In this document: one piece after another, positions 1 to 52,440 of the stretch | How the letters are laid out: every line of letters begins with the position of its first letter | How positions within the stretch are numbered: the stretch's first letter is position 1 | Assembly: GCA_002811645.1 (NCBI GenBank) | Contig: PDIP01000080.1 | Span: 59,571-112,010 of the forward strand | Direction: 5' to 3' | Source of the DNA: Corallochytrium limacisporum Hawaii | Taxonomy: Eukaryota > Protista > Pluriformea | DNA: 52,440 nucleotides | The notes under the pieces: model-generated | The model's database searches: none | What the model saw: the letters and a program-made list of their open reading frames with translations, nothing else | What the model was told of the DNA's origin: nothing | Made by a program: the position numbers and the translations under genes

Positions 1-1648
1 ATAAATAATCATATAAATCACGATCCGGTATATATTTTCGAACGAAAATTTTGGTTGGATACGGAGTATACATTCAACTCAGAGGATAGTACTAAAAATA
101 TGAAGAAAAAGTCTCCCTAGCTGGAGAGAGGACAAGAAAAGGAAAAAAAGAAAAAGGAAGAAGCAGGAAGGAAAGAAAGGCTTCGATGGGGTTCTAAGAC
201 CTACCATTCTCTGGCTCTGCCCTGCTAGCTATAGTAAGGTGCAGCAGCCAAGAGGGCAGTATTTAGAAAGACAGTTTGGTTGGGGTTTGGGGGGGGGGGG
301 GTTGTTCTTCCTCTCTCCCCTTCTGTCCCTTGCCAACCCCCCCCCCTCTCCCCCCTTGGGAAGGAGGCTGTTTGCTTCAGTACATATACAACGGTCTGGT
401 TTTGGGTTGTCCTTGCTTCTTCGTTTGATTGGCCCCCCCCCTCTCCTCCTGTACCCCCCGTTTTTGCCTTCCCCGCCAGTTAAGACCTGCCCGAAGCACC
501 GGGACGGTTGCCCGGAAAAGGAAAATAGGCCCCCGATGTTGGCGCCGTTATGGGAGGGAAGGGGAACCAAAGAGGCACCCAAAGAGACCCTGCCTTTGCC
601 CTGGGTTTCAAAAAATATTTTAATTTGGTTAGAGGAGAAGGCAGGGTGGCTGCGCTTCCGGGAAACCGGTTTGAACAGGTGTCTGGGAAATTTTATTTTC
701 TTGTACAGTACTGAATGTGTGGCAAATTCCTTGCCCGGGTGAGAGACGACGTTGACAAATGTGTCATCATTGCATTCCCCGCAGGCATACAATCGGGGAA
801 TAGAAAACCCCGAATGCTGGGGGGTGGGGACGGGAGGGGAGGGGGGGGCCTTAGAAGCAAACGATCTCTTGCGGGGTTCTCACTGGCGTCGGTAGTGTTT
901 GTATGAGAGATGCGCCCTCCCCCGTGGCGCACCACCCCTCAGCAGCATCATCTTGGGTTGTGTTGGGTATCAATTGCTGTAGTGTTGTGCGACTGTTTCG
1001 GTGTCTGAGATCGCTTCGCTCATAGAAGGGAGCTGTGTGCGTGCTCCGCACGCAGCTGTGCAATTTGACGCGCGCGCTACTAGACACAAGTGCGCGGGCT
1101 CCGGTCCTCACGCCCTTCGGATCTACCCCTGTGTCTTTGTTGATCAGTGTCTCCTCTCCCCACCCCCTCCTGCGCCCACTGCCATGTAATCCTGCGTCGG
1201 TTTCACGCATTGTTTGTTGGCAACGCATACTTCCGCGAAGAGTAAGCACCGCTAACAAAACGGGTGTCCATCGGTACCGGGGAGGGAAGGTGGGGAAGGG
1301 GAAAGGCACTTATGCGCGAGTGCGCATCGAAAGAACGAAAGAGCGCGAATCGAAGACATAACGCCAGTGTGGGTAATTTCTCGGCACCTCCACAAGATTG
1401 TGTGGCGTCATTCTCTAGCTGTGCGTAGCTAATTTTATCTTCTCTGTGGCTTTGATAACCCTTCTGCTGTGCCTATACTACTTTGGTGGTATTGGTACAG
1501 GTACAAGAGATCACTTGCTCGAACGATCCCCAACATGCTTAGAGAAAGATTGAAGGAAAGAAAACCAAAAGCGACCAAATAATATCCCTGATTATCACAA
1601 AAGCCGTAGAGATCATCATTGTTGTTGATTTCAAGGTTGATAACAATC

Positions 1649-2839
1649 ATGCCTGGCCATCATGCTTACAGCTCCCTGCCACAACGGCTCGGCGTGCTTC
1701 TGCTTACGCTGGTTCCCGCTCCGGTCATCGTCAACGCCCAGAATACGGGAACGGAACCCTGCGCTGTGAATGTCCAGCGTGGTCAAGGCTGGTTCCAGTC
1801 CGGTAATGTTTTTCAAACTACAAACCTCGCTGACGGAGAACCCGCTTGCTTGGTGATTCCGGACGTTGACACAAGATACGCTGAGATTGTGACCAGCATT
1901 GAGGTCATCCTCGAGCCTGGCTTTGACTTTTTGAGGTTCTACTACTTTGACGATGACACTGATCAACTCGTCTTGCAATTAGAGTACACAGGTAGTGTGT
2001 TCGACACGGTAACCTACACTGGTGGCGCGAACGCTCCAAAAAACATTGCGATCTGTGTCGAGAAGGACGAGGCCTTCGCAGCTCAGGGTGAGCGCGTGAC
2101 CGTCGAGGTCCTCAGTGGGCAATGCTACACCGCAGCTACAGAAACCGACCCAGTCACCGAAACAAGTACCGTGACGGGGACTGAGACAGGTACCGACACA
2201 GGTTCCGAGACAAGTACAGAGACAGGGACTATGACAGGTACGGAGACAGGCACTGAGACAGGTTCCAAGACGGGTACCCAAGCTGACACCGAAAACGAAG
2301 CAGGGACAGGGACAGGGAACGGCAACGGGGACGCTGAGATTGCTAAATCCTCCTCGGATTCTGCCTCAGTAGGCCTCATCGTCGGCATTGCACTGGCTGT
2401 GGCCGCTGTTTTGGCCGCTGCAGTGTTTGGAGCAGTGGTCTACCGTCGACGGAGGGAGCGCCGAAGGACTGAGTGGTCACCGTCCACTGCCCGTCCCAGC
2501 AGCGCATCGGCACCACCGCTGCCACCCCTGTTACCGGTGGCCTCATCGCCCTCCAAAAAGGACTCCATCACCACTATGCCAACAATGAGCACCAGTAGTC
2601 ACCGATCCGTAGTGGATATCGACTCAGCAGTCGGATACGCACACCAACCGCTGTCCGGCAGGCCACGTCCCCCGGCACAGATGCAGTACCTCGACATCAT
2701 GAACCGTGATACGAGTTTGTCTGAAGACGCAAATCAGGTCAATGATGATTTTGACGATACGGACTATGAGGAGGTTCCGCAGCACCGGCCCCCTCCACCG
2801 ACGTACTGGCATTCGATGAACAAGTACGAAGCTAGGTGA
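1649..2839 (+). CDS. Single-pass type I membrane protein: CUB-like ectodomain, Thr/Gly/Glu-rich stalk, TM helix, Tyr-motif cytoplasmic tail
   Basis: ORF 1619-2839 with first ATG at 1649. Hydrophobic signal-like segment (LGVLLLTLVPAPVIVNA). CUB-like pattern C...LEPGFDFLRFY...YTGS. TGTE repeats. TM VGLIVGIALAVAAVLAAAVFGAVVY followed by RRRRERRR. Tail contains YLDI and DYEEVP. The CUB assignment is tentative. Confidence 0.85.
   Translation: MPGHHAYSSLPQRLGVLLLTLVPAPVIVNAQNTGTEPCAVNVQRGQGWFQSGNVFQTTNLADGEPACLVIPDVDTRYAEIVTSIEVILEPGFDFLRFYYFDDDTDQLVLQLEYTGSVFDTVTYTGGANAPKNIAICVEKDEAFAAQGERVTVEVLSGQCYTAATETDPVTETSTVTGTETGTDTGSETSTETGTMTGTETGTETGSKTGTQADTENEAGTGTGNGNGDAEIAKSSSDSASVGLIVGIALAVAAVLAAAVFGAVVYRRRRERRRTEWSPSTARPSSASAPPLPPLLPVASSPSKKDSITTMPTMSTSSHRSVVDIDSAVGYAHQPLSGRPRPPAQMQYLDIMNRDTSLSEDANQVNDDFDDTDYEEVPQHRPPPPTYWHSMNKYEAR
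2140..2330 (+). repeat. Coding 12-bp degenerate tandem repeat (T-G-T-E units, mucin-like stalk)
   Basis: Repeated acagg(t/g/c)acNgag units translating to TGTETGTDTGSETSTETGTMTGTETGTETGS. Confidence 0.75.
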
Positions 2840-3539
2840 TCAAGTCCTCGGTACCGAAGTGGATAGCTTCGGTGGTTGCTGCTTGCCTGAAAACTTCAAC
2901 CTTCTGTTTATGTTCAATGTTAGATCCTGCCATGAATTCATTCACAAAGACATATTGATAAACTACATACATACACAGCATACTCAGACTTGTAACAAAA
3001 CCATCCAGAAGTGGCTTCCGGCGCCTGGACGGAGTGAACTCACTGATCGGGGAATGAAACACGCTGTTTTAATTAGGTTATCAGCTATTATTGGCCACGC
3101 ACCATTTCCAGCTTTCCCGTTTTCTCCGCAAGCCACGTCCCTGCCTCCCCCGCAGAGTCGGCCCGCCCCGTCCCCCCAGGGGGGGGGTTGCCGGACGGAG
3201 AGAGGCACAGCAGTAGGCCCGCAGTGGCAGGGAAGTGAAGGGGACACTTCAATACCAGTGGTAGTTCCCTGGGTTCACAATGGGAAAAGGCCGGGGGGGG
3301 CGGCCTGCAAGCGCCACGGCTGGGGGCCTGTCGTACCGAAAGAACTCGCTGTGCACGCAGCGATTTGCGAGGCAAAGCCAACCGCCCTACTGTCATTCAA
3401 GGATCATACTCAGTATCAGCATAAATGCTCGAGCTCAAGGCATCGCCTTAAGGGCCAATGTAATTTTGTATTCAATATGAAGTTTAGAACTCGATGCCAT
3501 CGGTGTCTGCTTGTGATCACGTTGATCCATCGGCTGTCC

Positions 3540-3878
3540 CTAGTCTCTGCCAACCTGGAAGGCGCAGTTGATGCAGTTCACAGCAAAGGCACAGTTTACG
3601 CAGTTGACCGCTAAGAAGCAGTTGACGCACAGGAGCCCGAGAATGCCATTCATGGCAAAGATTGACAGCAGCGCGTTGAAACCAATGAACGAGAGAATGG
3701 AGTTCACCCAACCAAGAGCGTAGATGTTGTTGGGGAAGATTGTCATCATCCTACCGGACTTTGTGATGTAGTACCAGTGGCGCACCGGCAGGCCAAAACA
3801 GCCTTTACGCTCACTGAAGCCCCATCCTGGGTCAGTGTTGTCCCTGAGCTTGTTGGTGGAGCCGATGAAATCTGTCAT
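3540..3878 (-). CDS. Small Cys-rich 9-residue-repeat protein, paralogue A (112 aa)
   Basis: ATG-to-TAG ORF that aligns over nearly its full length with 8250-8585. Shared PGWG(F/Y)SERKGxFGLPVRxWYY and CVNCFLAVNCVNCAFAVNC. Many third-position differences support real coding. Confidence 0.85.
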   Translation of the reverse strand: MTDFIGSTNKLRDNTDPGWGFSERKGCFGLPVRHWYYITKSGRMMTIFPNNIYALGWVNSILSFIGFNALLSIFAMNGILGLLCVNCFLAVNCVNCAFAVNCINCAFQVGRD

Positions 3879-4309
3879 GATGTCTCACTTATGACGGATC
3901 CTAAGGTCTGATGTCTTTCTCTTCTGGTCTCTTTGTCGTCTTATTCGGTTTCCCCGGGTGAGCGGCTTTGTGTTCACGCAGGGCGGACGTAGTTTGTGTT
4001 TTTGCGCTGTTCTCGCTGTGGATGTACACCGCCACTTGATGACTTCAAATACCTTTTCCTCAAACAGATCGCATGAGATTGTACCAATTCTGGCCGTGGG
4101 TAAAGTAGAAAATTGGAAGAAGTAGAATTGTCCATACCCCGTGACTGGACCGGTAAGGAAGTAATTGGAACAAAGGAGTTGAGATAGAGGCACCAGCTGC
4201 GCGGGTAGTACGCGGTCATGATTGCCAATGATCGTGCTGCCGCGACAAAAGAAAAAAGCAATAAAGGAAAGGAAACGGGGCATTGTCTTTGCCCTTTCCT
4301 GTCCCGAAT

Positions 4310-4373
4310 CTCTTCCCCCCAGGCAGGTTTTATTGTTTTTGTTCAAGCGATGGAAACCCAGGGGACCACCAAC
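4310..4373 (+). repeat. 64-bp direct repeat, copy 1 (copy 2 at 4791-4854)
   Basis: Identical ctcttccccccaggcagg...ggggaccaccaac. Copy 1 runs directly into an assembly gap. Confidence 0.85.
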
Positions 4374-4540
4374 NNNNNNNNNNNNNNNNNNNNNNNNNNN
4401 NNNNNNNNNNNNNNNNNNNNNNNNNNNNNNNNNNNNNNNNNNNNNNNNNNNNNNNNNNNNNNNNNNNNNNNNNNNNNNNNNNNNNNNNNNNNNNNNNNNN
4501 NNNNNNNNNNNNNNNNNNNNNNNNNNNNNNNNNNNNNNNN
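4374..4540. other. Assembly gap (N run)
   Basis: Run of n characters. Confidence 0.99.
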
Positions 4541-6299
4541 TACCCCCCTCCCCCCTTCGAGCGGATAAGAGCCGGGGTGTGTGTGTGTGTGTGTGCCCAG
4601 GGGAAATGAAAGATTGGCACCCACCACCGCCCCCCCCCGGGGGGAGGGGGGTATCGTATCGATTCTTGGAGAGTGTTTTGAGAGTGGCGAGTGCCAGGGA
4701 TGTTCTTTTTCCCGGTAGCGCAGCCACTGCGCAGGCCCAAAGTGCGTCACACACGGCTGTGCATTACACACACACACACACATCCTCCTGCTCTTCCCCC
4801 CAGGCAGGTTTTATTGTTTTTGTTCAAGCGATGGAAACCCAGGGGACCACCAACCAACCAACCAACCAAACTCCGCAGCCAGCCATGCACCGGCCCATGC
4901 CCACCAAACACAAAACACAAACGCGAAAAAAAAAGGAGGGGGGGGTTGCAAAAACTTGGGGGCTGCTGCTGGCTGCTGCTGGCTTGGAAAGAAAAGGGAG
5001 GGAGGGGGAGTTGTTGGGCCGGCGGGGTTTGGGCAACCCGAGTCTTTTTGTTTTGGCTATTCCATCTCTACCCCGCCATTTCTTTGAGCCACTACTAACT
5101 TTTTTCATTTATTTTTTATTTACTTTTTTTGTTGGTTTTCATAGTTTTTTTGTCCATGTGTCACTTTGTTTTTTTATTGTTTATACGGAAACACACAAGA
5201 ACGAAATTAAAGGGAAAATAAATCAAAAAAAAAAAAGAGGGAAGGGGCAAGGAGGAAGAAGAAAGGAAAAAGTACGTTCTCATCGCGCTCTCTCGCTACG
5301 AAAGAAAAAAGGGGGTCTCTTCCGTGAACATCCAAGAAAGGAAGGCGAGGAGGATTTCCTGCCCTCCTTCCCAACCCCGCGTCCTTTCATTTTCCTTTTC
5401 CTCATTTTCCTCTTCTCTCTCTCTCTCTCCCTTTTTTTTTGCCTTTTTTTTCTATAGCGAAAAAGAGAGAGAGAGAGAGAATGGACACTGGGAGAGAAAG
5501 GACGAAAGGGGAAGGGGAGGGAGACGGGTGGGTTGGGTGTTCCCTTATCTCTGAAGGGTGTGTGTGTGTGTGTGTGTGTGTGTATAGCCCAACCCTGTCT
5601 CTCTATTTTCATTTTCTTTTTACCCCCCTAGGCAGGCCTTACCGTCGCTGCTTTTTTTTTCTTTTGCTGGGGGCGGAAGTTCACGGGCGCGGAGGACGAA
5701 GAAAATTTTGAATTTTCGTTTTTTTTTGGTTCAAATTTCGTGCTCCTGTTGTTCCGTACCGGGTATTTTTCCCATACGTAAGTAGCCCTACCCTCCCTTC
5801 CTTTCAGCCCAAGTCCAGAAATGCTTTTTTTTATACTTTTTGGTTCCTCGCTCGCTCTTTCTCTCATTTCTTTCTTAATTATTTCCATCCTTTTCTTTTA
5901 TTATCGCGGTCCCTTATTCTTTTTTGTTGCCCTTACTAACAATTAAGCAGGAAGGCAGGGGCGCGCGCTAGTACCACATCGGCAATTTTTCATCCCCCTG
6001 GCCCCTTTCCCCCTTCCGGCCGGAGGGCGTTTGATAGGTTTTCTTTTTTTCCTTTTTTCTTCTTTGCTTACGGGTCTTAGGTGCTCTCTCTCTCTCTCTT
6101 CGGCATTCAAAGCAGAAAATATAAGGTGTATTTTTATACTTTGGGGTCAAATTACAAGAGCAAGAAAAAAACCAAGAAAGGGAAATAAGGAATGCATAGC
6201 TTAAAAGAATACAAAAAAAAAACAAAAACAAAACAAAAAGTAACAAGGAAAACTACGCGCGGCGGGCGCAGTCAGTACCAACGGTAACTTTTTCTATAC

Positions 6300-6334
<35 letters not shown>

Positions 6335-6400
6335 AAAAAAGAAAAGAAAAAGGGAGGAAAGCTTGAGGGGAGGGTGAAATCGGATACTAAAAATTACATA
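4541..6400. repeat. Low-complexity tract rich in (GT)n, (GA)n, (CA)n and poly-A/T/G/C runs
   Basis: Microsatellites at about 4577-4595, 5465-5480, 5558-5583 and 6304-6330. ORFs here are low-complexity and non-credible. Confidence 0.85.
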
Positions 6401-8249
6401 CTCGGTCGACATCCACGGTTTCGTCTCCAGGACGCCGGGTGCAGCAGCAGTCAGGGCTGCTCAATTACCATTAAACCTTTCTGTCCTATGGAATGACGGG
6501 GCAATGGGAGAGAAGAGGGGAAAAAAAAAAAAAGGAAAGAAAAATAGAAGCAAGGATTATCAAGCCATGTCGATATGGTTTTACGATAAAAACAAAGGCA
6601 AGGCCCGGGCCCCGGGATCAGAAGGGAGCACGCACATCAGCATGTCATTAGGGAATAGGAACATTGGTATATTTTTTTTTCTTTAGTTATTTGGCCTGTG
6701 CAATCATAAATCACCTCGAGCTATAAATTGGTTACAGAGTCGGTTGGATCTCACTTCTCAGGGTCATACGTAGGGCCTGACGAGAGGAGATGGGTATGCA
6801 CATCAGCATGCCCGTCATCTGTATCCATCCATCTTGAGTAGGGTTCTGTACATGCATTTGATCAAAAGAGCAATGTGTGAAACTCCGCGGCTTTCCAAAT
6901 CGACTGGCGGAGGTGAAGACGACGTCCTAGGGATGGATGGGCTCCCGGACCCAGCGCCCTGGTCCACAGATTGTGTATGCGGTGAACGTCCTGCTGGACC
7001 AGTAGTTTTGGAGCCGTTTATCAAATTACGGCCCGGGTATAAAACACACACACACACATGGACACGCATTCACAGATGCGTCCCTTGGCCTAAACAAAAG
7101 AGAACCTGCTCTGTGTGTGTGTGTGTGTGTGTGTGTGCTCAGCTCAGGAACCACGACAGTAGAAAGCTGAGGGTGGGAAGACAGAAACACATGTTTCTTG
7201 GGGAGGGGTATGCTATTCTTGGACCCGCGGAAGATTTCTAGGAGGGAGGGGGCGCAAAGGAGAACCCCGCGGTTTCGCCGACAACCAAGGCTGATAGATC
7301 CCCAAATCGGGTTACCGGGAGCTGACATCTTCTGGAGTATCGGGTAGACTGACAGCATTGGGTTTCATCCATGCTGGCATCCAGCAACTTTTGTTGACTA
7401 CGCATGCGTTTCGAAGCGGATGGAGTGTAAGATGACCGCGTCTTAGTTTAGATTCCCCCGCAGCCTGAACGGTTGTAATTACCGTGCTTGTACTTATCGA
7501 GTTTGTTTGTTTTTGTTCATGTTCATGTATTTTAGCGGACAACTATCTATTAATCAAACAGGGCCGTAACTTGAGATCTAGAAAGCTACGTATCCATTCA
7601 ACAGAAACCCGCACGCGCGGAAAGGGGGGAAGGGGGAGAGCACCAACAGCATGACATCCCCAGGAAGGCCATACTTTTATTTGGTTGGTTTCGCCTTTGT
7701 TCTCGTTCGGTGGTATCGCTTTAGCTAAGCTCAATAGCCCCCACTGGAGATTTTATCTTCTTCTTTTTCGTTTGATCCGTCCCTTCCTTTTTCATTTTTT
7801 CCTTCGTCTGCAAGCATACGAAAACAAATCCGTCCTGAGTAAACTGGACCAGGACAAAAAATTCTGCAGGGATCGCATCTTCCCATACTGATTGTACGCA
7901 ACCAAATACTGTCTGTTAGGACTTTCTGCCCGCCCCACACTCTCCCCGCCTCCCCCCCCCCCCGGGGGGCCGGGCGGGGCGGGGAAATTGGGGGAAAAGA
8001 CGACGGGGGGATTGACCGGAGGGAAATCGGCAAGTTGCCAGCCCCGAGATCTTGGTTGATGCTGGAGAAAGGTCATGCACTGTGCACGCAGTGACATTGC
8101 ACGCAGATCCAATTATTCATGCATGATATGGACATCATTATGAGGTCAATGTATTATCTTAAGGGAATTTGTATCGTTTTATTCAATGCACACTGAGGGA
8201 CTCGTTGTCAGGCACATTTATGTCGATCACGTCCCTCGATCTGGTACCG

Positions 8250-8585
8250 CTAATTGCCAATCTGGAAGGCGCAATTGACGCAGTTCACAGCAAAGGCACA
8301 GTTAACGCAGTTGACAGCCAGGAAGCAGTTAACGCAGAGGACTCCGAGTACCCCATTAAAAGCAAAGATAGACAGCAGCGCATTCAGACCAATGAAGGTG
8401 AGAATGCAGTTCGCAAAACCGATGGAATAGATGTTGTTGACGAAGATCGTATGTTTCGAACCGGATTCTTTCACGTAGTACCAGGTGCGAACCGGCAGTC
8501 CAAACCAGCCTTTACGTTCGGAGTAGCCCCATCCTGGTTCTTTATTGTCCTGGAGCTTGCTGTTGCCACTGAAGAATTCGGGCAT
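8250..8585 (-). CDS. Small Cys-rich 9-residue-repeat protein, paralogue B (111 aa)
   Basis: ATG at 8585 aligns approximately with the start of paralogue A. Same motifs and length. Confidence 0.85.
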   Translation of the reverse strand: MPEFFSGNSKLQDNKEPGWGYSERKGWFGLPVRTWYYVKESGSKHTIFVNNIYSIGFANCILTFIGLNALLSIFAFNGVLGVLCVNCFLAVNCVNCAFAVNCVNCAFQIGN

Positions 8586-9801
8586 GGTCGTCAACACCTA
8601 CCTAAATAGAACTTCTTCCTCTTGAGTCTTCGGTTTGCGGGGGCAGTTTTTGCGTTCCCACAGTACTGATGCAGTTTGTGTATTTGTGATGGTCGCCCTG
8701 TGGATGGCACAGATCTTGGTGAGTTGAAATACAATTTCGCAACAGATCCGAAGAAAGCATTTCCGGACATGCGTGTACCTTACCCAAGGCAGTCAGATAA
8801 TGACACTTACTGACGTCCAAGAACCTCGCTACAAAACTGATTACCGACGACACCTTCTTAATCCCATAGCCTTGTCATTCGGCTTTGGATCCGACACCGA
8901 ACACAACACATCGGTGAAAGTCAGGTATGGCACGAGATGGGCGAAAAAAGAGAGAGCCCCCCGGGAAGGAGTCCGCACGCCCCCCCGGGCGTTTCTACGA
9001 AGCTTGGATATTGACTCTATGGGAACACACGGAATGGCGCCTGCCCAGGTGTACAGGCACCGCTGCAGGGAAACCCCTTTTGCCCGGGCCCCTCCCCCCT
9101 CGTTCCGGGCTTAATTACTTCGCCCCTGGTTTCTAAGTTCCTGCTCAAAATAGACTCCTGATGGAATGGTAAATATTGATCCAAATTCCATAGTGAGAGG
9201 TGCATGCATCCCCCCAATCTTTCTCGGTCAAAACGGGAGAAACAAATCCTCGGGCGAGTCCAAAACCAGGGGGCTCATTCTATTCGGGAGTCTATTTTTA
9301 CGCGTGCGCAGAGTGGGACCAAGGGGGGGGCCGGGTGGGCGTTGTAGAGTGTCCCGGCCAGGGAAAAACAGGGAAGGAAAACGGGAAATTTCTGCACCTC
9401 CTTTCTTTCCCCAAGGCCTGTTCGGCCGGGGTGAGCGGGCGAGGGGGATTCGATTGTGAATGAACTGGCTTTTTCTGTGCCGCCGATAAGTGCACATAAG
9501 ATATAGATAAAAGATGGCAGTTGCGCCGGCGGATAAACACACGGGGAAGGGGGGGCCAGGGCGGGTAGGCAAAGGAGGAGGCGGGCCCCCCCTCGCTCCC
9601 GCCGGCGGATCGGAGGGTTTGTGGTAGTGAATGTACCAGAATGCGAAACAAAGAATCCGTCGTACGTAAGATAACGAGGGAATCGTCAGTTGGGTCAATA
9701 TTGCAATCTGGGTGTGAGCAGATGGCATATACACCCATGGGAAACATACCCCAAGGCTGCCTGTGGTATTTAAATGAGGCTAAGAACGTCGAAATATCTG
9801 A

Positions 9802-9863
9802 GATAGATCACACAACTGAAGTATTGATTTTCGATAGAGCACACAACTGAAGTATTATTTTCC
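9802..9863 (+). repeat. 31-bp tandem duplication just upstream of the Tudor gene
   Basis: gatagatcacacaactgaagtattgattttc followed by gatagagcacacaactgaagtattattttcc. Confidence 0.85.
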
Positions 9864-9893
9864 GAAGGAAACATAGTATAGGCACTCCGAACG

Positions 9894-10193
9894 ATGGGAC
9901 GTGCGGTGTCCTTCGAAGTAGGCGATCGTTTAGAAGCGCGGTACAATAATAATGCGGCCAAGCGATACTTCCCTGCCACTGTCACGAAGGTAACTGAAGG
10001 TGGGGTTCCGTGTCTGCAACATGCTGGTTGGATGAATGAGAGGCTGATTCTATTCTACACACTTTGCTGCTGCTTCCTCTGCTTCCCAAAATCAGAGACT
10101 TATGAACTGAAGTATGACGATGGGCGCACCGAGAAGGATGTGCCGCAGGACCGTGTTCGACAGACCACGATCCCTGCGCCTAGCTCGAAGTGA
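9894..10193 (+). CDS. Stand-alone Tudor-domain protein (about 67 aa after splicing; exons 9894-9999 and 10096-10193)
   Basis: FEVGDRLEARY...YFPATVTKV and TYELKYDDGRTEKDV...RVR are the two halves of a Tudor (LBR/Agenet-like) barrel. They are separated by GTGGGG...pyrimidine tract...CAG (10000-10095, 96 nt), whose removal gives KVTEETYELKYDDG. Confidence 0.8.
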   Translation: MGRAVSFEVGDRLEARYNNNAAKRYFPATVTKVTEGGVPCLQHAGWMNERLILFYTLCCCFLCFPKSETYELKYDDGRTEKDVPQDRVRQTTIPAPSSK

Positions 10194-11269
10194 GAAATTG
10201 TCATTTTACCAAGCTTCTGATGCAATGAGAGCTTGAACTCGCATTGAATAGAGCTCCCTGGGACCCATTTTTGCCATCCCCGCCGTTGGCCGGTCTCGCT
10301 CTGCATGCATACAATGTACCGTACCATCATCATCAACATGTATAATTAAACATTCCTTATCATTTAGAAACATCACAGATCCCACACAAGAGACCATGCT
10401 CCGGTCTAGCCAAAATTCTGCCCAGACTCAAAACCAGGCAGCCCGGGACGATGCGACAATGGAAAACCTCTTGCTAGGGTTGTCTTCAAAACAAAAACTT
10501 GCCCCCCACTTCCGTTGATTCGAAATTATCGAATCATTAAATCAACTACATCGCTCCAGTACTAAAACTATGCCGTACGGTCCCAAGAGACTGGCGTGCC
10601 CATTTTGGTACATTTTGCAGCCCATATTTCGATGCGACGAAATATTCTCCACAGGGTCGTTGGGGAGGGGGTGAGGCACGGTAACGAACGAACCAGCGAC
10701 AAGCGTAAGCCCGTCCGCGGTTTCCTACCGCACAACCGTACCGGTCCCGTTGCGCTTGACCCGCCATTTTCCCCATCTCATTTTCTTCGCACTGAGCACG
10801 ATCAGGCGTTTGTTCCAACTCGCTTTCACCGCTGGCCCGATACTACCGTTCGTTTTTTCCCTTCTCAGCAGTACACTTTTTCCATCTTCACTGTCCGATA
10901 TATAGCAAATCCTTGCGTGGTCGCGTTTATCCTTCCTATTCAATCGCCCATCACTGATGTATTCTAGGTGCCTTTGGTGTGTGTACATTCGTTCCCTGCC
11001 TTGGGTGGACAAGGTCCTCCCGGCCGTCAGGTCTCACTTTCCCCTTTGGGTGAAGATTACATCGTTGAGTTACCATCCTCTACGGTCTCCACCGAACTCA
11101 ACGGTCTCCACATCACCAGAACCAGGACGAGAGGGGGAACTGCGGATACGACTGAGGTCAGAAAGGTACATGAGGAGCATCCGGTGAGGATTTCACGCGT
11201 AGATGGTTGGCGAACTACAACTTCGATTGACCTTTCACACTTCTCTTACAGAATAGACAAAAGGATACC

Positions 11270-12052
11270 ATGGGCTGCAACCAATCCGTACCGAAAGCGG
11301 CGAAGTTTCTGAACGCTTCTGGTTTTGAACCGGGCAAGTTTTCTTCTGCAACCGTCCAAGAGCGGTACCCCTCAAAACTTGTTGTCGACGAAGCCAAGCA
11401 TCCACCCAAACCCAAGAAGGGAGAGGAACAGGAGAATCAGATCCAAGACAAGCCCCTACCAATCCACGACGAAGGCGGCAAAACAGTTGGCTTCTGGAGT
11501 GGCTACGGTACCTGGAACGGCAAGGACAGGACTACAATCTACGATGAACACAAGAATCCCATGGGCTATACGTTTACCACACATGGTCCTGACGAAGCAG
11601 TACCGGGAAACAAGAAACAGAAACATGTAATCTGCATGACAACGCCAATGTACAGTGGCCAAGACGTCTACGACACCATTGAAGGGGTCTTGGTTTATCT
11701 GTGGTGCGCCCTGGAGAGGATCCCGCAAAAGTCGACCATGATCGTACACATGGAAGCCAATGGTGGGGGCCAGGACACGGACAAGGTTACCCTCGAACAG
11801 ATGAAGTCATTCAAGCCCAAATACTTGATTAAGCTTGGTGTTGATATTGGTGTCGCCATTTTGGACTACTTGAAGACGAGCAAAGAAGGCGGAAGGCACG
11901 AGATTCAGGTTGCTCCAGGTGTGAACCCGTTCCTCATGTTTCTCATAATGATCGCGGCGGAGAAGATCAAAACAGAAATCGAAGGATTCGATCCGCTGGC
12001 GGAGGGTATTGGGACCGCTCTGTGCCTTTTGCCATGTCTTATCCTGTCATAA
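11270..12052 (+). CDS. N-acylated LURP-one/Tubby C-terminal-like protein (260 aa)
   Basis: MGCNQS myristoylation/palmitoylation-type N-terminus. C-terminal IQVAPGVNPFLMFLIMIAAEKI resembles the Tub_2/LOR terminal strand-helix motif. Family call is by motif only. Confidence 0.7.
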   Translation: MGCNQSVPKAAKFLNASGFEPGKFSSATVQERYPSKLVVDEAKHPPKPKKGEEQENQIQDKPLPIHDEGGKTVGFWSGYGTWNGKDRTTIYDEHKNPMGYTFTTHGPDEAVPGNKKQKHVICMTTPMYSGQDVYDTIEGVLVYLWCALERIPQKSTMIVHMEANGGGQDTDKVTLEQMKSFKPKYLIKLGVDIGVAILDYLKTSKEGGRHEIQVAPGVNPFLMFLIMIAAEKIKTEIEGFDPLAEGIGTALCLLPCLILS

Positions 12053-12218
12053 AGCAGGTGGAAAATGAAGAGCACGTTCAGAATGGCCAGAGCTAGTGGA
12101 CACTGTCTTGTAATCTCGAACCAATATGCGACTGCGTACCCGACCTTTCCCTGACTCTCGGTATTCAATTGTCTGAATCTCTTCCTGTGATGGATTCCTA
12201 CCAAATTTAATAAATAAT

Positions 12219-14343
12219 TCATCGTGAAAGCAGCCTCTCTGCCTTCAGCGCGCCTAGAGCGCAGATTGCCTCATCTCGCGTCATTCTACCATCCTTATTG
12301 GCATCAATCTTGTTCCTGAGCGCCTCAACAAGGGCAAGGCAATCAGGGTGGTGCGGCGCCAGGTCCAGTAGCTCTCCGGCCAGGCGCAACATGACCGGGT
12401 TTTCACAACTTGTCGACACGTGAGAAAGCATGTCAGATGCAATGAATCGGACGTTAAGCATCTCCAACGGATCGATCATGCCATCACCGTCGGTGTCAGC
12501 AAGTGCCATTACATTTTCCACCACCATTTCACCGACGTCCTGGCCTAGACGTTGGACCGCGTGTTTGCGGATCTCTTCTTTAGAAAGCCTTCCGTCATTG
12601 TCTTCGTCAATGTCATCAAAGGACCCGAGCTGAAGCCAAAGTGCTGCACTGAAGAATTCGGCAATGAGTACCTTCATAGGTCGTCCAACTTCCTCGGACA
12701 GATCGAAAACAGGAGTTTGAGTATCGTTAGTAATCTGAGATCCGCAATCAGAACTTGACCTTCTGACGTACTCCACTATTCCCGTCGACTTCCACCACTC
12801 CAGTAATGGTTCGTTTCTGTCCAAGCCCCTCAAGAGGTTCACTGGCAGGCCAGTAAGGTACAATTTCTGGGCATCAAAGGCTCTGCCACGGATCAGGCCA
12901 ATCTTTTGGGTCCGATCATTAAAGGAGATCATGTCACACACCTGCAGATACCCTCCAGCGGATACCGGAGGGTTTTGGTATGCGCCCTGACGCGAGAAAG
13001 CCACTGTATCCGGGTATGTACAAACAGGTCATAGTGTCCGGGAACGGAAATTCTGCTTTGAGATCGCTCCAGGTGAACTTCTCTTCACCACTATAGTCTC
13101 GATTACATCGAATGGAACCCGCGTTGCAAATCGCACAGTCTGCTCTCAGAGCTCGCCTCATGGCCGTAATTAGTACCCGACTACCCGTAGATGGCTGGAG
13201 GCGATTGTCCTTAGTTGAGAACGCCTGCATCCTAAACGCAGCTTTGGGGCATTGCCGTCTGTCGGAAGTCTCCGGATCCTCAACCCAAGTCATACGCAAC
13301 CGCCTGTGGAGGTCTGCGGACGTAGATTTGCGTCTGTCCCGCCCCTCACACTCGTCTTCAGACTGCGGGATCTGGAATGTGAACAGTGTGGCCCTGCTAA
13401 GTTCCTGGACAATCATGAGATGCTGCTCGCACCGCCTGGCGATCTCTGGACAAGGATCAAAGTCTGCTGCGTCCAGATACATAACCTCTACGGAAACTTT
13501 GCGGTTCAAAGGCACTGGTACATTAGCACCGCCCTTGCGTTCGCTACACTCATGTGCCAAAATTCCGGGCGCCTCGTTCTCGTCTGTATCCCATCGCAAG
13601 TCGATAATGGCAGCTTTGTTGGCATCCATGCCAACTTTAATGACACGCGACCCATCCTTGGCCGCATTCTGTTCGTCGTAAAATTCGTGATCGTGCCCAC
13701 CAGGAACAATCGGAAAGATTGATGACCCGTACCGCTCGCAAAAGGCCCGGTCCTGAGGCATGCGCTGGTGGGTTATGGGCACGAGTACATCGATGTTCTT
13801 GTGCTGGCTTTGATGAACAGAAAGGGGGCCGTCGGGTCCAAGCATGTAGTCTGTAGAGGAAAGCACCGGGTCAATCTTGGCGTCCGCAAATGCTCCTGGG
13901 CGGTACAGGCACGGATCTTCGGTCAACAGTCCCAGCAGTCCAACCTTGCGTCCGTTCCCGCAGTCGATGAGGTCATGGCTGAGAGTTTTCACACCGATTT
14001 TTTCGTCAAGTTCGCGCATGTTGGTGTTGATCCACTTGAATTGAGATTCCGCTATCCGCTGCTTAAGATCCCGGATCGGGACGTCCGCTTCATGGTTACC
14101 TAAGCAAACGTGTGTGAATCCGCAACGGTTCATGATGTCTACCATCCCCCGACCGTGATCAAGCGAACTAAGTAACGAAGGGGCCAAAAAATCACCTCCA
14201 AGGAACACCAGATCCTTATCTGCCCCTTGATTTGTGTATTGGTCAATGATGGTCTTGATAGACGGGAAATTGTCTAACTCGTAGACATCATTGACATGAA
14301 CGATACGCAAATGGCGCTGACTAGGTGAGGTCCGAGCAGGCAT
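12219..14343 (-). CDS. 5'-nucleotidase-family metallophosphoesterase with C-terminal EF-hands; reading frame broken near 13004-13013
   Basis: ORF 12934-14352 (ATG 14343) has HVNDVYE, GGDFLAPSLLSSL, GNHEAD, ITHQ, GGHDH and NAGSIR...EFPF. The overlapping ORF 12219-13004 continues with SR...GGYLQ and three EF-hand loops (DEDNDGRLSKEE, DTDGDGMIDPLE, DANKDGRMTRDE). Confidence 0.85.
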
Positions 14344-17300
14344 GTTGGTCAAGTCCGCAGGTCAGCCTACTTTGCCTGATCCAATATCACTTTCGTACCG
14401 TTGGTGGTCTGAGCAAGCGAGCTCAATCTCAACACTCCACCACATCCAGTATAAGCCTCGTAGTGAACTTTGCGCCCCATAGAAGCAAACAGGAGAATGC
14501 TCGTGTGCATGTTTAAGTGGATTCGACGAACCCATTAATAGGTAACCTTCCCAATGATTTGTGTCGCTTCCGCCGCCCCAGAGAGGCACGAACCTACCAG
14601 ACAAAACAATAAGTCCTCTTGAGGACAACCCCTCCCCCGGGGGGGCCCACATACTACTAAGGAACTTATAAAGACCCCCTTCGTCATACACCCAAAACCA
14701 AGTCAAGTCTACAAAGGCCGCCCCTTCCCGATACACCAAATACTTAGTGAAAATCTATAAAGGCCTCGCTTCGAAATTGGCTTCAAATCACAATTTTACT
14801 AAGGGAATAAGATTATAGATCCATTTCTGGTTAAGATCAACCTGCAAAACAAATCAGTGATCTTACTGTTAGTCCCCTGTGCTTTGATTGTTGGCCAGGC
14901 TGAATACACATACCCAGAACTCTAATTCAAAATCTTGGGACAATTTGTCAATTCGATTGTAAGGCGTCGAACTCTAAGCGAATCCCCGCTGATCTCATCC
15001 GGGCTGGCCAATCTACGAGCCTACCACGGCGCATTCGGACTCTCTGCTAGGATCCTTAGGTGTATCAGACCAAGCTATCAGTGGTGGCTGTGTCCCAGTT
15101 AAACGTCTACTGCAATCGGTCAGACGGTAGTGTCCATGAACATCATGGCCGTAAGAGGCACTGTGATCTCCATCTTTGGGTACGTACGATGCTTGCGATC
15201 ACAGAAGTTGCACCGAAATATGCTCAACGAGCAGCTCCTGTAAGTTCTGTTGTCTCTGCGGACTAGAGACGTTAATGTTTGCAACTATGGACAAGTCTAT
15301 CAGTGCAGAATGAACACATTCTCGTCTCAGACTTTCTCACGCTCCATGTACCGGAAGTTGAAGTCATGTTGGCTTCCGTGAAGAGCCTCCGTTCAAACCG
15401 GGGCTCCTATTTGCAACGACGTTTGCTGCCGACGAGACTGAAGTGGCACCCCACCCGTTGGGACAGAGCACGTTATTCATTTAGCGCAGATGGTACACCA
15501 TGCGTCTTGCGCGATGTCCCTGTGCAGCTCTGAGTTGGTGGCAGCGGAATGCGAACTACGCGGACTCCATCTACCCATCTGTTCCGGTGCCCTCAAAGCT
15601 TCCTCTTTGCTGTTCGTTCATTCATATGCTTATTTATTTATATTACAAAGAGACACAACATGGGTTCCTTGGTTGCAGTCCGTGTATCCACTTCTGAATC
15701 TTCGTCTTTGTGCTTCTCTTGGTTCTTTGGTCCGTTGAACGGTGCCACGGGACCATATGGTGAATTCCAGTACGAATCAATTTCACTGCCACGATGCCAT
15801 CACTATTGAGATATTCAGCCTTCCTTGGGAGCTCAGAGTTCTAGAGCAAATTTATTGTCACCGGTGGTGCGCATGAGAGCCTATGGATGATCGCAGGTCA
15901 AGCCATGTCTTGTTGCAGAAACAACAGGCATTTCGTTGCGCAGGGTGTCTTGTTGGGAGCATTGAGGCACAGCACTACGAAACATTCATGTGCATATATC
16001 ACTGTGGCAGCAAGCTGGACATTCTCGAAGCTTTGGAAGAAGAATAGAAGTGGTAGATCCATTAATCTGGATCATGATCATCATATCGCTGTAAGCATCC
16101 AATCCTTTGTAGTGTGTTTCCTCGTGGATGACATGTATCTGGAAGCTCTCGTCACACGGCCATACAACTATGTTGCTCCACCTTATCCTTGTCGCCGCTA
16201 ACAGCGACCTTGCCCTACGAGTCAGAGGCGTCAGTTTACACCTATATTGCTTTCGTATTCTGTGCTCTGTGTTCAATGCCAACCCTGGCACTAATACTGG
16301 CTGCCAAGCGACAAGAGGCAACATTCCATTCTGAGCGGCGTGACAGTCTGTTTTGATTGCGTTGGTCCGGTTTCTGTGTTTTCCAAGGCACCGTTGATGT
16401 CAAAGGTATCAATAGAGGGGAGAGGAAGAACATGTTAAAGGTCAGAAGTGGATCATAATCAACGCGTCAAACAGATTTCGAAACAACAGTACATGCTTCT
16501 TGGTCTAGACGTGAGGGTATGCGTAAACACAGAGCCCGTCACTGTCGGAAGACGAGGTATGAAAAGCAAGGAGTAGGATGCTAACAGACCGTGGAAGGAC
16601 GCTCTTTGATGACGGTGCTTGTGTAGACACTGACGGATCACTGGACCTCTAAAGTCTGCACTGACCGCACATGCACCGGTGTTCCACCACTTCCCATTCC
16701 GACCCTCGACAGTTTACGGAAATGTAAAGCGCAGACACTACGAACAAAGAACACAGGGTACCTCCACACATCGAAGGCAAACAGGTTCGGTTCTCAAATA
16801 GACGTTAGTCGAACCTGTTGAATAGTTCTGTTTCCTCAGCGTGTCCACAGACAATAAGGAACGGCACCGCCCCCGCTTGACCTCGTTTCTGACGCAAGAG
16901 TGAAGACCCGCGTGAAAATTCTGAACTAAGCTTCACCGTGCTCCCTGTTTTGGTCAGTTGCGGGTTCGACTTCTGGATGTGGTACATTAGCTATGGGTAC
17001 CGGTTGGTACTAACTATGGCAATCGTAAGAAACGGAAACTACGTCAACGTCAGCTGCGTATCCAAAGAGCGGGTCCATTCGAAAGTCTAAACTGTATAGT
17101 GAACATAGGGGACTATTGCGCACGAGATGAACTGGTTGTGCGACAATGGGTACACTTTGCAGAAAGCAACAAAAACGTGAAACCTGCGGCTCCGGTGGAA
17201 AAGTTTCCGGCTGCTTGCTTGACGAGCATCAACTTATCATCCATGCTCCCTCTCTGAAATTCTCTGCTTATTTTTTCCTCATTCTAGCATGGTAGAGCAT

Positions 17301-19802
17301 GTCTACTGTGATCATGACGTGTACGTGCTCTTTGTCATCTACTCGTATTGTGCGCGGAAAGCCCTGTGGGGAGCCGGATCCTTTCCGATACTTTCAGTGC
17401 TGTCCCCACATGCCGCGGCCGCTACTCCTTCGATTTCAGATTACGAAGAGGGTGGTTCATGCTAAAGTTGCAGAATGTTGGGCGCAATGGAACTTACATA
17501 TCATGGTACTCGTGGGTGTGGCAGTGTTGGCGGCGAAGTAAAGCGAAGCTCCTGGTACAGCCCCGGTAGATATAACCGATTTCCGTCTTCACCCTTAACG
17601 GAAAGCGTACGGACCAGCCCTCTTCCTGTGTTGCTCGATTTGGTCCAAATGTACTGCTGAAATCGCAGCTCGTTCGCAGGGGCATCTGACCTCCAGTGAT
17701 ATTGCAAATTGGAAAAAAAATAGATTTCTCCTATTGTTTCATTGCCCTTTTTCCCTGTTTTATGTGACCAAATTGTTGTTTTCATGGTCGATCTTCCTCT
17801 AATTAGACTATCGACACCCCCGATGATTTCTTTTGTCCGAACCAACGGCCCATTTGCTTGGTGGGTGATACGCGACGTCGATATGGAAGAGGTTTGTTGA
17901 CGAATTGGGATCGCGAACATCAGTGCCGGCCGGTTCCCGCTTAGTTTGCTTATTTGGAGTTCCAGCATGCAATCATCCGCATATATATAAACTGAGATCA
18001 AAGGACAACATCTAAAGCTATTAAAAACCAAAAGAAGAGAGAAGATGCTACCATGCTGCCCTACTCGGCCTCATGGTTGTATAGCCATTATGCAAAACAC
18101 ACCTACACTCCAAACACAGTGAACAGCTAAAGCAACCGGCCCGCAACCAAGAATGAAAGGCCCGTCTGTTGTACTTGAAGTAGAGGAAACCACGATCCTT
18201 CCGACAGAAAGACGACGGAAGTAACATCAAAATCGTTGTAGCAGGGGTGGCACGACACATTGCTGTGTCAATTGTGTTCGTAGAGAGAAGGAAATTTGTG
18301 ACTGAAATTGCGGAAGTCACAGGGGGGGAACACAACGCCCGCCGCCCCGCAAAAGGGGGGGGGGGCGGAGCGGAAGAGGTCCCAATATATGATGGTACCG
18401 TTTTGGTGGTCGGAAGGAAACTCGCCTGGCTGCTTTCCTTATCCAAGTGCGGAGTCAACGTTTCCGACCACGTGCCCAGTCATTGAAGGAGGATGCGGAT
18501 ACGCTAGTTCTTCTTTGGGCGCCCTATCCCGGGCCCCCTGCGAAAGCCAACTGGCCGCAATGTGGATAATATCAACCGCCAAATCCCCAGTTTGACCTAA
18601 AGGAAAAGGCGGAAAAGATAACCCTCTGGGGAATCCCGGTATTAGTTGATCTCCGTGCGTGCTGGTGTGCACGGGACGTGGTCGCCATCTGTGCTCTCGA
18701 ACACAACTGAAATGAACCAACCACGCGTGCTCATAGGTGCAAAAAAGGATCCTATCGTCACTCAGAGCATACAACTTGGACTTCGTGCTTGAGCAAGTCT
18801 GTTGAAGAGCACTGCGGCCACGAATGTTGGATCCCATTAAGTTGAGCGTTGAAAGCCTAATGAAGTTCCAAAAGCGACGCTATATTTCCCGTGGCTCTCA
18901 ATAGACCCACTTACAGTGACTGAACGATGTCAACCTTTGTCGAGTCCTGCCCCTTGTGCACCCTGTTCCCACCATTCGTCATTCAGGCATTTGTTCTTTC
19001 GCGGCGACCAGCGTTGAAGCGCGCTTCGAGGTCTTCTCGTAACCGTTCGCAAAACTCAATGTTGACAACAAACTCCACCACCAACTCTTAGATGGACAAT
19101 CTCCTTTACAGGCACCACACAAGCCCCTTTAACTTCATCCACATTCGGACGTGGATGGAAAGCTCGACCGCTCAATGTACGCAGGCAAAGCCTCCCATAG
19201 AGGTGTGTAGAAACAGCGGCTCCGTATAGGGAGCAACATAGATTGGTGTGCGTGGGCGTCGGAGGTGCATCGTAGAATGTTAAAGCGCAAAGTAAGAGTG
19301 GTGCGCAGCAGGGCTTCCAACACAGAATTGATTTCCCGCCTATGTCACGTACGTAATGGAGTTAGAGCCCGACGTCTCGCTGTGGCGTGTCACGATGACA
19401 GAACCGCGGGTGTTTTAAATGGTTTTCGTCCCAAAACAATCTCGCTTATGAGACAAAAGCTTCGTTCGATTGCGCACTGGACTAAGGACAGCCACTAAGA
19501 ATGGATTACAGCAGAGCGATCCAAATTGGGACTCGACCTCTTCCCCTCCCCTTCCCCCCCCTGGCCCCTTTCCACTTTCAAACGATTTCTGACTCGAAGA
19601 AAGGGTACTTAAGACTACCGCAGAGAAAGCCAGATCAGCGTGCAATCCGATCACCTATCAAACTAGATAAGTGATTTAGTTAGGAGTAATTTGGAAACTT
19701 GCTTTCGTCCCTCAAGTTTTCCATTATTTTTACTTCTTTGTCCTTTCAAAAGTTCGCCTCCCACTGTTCGAATCTAGCAAAGACCTTCGATAACCAACAA
19801 CC

Positions 19803-21305
19803 ATGAAGTTCGCATCAACTGTTCTGATCAGTGCCCTGGCTCTCATTGCCAGTACCACTGTTACTGAGGCTGCTGCTGGTTCCGCCATGGGTGCCGTTAA
19901 GGCCCTGAAGATCGCTCAAGGCCAACCCGGTGGCCGCCACTATGAAATGATGGAGAAGCGTAAGCATGCTGGCAAGGGATCTCTGAAGTCCCGTAAGAGC
20001 CACCGCCACAAGCCGTACAAGTGCAAACACGGAGCAGTCAAGATTGACGACATGGAGTACCCCTGCAACAAAATCGATATGTGGTCCTACGTGTCGCGTG
20101 AGGATCTTGGCTGTGTGAACGACTACGCTGGCTTGTACGTCTCCGACATTTGGGGCTGGACTGATCCCGAGCAGGGCAGAGACTATGCCATCATCACCTG
20201 CGTGGATGGTACTAGCTACGTGGACGTTACCGAGCCCTGGGCGCCAGATGTTGTGGCCTTCACGCCCACTACTACTGACCTTCCTGAGTACTCTACTGGT
20301 AAACCGAAGGAGATCTGGCACGACGTGAAGACTTTCGGTAACTACGCCTTCATCGGTTCCGAGGAGGATGACCATGGGATCCAGGTTGTCGACCTGACCA
20401 AGCTGCGTCAGCTGCGCGGTCGGGCCATTCTGAACCCAGAAACCGTCTACACGGGCGTTGGTGCCAGCCACAACGTCGTCATCAACGAGGATAGTGCCCG
20501 TCTCTACCCCGTTGGTGCCCGGCAGGGTGGCACCGAGGACCTCTGCGCAGGTGGGTTGCACGCCGTCGACATCTCCGAACCAACTAACCCGAAATTCCTG
20601 GGCTGTGCCGCGGAAGATGGCTACACCCATGACGCCCAATGTGTCGTTTATGACGGTCCGGATGCCCGTTATCAGGGTGCCGAGATCTGCTTTGCGTTCA
20701 ACGAGGACACGTTTACCATCTGGGACGTAACTGATGCAGCGAATCCGATTGTCTTGTCCCGTGTTCTCGGTGTTCCTGCCCATCGCGTGCCAGCTGAGGA
20801 CCCGCTCGAATTCTACGACCGGAGCACTCCAGCATGGTACACTCACCAGGGTTGGGCTAGTCCAGACCTGACCTTCCTGCTTGCTGATGATGAGCTGGAC
20901 GAGGAGATGCTGGACCCTCGCCTGGAGGAACCAGTTTCTCCGAACGGTGCCACCACATACGCGTGGGACATTACTGACCTCGAGTGCCCAAAGATGATCT
21001 CTACCTTCACTAACGGCATTCCGTCCATTGATCACAACCAGTATATCATGGAAACCCGTTCCGGCCTCAAATCATTCCAGGCCAACTACCTGTCTGGTCT
21101 GCGCGTGCTGGACGCGAAGAAAGTTGGTCGCAAGGACCAGCTCAAACTTAGGGAGGAGGCCTTCTTTGACATTGCCCCGGATGTCAACACTGTAGCCTAC
21201 GGTGGTGCTTGGTCCGTGTACCCGTACTTCACCGATGACAAGCTAGTGGTGAGCTCCATTGAGGACGGTCTGTTTGTCTTGAGTTACAAAAGGAAAAGCC
21301 AGTAA
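19803..21305 (+). CDS. Secreted choice-of-anchor B / LVIVD-repeat beta-propeller protein (500 aa)
   Basis: Signal peptide. Family motifs SDIWGWTDP, WHDVKT, HGIQVVDL, SHNVVINE, GGLHAVDIS, DGYTHDAQCVVYDGPD, YTHQGW, DDELDE, IDHNQYI, GAWSVYPYF and SSIEDGLFVL. Confidence 0.92.
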   Translation: MKFASTVLISALALIASTTVTEAAAGSAMGAVKALKIAQGQPGGRHYEMMEKRKHAGKGSLKSRKSHRHKPYKCKHGAVKIDDMEYPCNKIDMWSYVSREDLGCVNDYAGLYVSDIWGWTDPEQGRDYAIITCVDGTSYVDVTEPWAPDVVAFTPTTTDLPEYSTGKPKEIWHDVKTFGNYAFIGSEEDDHGIQVVDLTKLRQLRGRAILNPETVYTGVGASHNVVINEDSARLYPVGARQGGTEDLCAGGLHAVDISEPTNPKFLGCAAEDGYTHDAQCVVYDGPDARYQGAEICFAFNEDTFTIWDVTDAANPIVLSRVLGVPAHRVPAEDPLEFYDRSTPAWYTHQGWASPDLTFLLADDELDEEMLDPRLEEPVSPNGATTYAWDITDLECPKMISTFTNGIPSIDHNQYIMETRSGLKSFQANYLSGLRVLDAKKVGRKDQLKLREEAFFDIAPDVNTVAYGGAWSVYPYFTDDKLVVSSIEDGLFVLSYKRKSQ

Positions 21306-21366
21306 GTAGTGTTCTCCATTCGAGGACGGTCCGTTTGCTTTCAGCTACGAAAAGACAACCCACTAA
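21246..21366 (+). repeat. Degenerate 60-bp tandem duplication of the last 20 codons of the choice-of-anchor B gene
   Basis: 21246-21305 gtggtgagctccattgaggacggtctgtttg...cagtaa versus 21306-21366 gtagtgttctccattcgaggacggtccgtttg...cactaa (1-nt insertion). Confidence 0.8.
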
Positions 21367-21657
21367 ATAGTTCAGATTTGTTGCGTCCCTACTTCAGCCT
21401 GTCGGGTTTGTTGAGCACTCGTACCTCGCGATGAAGACTCAAGTACACTTACATAAAAGCAGCCGAACACAACAGATGAACCTACAAGAATCTGCTTGCC
21501 TTAATAAATGTGGCTGTATGTAATGATGAACATGATGGATTTGATTTTGAAGAACTATTAAAATGAGAAATGTGATGCTTGGTATTATACACTTGGAGCT
21601 CTCGCACGTGTTCGCACTGTTTTGTGGGCTCCTTGAATCCCTTATTTGTCAATACTT

Positions 21658-24138
21658 TCAGTCCAGTTTCATATATGTCAGTCCCTCGTCCTTGCCTGGC
21701 CTTTCGGCTCCACCGCTGCCGCTGCCGCTGCCGCTGCCGTTACTGAGGCTGCTGTGGGCTGGGACCGCGTCATAAATGTCGTCATCTACCTCGTCTTCCG
21801 GCGCAGTATACTGCTTGTGATCATTGGGTGCAGACATGGCGCCAGCTGCAACGTAGTCAGTGGTCGGTGCGCCAGTTACGTGCTCCGGTGCCACGTAGGG
21901 CAGAGACTGGGACTGGGCTCTGGCATCTTGCATCTGGGCCGCGGCAATGTAAGGTAGAGATGGGGTCACGGACGCGGGCTGGGTCTGAGTCTGTGGCTGC
22001 ACTTGCTCAGCAAGGTTGAACTGTGAGGCATGGACGTAGCCAGTGGAACCGGGCTGTGGCGGTCCAGTGACGGTGGTCATAACCCGCTGCGGGACAGCGT
22101 AGGAACTATCGTCGATACTGTCGCGCGGGACCGGAGAAGGTAGAGGCCGACCAATCATGGGAGAAGCGTAGCCGGGCGTGTTGGAAGAGTTCGGGTCGGA
22201 GTGGTAGGCCGCGGCGAATTGAGGCACTGGTAGGCCCGTGTCAATTGAAGCCACGCAGCTCACTACGGACGTCCCATCGACGTCGGACTCGGTTTTGCTC
22301 GTCTTGGCGTACGTACCGGCAGTTATGGTCGCAGCCTTAGTTCTTGTGGACAGTGACCTGGTGGAACCGCCGTGCTTGAGGAAAGGAATGAAACTACGTG
22401 ACTGACTGTGACCATCTGCAGCCATGCTGCTATGACCATGGTCACTGCCACCATGTGCAGCCGCCATGTATCCAGACTCAAGCGCACTCTGGCTCCCGTT
22501 CTGGTTTAGGGATGAGGATCCATTCAGGGTGCTCTGGCGCTGCTTTTGGTGATGGTAACGCACAAGCAAGAGGGCAACCACGGATAACAGAGCAACGCAA
22601 CCGACCGTGACGCCAACAATGACGCCTACTGTAGAGTTGCTAAGACCAGAAGTAGTCGTGGCAGGGGATCCGGACGTGCCAGTGTCCGGTTGCGTCGAGG
22701 GGGAGGGACTGTCAGACACGGAAGTCGTGGAAGGGTTCTCCCCTCCGAAGTCAGGTCCCTCCGGTTGCGAACCGAAGTCATAGACAGCCACATCACCCAC
22801 ATTCTCCAGTGGAGGATCCACAGAGTTCAGATTCTGCATGAATGAACCTACCAAGGCAACCGCGCCATCCGCGCTCAAGGCCACACTTCGCCCAAAGCCG
22901 GCATCCGCAGCCGGTCCGTTCGGATCGATAATCCGCGTGCGGTTGGCCTCCACGTCCGGCACGATTTCGAAAAGATTCTCCAAGTCGTACAGAGCCGCAA
23001 TGCCTGCATTGGAGACGTCATTAACTTGGACGTTGTATGCACCTACGAGCAGACGGCGACCATCGTATGACATGTCCATGCCAGTCCCGAATTCTCCATC
23101 TTCACCATCGGTCATGGAGAGCACAATTCTCTCTGTGTAGGTCCTAGCTAGTAGAGGTTGGTCCTTTACAAATATTGTAACCGTACCCGAATGATGTGCC
23201 GCACTGTTGGAATCGTTAGTTGCTGCCACCGCAATTACCAATCCATCTCCCGAGATGGAAACCGATGAGCCAAAATCGTCACCTGCGGTGGTAGTAGACC
23301 CTTCCAATATTGCGCTTTCGCGCCAATCGCTGCCATCGGGCGCCGTTGAATTGCTGTCTTCTGTGCCAGCGACGTCCCAAAACACGTACACTGCTCCACC
23401 GTTTGCGCGGCGGTTGGCACCAACAACTAGAGTTCGGCCCTCTCCGCTTAGGGCAACGGCGCTGCCAAAATTATCGCCCGCTTCCCCGTCCGATGCCTCC
23501 ACCAAACTCGGGCTCGCTGGGTCGTAAGATTCCGTGCGGGTGTTCAATGAGTAGAGATACACAGCGCCCTGTCCACGGTTCCTACCCGGGGCTCCGACCG
23601 CTGCTCTGACGCCTGCCCGATCCATGGACACACTCCACCCGAACCGGTCTCCGTTTACCCCATCCGTGTGAACCAAGCTCGCGGGCTCGCCGACACTTAG
23701 AGACGACGGCACATCCACGTTGCCAGAGATGATAAATGAAAAGGCTGCCCCTACCTCATCGTCATGCATAGGCGCGCCGCCAATGATATATCGCCCGCTT
23801 TGATCGACTGCTACTGCTGATCCAAAGCGGTGCTCTGGGTTCCGATTCGGTGGGATTAGTTGTAGGGGTTCCCCCGCCGCTGAATGATTTGATGCCAGAG
23901 GGAATGCGTAAATTTCACTGCGGGCCGGTGATCCCACAACAGCAAGGGAAGCTGATGCTGAAGAAATGGCCACTGCGGTGCCAAATTGCTCGTCTGTCTG
24001 TGGATCCACCGGGAGTAGAGTGTCCACCGGCTCATATACATTTACTACACCCGTGACTCCCTCTGCCGTCACCCCTGTACTTGCTGCTGCTGCCGCAGCT
24101 GCTGCTGCTGAGCACCAAAACCTACAGGTCGTAACCAT
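21658..24138 (-). CDS. FG-GAP seven-blade beta-propeller single-pass receptor with long Tyr-rich cytoplasmic tail (826 aa)
   Basis: Seven FG repeats (QFGTAVAIS, RFGSAVAVD, RFGWSVSMD, NFGSAVALS, DFGSSVSIS, EFGTGMDMS, GFGRSVALS) with GAP/GSP-type motifs. Ser/Thr stalk, TM VGVIVGVTVGCVALLSVVALLLV and an approximately 300-aa tail. Confidence 0.9.
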   Translation of the reverse strand: MVTTCRFWCSAAAAAAAAASTGVTAEGVTGVVNVYEPVDTLLPVDPQTDEQFGTAVAISSASASLAVVGSPARSEIYAFPLASNHSAAGEPLQLIPPNRNPEHRFGSAVAVDQSGRYIIGGAPMHDDEVGAAFSFIISGNVDVPSSLSVGEPASLVHTDGVNGDRFGWSVSMDRAGVRAAVGAPGRNRGQGAVYLYSLNTRTESYDPASPSLVEASDGEAGDNFGSAVALSGEGRTLVVGANRRANGGAVYVFWDVAGTEDSNSTAPDGSDWRESAILEGSTTTAGDDFGSSVSISGDGLVIAVAATNDSNSAAHHSGTVTIFVKDQPLLARTYTERIVLSMTDGEDGEFGTGMDMSYDGRRLLVGAYNVQVNDVSNAGIAALYDLENLFEIVPDVEANRTRIIDPNGPAADAGFGRSVALSADGAVALVGSFMQNLNSVDPPLENVGDVAVYDFGSQPEGPDFGGENPSTTSVSDSPSPSTQPDTGTSGSPATTTSGLSNSTVGVIVGVTVGCVALLSVVALLLVRYHHQKQRQSTLNGSSSLNQNGSQSALESGYMAAAHGGSDHGHSSMAADGHSQSRSFIPFLKHGGSTRSLSTRTKAATITAGTYAKTSKTESDVDGTSVVSCVASIDTGLPVPQFAAAYHSDPNSSNTPGYASPMIGRPLPSPVPRDSIDDSSYAVPQRVMTTVTGPPQPGSTGYVHASQFNLAEQVQPQTQTQPASVTPSLPYIAAAQMQDARAQSQSLPYVAPEHVTGAPTTDYVAAGAMSAPNDHKQYTAPEDEVDDDIYDAVPAHSSLSNGSGSGSGSGGAERPGKDEGLTYMKLD

Positions 24139-27100
24139 TGTGTAAATATTCTAAAAAAAATTAGCGGCTCAAATGTCTTGAAATCCGTACTTTTTGAAAC
24201 CTATATGAATGACTATATCCTTATTTTGTTTCTTGTTCCATGTTGTCCTTACCGTTCATTTTCCCGTGCTTTTCGCTATAATTCGTACAGTTCGCTATGA
24301 ATTACTAACAAACGTTTTATTGACTTTGGTTACAAGATTGAAGACCATACACCTCTGATCTACCTTTTAGCAGCGGTTACCGTATAATGCTTTGTTCAGT
24401 TTCAAGCCAAAAGAGTCAAAATGGTGACTTTTTTCTTTTTCCTTGTCGCTTCCCTACCTTTCCCCCTTGCCTTTGTTCAGTTCCTCGCCAAACTCTGTCA
24501 TCGACCCGTCCATTCAGCAGGCACTGGCGATGCCTCTCCCTCAGCATAGGAAATAAACCCCGTGTTGACACAGCATTTGCCAAACCGTGGCGAATGTAGA
24601 CAGATCCTTCGTGTTCCGTCCCTTCCGCTCCCCCTTCACCCGCCTCTCTCCGCCCGGTGTTGGGGGGGGGGGAATGTGTATAACAAATTTTGCTCTGCAA
24701 ACTCTCGGGTACCAGACCTTTCTGGGAAGTACCCTCAGTATTGCACAAGTATACCAGGGCCAATACAGGCTTTGTTATACACGGGAGAACACCAGATCTA
24801 TGAATTAGGGAAAGACGTGGTAGTGGTAATCTGTATTTTTTACGATTTTTTTCAACAGTGTGACGTTGAGTTCTGAGGGAATCATGGACTTAAAACGAAT
24901 ACTCCACTCCACACCATGAAATGCAAGAGTACATTATGTACTTAAGCCCTCGAGATTTCCGAAGAAGTTGCAATCCAGGGTATCATAATTTCCAGGAAGA
25001 GCTCTGATTTCGTTCTTCTGTGCTACATGCACACATCTCTCTTTCCCCCCTCCCCAGGTGCAGGCACTCTTGCTTTTCTTCTTTTTTTTTTCGGGAAACA
25101 CAGAGAAAAAAAAGGAAGATTAGGGGAAGGGGGAGGTGTCATACATGCACATCTCTCCCGATAACCCCGGGATCCTTCTCTGTAGTTTTTCAGCCGGCGC
25201 AGTACGTTCGACGCTGGAGTGGCTGTCAGTGGAGTAAAGTAGTTGCGTGCTGGCCGGGCTCAGCTGCCAAGTTGTCCATATCACAGCCCCTAGACTTGGC
25301 GGTGGTGGTGAGCCGCAGACATTTGTCACCTGCACCATTTTTCACGTCGAGTTCAGTGGAATTGGTCCCGGATGCCATGTGGGCAGAATCGACTATTCTT
25401 CATCACCACCACACTATATGAGCCGATATTTCATACTTTAAGCATAGTGAAGGAATTTCCAGGGAGCTGAAAAATTTTTTGGGACTAGTAGCCAAACCAC
25501 CCACAAGTTGCGCGTACGCACCAGGGCAAGCGGCAGCAGATATGAAAAGCGTCTCTCCAGTGGCCCAAAAAAAAAATAAGAAAAGAAAAAAAAAAAGGAA
25601 GGAGAACCGGGGGAGGAGGAGCTAGCCTGCCCAAAAACGAAGAAAGTCTTGGGTGAGCGGCAGAAGCGGCAGGGCACAAAGTACAAAGTGGAAGCCCTCC
25701 ACCGTCCGTCTTCCACCACCAGGCCCAAAAAAAACAGGATAAGATCGGCCACTTGGCCACTGATGGTCCAAGGTCCAATGGACAAAGTTTGGCTGCCAGG
25801 AAACCCCGTCGTTGATCTATAGACCCTGTCCTCAGTTTTGCGTTCGTATGATCGCTGGCGGTATAGATACTGCCCAAGCCCTCGAAATTCGTCCTCTGCT
25901 ACTCAATATTGAATATACTGCATTTTCAATCACAAACTCTCGATACCGCAGAAGAACAATTTTTGCCGACGTCTCTTTGGTGCAAGACTTTACAAATTTT
26001 GCAACGGACCAGGTGGAGGGAAGGGTCTAGACACTCCCCTCGCGCGAAGCGAGGAAGAGGGAGGGAGGAGGGAGAGACATGGGACATTAGGAGTGTGGAG
26101 GAGCTGTCAATGAGTAATTCATATTGAAACTATGGAGGCGTGTCGGCTGACGTGGAGTGCTGAGGGTGCTGAAGTGAAGTGGGGGCGGCGACGCTGCGGG
26201 TGACCCATGGGTCTCTTAGTGACACCCGTCCCCGTTGGCGAAGATTGAGAGTGGGTGGAGGGGTGCAATTCAGAGAACGGACCAAGGGGATCGGTCCCCG
26301 ACCCGAATGACAGTACATTTTATACTCAAGACCAAAGCAGTCCCGGTTGGGGCCTGACCACGATCAGTATAGCTGCTGGACAATGTAACTCATGCCATTG
26401 CGAGTAGGCAATCTCAACCGGTACAACATACCTGTCCGTTCTTATTCTTCAGAAAGAGCTCTATTTTGCTCCACCAGCCCCCCCCCCGCGCGGCGCGGCT
26501 CATCGCCCTCCCCTGCCTGGGCTCAATGGGTACAGTAGCTGGAGCTATACACATAGTACTGAAGAGCCGTAGGAGTATGGGACAATCTTGGGCGTGTGTG
26601 TCTGCGGAAAAGGTCGATGACGGCTCAGGAGGGGCGCACACGCACACCTCTCGGACCCTGGGAGGCTTTGGAAGTGGTACCTGAACACTCTCTCCTCGGC
26701 AGACGGCTTTTGCCGTCTGCCGAGTAAAACCCCTGCGACTTCCTGTTCCAATACTGAACGTATGACAGTTGGAAGCTGTGCGGTTACGGTCAGGGGCGGC
26801 AAGAGTCATTAGTGAGCCGTACATCACGTTTCTGGCCACGGGGAGAACACATTATGAAAGGCAAGAGCACGACGAATCCCCCAAAAGCCATTTCGCAGAC
26901 AAAAAAAAAAATCCCAAAGGGGACAGGGCAGAAAGCACCGGGTGGGCAGAAAAAAAATTCCTTTCATTGCGCCCCTCTTTTCCGGGAGAGGCGAGGAAGC
27001 AGGACTGAAAGTACGTAAGGCAGTCGTTCCCCCCCGTGAGGTGTGCTCCCTCCTTCCCCCACCCCACGGCCGCGGTGGGCGGGAAGGGAACCAGCAAATT

Positions 27101-29098
27101 GACGGACCCGCAAGCCCTGACCCCCAGGCCCAGTACATAATATACCGCCTGTAGCTGGAGTTGCAGGCTCGTCAGCGCTTGGCAAGATTGGTCGAAAACA
27201 GTACTGAAATCCTTCCCTGCTTGCTCTGCCTTCGAATTCCATCTTGCCTTTTTGGGCAGGCAGTGGAATCTCAATACTTTCGCTATACTTGGCGACCCCG
27301 ATTATGGGGAGGGGCCAATGTGCTCTGGCGTTTGTACTGGCTCAGCGCTGATGATGAGGTAATCCATACATTCAGTACGGAAATTTTTACCTTGCAAAAA
27401 GATGCAGCGGTGAATGGGTGTATGGAATGTGAAAAGGATGAATGTTGGATTGTACAGTACATACAGTATACACAGTCAGAAAACCTGTCTCTGGCATTTA
27501 CTGACTGACTGCAGCACATCTCCTGCCAGTGGTATTGTCCACAGTACCGGCGCACCCGGCGGGATCTATCGGGCACTATGAAGGGACTCGATGGGCGGTG
27601 GCCTCGAGGGTCCTGCAAATCCTCTTCGCGAGATAGTGGAATGACCGGTTCGACGGTGCTGTTGCTGAAGGCGAGCATTTGACAGGCCCTGTCTGGGTCG
27701 GAAAGTGACCACCAATGTCGGCGGTGCGTCGAGGACAACACCTCAGTGCGAGGCACTGTTCGTTTGGGGCATCGTGCACAAAGTCCACGGGTCCGTGCCG
27801 ATCATTTCACTGTTTCGTAGCGGCTCTTGTATTGAGTAAGCGAAGGCTACAGGTCATTCATTGCGTTTGGTTCTTCTCCACGATCTCCACCATTTCCACG
27901 GTGAAGAGGAGCACTTGCAGTAGTGATCCGACATTGAGCAGAGCCGACAATGTGGCAGAGAAGCTGGCGAGCAAGCACGACCCTTCACGAATTGAACAAT
28001 GATGGCCGACAACCACAGTGCACATGCGCATCGCGTTGAGGCCAGGAAACTAATCTGACGATCGAGTATCTTCAGTGTCCACTGTGGACCATTACCACCA
28101 TGACCTTGATGTCCTGGTGCGCTACAACACCATCCAGATGAGAAAGACTATAAATGGAACTCTGCCGATGGCCACTGATTGCGGGATGCCACCTAACCTA
28201 ATCTCACTGCAACGGCAAGTGAATCGACCGACTGGTTATTGCTACCAAACATTCACTATGGAGTGGTCGTAATTGCATGTTTTTCTGCTACTGGAATAGC
28301 AGACTGGTTGTTAGGGGGGTATATTACGGGGTTCCTTATGGGTCATCTAACCCTTGCAGTGCCACGGCGAGGGCATAAGACTTTCTAAGGGGGCGCTGTT
28401 TGTGTTACAACGGCACGACGCTCAAAGGCGAAGAGCGCTCCAATGGCCCGGGTTGCTGTGAAGCATCGGTTCTCGTGTAATCGACGGATGAATTATCTCT
28501 TTGGGTTTGCTAAACTTTAAGCGGAGCATCGTGAGGCTTCCGAATGCGATCTGCTATTGTGGACCCCAAAAACTCCACTTCTGCTTAACTTGTGGAAAGA
28601 CCGCAGGAAGGCCTGTGGTCAAGAGGCAGGCAGATCAAATAAATCCTGACTTGTATTATACGTATTCAAGTTTCATATAGAACATTTTGGAGTGTATTAC
28701 AGCTTTTTCTGGCAGTTTTCACAACGGACTTTCTTCTAAATTGAACGGAGACTGAGCTTCGCCGGCTTGTACAAAAGCTCAACACAGGGTCATCGATGGA
28801 AGAGACTTGTACATTGCAATCACCAGTATCATAGCTTGCGTATATTAATCAGCATATGGACACTATCTTTGGAGAGACATGTTTCTACAAAGAGAAGCAC
28901 CCTCAGTCGAGCATTAAACCTGTACGTTCTACATTTCAAAATATGATTGAATGATTACTTACATCAACCTTGTAATTCAATTTATAGCTTCCTAAGAAAA
29001 TTGAATTGAATCGGGGAAAAAGACGAAAGTTTATTAGCTTATTCTATTAAATGCAACTTTGGTTCTACTCAACAGGTACGGAATCATGTGCACTTGAT

Positions 29099-31132
29099 TT
29101 ACAATATAAGTGAAATGGCCACGATGGATGTGCCATCCTCAACACCAACACCAATATAGGCCATACTATCATTAATTACAGCTGCCTGGGGCCGAGAACC
29201 CGATACAAAAGTGGGTTCACCGCGGATGTCTTGCTGGATAATAACGTTTGCCGGATCGGTCGCATTGAATTGCACAAAGAAGCCTTCACCAGTGTCCTCA
29301 AATGTTTCCTGATTCAATAAGTTTCCCACTGCGACACCGATAATGTCAGAGCCGATTTGTGCCATGTATGCTGTGCGCACACTGCGGTAGTCAGTAAATC
29401 CGAGTACATTGATGGTCACTGAAGTAAAATCGACGTCGCTGCCCCGGAGCAGACTGAGCCCACCGGTAACGCCACCGGTGTCTTCGCTGGTCTGCTGGGA
29501 AGGGGCCAGGGGTAGGACGAAGAGATTGTTCAAGAAATTGGGAGACACTTGCTCGGAGGCGTTCTCGTTCATCACAAACGAGCCCTGCAGACCAAAGTTG
29601 TTTGGACTCAGGGCCTGAGTGGCACCAGCTAGGTTTTCAGGGACGCGAAGAAGTTCAGAGAGTTCAGTGTCAGTCGAGTCCGAGGACCGTCCAAGTACTG
29701 TGATACCGTAGGTCGAATCTCCGAAGTGTGTGCCTGCAAACACCCGGGTGCCATCACCGTTCACGAGAGCATTGGGCCGTGAATCACCAGGGCTCGCAGT
29801 AGAACTAGAGACCTGCATGGAAAAGGTGTCTGGGAGTAGGCCACTACCAAAGTAAGTCATCGATGTCATACCCATGCTGCCACCACTGACCACCAACCGA
29901 TTGTCAGAGGCACTGATGCCACAGTAACTGTCACAAGGTACCAGATAGCTGCGGATGGGGAAGAGGATGTTGTCATCACTCAAGCCATAGACCATGACAC
30001 CAGTCCGAGCAACACCTCCTCTAGCAGCAAGGCAGAAGACAAGCGAATTGCTAATGTCCACCGTGACGTCGTCACATGAACCCAGCGGTGCGATAGGTTG
30101 GGCACTGTTGATCTGTGACAAGTTGCCACCGCCCACGCTCAGAGTCGTTACACCCACAGTGCCATCAGCGGAGACTAGGACGTTTTGCGAGAAACTCTGC
30201 AAGGACTGGGCCGGCAATGCGACCTGGACCTCAGTGTTGCTCTGGGTGAAGAAAAGGATAATGACCACCACCGCACCCATGACCAGGGACAGGATTACAG
30301 CACCGGCCGTGATCCGGGTGTAGCGTTTGCTAAGGTCTTGAACCAGAGACACTTCGGAGTCTGCGTCAGCCGCAATCATTAAGTGAGCCTTGCGGTGCAA
30401 AAAGACCGTCGCCAAGCCAAAAACGAACAGCAGTGCACCAGCATAGCCGAAAAGGAAGAGACCAGGCTCGTAGTCACTGTTCTCGCTTGACTCAACCAGC
30501 AATTCCTCAAAAGTGGGAGTGGCAGCCACAGCCGCGAGTCCGGTCAACATCATCAGCGCAGGCAGGAGTACCCGCCCGAGCCAGTTTGCAGCAACTGTGT
30601 GATGATCATCGAAGGCAATAGGTGCAGGAGGTGCACCACCAGTGCCAGTCTGGGCGGGGCCGTTAGAAGGACCATTAGAGACACCAGACCCGCGGTTGCT
30701 GGCCGGGGCTTGAGGATTGGCAGGTTCTGACCGGTCAGTGGTAATGCTGCTGTGTTCAGGAAATGACATTTCCTTGTCTGCGGCCAGATTTTGGAGGTGG
30801 CGCTGCCGACTGATTCTCCGGCCAATCACCGCGGTCAGCAAGGCGGATATGACAAAGGCTACAAATCCGAGGCCCAAGGCAACGGAGGCTAGGATCAGGG
30901 GTACGAATGCGAAAGCCTGGTCGACATAACTAAAGTCTCCATTGAACAGAATGCAGTCACCGCAGTCCGTACAACTTTGCTGTGGGCCTGATGGACAAGT
31001 CTGCCGGAGGAAAATTTCAGAGTATGAGGTCGAGGCCCAGGGAATGGCAATACCAACGGCCATAAGCACGAGCGGGATCAGTGTCAGTCCCGTCAGCACT
31101 GCCGACCAGATAAACTCTATTCTGTGCGCCAT
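29099..31132 (-). CDS. Five-TM membrane protein: claudin/amastin-like 4-TM module plus TM5 and a C-terminal beta-rich (propeller-like) ectodomain (677 aa)
   Basis: TM1 then W...IFLRQTC...C loop, TM2, Pro/Gly-rich loop, TM3, YEPGLFLFGYAGALL TM4 and TM5 (AVILSLVMGAVVVIILFF). About 380 aa of beta-strand-rich Ser/Gly/Asn sequence follows. Confidence 0.8.
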   Translation of the reverse strand: MAHRIEFIWSAVLTGLTLIPLVLMAVGIAIPWASTSYSEIFLRQTCPSGPQQSCTDCGDCILFNGDFSYVDQAFAFVPLILASVALGLGFVAFVISALLTAVIGRRISRQRHLQNLAADKEMSFPEHSSITTDRSEPANPQAPASNRGSGVSNGPSNGPAQTGTGGAPPAPIAFDDHHTVAANWLGRVLLPALMMLTGLAAVAATPTFEELLVESSENSDYEPGLFLFGYAGALLFVFGLATVFLHRKAHLMIAADADSEVSLVQDLSKRYTRITAGAVILSLVMGAVVVIILFFTQSNTEVQVALPAQSLQSFSQNVLVSADGTVGVTTLSVGGGNLSQINSAQPIAPLGSCDDVTVDISNSLVFCLAARGGVARTGVMVYGLSDDNILFPIRSYLVPCDSYCGISASDNRLVVSGGSMGMTSMTYFGSGLLPDTFSMQVSSSTASPGDSRPNALVNGDGTRVFAGTHFGDSTYGITVLGRSSDSTDTELSELLRVPENLAGATQALSPNNFGLQGSFVMNENASEQVSPNFLNNLFVLPLAPSQQTSEDTGGVTGGLSLLRGSDVDFTSVTINVLGFTDYRSVRTAYMAQIGSDIIGVAVGNLLNQETFEDTGEGFFVQFNATDPANVIIQQDIRGEPTFVSGSRPQAAVINDSMAYIGVGVEDGTSIVAISLIL

Positions 31133-32499
31133 TTCGTTCTCTTCTACGGGAGTCCGATCAATTCTAAAATTGTGAGATCAGGTCTGTATCTACTCCGTCC
31201 TGGTGACCAACGATTTCACACTAATGTTCGTTGTAGAAGTTCTTTAACCCGTTATTGTTGTGCTGTTTTCTTTAGCATATATTTTCTCGTTTGGTACAAT
31301 TTTCTAGTTTTCTGCGAGCGTCTCTTCCGGCATGGTGGCTTCCGAATACCTACATGGCCTCCCGATCTCCAAAGCAGTATCTGTTTCCATTATTGTGTTC
31401 TCTGGCTATTGCATTGTACTATGGCTCCACATCATCACAAAAGGTCTTGGGATCCAAAACAAACAGAGCCCAACCATGGCAATCGCCCGTAGTACCCGAT
31501 TGCTGACGAGTGGACATACCGCGAATCAGCCACTCACCTAGGGTGAGACTCCCGAGGTCGCCGCTTGTGCGTGCACACCTCCCTACACAGATAATAGACA
31601 CGGGCACGGGAAACAAAGAGAGGGAGGGGTGGGGGAATGAGCAAAAGGAGGGCGTAAGGGGTATGGAAAAGGAAGGAGAAAAAAAATCAGAAATTAAATA
31701 GCAGGCGTTGCGACTCGCCCTGCGCTGGCAACATGTATATAGAAAGATTACAATATAAAAAGGCAGGAGATGGTGAATGGGAGCAGGACGGGCCCCGGGG
31801 TGGGGGAGGGTTGTTGGGGGTGCCCGGTGCCCGCGACAAGCAAATGCTTCCCCCCTCCCCTCCTGCTGCTGCCCATTTTCAGCCAACCAGCGCCCTGCCT
31901 TTCCTGGCTTGTCACTTGGCACGTCTCGAGCACCTGCATGAAACACTGGCAAACGGGGGTTCCCACCGACAAGCGGTATCAAAGAAACTTTTTGCAACTA
32001 ATGGCACCTGTGAGGAATCGGAGATCGGCTACTTTGGTATTTAATGTATGTACTTTTCTTGCTTTACCCATCTTTGTGATCTGTGCCCACCGCGAATGAC
32101 ACGTCTGCCCGATTTGATCGAGAGGATCCCATTTTGGAGGAAAGAACTGTCTGGTGCCAGAGCGGCAGCACTCTCCCATGGGTACAAAATGTACTGCCTC
32201 TGCCCCCTCCCCCCCCCCCCGGGGGGGGGCTAGGTGTACGAACAATGAAGAAAAAAAAATCCGTTCCAGACGGTACGCAAAGAGTTATCTGCACGGTTCA
32301 TGAGGGCGGGGAGGACGTCAGGATGAGGGAAGGGACCTCCCCAATCCCCGCGAGGGAGGGAGAGGGAGAGGAGGGGTTGGTGTGTGTGCGTGCGTGTGTG
32401 TGCGGAGGCAGTAGGGGGCGGCGCATGGATGGACACTGCGACGGTGACATGGGCGCAGCAAGGAAAGCGGCCGCAGTGAGAGCGCATGCATGCACGCAT

Positions 32500-32565
32500 G
32501 TTTGTATGTATGTATGTATGTATTTATGTATATATGTGTGTATGTGTGTGTGTATGTGTGTGTGG
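32500..32565. repeat. (TATG)n/(TG)n microsatellite
   Basis: tgtatgtatgtatgtatg...tgtgtgtgtatgtgtgtgtg. Confidence 0.85.
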
Positions 32566-33768
32566 GTGGATGACACAGACTGACACGCATAGACTGAGCG
32601 GAGGCTGACGGACACTGCGATGGAATGCACGGGCGCAGAGGACAGGACTCTCCTAGGACGTATTGGCCATTCAAACAATGAATCAGTATGTAATATTCAA
32701 GGTAAGTCTTTACTAGTTGTATAGAATTCTGTGCGATGTGAGCGGCATTTCAACAAATCCCTTAATAGGTGTAACTAATTTAGGACTGGAAAAGCCAACC
32801 CCTATCGATACCTTTGCCTCCAAGGCGGGTTTGCGCTCCCTAACAACAGCAGGAGTTACGTATGCAAGAAAAGCAGGCCCTTCCAGACGCAGTGGGCTAG
32901 GGAGACAGAGGTATACTTCGAACTTGAACGGAATGCGTACGCCAGAGCAGGTAAAGGTCGTATGGGAAAGGAAGAAAGCCGAGTGTCTGTATTTTATGTG
33001 CAGTAATGAGGGATAAATTCTTCCGTCCCCGCTAACCTCGGTCTTCTCCATTGGACGAAGACATACCTGCGCCGCCACACTAACCCCGAATCTTGCGCCT
33101 TCTACCAGCGGCCAGGGAAGAAACGGAGGATTTGGCGACAGACATTGTAGTATCGGTGACTGTTTTCTGTCTTCTCCATAGCTAATGTACCAAGTTCGAG
33201 ATGGGAATGCGGGGGAAAAATACTTCACACTCTGATTGTATCATCGCGAGTGGGGTATTTGCCGTAATATTAATTTGACTGCGCACTGCGGCGGCGGGTT
33301 CAGACACACAGCAGTCGTCGGTCTGTGTGAGTGTGTGTACGCGGCCCGGAGAGGGGGGAGCCCAGGGCGCGTGGCAAGGCGGCGGCGGCGGGGAACCGGA
33401 GATCGGGGACGGGGCAGTTGACACACATACACATACATATAGATACACATGGATACTTTCACAGTGCATGTTGACTGTGCGGTGCTGTCATCTAGCTTAC
33501 CGCCGAAAGACGCAGTCCAATAATTACCCAGTACGATGGCGGCGAAGACATTGATGAAATACACTACGGGCCGTATTTTATTTGTTTAAGATCTTGCCTT
33601 CATTGAACTAGTTGCGGGTGTTATGGTGATTGGCTGCCTTCTCTTTGTGTACGAAAGAACATGAATCTCAATCAACCAGCTGAGTATCGCACAGATAACT
33701 ATAGATACGTTCAGATCGGATCCGTGAGCGTGCGGATGAAACACATGAGACCAACGTGAAAAAGAGAT

Positions 33769-36700
33769 TCACTGTTCCATGTAGAGGTGTAGTCTGCTCT
33801 GTGAACTGTGTCTTACCGCCACAGGTGGTGGCTGCAGGTAGCTCTGTTGCTGGGTGCTCTCTACATCTGTCCCTCGGCGGTGTGGCTCCACGCTCTGCTG
33901 AGTATCCGTAGGCATATCTGTACTGCAGTGGCCACAACGCTGGGGTAGAGGAGCACGGTGCGGGTTCTTATCCAGCCCGGCTCCTTTGACTTCACCTTGC
34001 ACCACACGCGTGGCTCCCCAAGCAAAGTCGTCCATATGCCAGTAAGCGTAGAATGGCAGATAAATGAAGAATACGGGCAGCGTGATCAGATAGTGGGGCA
34101 CATAAGCGATGTTCTTGGGTGCACCTAGCAGCAAGGGCATCAATATTACTGTGGCCACAAAAACTGCGGCCGTGAAGATTGAGGCCAAGGGAATCTGTCC
34201 GTGCACAAACGACATGACAGCGAGGTAAGTCAAATACAAGGATCCGATGGGAACCAAAATCACGCTCAACAGATCCAACACAATTAAGAAGCGGATACCA
34301 AAAATACAGAAGCCGCACAAATTTGGGGTGCTGATGAGGGTGAACAGGTTGTGCATGGTCGAATTGATCCAGCGACGGCGCTGCGAGCGCAGCACTCGAA
34401 ACTTTTCTGGTACTTCGGTGAAGCATTGGGCCCGCTCCGTAAATGTGATCCGCCTGCGGTTGTGGTGCTTAAGCAGGAGTGTGGTCAGGTACCGATCCTC
34501 ACCAAGCATGAGCAGATTCTTCTCGTGCATGGTACGAGCTGCGGCGCGGGCGTAGCGATTAAGGACCGCGTCATTGATGAGGATCAGGTCACTCTCCCGA
34601 GCTATGACCATGGGACGACTAGTCATGGATTGCGGGGTCTGCTGGTTGATGAATGAGGACGGTTGTCGGTGCTGGACCTGGTCGTGCAGGTGGCTGCTAT
34701 AGGTGCTCCCACTGTCCCACGAGTGGAGGCAAGATGTATCACGCTCATCAGGCGTGCGCATAGGCAACGGATCTCGCACTCGGTACATTGTGAAGCAACC
34801 CGGCAGACAGGTAACCGTCCCAAAACGGGATTCAAATGTCTTGTACAGACGGTGGTTGATAAAATACTCATAGGCCTGGGCCCGGGACCACAAATTCACA
34901 CGATTGGTAACAAGACTCTCACCGCAGGTAGCAATAATCTTTGGACTACGGTGTAGCTCACAAACTAGGGCAGACACTGCACTGCGGCTCAGTTTGGTGT
35001 CCGCGTCTACGGACATGAGAAATTCAATGTCGGTGAGGTCCAACCCTTGACCCCAGTTTGATCCTGCTGTCACTTCGCGGAGGTGATAGTTCATTGCACG
35101 ACTCACAGCCCCGTAGCCACTCCGGCCGCGCACTGTGGCTTGGTAGTTGGGCGAGAGAGCTTTGCTGTGCTTGCTGCGCGGTTTCTGCTTCTGATACTTG
35201 TCTTTGGCCCTAAGCATGTCTTGCATGCGCTTTTCGGATACGGATGGCGGCGCCACTCCACTGTAAGCGTCCCGCAAAGCTTGGAACAGAAGTACCTGCG
35301 AATCCCTCTTGCCGCGGTTACCCTCCTTACCCGGGATTTCCATTTCTCCGCCAATTTTGGCCATGATCACAACGGGTAGGGACGGTAGGCTGTCGTACAG
35401 GCGACGGGCCTTCTTGTTGCGATTGAACCCGAAGCGTAGCAAGCGGCGTCGGTTGGTGGGGAACATGTCTTCAAAAGCCGGAGTGAAGCGAGCACTGAAG
35501 ACTACTACATTGTTGTCCTGCTGGCAGCTGTTTCCGCCAAGAGCGGTGTACGGGACCTCAGATCCAAACTCACGCATTGCTGCAATGGTGTCAATCTTAC
35601 CGTGAGTGACAATGGAGGCTGCCAGTTCAGCAGTAGTTTTGGCAGGACCCCCATTACTGTCAGATTCACCGCCAGAGCCTCTCACCAGGCCATCACAGAC
35701 CAGGAAGATAACCACCGGGTCCTCAGCCGGCATGTCCTCTTCCACAGGTGGCTTCGAGGATTCTTCATTGTTGTCATATACATGGGTTCTATTGCCAGCG
35801 TGCGCATATTCGTGTCCCACATTCAGATTCGCGTAGCTGGTGGTACGCATGGGAATGTCCATGATATCATCATAGGTGTCTGCGCTGGAGTGGTTGTAGC
35901 GCAGGTCATCCAGTTTGTCATAATCATCGTCATCGTCGAGGTCCTGATTGTGGTACTGGTCGAGGCCGTCCAGCCCGTGTTGATCGACATCGATCGTAGC
36001 ATGGTGCTGAGAGCACCCATCCATTGATAACATCGAAGGCGTACGTGATGTGGGCACCGTGACAACTAATTGTTGTTGTTTGGGATGAGCCTGTTCATAC
36101 TTGGTCTGTTTCTTGCGGTGCTTCTGTCTCTTTTTCTGTCCATGGTCACATGGTAGTCGGTAATTCTGAAAAAAGACCGAATTCAATGTTGACCGTAAAC
36201 CATCCTCGTCTTCGGTGTAACAAGTCACCAGCACACCCACTGCAGGCTTTCTCGAGCCATTGCTCCCATTGCCATCCACAAAGTTCGTCGTGTTGGTTGA
36301 TAACGGCTGAACCTGCTGTTTGGTGTTCTCTGGAGTAGGAGTCGTCCCCAAGAGTCGAGCATCTTGCTCTGGGATTGACGTGTATATGGAACCTTTCCTG
36401 CGAAATATGTTCCATATCGGTAACGCAACGATCAATTTGAAGACAAATACTGTGATAAAGATGGCAAGCATGCCTAAGAGAAGGATCTCATTACTATCGC
36501 AAATACCTTCATTCACAGTACTAGAAGCGACTTCAGCGTTGACACTGCCCTGTGGAACATCCTGTTCCATCATAGTCTGTCTCCGTCGATTACTATCTTT
36601 GTTCAAAGCTTCATCCGCGAGATCCTGTGTCTTGCCATTTAGAAAATTTTCAATCGACTCTCGCTGCCCGCAAAATAAGATGCTAACGCCAGCCAGAAGG

Positions 36701-36873
36701 AATATGTAGGCTGCATTGGCGCACAGCACCAGAAAGCAGAATAGGACCTTCTCACGCCAGGCCATACGACTGGCACCATCCTTTTTGCCAAAAAGGTAAA
36801 GCACTGGAGAAGGAATCCAGAAGGTCAGGAGCCAAGCCATGCCGGCCCAGAACCGTCGACGGCTTGTCGTCAT
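33769..36873 (-). CDS. chs: Chitin synthase (GT2, division-2 / class IV-V-like)
   Basis: LLTFWIP...AWREK, TCYTED, CDGLVRG, GNRGKRDSQ, VDADT, QAYEYFINH, VTCLPGCFTMYR, LGEDRYLTTLLL, SQRRRWINST and WHMDDFAWGATR. First in-frame ATG at 36873 (ORF open from 36903). Confidence 0.96.
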   Translation of the reverse strand: MTTSRRRFWAGMAWLLTFWIPSPVLYLFGKKDGASRMAWREKVLFCFLVLCANAAYIFLLAGVSILFCGQRESIENFLNGKTQDLADEALNKDSNRRRQTMMEQDVPQGSVNAEVASSTVNEGICDSNEILLLGMLAIFITVFVFKLIVALPIWNIFRRKGSIYTSIPEQDARLLGTTPTPENTKQQVQPLSTNTTNFVDGNGSNGSRKPAVGVLVTCYTEDEDGLRSTLNSVFFQNYRLPCDHGQKKRQKHRKKQTKYEQAHPKQQQLVVTVPTSRTPSMLSMDGCSQHHATIDVDQHGLDGLDQYHNQDLDDDDDYDKLDDLRYNHSSADTYDDIMDIPMRTTSYANLNVGHEYAHAGNRTHVYDNNEESSKPPVEEDMPAEDPVVIFLVCDGLVRGSGGESDSNGGPAKTTAELAASIVTHGKIDTIAAMREFGSEVPYTALGGNSCQQDNNVVVFSARFTPAFEDMFPTNRRRLLRFGFNRNKKARRLYDSLPSLPVVIMAKIGGEMEIPGKEGNRGKRDSQVLLFQALRDAYSGVAPPSVSEKRMQDMLRAKDKYQKQKPRSKHSKALSPNYQATVRGRSGYGAVSRAMNYHLREVTAGSNWGQGLDLTDIEFLMSVDADTKLSRSAVSALVCELHRSPKIIATCGESLVTNRVNLWSRAQAYEYFINHRLYKTFESRFGTVTCLPGCFTMYRVRDPLPMRTPDERDTSCLHSWDSGSTYSSHLHDQVQHRQPSSFINQQTPQSMTSRPMVIARESDLILINDAVLNRYARAAARTMHEKNLLMLGEDRYLTTLLLKHHNRRRITFTERAQCFTEVPEKFRVLRSQRRRWINSTMHNLFTLISTPNLCGFCIFGIRFLIVLDLLSVILVPIGSLYLTYLAVMSFVHGQIPLASIFTAAVFVATVILMPLLLGAPKNIAYVPHYLITLPVFFIYLPFYAYWHMDDFAWGATRVVQGEVKGAGLDKNPHRAPLPQRCGHCSTDMPTDTQQSVEPHRRGTDVESTQQQSYLQPPPVAVRHSSQSRLHLYMEQ

Positions 36874-37920
36874 TTCCTTCTGTTCCACAATGTGTCTAAT
36901 CAAACACTATGTTCCGTTCCGGTTATTACGTTTATCCATCAAAATACTTTTGTTTTCTTCTACTGTAACATGTCGCTTTAGTTTCCAAGATTCTATTGGG
37001 GGTGCATTCTAGGCTCTGACAATCGATGATCTGTCAAGCTCGTGAGGACCAACGCGACCCTTCTTTCTCATATACCCATAGAAGGTAAACAAATGGACCA
37101 TTGATTTATTACATTCTACACTGGTATCAAGACACTGTCATCATGACCCATTGACACGCACAGAACCCGAGCTCAAACGATCATTGCGGCATAGAGTACA
37201 CACAGAAAAGAACAAACGACGTAAGTCTGCATCATCTTCGACCTTTTCACGAGGTTTGGATATTCAGTCTTCACTGTAGAGCTCTTTTTGGGAAACCAAT
37301 GCGCACACCTCAATTGCAACCTCTTTCGGACACGGTACGGCGTTCGACCACCTTCGCCAATGCACAAGTTCATTGCCTTCGGCTGTTCTCGTCTCCCCCT
37401 TCCCCCCCATCGACCCGACCTCCCCGTGGGAGTGGCGGCGTCCCTGTGCACACTGGCCCGCCTCTGTGTCCCCCAAACCGGTGATAAAAGCACCGACTTA
37501 CGTTGGGAGGACCGAGTTCATTAGGTCAAATTGAACCAGAAATAGGATTTGCGGCAGTACTATAGGGGCTGAATCATTTCGTAACGACTGGTACTGGAAT
37601 TCACCGTGCAATTCCTTGTGATTCTCCTCAGCACCACCTACCAACGGTGATGAAAGCAGCATGTGGCTGTGTTTGCGCACACCGGCAACGGAGTTCGTAA
37701 CGGTAACACAAATATTATATCCCATACATTTTCTTAGGGATTGTCCTGGAAATTAGACCGATCGCTCTTGATCGTAACAAACAAACAGAGATAGGGGAGA
37801 AGCTGACCGAACCTGCAGAAATGTCCATGTCATGTCACGCATGCCTGAATGTACGCAATCAACACGTTAAAGGCACAGGCCAGCACACCAACTTGTCTAC
37901 AGGATCCCCCCTCCCCCGTG

Positions 37921-38005
37921 GGGGGGGGGGCTGGAGGAAAAGAGGGGGGGGGAGATTTGGCTGGAAGAAGGTTCTTTAACCCGAACAAATCCCGACTACT
38001 ACCAA
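37921..38005 (+). repeat. Dispersed ~85-bp repeat, copy 1 (copy 2 at 48888-48972); possible MITE-like element end
   Basis: Identical G-run-ctggaggaaaagagggggggggagatttggctggaagaaggttctttaacccgaacaaatcccgactactaccaa, 11 kb apart. Both copies are preceded by a C-run. Confidence 0.85.
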
Positions 38006-38562
38006 ATTAATTTCCAAAAAAAGATTTTCTACTCAAATGAGTTCCTCTGAGCCAGTTGGAGGGGAGGGGGAGAGGGGGAGAGGGGGAGGGATTGTATCAT
38101 CACCCGTGGAATGCCTGACCAACGAGACCACCGCAACTCCAACGAATTTCCAGGCTGTTTCAGTTAGACTCTCCGCTTTTGTGGCACAGGTGACTCCACA
38201 AATTACGTGAATTTTGCACCCAAACCGCTGAAGAAAATCCGTCGGCCCCGATGGAGGAGTTCAAATATGGCTGCACGCTCATGAGATCGTTTATTACTAT
38301 TGGTGATGATAACTTTCCTTCAATCTTTCTGTGAAGAAATTACTGTGGCATTAACCGTATACCACCCTCGCCTGTTCGGCGTCTGGGGCGCAGGGGGTGA
38401 CGTTTTCTACCACCTCTTTTTCTTTTTGTTGGTGTACCTACCATTGTGCCTCAAGGGTTGCGTCATATGCTACCATGGGTATTGGAAAATCTCGCTGGAA
38501 CAGGGTAGTGTGTGGAAGAGATTGTATATTTATGCAATGGTTAATATTTCAACAGAACAGCA

Positions 38563-39870
38563 CTATCTGAAGATCTTGGGCATGCCATTGCCGATGTGGT
38601 GGTCAACAAACTCATCCTCGAGGTTCGGTTCTGTGTCCATTGCCTTGGACCGACGCGCAGTCATGCCCTTTCCGGGAGGAATGATCCTGCTTTCTGAATC
38701 ACCGTCGTCTATACTGCGGCGTTTCTTTTTGAGTTTGCGCAAGTCCACGTCGCCCTCCAACACATTCATGACATCCTCAGCCGAAGTGTTGCGGCGGTTG
38801 AACGTTGTCTTGATCTCCTGGGGCGCATCAGCGTCTTGTTCATGACTTTGGCTGACATCACGACGCTTCTTCCTTCTGATCTTCATGACTTGGTCCACAG
38901 AGTCATTGCCGAAGAGATCACGGCGAATTCGGGCCTCTGCTTCGATCTTGGCCACGTCCTTGGGCGGTAAGGAGTCCACGTCCCGCCTCACGTATTCCTC
39001 GCCGCCCATGACCTCATTGGTACCTCGCTGGCTCCTCCTACGAAAACCAGTCTGAGGCATGACCGCTTCGGGCACCGAAATGTCAATTTCGGACCTTATC
39101 TGCTTTGTACGTTCAAGACCGATAGAAGCACTTTTGTTCGTGTCTTTGATGGAATCTGCAGGGTTGTCTTCACTGAGTGCCACATAACCATAGCCATCTC
39201 GGCGGTACCATACGTGATCTTTCGGATTCCGGACCAAACCTCTACGTTTCTTGTGGGTATAGTTGAAGTCTGGTGCATAGTCACCAACCGCACCGTTGTC
39301 AATGTCTCGACGCTTCTCCAGGTCAGCGACATGTACGGGATACTGCCCGTCAGCGTTTGTTCCGTCGAGATCCCTTCGCTGCACAGCAATACCGAATGCA
39401 CCAGTGGCGCTTTCTGTCTCTTCAAGGTAACACACTGTCGCACCGCTTTTGTTGACGGAAACAACCACCGGGGTCGTCGATACAGTGCCTGTCACAGTAA
39501 ATGCCTGAATGTTGATGCCACAGACTCCATCTGAGTCAAGGTGCAGGGTAAGAGAAGCCACATAGTCACCATCGTTGGCGTCGACAACTGTCAAAGCCAC
39601 CGGAGCATTGCTTAAGTCTGCACATTCCACTGTTGATCCCTCAGGTTCACTACCGAAGATCTTGGTTTCCGATGAAAAATGAGAGATGAACACGGATGAG
39701 CCACTGATGCCGATAACAAATTCCGGACCAAGACTGTCCGATACTGCGACAATCTCCAAGGACGAGCACAGATCCGGAAGGATTCGTGTGTCGTCTCTGT
39801 ATAGGGTGTTGGTCTCCGGGAGAGCCCGGTGGTAGCGGTCATTCCCCTTTGCTGCCATTTGTTCAGCCAT
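38563..39870 (-). CDS. Putative multi-peptide precursor A: conserved N-terminal domain plus 11 RR-delimited peptide cassettes (435 aa)
   Basis: N-terminal domain aligns with 40851-41777 (LEIVAVSDSLGPEFVIGISGSSVFISH versus YEINTVADNLGSEYTVAITGQALSISH). The C-terminal ~270 aa has 11 RR/KRR sites, 9 of them followed by D or S. Confidence 0.8.
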   Translation of the reverse strand: MAEQMAAKGNDRYHRALPETNTLYRDDTRILPDLCSSLEIVAVSDSLGPEFVIGISGSSVFISHFSSETKIFGSEPEGSTVECADLSNAPVALTVVDANDGDYVASLTLHLDSDGVCGINIQAFTVTGTVSTTPVVVSVNKSGATVCYLEETESATGAFGIAVQRRDLDGTNADGQYPVHVADLEKRRDIDNGAVGDYAPDFNYTHKKRRGLVRNPKDHVWYRRDGYGYVALSEDNPADSIKDTNKSASIGLERTKQIRSEIDISVPEAVMPQTGFRRRSQRGTNEVMGGEEYVRRDVDSLPPKDVAKIEAEARIRRDLFGNDSVDQVMKIRRKKRRDVSQSHEQDADAPQEIKTTFNRRNTSAEDVMNVLEGDVDLRKLKKKRRSIDDGDSESRIIPPGKGMTARRSKAMDTEPNLEDEFVDHHIGNGMPKIFR

Positions 39871-40850
39871 GTTGGTTGATTCCTATCCATGTTGGTTCGC
39901 AAGTCTACTCAGGTTGAATTGGTCTCTCAAATAGATGGAAGAATGTAATGATCCTCGTATGATGCGCAAGGGACACTCATTCCTTTCTTTCACTTGTGCT
40001 CCAGTGCAGTAGTCCTTTTGCATAAGAGTGATCGCCAAGACCCTTGGAAATTTCGAAAAAGAAAGATTAGCTGCAGATTGCAATTTCATGAGCAAGTTCG
40101 AACGACATGCCCACTTGCACAGAGTGGAGGCTCTCGGAACACCGTCGTTCCCCTCGACTTGGAGTTCCTTGTGCAAGTCTTAGGGAGAAGACCATCGAAA
40201 GATAAGCCCCAAGACCCTGCAATCTACGGGTACAAAATATATGTAGATCGAGGCCCTACAACATTTGTGCTTGAGACTTACACAAAGACAATATCACGAG
40301 CTGGTAGGTTTTTCAGTGACCGATCGGCAAACACTGCAGGAGTTTGAACAGCCGCCCGCTACATCGAATGTCCGCCGTTTTGAATTTGCTGGGTGATTCG
40401 TGCACCACCTGGAGATTTTTCGCCACCCTAGACCGAGCCGAGCACTTCGACCTCGATCGACTCCCCCAATACCTAAGTGTTTCTCATTCTCAAAGTATGA
40501 CAAGATGGAGAGCGGCCGACCCAAGGGGGGAGGGGAAATAGGGGACAATTGTGTAGATTTTTCTCTGTTCCATACGGAAACCACTCTAAAACCTCGCAGG
40601 GGGGCAGATGAAACCGGGCAGGTGAAATAATGGGACAGGGACGGGAGCATTGCAGAAGATGTAACGGCAGGGGTACCGCAATTGCACTACTGTTGATCAT
40701 GGCCGGTAAGAGCTTTATGATGTTCGTCGGCTGCCTGTGGAGATGCCCTTGATGATGGTTACGCAAACGAGTCCTAAAACTGGACTCCACAGAACCTTAA
40801 AGATGATTGGAAAAGATAACGGATTCGGATTCTAATTGGTTTGAGTCATG

Positions 40851-41777
40851 TTAGTTACATTGGACATTACCCTCCCTGAACTCGTACTCAGCGCCGTCTT
40901 CCGGAGGACAGTTAGAGCGACGTTTGGTAGCCTCGACGCCTATGTCGTTTCCCTCCTCCTTAGCCATAGTTCCGTCTTGGACAGGGAATCGTCGTGGAAC
41001 ATCACTACGGCGCTTCACGCCGCCGTAGCCAGCTTTGACCATGCCGGAGCCGTTGTCTATGACAAGGTCACTGTCGCGACGCTTTGCACCGCTGAAGCCA
41101 GCTTTCATCATGCCAGAGCCGTTGTCTATAACAAGGTCACTGTCGCGACGCTTGATTTGAGCGATGTTCTCTGTCTTTTCACCTTCCTCTGGGACGGCGG
41201 CAAAGTCGATCAATTTGACCATGTCAATCGCCCCACGGGTCTTCTTGCGGCCGCTTCCGGAGAATCTTGGTCCCCAGGCCGACGCGGGTGGCGGGAGGAT
41301 GGCAGCCCTAACGTCAGACGCGGGCAGAACGGAGACAACAGTCGCGAGCGGGTCATCCTCGTGGCCGGTTACTACTACGACGGTTCCGTCTTCGTCGTCA
41401 CCAGTTTCGACATTGTCTTTGGCTACCTGATCAATGTCAGTGAAATCGATGTTTGTGACCGTCACGGAACAGCGCTGCGCGCCGCCGATCCATTCTGCTT
41501 CGAGAGCCAGAGTTACCTCTGCAATATGGTCGCCGTTGGCGGTGTCGGTGAGGGAAAAGTTTACAACCGGTCCATTGGCCACACCGCAAGGGTTTTTGCT
41601 GTCACTATTCGTGTTAGAGTTCCCTTGATGGGAGATGCTAAGAGCCTGTCCAGTTATTGCAACAGTGTACTCCGAGCCGAGATTGTCCGCGACCGTATTT
41701 ATCTCATAAGGCTGGAGCTTAGGCACATCGGCGGATCGAATGTGTTGCTCCGAGTCGTAGTTCAGTTGCAGTGCCAT
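40851..41777 (-). CDS. Putative multi-peptide precursor B carrying two actin-like peptides (308 aa)
   Basis: Paralogous N-terminal domain. KRR-flanked cassettes DSDLVIDNGSGMMKAGFSGA and DSDLVIDNGSGMVKAGYGGV. Confidence 0.82.
   Translation of the reverse strand: MALQLNYDSEQHIRSADVPKLQPYEINTVADNLGSEYTVAITGQALSISHQGNSNTNSDSKNPCGVANGPVVNFSLTDTANGDHIAEVTLALEAEWIGGAQRCSVTVTNIDFTDIDQVAKDNVETGDDEDGTVVVVTGHEDDPLATVVSVLPASDVRAAILPPPASAWGPRFSGSGRKKTRGAIDMVKLIDFAAVPEEGEKTENIAQIKRRDSDLVIDNGSGMMKAGFSGAKRRDSDLVIDNGSGMVKAGYGGVKRRSDVPRRFPVQDGTMAKEEGNDIGVEATKRRSNCPPEDGAEYEFREGNVQCN
41016..41153 (-). repeat. Coding 69-bp tandem repeat x2 (KRR + actin-like 20-mer)
   Basis: Units 41153-41085 and 41084-41016 differ at three synonymous codons and four mostly conservative residues. 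Confidence 0.92.
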
Positions 41778-44700
41778 TTCGACAACGCTCGTCTACACTT
41801 TTTCCTCTATCGTGTTCGTTATCGCTGCTTGCACGCAATATTTGATGGTGACAGCTCGATGGAGGATCAAAGGGACCTGGGCTTAAGTACAGTGGTGCCT
41901 TTTCTACGTACAGTATCCTTTGGCACCACCTCATGCTCTGTGTTAGCTACATTTGGGTGAGGTTGTGAAGAAATGGGCTGGCCTACAGAGGAAGACACGA
42001 CCACTGGCTGATTGATTCACTGTCATAGACACACATTTCCAATGCCTCTAGCAAATGAAAGGGCACCAAAGTGAGGAAATGACTGGTAAGGTAACATTGC
42101 GGGTGGGTTGAGCCAAGGGCGCCCTCTCGGGGACCCAGGAGCGATTCTTTTGCCCTTCCGGTCTCAGTTTTTCAATAGCGAGAGGTCCTAAGAGTGAAAG
42201 ATCGGGCGACGATATCTGCCCCCACCCCTCCCCGGCCGGTTGAGGCACTGGCGTGTGGATCGATCCCTTGTCACCCCCTCCTTTCACTTCTTATACATCC
42301 TAGACTTCAATTTAGTGCCAAAACCCCCCTGAAACCCATACTGATTAGCCGGCCTGCTGTCTCGTGCTTGCATGCGGAACTCTAGGGCAACAGTTAAGTA
42401 CTGCCACCGACTTAGGGTGTCCACTGGAGCCAGGGTATGATAAATAGGCCCCAATACACTCACATCCTGCATTGTACGATAGTATATGAACTGCTTCATC
42501 GAACTGTGGAGCAGTCGGCACTAAATGGACCCCCGATCAGACACTGGCATCGAAGCTGCGGGGTAATTGGCGACAGTTCAGACAAACCAAAGACTTGATC
42601 GTCCGGCCTGATAAGTCTCTTGGGTTTCTTATTCAACCAATTCATATACTGAATGTACGTGTTTTTTTGCGGATCCTACGTTCAATGATTTGCACGGCCC
42701 CGGGAAGGCTGACGTGCGCGACTTATGAAACCCGTTGTCATAATTTTGCGAATGCTTGAGTCCCCCTCCCCCCCCCCTTTCTTCCCTACTGAGAGAGAAC
42801 TGACGGTAGGGCTAGATCCCGAACGGTGCGGAGCTATCTACGCTCATCCTCCGCTGTTTTCTGCAGAAAGAGCTTACCGCTGGGTGGGTCCGTGTACCGA
42901 TGATACGACCGCAGTCCTCGCGGTACTGAACATACTGTGCGGCCCAACGGGAGTCCAAGGTGTTTTGCAACAGCCAAACCGAGGGCATAGCTAATGAAAT
43001 TAGTGAAGGTACAGAGGCTTCCTGATCTCACCCGTCACTGTCCCCCATGGACTTTGGGTATCCCTGTATCGCAGATGTCGTGCACATGAAATCTGCCTGA
43101 CTGTCATAGACATTTCATTGTCCCCAATGACATACAGTGATGAGGGTTCGCAGCTCACAACGGCAATCGGGGTGCGCACCTTCCGTTTCATTTTTGTGGT
43201 TAAGGGTCCAGTTAGTACAATGGTCGGTCACATACAATTGACATCATTTAGGAATTCTTGCATACACAATATACGTCACCGACACAACCGTGAGCACCAT
43301 AGCAGTTGATTTAATGAGCATGGTGGGAGGGAAACAGGAAAAGAGAGAGATAGAGCTTCGCACGGGGAGTTGGCAGAGTCCAGTTTTCTTGGATTCCGTC
43401 CGCTCCTTTGCGCCATATTTCCTGATACTTGGTATAGTTCACTTTGATTGGTCTCACTTCGATTTTACGACAGCTACCGCGAACACTTGGTGGATGTTCT
43501 GCTGTGGTCTGTTCTCCGTCTCGTTCTGGCATGGCTGTCTACAGCAGGGTCCAACTTTTCTCATGGACGGCAAGACTGTTTCAGAAGGAAAAAATCAAAC
43601 AGTCCGATCCCACGTACACACAAGATGATGGCCGTTCGCCAGCTCAAGGGGGCCGCGGGTCCACTTCCATTTCTTGTTCGCCGAAGTCCTCGTACCACGA
43701 CACGTCCGTGAAGGGGGCCTCATTTCGCACGCCTTCAAATTGAACAGAATATATCTATATAGAACACTATATCATATTTCTTTCCATATTTGGGAGAGGC
43801 AAGGCTCGGGAGCGTCAGAGGACCTTTCTGCTTTGTTGCTTGGCCGTTTGGTTCCTGAAAGCATTGAACGTCGACATTGAGAGAATAATCATCTTGATGA
43901 CGTTAAAGCATACTCAAATACTACAAGCTTTCTCTCCTCTTTGTTCTTGACGAGGAGGGATGGTCATCGTACCATCCTATGGTGTGGCGGTGTTGGGTGA
44001 AGCAAGTTATGGAATAGATACCGCTGTGGAATTTGTGGCCTCGAAGTCTGACGGTACCTCGCTTCTTTGGCATAGCTTCCGTACTTGCCATTGAAGAGTT
44101 AAGTCGCCAAAATCCCTCAGACTGTGCTGGCATGTGTTTGCACCTTTCGCATTCTTCTTAGGTGATGATATATATTGTGTTGTCTTTAGGGAATGCAACG
44201 CCACCCACTCAATATAAGTAACTGACCTGGAACTCTCTTAAGACTTCCAGAGCAGCATGCTGATCAGACGCAGTCACAGTTCCACCGGTGGGGCAAGTCT
44301 TCGCATGCTCTCTTCCTTACCCCCTTCCTCCTGGATCGTTTCCGCTACTGTCCTCAGAATGATAAATTTTGGGTCTTCGCTTCTTGGTATTGGTGGAATT
44401 TTGGAGTCTTACTCGTCTTTTGCATCAGTGCAACCTGCCTGCGTTTTGGTCGGAGGGAATCCTCGGGGTCGTTTCCAAAACGTTCCACGACACGCTCCCA
44501 GATCACCGATTCAAAATTCTAACTGCTCTTTTGTGGTTATTGCCGACCGCGGTTGTGGCCTGGCCAACAGCGTCCAAAATGCAGAAGTCAGGAGATAGCT
44601 TAAACAGATTGGCAGGAATCGTATACGTAAGTCCACAGCGAAATAGGATTACAGATAAAGGTAACCGAGATCTATCAACAGCTTAATACATATATTCGAA

Positions 44701-46314
44701 AAGGGAATTTAGTGGACATACTGTATGACGTCGGGTATGAGTGACTGGCGGTAGTGCTCGTGCTGCAAAGAAACATGCTTGTCTGGTTCAGCTAACGATC
44801 AATCAGTGAGGGATCTGCATGTTTTTCTTTGGCGTGTGCGTTTATGCAAAGCCATGTCCTCTCACCGTGTTGTAACCAGTAAGCCAGAAATGACATGCAC
44901 CCGGGCAGACTGGATATCGGACCGCCACAACCAAGGGAAGGACTGGACAAAGAAAATTCTAGTAGTGGACCATTTAGTGAGATTTACACTAATAGAGGTG
45001 GTACAACAAATCATTGTCGCATACACAGCAAATATTGTTCCGATCGCAATAACATCATTGGGGGCGGAGGACTAAATTGGAAAACACTAGTTGGAAAGGA
45101 GCAAGTTTACCGACAGAGTTGCCCCGAGCTCCAAAATCAATGACAAGTATTGGTTCCGCAGTCACGCCAACCCGTCGAAAGACAGCACAAAATCAGCAGG
45201 TGAGTCACTGGAGCCCTTAAAAAGAAAATAGAGCAGAACGCGTACGCTGGAAGAATGCCTTCGATCGAAGCGAAACGCCCTGCAAATGCTCAGGATGAGC
45301 ATCAGAAGGCGAGCCACCGTCTTCGAGTGTGTACGAACCACATGAAAGTTCAAATTTCTTAGTGCTCCAGGTCATGGTGTGCTGTGGGTTGCGAGATACG
45401 GTCATCAATATTAGGGAGCCATTCTCTGCACTGTGGGGTGTCTTTCGGACGAATGTCGGAAGGGGGACCTCGTCAGATCACTAGCGCCATCGAGACCGTC
45501 GCGATCTCCCCGGGAGGAGACAGGGTGGATTAAACAGACCCCTCCCCCGTACCCGAGGTACCCAGATCATACAGAAAGTACTGGTATTCGACAGCGAGTG
45601 CCTTCAACGCCGTGTCCAAACCAGGTGCAACCGCTTTGCGGACGCAAGAATCGTTCAGTAAGGGAAACAAAAAAACAGAAGGAAAACCAAACGGATCCGT
45701 CCGAGACGGGGGCCCCTCTAAAACTTTTCCCTGCACTTTATGTACTGCAGCCAGCGCGACACACTGTTTTGACAATTCCTTTGGCGCACAGTGTCCATTG
45801 TCCTTACAGAGTCCGTGTCCGCATTGGGAAGGAAATAGAAAACCATTGCCTGGGAAGGGTGCGTGTGTGGAGGCGGAATGTTCGTGTGCTGTGTGCCGTC
45901 CGTCCAACACCATGACGGATGGTTTGGGTGGAGGTGGTAACCAAATCGAGCGTTTTGCACCCTCGATTGGGAAGGAACCTCGGGAAAGTACCAGTACCAC
46001 ATTACTCTCGGCTGTAAACCTCACAACAACTGCCAATGCCGACTGGTGAAAACAACAGTGGGCGGTAGATGATATTGAGAGACCTGTCCGTTAGGATTTA
46101 GCAGGACATGATATTGCAATCTACTAATGAGAACCGCTTGATGTAGGACATGGAAACAGAGTTGAGGACTACGGACCGGAAGCTGATGAAGCACGGTGAG
46201 AGACATGGAACAGAAAGGAAAACATTGTACCGCGCGAAGCACGATGGCGGTCTTACCCGTACACCACACTGTCAAAACAAATTAGAGACAAAAACAGACA
46301 GGCAAGTGGAGAGA

Positions 46315-46400
46315 CACAGAGAGAGAGAGAGAGAGAGAGGGAGGGAGAGAGAGGGAGAGAGAGAGAGAGAGGGAGGGGAGAGAGAGAGAAGGGAAGGAGA
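46315..46400. repeat. (GA)n purine microsatellite
   Basis: gagagagaga...gggagagagagaga. Confidence 0.85.
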
Positions 46401-48972
46401 GACGGAGAAAAAGATGAAAGAAAGAGGAACGCGATACCAAGTTCTATGTGGACCAAAGGACAGTTAGCAGGTAAAACAGGAATCAGCCACGCCCCCATCA
46501 TCTGCCAGTGTCCACATTTGAGTTTCTTTCTTTGGTATTCGGGTGGTGTTGGAAGGCCTGTTTGTTGATTAAATTTGGTGCAGTGCTATCCCGACGGTCA
46601 TGCTCGATGCGTTTAATACTCGCAGAGTTGGTCGAACGTCAGTCTGAACTCTGCTTTTGGTGCGCATAGCTGTCGCCAGAGTTTCGAGGATACGTGTTGA
46701 TATGCTTTGGGTGTGCGGCAGTGGGGCATGGTCAAGAACGTACGTAACGTCTATTTATATCTCGGGGGGATCGAAGGATGAGTATTCTTGTGCGTGTGTG
46801 CATGGCCTTTTTAAGAGGTTTTAATGGTTGGTTTCACGAGGGCTACCAGCGGACTGTGTTCCAGAGGGGCCTGATACGGGCTGGGTTGCAGAAAGATTGA
46901 CGCTCGTGATACACTCTCCATGTCGCAAAGTTGTTTCTGTATCTCACTTCCCTTTTACTGGAATAGCGACCAGGCCCAAAGGGAATCATGCTTTTCGTGC
47001 GCTCCCGCAGAGAGACTCGATTAACGTCGGTTTCACCAGGGAGTAATCGTTCGGTTGTACTCGCCAACATAGCAATAATCGAGATCGTGAAAAGGCAAAG
47101 AGGTGAACCCCATTGAAATTGGTGCATGCAAGGACTAGGAATCGGACCCGATGGATACACACAAATCTATGACGGGGTCCGCTATTGTTGGCTGTCATTT
47201 ACCTCTGCGCATAGGTTGGTTTTGGCTCCAAAGTAACATTGCAGGACGACACTTGGCTCCTCCGTTAACCAGGCTGATGGGGCAAGTAACATGGTAGGCG
47301 ACAGAGGCAGGTACGATTTGGCAGTGTCTGTCTAAGCATGTGTGTTACATATTTGATGTGTGTCGCCGTCACCAGCGTCGCTCATGCGGCCCTTTCTTAT
47401 GTGTCCTTGACATCATTTGCGCTCAATTATCATCCATCAATGCATTCATTTCTCCACAACAGCAACCCAATCATCATCTTGTTTCAGCGCTTGTCGGGCC
47501 ATCTGATGACCGACACCACAACGCCATCTTGGCTGACTGACGCTTGAACATGGAACTGGAAAACGGACCATGATCGTAGACGGGGATTGCTGAATTTGGC
47601 AGGGGAACGCAGATTGTCTACAGCATAAAAATCTCTCCCAGAATGCACAAGGAAATGCCAATTGGCCACCGTAAGTCTACCGAAAGGACAGCAACGTCGG
47701 AAAAGCTTGGATGGGGAGAGTGTTTCCCTCATACTGTCAATTCTTAAATCTCGCCCACAATCTCTCCGCATTGCATTGGCAAATTCACTCAATCTACAAC
47801 GACAATATCCCGTATCGCCGTTTGAAACGAACAAATCATTATGTTTCTGTTCCCGTTGGATGCTTGCTTGTCCTCCTGGCTACCCCGGCCCATCTCAAAA
47901 TCTCATAGAAAATTTGCACGGAGGAAGGGAGGTGACGGGGTCAAGCACTCACGAGGCATCCATCTTTCCCTGTAGAGTAAGCCGAGGCACGCTAAACGTA
48001 GGGCTATATTCGGTCTCTCCAATCTCCTTATTTTCAATCCCTCCCCTCTATCCCCTTTCCTTTTCCTTTTCCCCTTGCGCGCTGCGGTTTACTTTGAAAG
48101 TTTTTTTTCCCCCTTTGTTTTTTTTCTTCTTCTTCCAAGAGCTGGGGACCGTGCCGGTAACAAAAGGTATTTTTTCCTGCTTCATTTGACGGCGGGCCGA
48201 GAGATGCAAACATTCCATTTTCGGTTCCTCAGCACGCTGGTTAGCGATGTGATAGATCTATACATTGATTATGGAAAGTTGCATCCGAACGGAGTCTCCT
48301 CCGTTTCCAAGTGCGGGGAAACGAATCACTGCTCCGCGGGCGGGCGGGGGAGGCTGGGGGGGACGCATCCCAGGAATTTGTTATTTTTGCTGCTGAGATC
48401 AGTGCTGTTTCAGTTGCAACTGTGGTGGGTTCATGAGCCGATGGTAGTGAAGGACAAGAGGGGCAAAATAAAAGTTTAAAGGCAAATCACAAAAGACAAA
48501 AAGAACTCCAGCAATTTTTTTCAAATTGTAAAAGTTTTAAAGTTAGTTTTCCCTGTGCAAAACTACCCCAGACCCGGGGAGCACCCTGGCCGTCACGATT
48601 ACCCGAGCAGAGAGGATCCTCCTCACTCGATTCTCCGTTTCCATTGGGCTTGCGCCAATAGTTTTTCTACCTGTTTTTATTTTTTCCTTTTTGGAAATCC
48701 GGGGGCATTACCTTTGGTTGTTCGAAGTGTCACGTCGAAGCAAACTTTTAAGGTTTTAACCGAATTTCGCAAAAGGGCAAAAGCCAACTGGCACCGCCGG
48801 ACGAGACAATTTGCTAGGAACACTCCGGGGCCCCAGTGAACCACACCTTCGCTCGATAAACCCCGCCCCCTCCCCCCCCCCCCCGGGGGGGGGGGGGCTG
48901 GAGGAAAAGAGGGGGGGGGAGATTTGGCTGGAAGAAGGTTCTTTAACCCGAACAAATCCCGACTACTACCAA

Positions 48973-49082
48973 NNNNNNNNNNNNNNNNNNNNNNNNNNNN
49001 NNNNNNNNNNNNNNNNNNNNNNNNNNNNNNNNNNNNNNNNNNNNNNNNNNNNNNNNNNNNNNNNNNNNNNNNNNNNNNNNNN
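48973..49082. other. Assembly gap (N run)
   Basis: Run of n characters, plus a single n at 49191. Confidence 0.99.
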
Positions 49083-49401
49083 GAGAGCGATTGCCTTTTT
49101 TCCACAGGCTGCCAGGCGGCACTCACGCTCTATTTCGTTGCGACTGAGCAAAGAGGTCGGTCGGTTCGACGAGGGGGAGAGGAAGGGAGGNCCCACCCCC
49201 TACCCCCCCTCTTCCTGCCAACGCAACGAAACTTTTACGCGCGCGAAGGACGAAGAGAGTAGGGGAGGGAGCGGGGGAGGGAGAGAGAGAGAGGAGAGCG
49301 ATTGCCTTTTTTCCACAGGCTGCCAGGCGGCACTCACGCTCTATTTCGTTGCGACTGAGCAAAGAGGTCGGTCGGTTCGACGAGTGGGAGAGGAAGGGAG
49401 G
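49083..49401 (+). repeat. 108-bp direct repeat (49083-49190 and 49294-49401), probably a contig-overlap or allelic artefact
   Basis: Copies differ by one base. The first copy is bounded by N on both sides. Confidence 0.8.
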
Positions 49402-50350
49402 AGGAAGGGTTAGGAGAGAGAGAGAGGAAGGGGGGTAGGGGAGAAGGGGGGGGGAAAGGGAGGAGGAGAAGGGGACACAAGGAAGAAAATGTAAAAAAGA
49501 AAACAAGGCAATGGGGGTAAGGACGGTTTGGAAGTGCAGCGCGTCCTTGGTGGTGGTGGTGGTGGTGGGGGACAGAAAGGGGGAGGGGGGAAGAGTAAGC
49601 CAAACCAGACTGGCTGGGCTGGCTGCGCATTACGAGCGATGACACTTGGCGCACGGCATGCAACGTCATCGGAGACTTGGCGGCCTGGCTTTGTCGTTGC
49701 AGGTAATATGCGCGTGGAAATTGGTGTGCGTATCCGCCCCGTGCGTGAAGTAAAAAGGGTGTGAAACGGAGACGATTTTCGGGTTCATTGGAGGGCATAT
49801 AGTCGGTGTGTATTGACCGGGAAGGAGAAAATTGGGGGGGGGGGCGGTCGCGCGTGAATATACATCACTTTTTGTGATCGGCCTAATAGGTGCCGTCCAA
49901 GGAGGGCAGCGGTGGGTGAGACCACGGGGGGAAAAGAACCGGGTGATAGACTGTGTACGGGAACACGGTGAGGCTGACGCCTGTAGGGGTGCCATCCGAT
50001 GGTCAGAATATCGTGGTCTGAGGCTTTCCCATTTATTGTTATCAAGGAGCCAATGGAAGAAAGACGTTCCATGTCGCAACTCGCTCATTCCAAAACCGGA
50101 AGCTTTTGCAGGAATTACGTCTGAAGTGTCCGGGAAAGTCTTGGGACATGTGGGTGTGTGGGATCGACAAGATCAGACAACAGGCTATTTAAGAAGATCC
50201 ATCCGGATGAACAAAGCCTTTGCTGAAAGGTATTCAATACCAAACATGTTCATCACGAGGAACTTGTTTAAAAAGCACCTAAGCGTTTGAGCCTTTGTAT
50301 AGAACGCGGCCTTGTCTTAAAGAACAAACGTAGACCGGCAAGACTTCACA

Positions 50351-51343
50351 ATGGCTCCCCTCGCAGCTGCTGCCAATGCCACCGGTCAATTCTATCTGAT
50401 CAACGGCTCTGGCATCCCTGCTGGCACTTTGCACACCACTAGCATCCCTGGTTTCTTCCAACAACAAACATATGTTTACCCAAATGACACTGACAACCCT
50501 GTCGAAGCCATCATTGTCGCAACCGACGAGACACAGACTCCTTGCACGTTCGAAAACAAGGCGCTAATCATCAACCTTGAAGGGGACCAAGGCTCGCTCA
50601 ACTTGTACACCCAGGCCTCCTACCAAAATTGGGACGATACATGCAATCTGAGTATCGTCGACGCGGTTCCGGTGAACGGTTCCGCTACCAACGTATTCGC
50701 AAGCGACGAATATGTCACTGTCTGGGCCTCCGGTCTCACATCCCCAAATGGCGCCTACACTGTCTTGGCCTCTTGCAACAAGACGGACTACTTGAGCAGC
50801 CGAAGCTGTGGCGGAGTGAAAATGCATGAGCAAGAGGGTGGTTTGGGCGTTCCCTACACCGGCCATCTGGTCGCGTTCAATAATTTAGCCACCGCGCCAG
50901 GTTCTTGGTCTGTGAGCCAAAACGTTGCTGATCTTTTTGTGCACTCCGGGAAATCGTGGCCTGATTCCGAGTCTCAGACTTCCGATTTGGGCATCATTGC
51001 ACAGAGTAACAATTGCAATGGCACCGGCGAGGTGCTTATTGACTTCGACATGGGCCAGGGAACCGCCACTATTGAGTTTGAGTACACGTGGACCAAAGGC
51101 AGTGGGGCACATTGGTACTGTTATCCTAAGTTCCAGGGAGCCGGATACCTTGTAGGCGAGGACGAAACAAGCCCCTTCACCCTCAACAACGGCACGACTA
51201 ACGTCCTGGCCGTAACGTGGCCCATCGAGAACGACCAGGGTGTGCCTACCGTGCACATCTCCGCCTGTACCCAGGCAGAATGGGACAAAGACTCATGCCC
51301 GAACGCTCCCAAAGCAAAGGTTCTCGGTGGCATCAACATTTGA
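50351..51343 (+). CDS. Unknown glycoprotein-like protein with two tandem ~150-aa four-Cys domains (330 aa)
   Basis: Clean ORF with acaATGg context, 8 N-x-S/T sequons and 8 Cys. The halves align (TGQFYLIN/TGHLVAFN, NGSATNVFA/NGTTNVLA, NGAYTVLASC/QGVPTVHISAC). Confidence 0.8.
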   Translation: MAPLAAAANATGQFYLINGSGIPAGTLHTTSIPGFFQQQTYVYPNDTDNPVEAIIVATDETQTPCTFENKALIINLEGDQGSLNLYTQASYQNWDDTCNLSIVDAVPVNGSATNVFASDEYVTVWASGLTSPNGAYTVLASCNKTDYLSSRSCGGVKMHEQEGGLGVPYTGHLVAFNNLATAPGSWSVSQNVADLFVHSGKSWPDSESQTSDLGIIAQSNNCNGTGEVLIDFDMGQGTATIEFEYTWTKGSGAHWYCYPKFQGAGYLVGEDETSPFTLNNGTTNVLAVTWPIENDQGVPTVHISACTQAEWDKDSCPNAPKAKVLGGINI

Positions 51344-52440
51344 GCTTCCTGTATGTAAGGACATGATGCCATTGTCTACACTTTGAAGAGTCCATAGGAC
51401 GGGCAACGAACGATGAAGTTCCCGATGGGTGTCACGAACCCACCATATTTGTTTTCTTGTAGCATGCGTACATAAAACATACTAGCATTTGGGTCTGTTG
51501 CAAAGCAGCAGCCAAAACAAAATCCATCGATCGCTATACCAGCGTGATTCTACCATTAACTGGGTTTATCAAAAAACGCATCATACAGTCTTCTCCCGTG
51601 TACCACTTCATATGATACCTCCTGTTTTCTCATTACGCAAGCTTTCACAGCGACTCGGAAAAGATTCTACCTTCCCAGGGAGATCGGGTGTAGGCGGAAG
51701 GGGTCCGGGCCAGGAGGTCCCTTCGGGACCATAAGTAAGGACAGACGTTTAAAGATCACTTGTTTCCCGAAGAATGAGATCGATACACTCCATCAAGACT
51801 GGGAAAGTCTACCACAATGAATTCATCGAGACTTTGAGGACGTAGGGGATTTAACTACCAATTCGCTGCCCCCTTGCGACCAGGCAAAACAATGGCAGTG
51901 AGGGAGACCAAACCTTTGGCCCTGTTGACCGTCCCCCCAATGCCCCCATCCCCCCGGGGGGGGGGGCCACCGCGAGGGAGCACAGGGGGATCGCGGACCG
52001 CCGGTGTCTGCCCAATTTGGTGGACTCCACGGTAGTTTCACTATGAAAATGGCCACTTTTAACGGGAATTTGTGTTCACAAGGCTCCTTTGGGGAGAGTT
52101 TGGGCACTGCACCTCTTTGGAGTAAGCCAGAACCGTGTTCAAGGTTGGCTTAGCCTTTCCCAAGGTCTGGCCATGACAATCCATTCCTCGTTCCCAGTGG
52201 ATCAAGTCGAACCCATTTCTTCATTCTTGTTTCTTTTGGCTGTCTTATGTGCCCAGTGGCTACTGTGTCTTTCTTCTGCGGCCATCCGTCTTCACACGGG
52301 ACAAGCACACCCTCTACGTGCGCTTATCCGCTTATCACCCCCCCCACCTTCCCATTATTACTATCCTCTGCGTCGAAATATTGCTCCAAATCACATTTAA
52401 TCAACCGGAATAAGGAGGGAGGGAGAAATTCGCGCCAACC

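Follow-up and report, generated by a model that had tools for sequence, protein, structure and literature searches.

Two leaderless paralogues of Corallochytrium limacisporum with dibasic-site tails and a duplicated actin-loop fragment

As reported, Candida albicans Ece1, the candidalysin precursor, is a protein of 271 aa in which seven KR sites delimit non-repetitive peptides (PMC12153327). The definition of fungal KEX2-processed repeat proteins (KEPs) requires an ER signal peptide together with core sequences that are highly repeated (PMC7329392), and the premetazoan phoenixin and nesfatin precursors are secreted and homologous across lineages (PMC9004410). At the sites that Kex2 cleaves, acidic and small residues are favoured at P1' and P2' (PMC2515848). 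In this study, we analysed two neighbouring genes, A and B, in a stretch of 52,440 nucleotides (the window) from an assembly of Corallochytrium limacisporum comprising 24.1 Mb in 286 contigs. The initial annotation had proposed that both genes encode convertase-processed precursors, in which a constant N-terminal domain carries variable cassettes separated by dibasic sites. Based on our observations, we prefer the reading that A and B are leaderless pro-proteins that would undergo kexin/furin-type cleavage following non-classical release, with a probability of about 0.4.

Genes A and B are separated by about 1 kb on the same strand, and their limits agree with those first reported (Table 1). 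Other genes of the window also consist of one long frame each, among them a chitin synthase. Residues 39-127 of A and 25-108 of B align with 30 identities in 91 positions (33%, E 3e-10), while the tails give no alignment; the alignable part is confined to the N-terminal domain, as the earlier description of a shared domain with differing tails had stated. In contrast, the two aligned cysteines of that description were not recovered, with an invariant Cys column in none of three alignments (0/3). A gap shift brings Cys A83 and Cys B64 within one position of each other, and Cys A117 and Cys B103 lie five residues apart in the ungapped register. The codon index is 0.79 for both A and B, close to the genome median of 0.80 and above the 0.69-0.70 of the off-frames, and both the domain and the tail show the codon use of other genes of this genome. 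A reassignment of stop codons was rejected, as TAG serves as stop in 13 of 74 ORFs, and no kinship was found with the ORF at 50351-51343.

Table 1. Coordinates of the features of genes A and B in the window.
Feature	Position	Strand	Description
Gene A ORF	38563..39870	minus	435 aa, intact, without signal peptide
Gene B ORF	40851..41777	minus	308 aa, intact, without signal peptide
Shared beta-rich acidic domain, gene A (residues 39-127)	39490..39756	minus	A/B alignment; low-confidence all-beta model, pLDDT 56
Shared beta-rich acidic domain, gene B (residues 25-108)	41454..41705	minus	A/B alignment; weak aegerolysin/actinoporin-like fold hint
Gene A tail	38566..39372	minus	11 cassettes with an RR site at the start of each; spacing 22 aa (median)
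Gene B tail	40854..41234	minus	RKKTR site, four KRR↓D/S and one PRR↓F
Cassette B2 (residues 212-234)	41076..41144	minus	Contains actin 8-23 (phosphate loop 1); 13/16 residues shared with the genome's own actin
Cassette B3 (residues 235-257)	41007..41075	minus	Tandem 69-nt copy of B2 with 86% DNA identity; matches actin 8-23 at 12/16 residues
Cassette A1 core (167-182)	39325..39372	minus	Ankyrin-repeat-like, suggestive only
Cassette A7 core (318-331)	38878..38919	minus	Like actin 179-192, 7/14 identical, p 0.001-0.004; directed test only
Cassette A9 part (369-379)	38734..38766	minus	Like actin 281-291; weak, p about 0.01
Cassette A10 core (387-402)	38665..38712	minus	Like actin phosphate loop 2 (153-168); weak, p 0.002-0.02
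In-frame TAG, five codons 5' of gene A ATG	39883..39885	minus	
In-frame TAG, six codons 5' of gene B ATG	41793..41795	minus	

The dibasic arrays in the tails of A and B are real and go beyond chance. All 11 RR sites previously listed for gene A are present, as are RKKTR↓G and the four KRR↓D/S sites of gene B, but PRR↓F had been missing from the list for B (the arrow separates P1 from P1'). Successive sites of gene A are 22, 22, 14, 55, 17, 21, 20, 23, 25 and 22 aa apart, so that 9 of 10 spacings fall within 14-25 aa (p 3e-5, for a range chosen post hoc). The motif RR↓D/S occurs nine times in tail A and four times in tail B, compared with 0.64 and 0.20 in shuffles (0 of 100,000 shuffles reach 9 and 4, respectively). 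Its background is 0.05 per 100 aa, with a maximum of 2 per 250 aa, in 97 other ORFs of the same genome, a kinase-rich set rather than the whole proteome. Additionally, the arginines of the tails are concentrated within RR clusters (25/33 in A and 10/14 in B). At the gene A sites, P1' is D or S in 9 of 11 cases (p 4e-5) and P2' is L, I or V in 7 of 11 (p 0.003), preferences that agree with those of cleaved Kex2 sites (PMC2515848). The sites of A and B depart from the classical furin pattern, R-X-K/R-R; an arginine occupies P4 at only 1 of the 11 gene A sites, which makes the site grammar kexin-like, and at none of B's KRR sites. No glycine that could serve as a C-terminal amidation donor directly precedes any site of A or B.

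These basic clusters might also belong to unprocessed cytosolic or nuclear proteins, in which they would act as import signals or as charge patterning in a disordered tail, while the actin stretches of gene B described below would be in-place decoy or binding motifs for actin-recognising factors. RRKKRR, KLKKKRR and RKKTR match the monopartite NLS pattern, both proteins are leaderless, and the partners of actin are cytosolic and nuclear. However, an NLS needs neither 11 regular RR pairs nor a D or S plus an aliphatic residue after them; six gene A sites are bare xRR with no other basic residue close by, and only 3 of the 17 listed basic sites fit an RRxS/T kinase site. We consider this alternative somewhat unlikely.

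A single membrane-anchored furin/kexin is encoded in the genome and comprises catalytic, P and transmembrane parts; its ORF contains a P domain (E 4e-22), motifs of subtilases and, at the C-terminus, a hydrophobic segment. With regard to the convertase-like grammar that had been proposed, the RR arrays, the P1'/P2' bias and the presence of a furin/kexin gene bear it out, whereas the ER leader of such precursors is absent. Consistent with the initial annotation, N-terminal hydropathy gave no signal peptide in either ORF, and no transmembrane segment was found in A or B (best 19-residue hydropathy 1.25 and 1.39).

To account for the absent leader, a missing 5' exon had been suggested. This rescue is unlikely because in-frame TAGs lie closely upstream of both ATGs, a scripted scan returned nothing credible for A or B as an upstream exon supplying a signal peptide, and the 24.1 Mb genome of C. 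limacisporum has 0.0 introns per kb of CDS (PMC5560861). If A and B were nonetheless ordinary secretory precursors of the Ece1, KEP or neuropeptide type, with a signal peptide from an unseen upstream exon or spliced leader, the TAG before each ATG could be a 3' splice site, but a pyrimidine tract is absent before both. The best candidate exons require introns of 0.8-1.5 kb and have poor donors and weak hydrophobic cores, and single-exon genes of the same window, for example 19803-21305, have normal signal peptides. Gene A does contain 5 N-glycosylation sequons against 2.7 expected, a difference that is not significant. The absent pyrimidine tracts, the poor candidate exons, the single-exon neighbours with signal peptides and the near-zero intron density leave a hidden leader improbable. 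Without a signal peptide or a credible 5' exon, A and B fail the definition of a KEP or neuropeptide precursor.

Cassettes B2 and B3 are of actin origin. Residues 215-230 and 238-253 of B correspond to actin 8-23, the first phosphate-binding loop, and the D-N-G-S-G, K and G positions of the loop are unchanged in both. The duplication spans exactly 23 codons in register with the KRR site; gene B was thus extended by a whole unit of site plus core. The cassettes had been described as mostly non-repetitive, which is true of A, in which 6 of 120 cassette pairs reach p<0.05 (chance level), but not of B with its 69-nt tandem duplication; the same pair counts leave derivation of the cassettes from a decayed repeat unsupported except for B2/B3. 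Between B2 and B3, pN is 0.08 and pS 0.29 (small numbers, p 0.02-0.1), and between these cassettes and the genome's own actin, pN is 0.15-0.18 and pS 0.59-0.63 (again small numbers). Since pN is below pS both between the copies and against actin, B2 and B3 are apparently under constraint at the protein level. Moreover, the actin-like sequence may run on past B3, through the KRR site that follows, into actin 24-32. Membership of B in the actin family was rejected, as PF00022 scores 22.5, below the cut-off of 27, and this score comes from two 20-aa stretches. The loop motif is common to many conventional actins and does not single out a donor of the piece; a viral donor was set aside after an exact degenerate pattern gave no match in viral contigs. 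In a literature search of incomplete coverage, we found no paper describing actin fragments framed by dibasic sites.

The actin-derived cores, the site grammar and the absent leader would all fit a further alternative, in which a basic-site protease of the cytosol (of the nardilysin-like M16, metacaspase or calpain type) processes the tails intracellularly and frees the peptides near actin and its partners. In contrast, the prime-side preferences are kexin-like (PMC2515848), and the protease of this alternative is hypothetical here; we regard it as distinctly unlikely.

To a lesser degree, cassettes of gene A also resemble other proteins. A blind comparison of the A cassettes with five families of this genome yielded the actin matches of A7, A9 and A10, which are not in actin's order. 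Over 12 A segments, the combined likeness to actin has a p of about 0.02-0.04, with values of 0.016 for the genome's own actin and 0.011 for a profile of actin; of 95 windows from unrelated proteins, 3 equal A's score. These matches did not come up in unbiased searches of PDB and Pfam, and the resemblance of A7, A9 and A10 to actin is probable at best. For A1, all 22 PDB matches at E<=10 (22/22) are ankyrin-repeat proteins, with per-repeat scores of about 6 bits. The ankyrin (A1) and RRM (A4) assignments have p 0.008, for families chosen after the peptides were inspected. Kinase snippets (A7, A8-9 and B1) and a peroxiredoxin snippet (A2), all suggested by eye, failed against the genome's own families, Pfam and PDB. 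Furthermore, a free-order mosaic test placed the A tail, and the B tail minus B2/B3, at background, and we rejected the idea that the whole tails are scrambled actin. That all cassettes were borrowed from other proteins is unproven. In a bolder form of this idea, the tails would be libraries of pieces taken from conserved proteins of eukaryotes (actin certain; ankyrin and RRM possible) and framed by convertase sites, and leaderless carriers binding membranes or glycans would deliver these pieces to another cell, there to be cut loose as mimics or decoys; we give it low odds.

The N-terminal domain is acidic and predicted to be all-beta, although the models are poor, with pLDDT 51 for B and a similarly low value for A (Table 1). 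An aegerolysin-like fold had been suspected from a motif before the B domain was modelled. For the B-domain model, Foldseek ranked ostreolysin A first, a non-significant match (E 0.12, TM about 0.3), and actinoporin-like lectins and RahU recurred with Z 3.3-3.9 for this model of pLDDT 51. The A-domain model gave no aegerolysin- or actinoporin-like Foldseek matches. An aegerolysin profile built on sequences from bacterial genomes placed B above all 953 background windows (953/953); with a larger profile, B fell to the level of 4 of 953 windows and about 5% of shuffles (p about 0.05), and gene A never scored with either. No Pfam match to PF06355 was found for A or B, and a search of the genome with PF06355 was likewise without match, its control also being silent. 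The invariant residues of aegerolysins (W..PW, GR and G[TS][EQ]G) are absent from the domain, and with PF06355 unmatched, we rejected its assignment as an aegerolysin. A remote kinship of fold with aegerolysins is possible though doubtful. Because leaderless members that leave the cell by a non-classical route are known among the aegerolysins (PMC7763983), such a fold would fit the absence of a leader from A and B.

No further member of this family was found. Searches of the own genome returned A and B only, and a full HMMER scan, in which the two-domain profile was run against 1.84 billion representatives, gave no relative; its two weak matches (E 3e-4) were an Arg-rich ORF of no convincing family and an Ig-repeat protein. 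Similarly, a 5.8-billion word search with A and the B domain returned only the queries themselves, metagenome and viral contigs held no relatives of A or B, the ESM Atlas gave nothing usable for them, and NCBIfam and Pfam identified no family. The proposed system for building diverse peptide arrays therefore comes down to just two genes, with no third in the genome or among the 1.84 billion representatives. Two RNA-labelled runs contained nothing from the locus, which is not evidence of silence; this comparison skipped 41 letters at a repeat. The lack of homologues and of the locus from these runs would suit non-functional or barely expressed chimeric ORFs of captured fragments. However, the frames are intact and use genome-typical codons in domain and tail, the paralogues are conserved at the protein level only, pN stays lower than pS both within the duplicated cassette and in comparison with actin, and the sites are strongly non-random, which makes a chimeric origin of this kind very improbable.

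Returning to the leaderless pro-proteins that we prefer, we envisage A and B as two old paralogues in which a small acidic beta-sandwich is held constant as a carrier or targeting domain and may bind membranes or glycans, while dibasic sites split a hydrophilic tail into pieces of about 14-28 aa. If expressed, the protein would be synthesised in the cytosol and would bypass the ER on its way out, through non-classical release, lysis or being eaten. A kexin/furin-type protease, of the organism's own or of another organism, might then cut it at a cell surface, in an endosome or in a food vacuole, freeing a set of mostly acidic peptides. The tails would have grown by duplication of whole site-plus-core units, with at least one core captured from actin. 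The site excess, the regular spacing, the P1'/P2' preferences, the RR-clustered arginines, the in-register duplication in B, the furin/kexin gene and the fold rank of ostreolysin A all favour the pro-protein reading. Against it, the route to a convertase is hypothetical, P4 Arg occurs at 1/11 gene A sites, and several sites could equally serve as good nuclear localisation signals; the cores, for the most part hydrophilic, resemble no known bioactive peptide, no RNA contig of the two runs covers the locus, and the fold hint is non-significant and absent in A. As Corallochytrium grows in axenic culture (PMC5560861), peptidomics is feasible.

If the tails are cut, multi-peptide precursor logic would extend beyond fungi and metazoans to an early-branching relative of animals, and would there dispense with the ER route by which the known cases are defined. 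This would bear on the origin of prohormone-style signalling. Cutting aside, a 16-residue piece of the nucleotide-binding loop of actin has been captured in an orphan protein, duplicated as a site-plus-core unit and apparently constrained, and B2/B3 provide a concrete, testable case of new peptides arising from fragments of a housekeeping gene.

The pair shares with Ece1 non-repetitive peptides between dibasic sites and a similar total size, and Ece1 is a precedent for non-repetitive arrays delimited by KR (PMC12153327). In contrast, Ece1 bears a signal peptide and KR sites but lacks a folded carrier domain, whereas the leaderless A and B combine RR/KRR sites with a shared beta domain and with cores that are hydrophilic and acidic. 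Similar to KEPs, the pair shows multiple dibasic sites, an acidic P1' and whole-unit duplication (B2/B3); however, A has neither signal peptide nor repeats, and B has a single duplicated pair and is leaderless, so that both parts of the KEP definition fail and A and B fall outside this class. As in animal neuropeptide precursors, phoenixin and nesfatin, short peptides are delimited by dibasic sites in a holozoan, but A and B have no leader, no homology in any search and no Gly amidation donor at their sites. The aegerolysins and actinoporin-like fungal lectins (ostreolysin A, RahU, XCL and SRL), which are also the top, non-significant fold matches of the B-domain model, are likewise small, acidic, beta-rich and often leaderless (PMC7763983). 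In contrast, A and B lack the invariant residues of aegerolysins and a match to PF06355. Conventional actin loop 1 is retained in B2 and B3 at 13/16 and 12/16 identity with its key positions kept, whereas B contains only this stretch of 16 residues, as a tandem pair set between KRR sites, and no actin fold. To our knowledge, no aegerolysin or actinoporin-like lectin carries a tail of dibasic cassettes. Collectively, A and B are, if cut, a variation on the dibasic polyprotein theme, and the captured actin loop is unusual regardless.

The first 18 nt of cassette A2, in the tail of gene A (39298-39315), are identical at 16 of 18 positions to the starts of the tandem actin cassettes B2 and B3 of gene B (41067-41084 and 41136-41153), and the word IDNG also opens A2. 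A2 may thus be related to the actin cassette and have suffered a deletion; tested at the protein level, this kinship had no significance. In the genome assembly of the same organism, about 5 kb separate the complete actin gene from a second actin C-terminal piece, which borders an assembly gap on contig C239; this gap possibly hides a second actin copy.

The frame antisense to gene B has a lower codon index than gene B itself, and a similar frame is antisense to the actin gene; it is therefore probably a by-product of codon bias.

Features in the window and, where stated, on contig G000:C239 of the genome assembly (sequence piece L017) or on the upstream piece L020
Feature	Position	Strand	Details
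Antisense frame over gene B	40848-41960	+	370 codons
G-rich element, two copies	37906-38005; 48873-48972		100 nt; 98% identity between copies
Beta-rich ORF	50351-51343	+	330 aa, leaderless, 8 N-glycosylation sequons
Second actin C-terminal piece	G000:C239:213459-213542 (L017)	opposite to complete actin gene	adjoins assembly gap
Secreted LVIVD-repeat protein	19803-21305	+	
Chitin synthase	33769-36903	-	Chitin_synth_2, E 6e-107
Putative serine beta-lactamase-like hydrolases, tandem pair	L020 1674-3056; 5327-6709		upstream of window

The second copy of the G-rich element extends into an assembly gap. For the beta-rich ORF, a Pfam search returned no match, and profile comparison showed no kinship with the beta-rich N-terminal domain common to genes A and B. 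The first half of the ORF scored weakly against an aegerolysin profile, within the top 1-2% of background.

Among the other protein-coding genes, the chitin synthase carries long low-complexity inserts. The two hydrolases on L020 are near-identical proteins of 460 aa, putatively assigned by eye on an SxxK-type motif. Finally, the LVIVD-repeat protein shares 33-43% identity with proteins from many marine bacteria, and its gene looks like a horizontal acquisition.

Follow-up and report, generated by a model that had tools for sequence, protein, structure and literature searches.

The tail of an apparently orphan protein of Corallochytrium limacisporum, a unicellular relative of animals, carries, twice in tandem, a short segment whose sequence shows clear descent from the N-terminal end of actin, with a likeness far above chance. 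The protein is encoded by the open reading frame p1, located on the minus strand (40851-41777; 308 aa, stop included) of the window, that is, of the whole stretch of 52,440 nucleotides that was analysed. Taken together, the evidence leads us to the tentative reading that p1 is a leaderless orphan in which an actin hairpin would have been captured, duplicated and then kept by selection, and which would behave inside the cell as a look-alike of this part of actin. If p1 is expressed, it would be a clean natural case of a very short and highly conserved piece of a protein captured, duplicated and selected in an orphan. Such a case bears on the recruitment of ready-made structural or recognition elements by new genes, and on whether the 20-residue actin hairpin has an activity of its own, such as recognition by the machineries that fold or modify actin; if the tail is a decaying relic, it would be a minor curiosity. 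The question is testable, since stable transfection has been established in C. limacisporum (bioRxiv 10.1101/2020.11.12.379420).

Architecture of p1 and the likeness of its cassettes to actin

The product of p1 is made up of an N-domain, a linker and a tail in which dibasic clusters recur. The N-domain (residues 1-135; 41373-41777, minus strand) is beta-rich and is common to p1 and to its tandem paralogue p2 (38563-39870, minus strand; 435 aa), which lies directly downstream of p1 on the same strand. In the tail of p1 (residues 206-308; 40854-41162, minus strand) acidic segments are separated by five runs of at least two basic residues, K or R, and the longer tail of p2 contains eleven such runs. 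Residues 209-254 of p1 are two tandem units of 23 codons, each formed by a KRR triplet followed by a 20-mer, all on the minus strand: unit 1 comprises residues 209-231 (41085-41153), with its actin-like core at residues 215-230 (41088-41135), and unit 2 comprises residues 232-254 (41016-41084), with its core at residues 238-253 (41019-41066). Tandem Repeats Finder describes this arrangement as a 69-bp period present in 1.9 copies with 90% matches, the two units differing at 9 of their 69 bases (60/69 identical). A third KRR (41007-41015) follows and introduces a 12-residue stretch (together 40971-41015, minus strand) in which the actin-derived sequence may go on (as far as actin residues about 24-36 are concerned); the triplet is thus found before, between and after both units, and the reading frame runs unbroken across both cassette junctions. 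A recheck of the coordinates gave the open reading frame, both cassettes and the KRR triplets around them exactly the same positions as in the earlier note on this DNA.

The likeness to actin was assessed with several tools. In BLASTP, the core of copy 1 is identical to residues 8-23 of the actin of this same genome at 13 of 16 positions (E-value of 1e-5 for a single comparison), and the core of copy 2 retains 12 of the 16 residues of the actin phosphate-1 hairpin, the strand-loop-strand motif of residues about 8-23, which is therefore present twice in p1. When the genome's own actin was used as a phmmer query, p1 scored 21.6 bits, compared with at most 3.0 bits across 200 shuffles of p1, and the HMMER alignment of copy 2 crosses the third KRR, pairing p1 residues 237-262 with actin residues 7-28. 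The Pfam Actin profile matches the whole reading frame with an E-value of 5e-5, under its gathering score, and the tail alone with 27.3 bits, the cut-off being 27; in both the match is restricted to profile positions 5-25. A sequence search of the PDB with the tail returned actin or Arp1 throughout the best 60 of 114 matches (E ≤ 1), in agreement with the match of copy 1 to yeast actin at 14 of 16 positions that the earlier note had proposed, and the top match listed is an actin that naturally bears two of the variant residues of the cassettes. Among the actin-family genes of this genome, conventional actin is the nearest to the cassettes.

The likeness is confined to a small part of actin (PF00022). 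The full fold of about 375 residues, with its phosphate-2, adenosine and connecting motifs, is absent from p1 by Pfam, by alignment and by hhalign; p1 shares the phosphate-1 hairpin but holds only some 20, perhaps some 30, of the 375 residues, and holds them twice. The proposal that an actin-derived fragment sits in an otherwise non-actin protein, and that the cassettes are not a pseudogene copy of actin, is thus borne out. The hexapeptide D-N-G-S-G-M at the centre of the hairpin is also found in a GTPase-like ORF (L019; G000:C186:279556-281573) and in a GHKL-ATPase-like ORF (L020; G000:C229:73546-75563), where it is a convergent nucleotide-binding turn of the D-x-G-x-G type. As far as sequence comparison goes, the bare hexamer is not diagnostic of actin, whereas the 16-mer is. 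A search of the genome with a degenerate version of the hexamer recovered actin, p1 (twice) and these two unrelated ATPase/GTPase motifs, and no other captured actin hairpin.

Whether more of the tails derives from actin is less clear. The cassette that follows the two units had been described as an echo of the continuation of actin, and what stands of this observation is suggestive only: the 12 residues after the third KRR resemble the continuation with a positional shuffle p of 0.03, which becomes 0.11 over 20 residues, and the HMMER alignment reaches actin residue 28. For the rest of the p1 tail, the best hhalign alignment falls on actin residues 36-65, the place expected if the two were colinear, with an E-value of 0.5, and the whole tail compared with whole actin gives a p of 0.77. 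In p2, the first cassette, which occupies the same position as unit 1 of p1 (39253-39306, minus strand), shows a weak, suggestive echo of actin residues 10-27 (shuffle p of 0.07 against whole actin, 0.014 against actin 1-40), and another cassette (38878-38919, minus strand) bears a candidate likeness to actin residues 179-192, with a shuffle p of 0.0003 and a BLASTP E-value of 0.022. The p2 tail as a whole scores 0.8 bits in phmmer (p about 0.02) and 2.9 bits with an HMM built from four actin sequences, a value reached by none of 500 shuffles. Its global alignment (38566-39330) places segments opposite actin residues about 129-230 in order (z of 2.8, p of 0.014), and the echoes include a stretch beginning at actin Arg177. 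However, permuting the order of the p2 cassettes does not make the alignment significantly worse (p of 0.14-0.24), and in profile tests of the p2 tail hhalign gives an E-value of 0.16 and Pfam no match. A derivation of the whole tails from decayed actin sequence cut into cassettes is therefore suggestive, not demonstrated.

Coding status of the gene pair and origin of the cassettes

In both p1 and p2, the proposed frame has the best codon-usage log-likelihood of the six frames, for the N-domains and for the tails separately, and the score of 0.19 per codon falls between the extremes seen in six reference genes (0.10-0.41). The chance of finding such frames open is about 4e-7 for the 308 codons of p1 and 9e-10 for the 435 codons of p2. 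The first 130 residues or so of the two proteins can be aligned, and the N-domains are 33% identical (E-value of 2e-9), the BLAST match covering residues 39-118. Given the length of the frame, its gene-like codon usage and the existence of a paralogue in which the N-domain is conserved, p1 is most likely a real, taxon-restricted protein-coding gene. The contrary view, that no functional gene is present and that the frame is untranscribed or belongs to a dying pseudogene region, can appeal to the lack of homologues of this orphan, to a low recognition score from a language model and to the adjoining ORF-poor, repeat-bearing stretch of 7 kb; it has to reconcile these with two adjoining frames that both stay open, with gene-like codon usage in the correct frame of each and with N-domains conserved between them, and we regard it as improbable. 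An antisense frame of 370 codons (40848-41960, plus strand) spans all of p1. It was rejected as a gene, given that codon statistics prefer the minus strand and that actin shows the same antisense effect, and it is best seen as a by-product of codon usage.

Relatives of p1 and p2 were sought at several depths. None was found in a word-indexed search of 5.8 billion clustered proteins or in a scan of metagenome contigs, an exhaustive HMMER search of 1.84 billion representatives with a profile of the N-domain gave no credible relative, and searches of the C. limacisporum genome with p1, p2 and the profile revealed no further member of the family. The N-domain has no match in Pfam, in the PDB (profile search) or in the ESM Atlas, and AlphaFold models made from the single sequences were poor, with pLDDT values of 36 for p1 and 34 for p2. 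One candidate, a bacterial Ig-like tandem-repeat protein (P0003, 485 aa), was matched with an E-value of 3.5e-4 over five stretches and was judged probably spurious; the match may hint at a beta-sandwich in the N-domain.

The assembly comprises 24,109,830 bp and contains few introns. The reference actin gene, itself intron-less, lies on another contig (G000:C239, locus L001 1498-2625, minus strand), and its product is presumably of the animal type. The comparison of the 69-bp units with the genome's own actin gene, which the earlier note had suggested as a check, shows 36 of 51 bases identical over the aligned codons (71%), and the cassette DNA has no further match elsewhere in the 24.1-Mb assembly. 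By the method of Nei and Gojobori, the cassettes differ from actin with a saturated dS of 1.2-1.4 and a dN of 0.17-0.20 (dN/dS about 0.12-0.17), synonymous change exceeding non-synonymous change with a Fisher p of 0.008. The sole copy of this DNA in the genome, the identity of 36/51 and the dS of 1.2-1.4 argue for an old capture and against a chimera, and point to an actin fragment that would later have been held under constraint. An assembly chimera with an actin locus, or contamination from one, was accordingly rejected at the level of the assembly: the DNA is present in a single copy and is only 71% identical to a gene situated on a different contig, and the frame remains open through both junctions, so that we attach next to no probability to this explanation. 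A second conventional actin gene was observed about 5 kb from the first and in the opposite orientation (G000:C239 at about 212.3-213.5 kb; L021 757-2046, plus strand), and it could be a closer donor of the cassette than the reference gene.

For copy 1 against copy 2, the same method gives a dS of 0.37 and a dN of 0.09. The claim of synonymous divergence around a fixed core is correct: over codons 1-15 of the unit two differences are synonymous and none is non-synonymous, and the final eight codons hold a disproportionate share of the differences between copies (Fisher p of 0.007). All these selection statistics concern 16-23 codons of a stretch that was picked because it looked conserved. The idea of selection acting on the peptide is favoured, though on few informative sites, and we take the statistics as moderate evidence, short of proof, that the first strand of the cassette and its loop have been under purifying selection.

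Basic clusters and the possible role of the hairpin

The runs of basic residues in the two tails are more clustered than in shuffles that preserve composition (P of 0.0006 for p1 and 0.0002 for p2). The residue directly after the run is D, S, N or G in 13 of the 16 runs of p1 and p2 combined, the residues that precede the runs are A, V, T, H, Y, F, I, N or L, with no G among them, and several runs read R-R-x-S/T. The earlier note had interpreted the KRR triplets as cleavage sites from which the cassettes are released as discrete peptides. In its fullest form, this interpretation makes p1 a secreted or vesicular polyprotein precursor, cut by a convertase after KRR or RR into peptides of about 20 residues, two of which would be actin hairpins acting as signals, mimics or decoys. 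In its favour, the basic runs are evenly spaced, significantly clustered and mostly followed by the same small set of residues in both paralogues, and KRR stands inside the stretch colinear with actin as if sites had been inserted there. The genome also encodes one convertase of the kexin/furin type (S8 plus P domain), and, like p1, its gene model has no leader, so that 5' exons can be overlooked in this genome.

Release at KRR nonetheless fared poorly when the start of the protein was considered. Hydropathy reveals neither a signal peptide nor a membrane segment in p1 or p2, the N-termini of which are hydrophilic (the highest value over 10 residues in the first 45 residues of p1 is 0.69). Codon usage is already gene-like over codons 1-24 of p1 and codons 1-38 of p2, the coding signal is negative in all frames over the 150 nt upstream of each ATG, and no convincing leader exon was detected within about 1-1.5 kb upstream by a scan that is weak, having failed likewise for its control, the convertase. 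Moreover, there are only two repeats, the cassettes of p2 are all different, and neither conserved cysteines nor a Gly ahead of the basic sites are present. A secretory convertase is unlikely to meet proteins that are leaderless, unless the 5' gene models are wrong, and p1, as predicted, is probably leaderless and hence cytosolic or nuclear; the precursor interpretation is unlikely in our judgement. The basic runs may equally be nuclear-import signals, motifs for basophilic kinases or sites for an Arg/Lys-specific protease of the cytosol. As to the convertase gene itself (G000:C7 at about 127.1-129.5 kb; L017, L024), no signal peptide follows from its first in-frame ATGs and a plausible 3' splice site is seen just upstream of its ORF, which implies that 5' exons can escape a plain reading of ORFs here.

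Kex2-processed repeat proteins are recognised by a signal peptide, at least three repeats and processing sites between the repeats (PMC6339444). Of these three features p1 displays one, the KR/RR/KK sites between repeats; it has no signal peptide, and the near-identical repeats number 1.9-2 in p1 and are lacking in p2. It shares with these fungal proteins and with precursors of the alpha-factor type (PMC6339444) the short cassettes, the KR/RR-type sites, repeats that vary in sequence and a genome that encodes a kexin-like convertase. Unlike them, it has no signal peptide, only two repeats and a conserved N-domain of 135 residues, and its host is not a fungus. The prohormone and neuropeptide precursors of animals resemble p1 and p2, which likewise come from a holozoan, in stringing different peptides along a single chain with dibasic sites as their boundaries; p1 and p2 differ from them in being leaderless, in having no Gly of the amidation type at the C-terminal end of the peptides and in showing no homology to known precursors.

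Two further systems can be set beside p1. In the PROPEP/Pep system of plants, leaderless cytosolic pro-peptides are cut by Arg/Lys-specific metacaspases. p1 likewise has no signal peptide, its cleavage would be expected after basic residues, and one gene of the Peptidase_C14 (caspase/metacaspase) family, a candidate for such a protease, is present in the genome; p1 has no homology to the pro-peptides. In integrated decoys, a fragment of a target protein is built into another protein, and the known ones are whole domains carried by immune receptors. p1 similarly embeds a conserved piece of an abundant and much-targeted host protein, but what it embeds is a hairpin of 20 residues that is buried in actin, and it does so in an orphan with no receptor or signalling domain.

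The sequence of events that we tentatively propose would begin long ago, when the 5'-terminal part of an actin coding sequence was incorporated into the C-terminal tail of p1. The captured piece would be the strand-loop-strand that binds the phosphates of ATP, from about residue 2 or 8 to residue 23 of actin and perhaps as far as residue 35 or so. The 69-bp unit, made of the fragment plus KRR, would have been duplicated in tandem afterwards, and purifying selection would have held both copies actin-like as the remaining tail evolved freely. The module would then act inside the cell, displayed as a look-alike of the N-terminal hairpin of actin, and would engage, or compete for, a factor that handles the start of actin before its burial, such as the machinery of folding or of N-terminal processing; it could do so either intact or after cleavage at the basic clusters, for which a cytosolic protease specific for Arg/Lys might be responsible. 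Mimicry of the surfaces of native actin is unlikely because the hairpin is buried in the folded protein, and for the same reason factors that act before or during folding, or in N-terminal processing, are likelier to see the copy than the ordinary actin-binding proteins.

An actin-related role for the hairpin is denied by the view of the tail as a relic, in which a fragment, or a whole fused actin-like domain, decayed to a charged and largely disordered sequence, the hairpin surviving because of some general structural demand or, the sites being few, by luck. This view would account for the faint echoes of actin past the hairpin, which stand mostly in actin order (actin 36-65 in p1, about 129-230 in p2), and for the second half of the cassette, which is already diverging; it also finds precedent in several actin-fold genes with long extensions in the genome. 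The extra echoes are not significant in the profile tests and neither is the permutation of cassette order, and 13/16 residues would hardly have stayed identical while the synonymous sites became saturated unless nearly every residue was under selection; we consider a relic somewhat less likely than the proposal above, though the likeliest of its rivals. The same echoes enter a further reading, to which we give little weight, in which p1 and p2 would be a leaderless family of dibasic-punctuated polyproteins derived from a broken-up actin: p1 would retain the phosphate-1 hairpin twice and p2 remnants, among them the region of actin Arg177, and the cassettes, either displayed intact or set free by an Arg/Lys-specific protease when the cell is damaged or stressed, would pass for actin, serving as danger signals or luring actin-modifying enzymes and toxins.

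Genomic surroundings

The region of p1 and p2 adjoins a chitin synthase gene. A direct repeat of 100 nt, 98% identical between its copies, occurs at window positions 37906-38005 and 48873-48972, and the two copies bracket p2, p1 and the ORF-poor stretch of about 7 kb, in which GA-rich simple repeats and runs of N are found. As the repeat is present only twice in the assembly, it is not a dispersed MITE; the pair could stem from duplication within the region, delimit an old insertion or reflect an assembly problem beside a gap.
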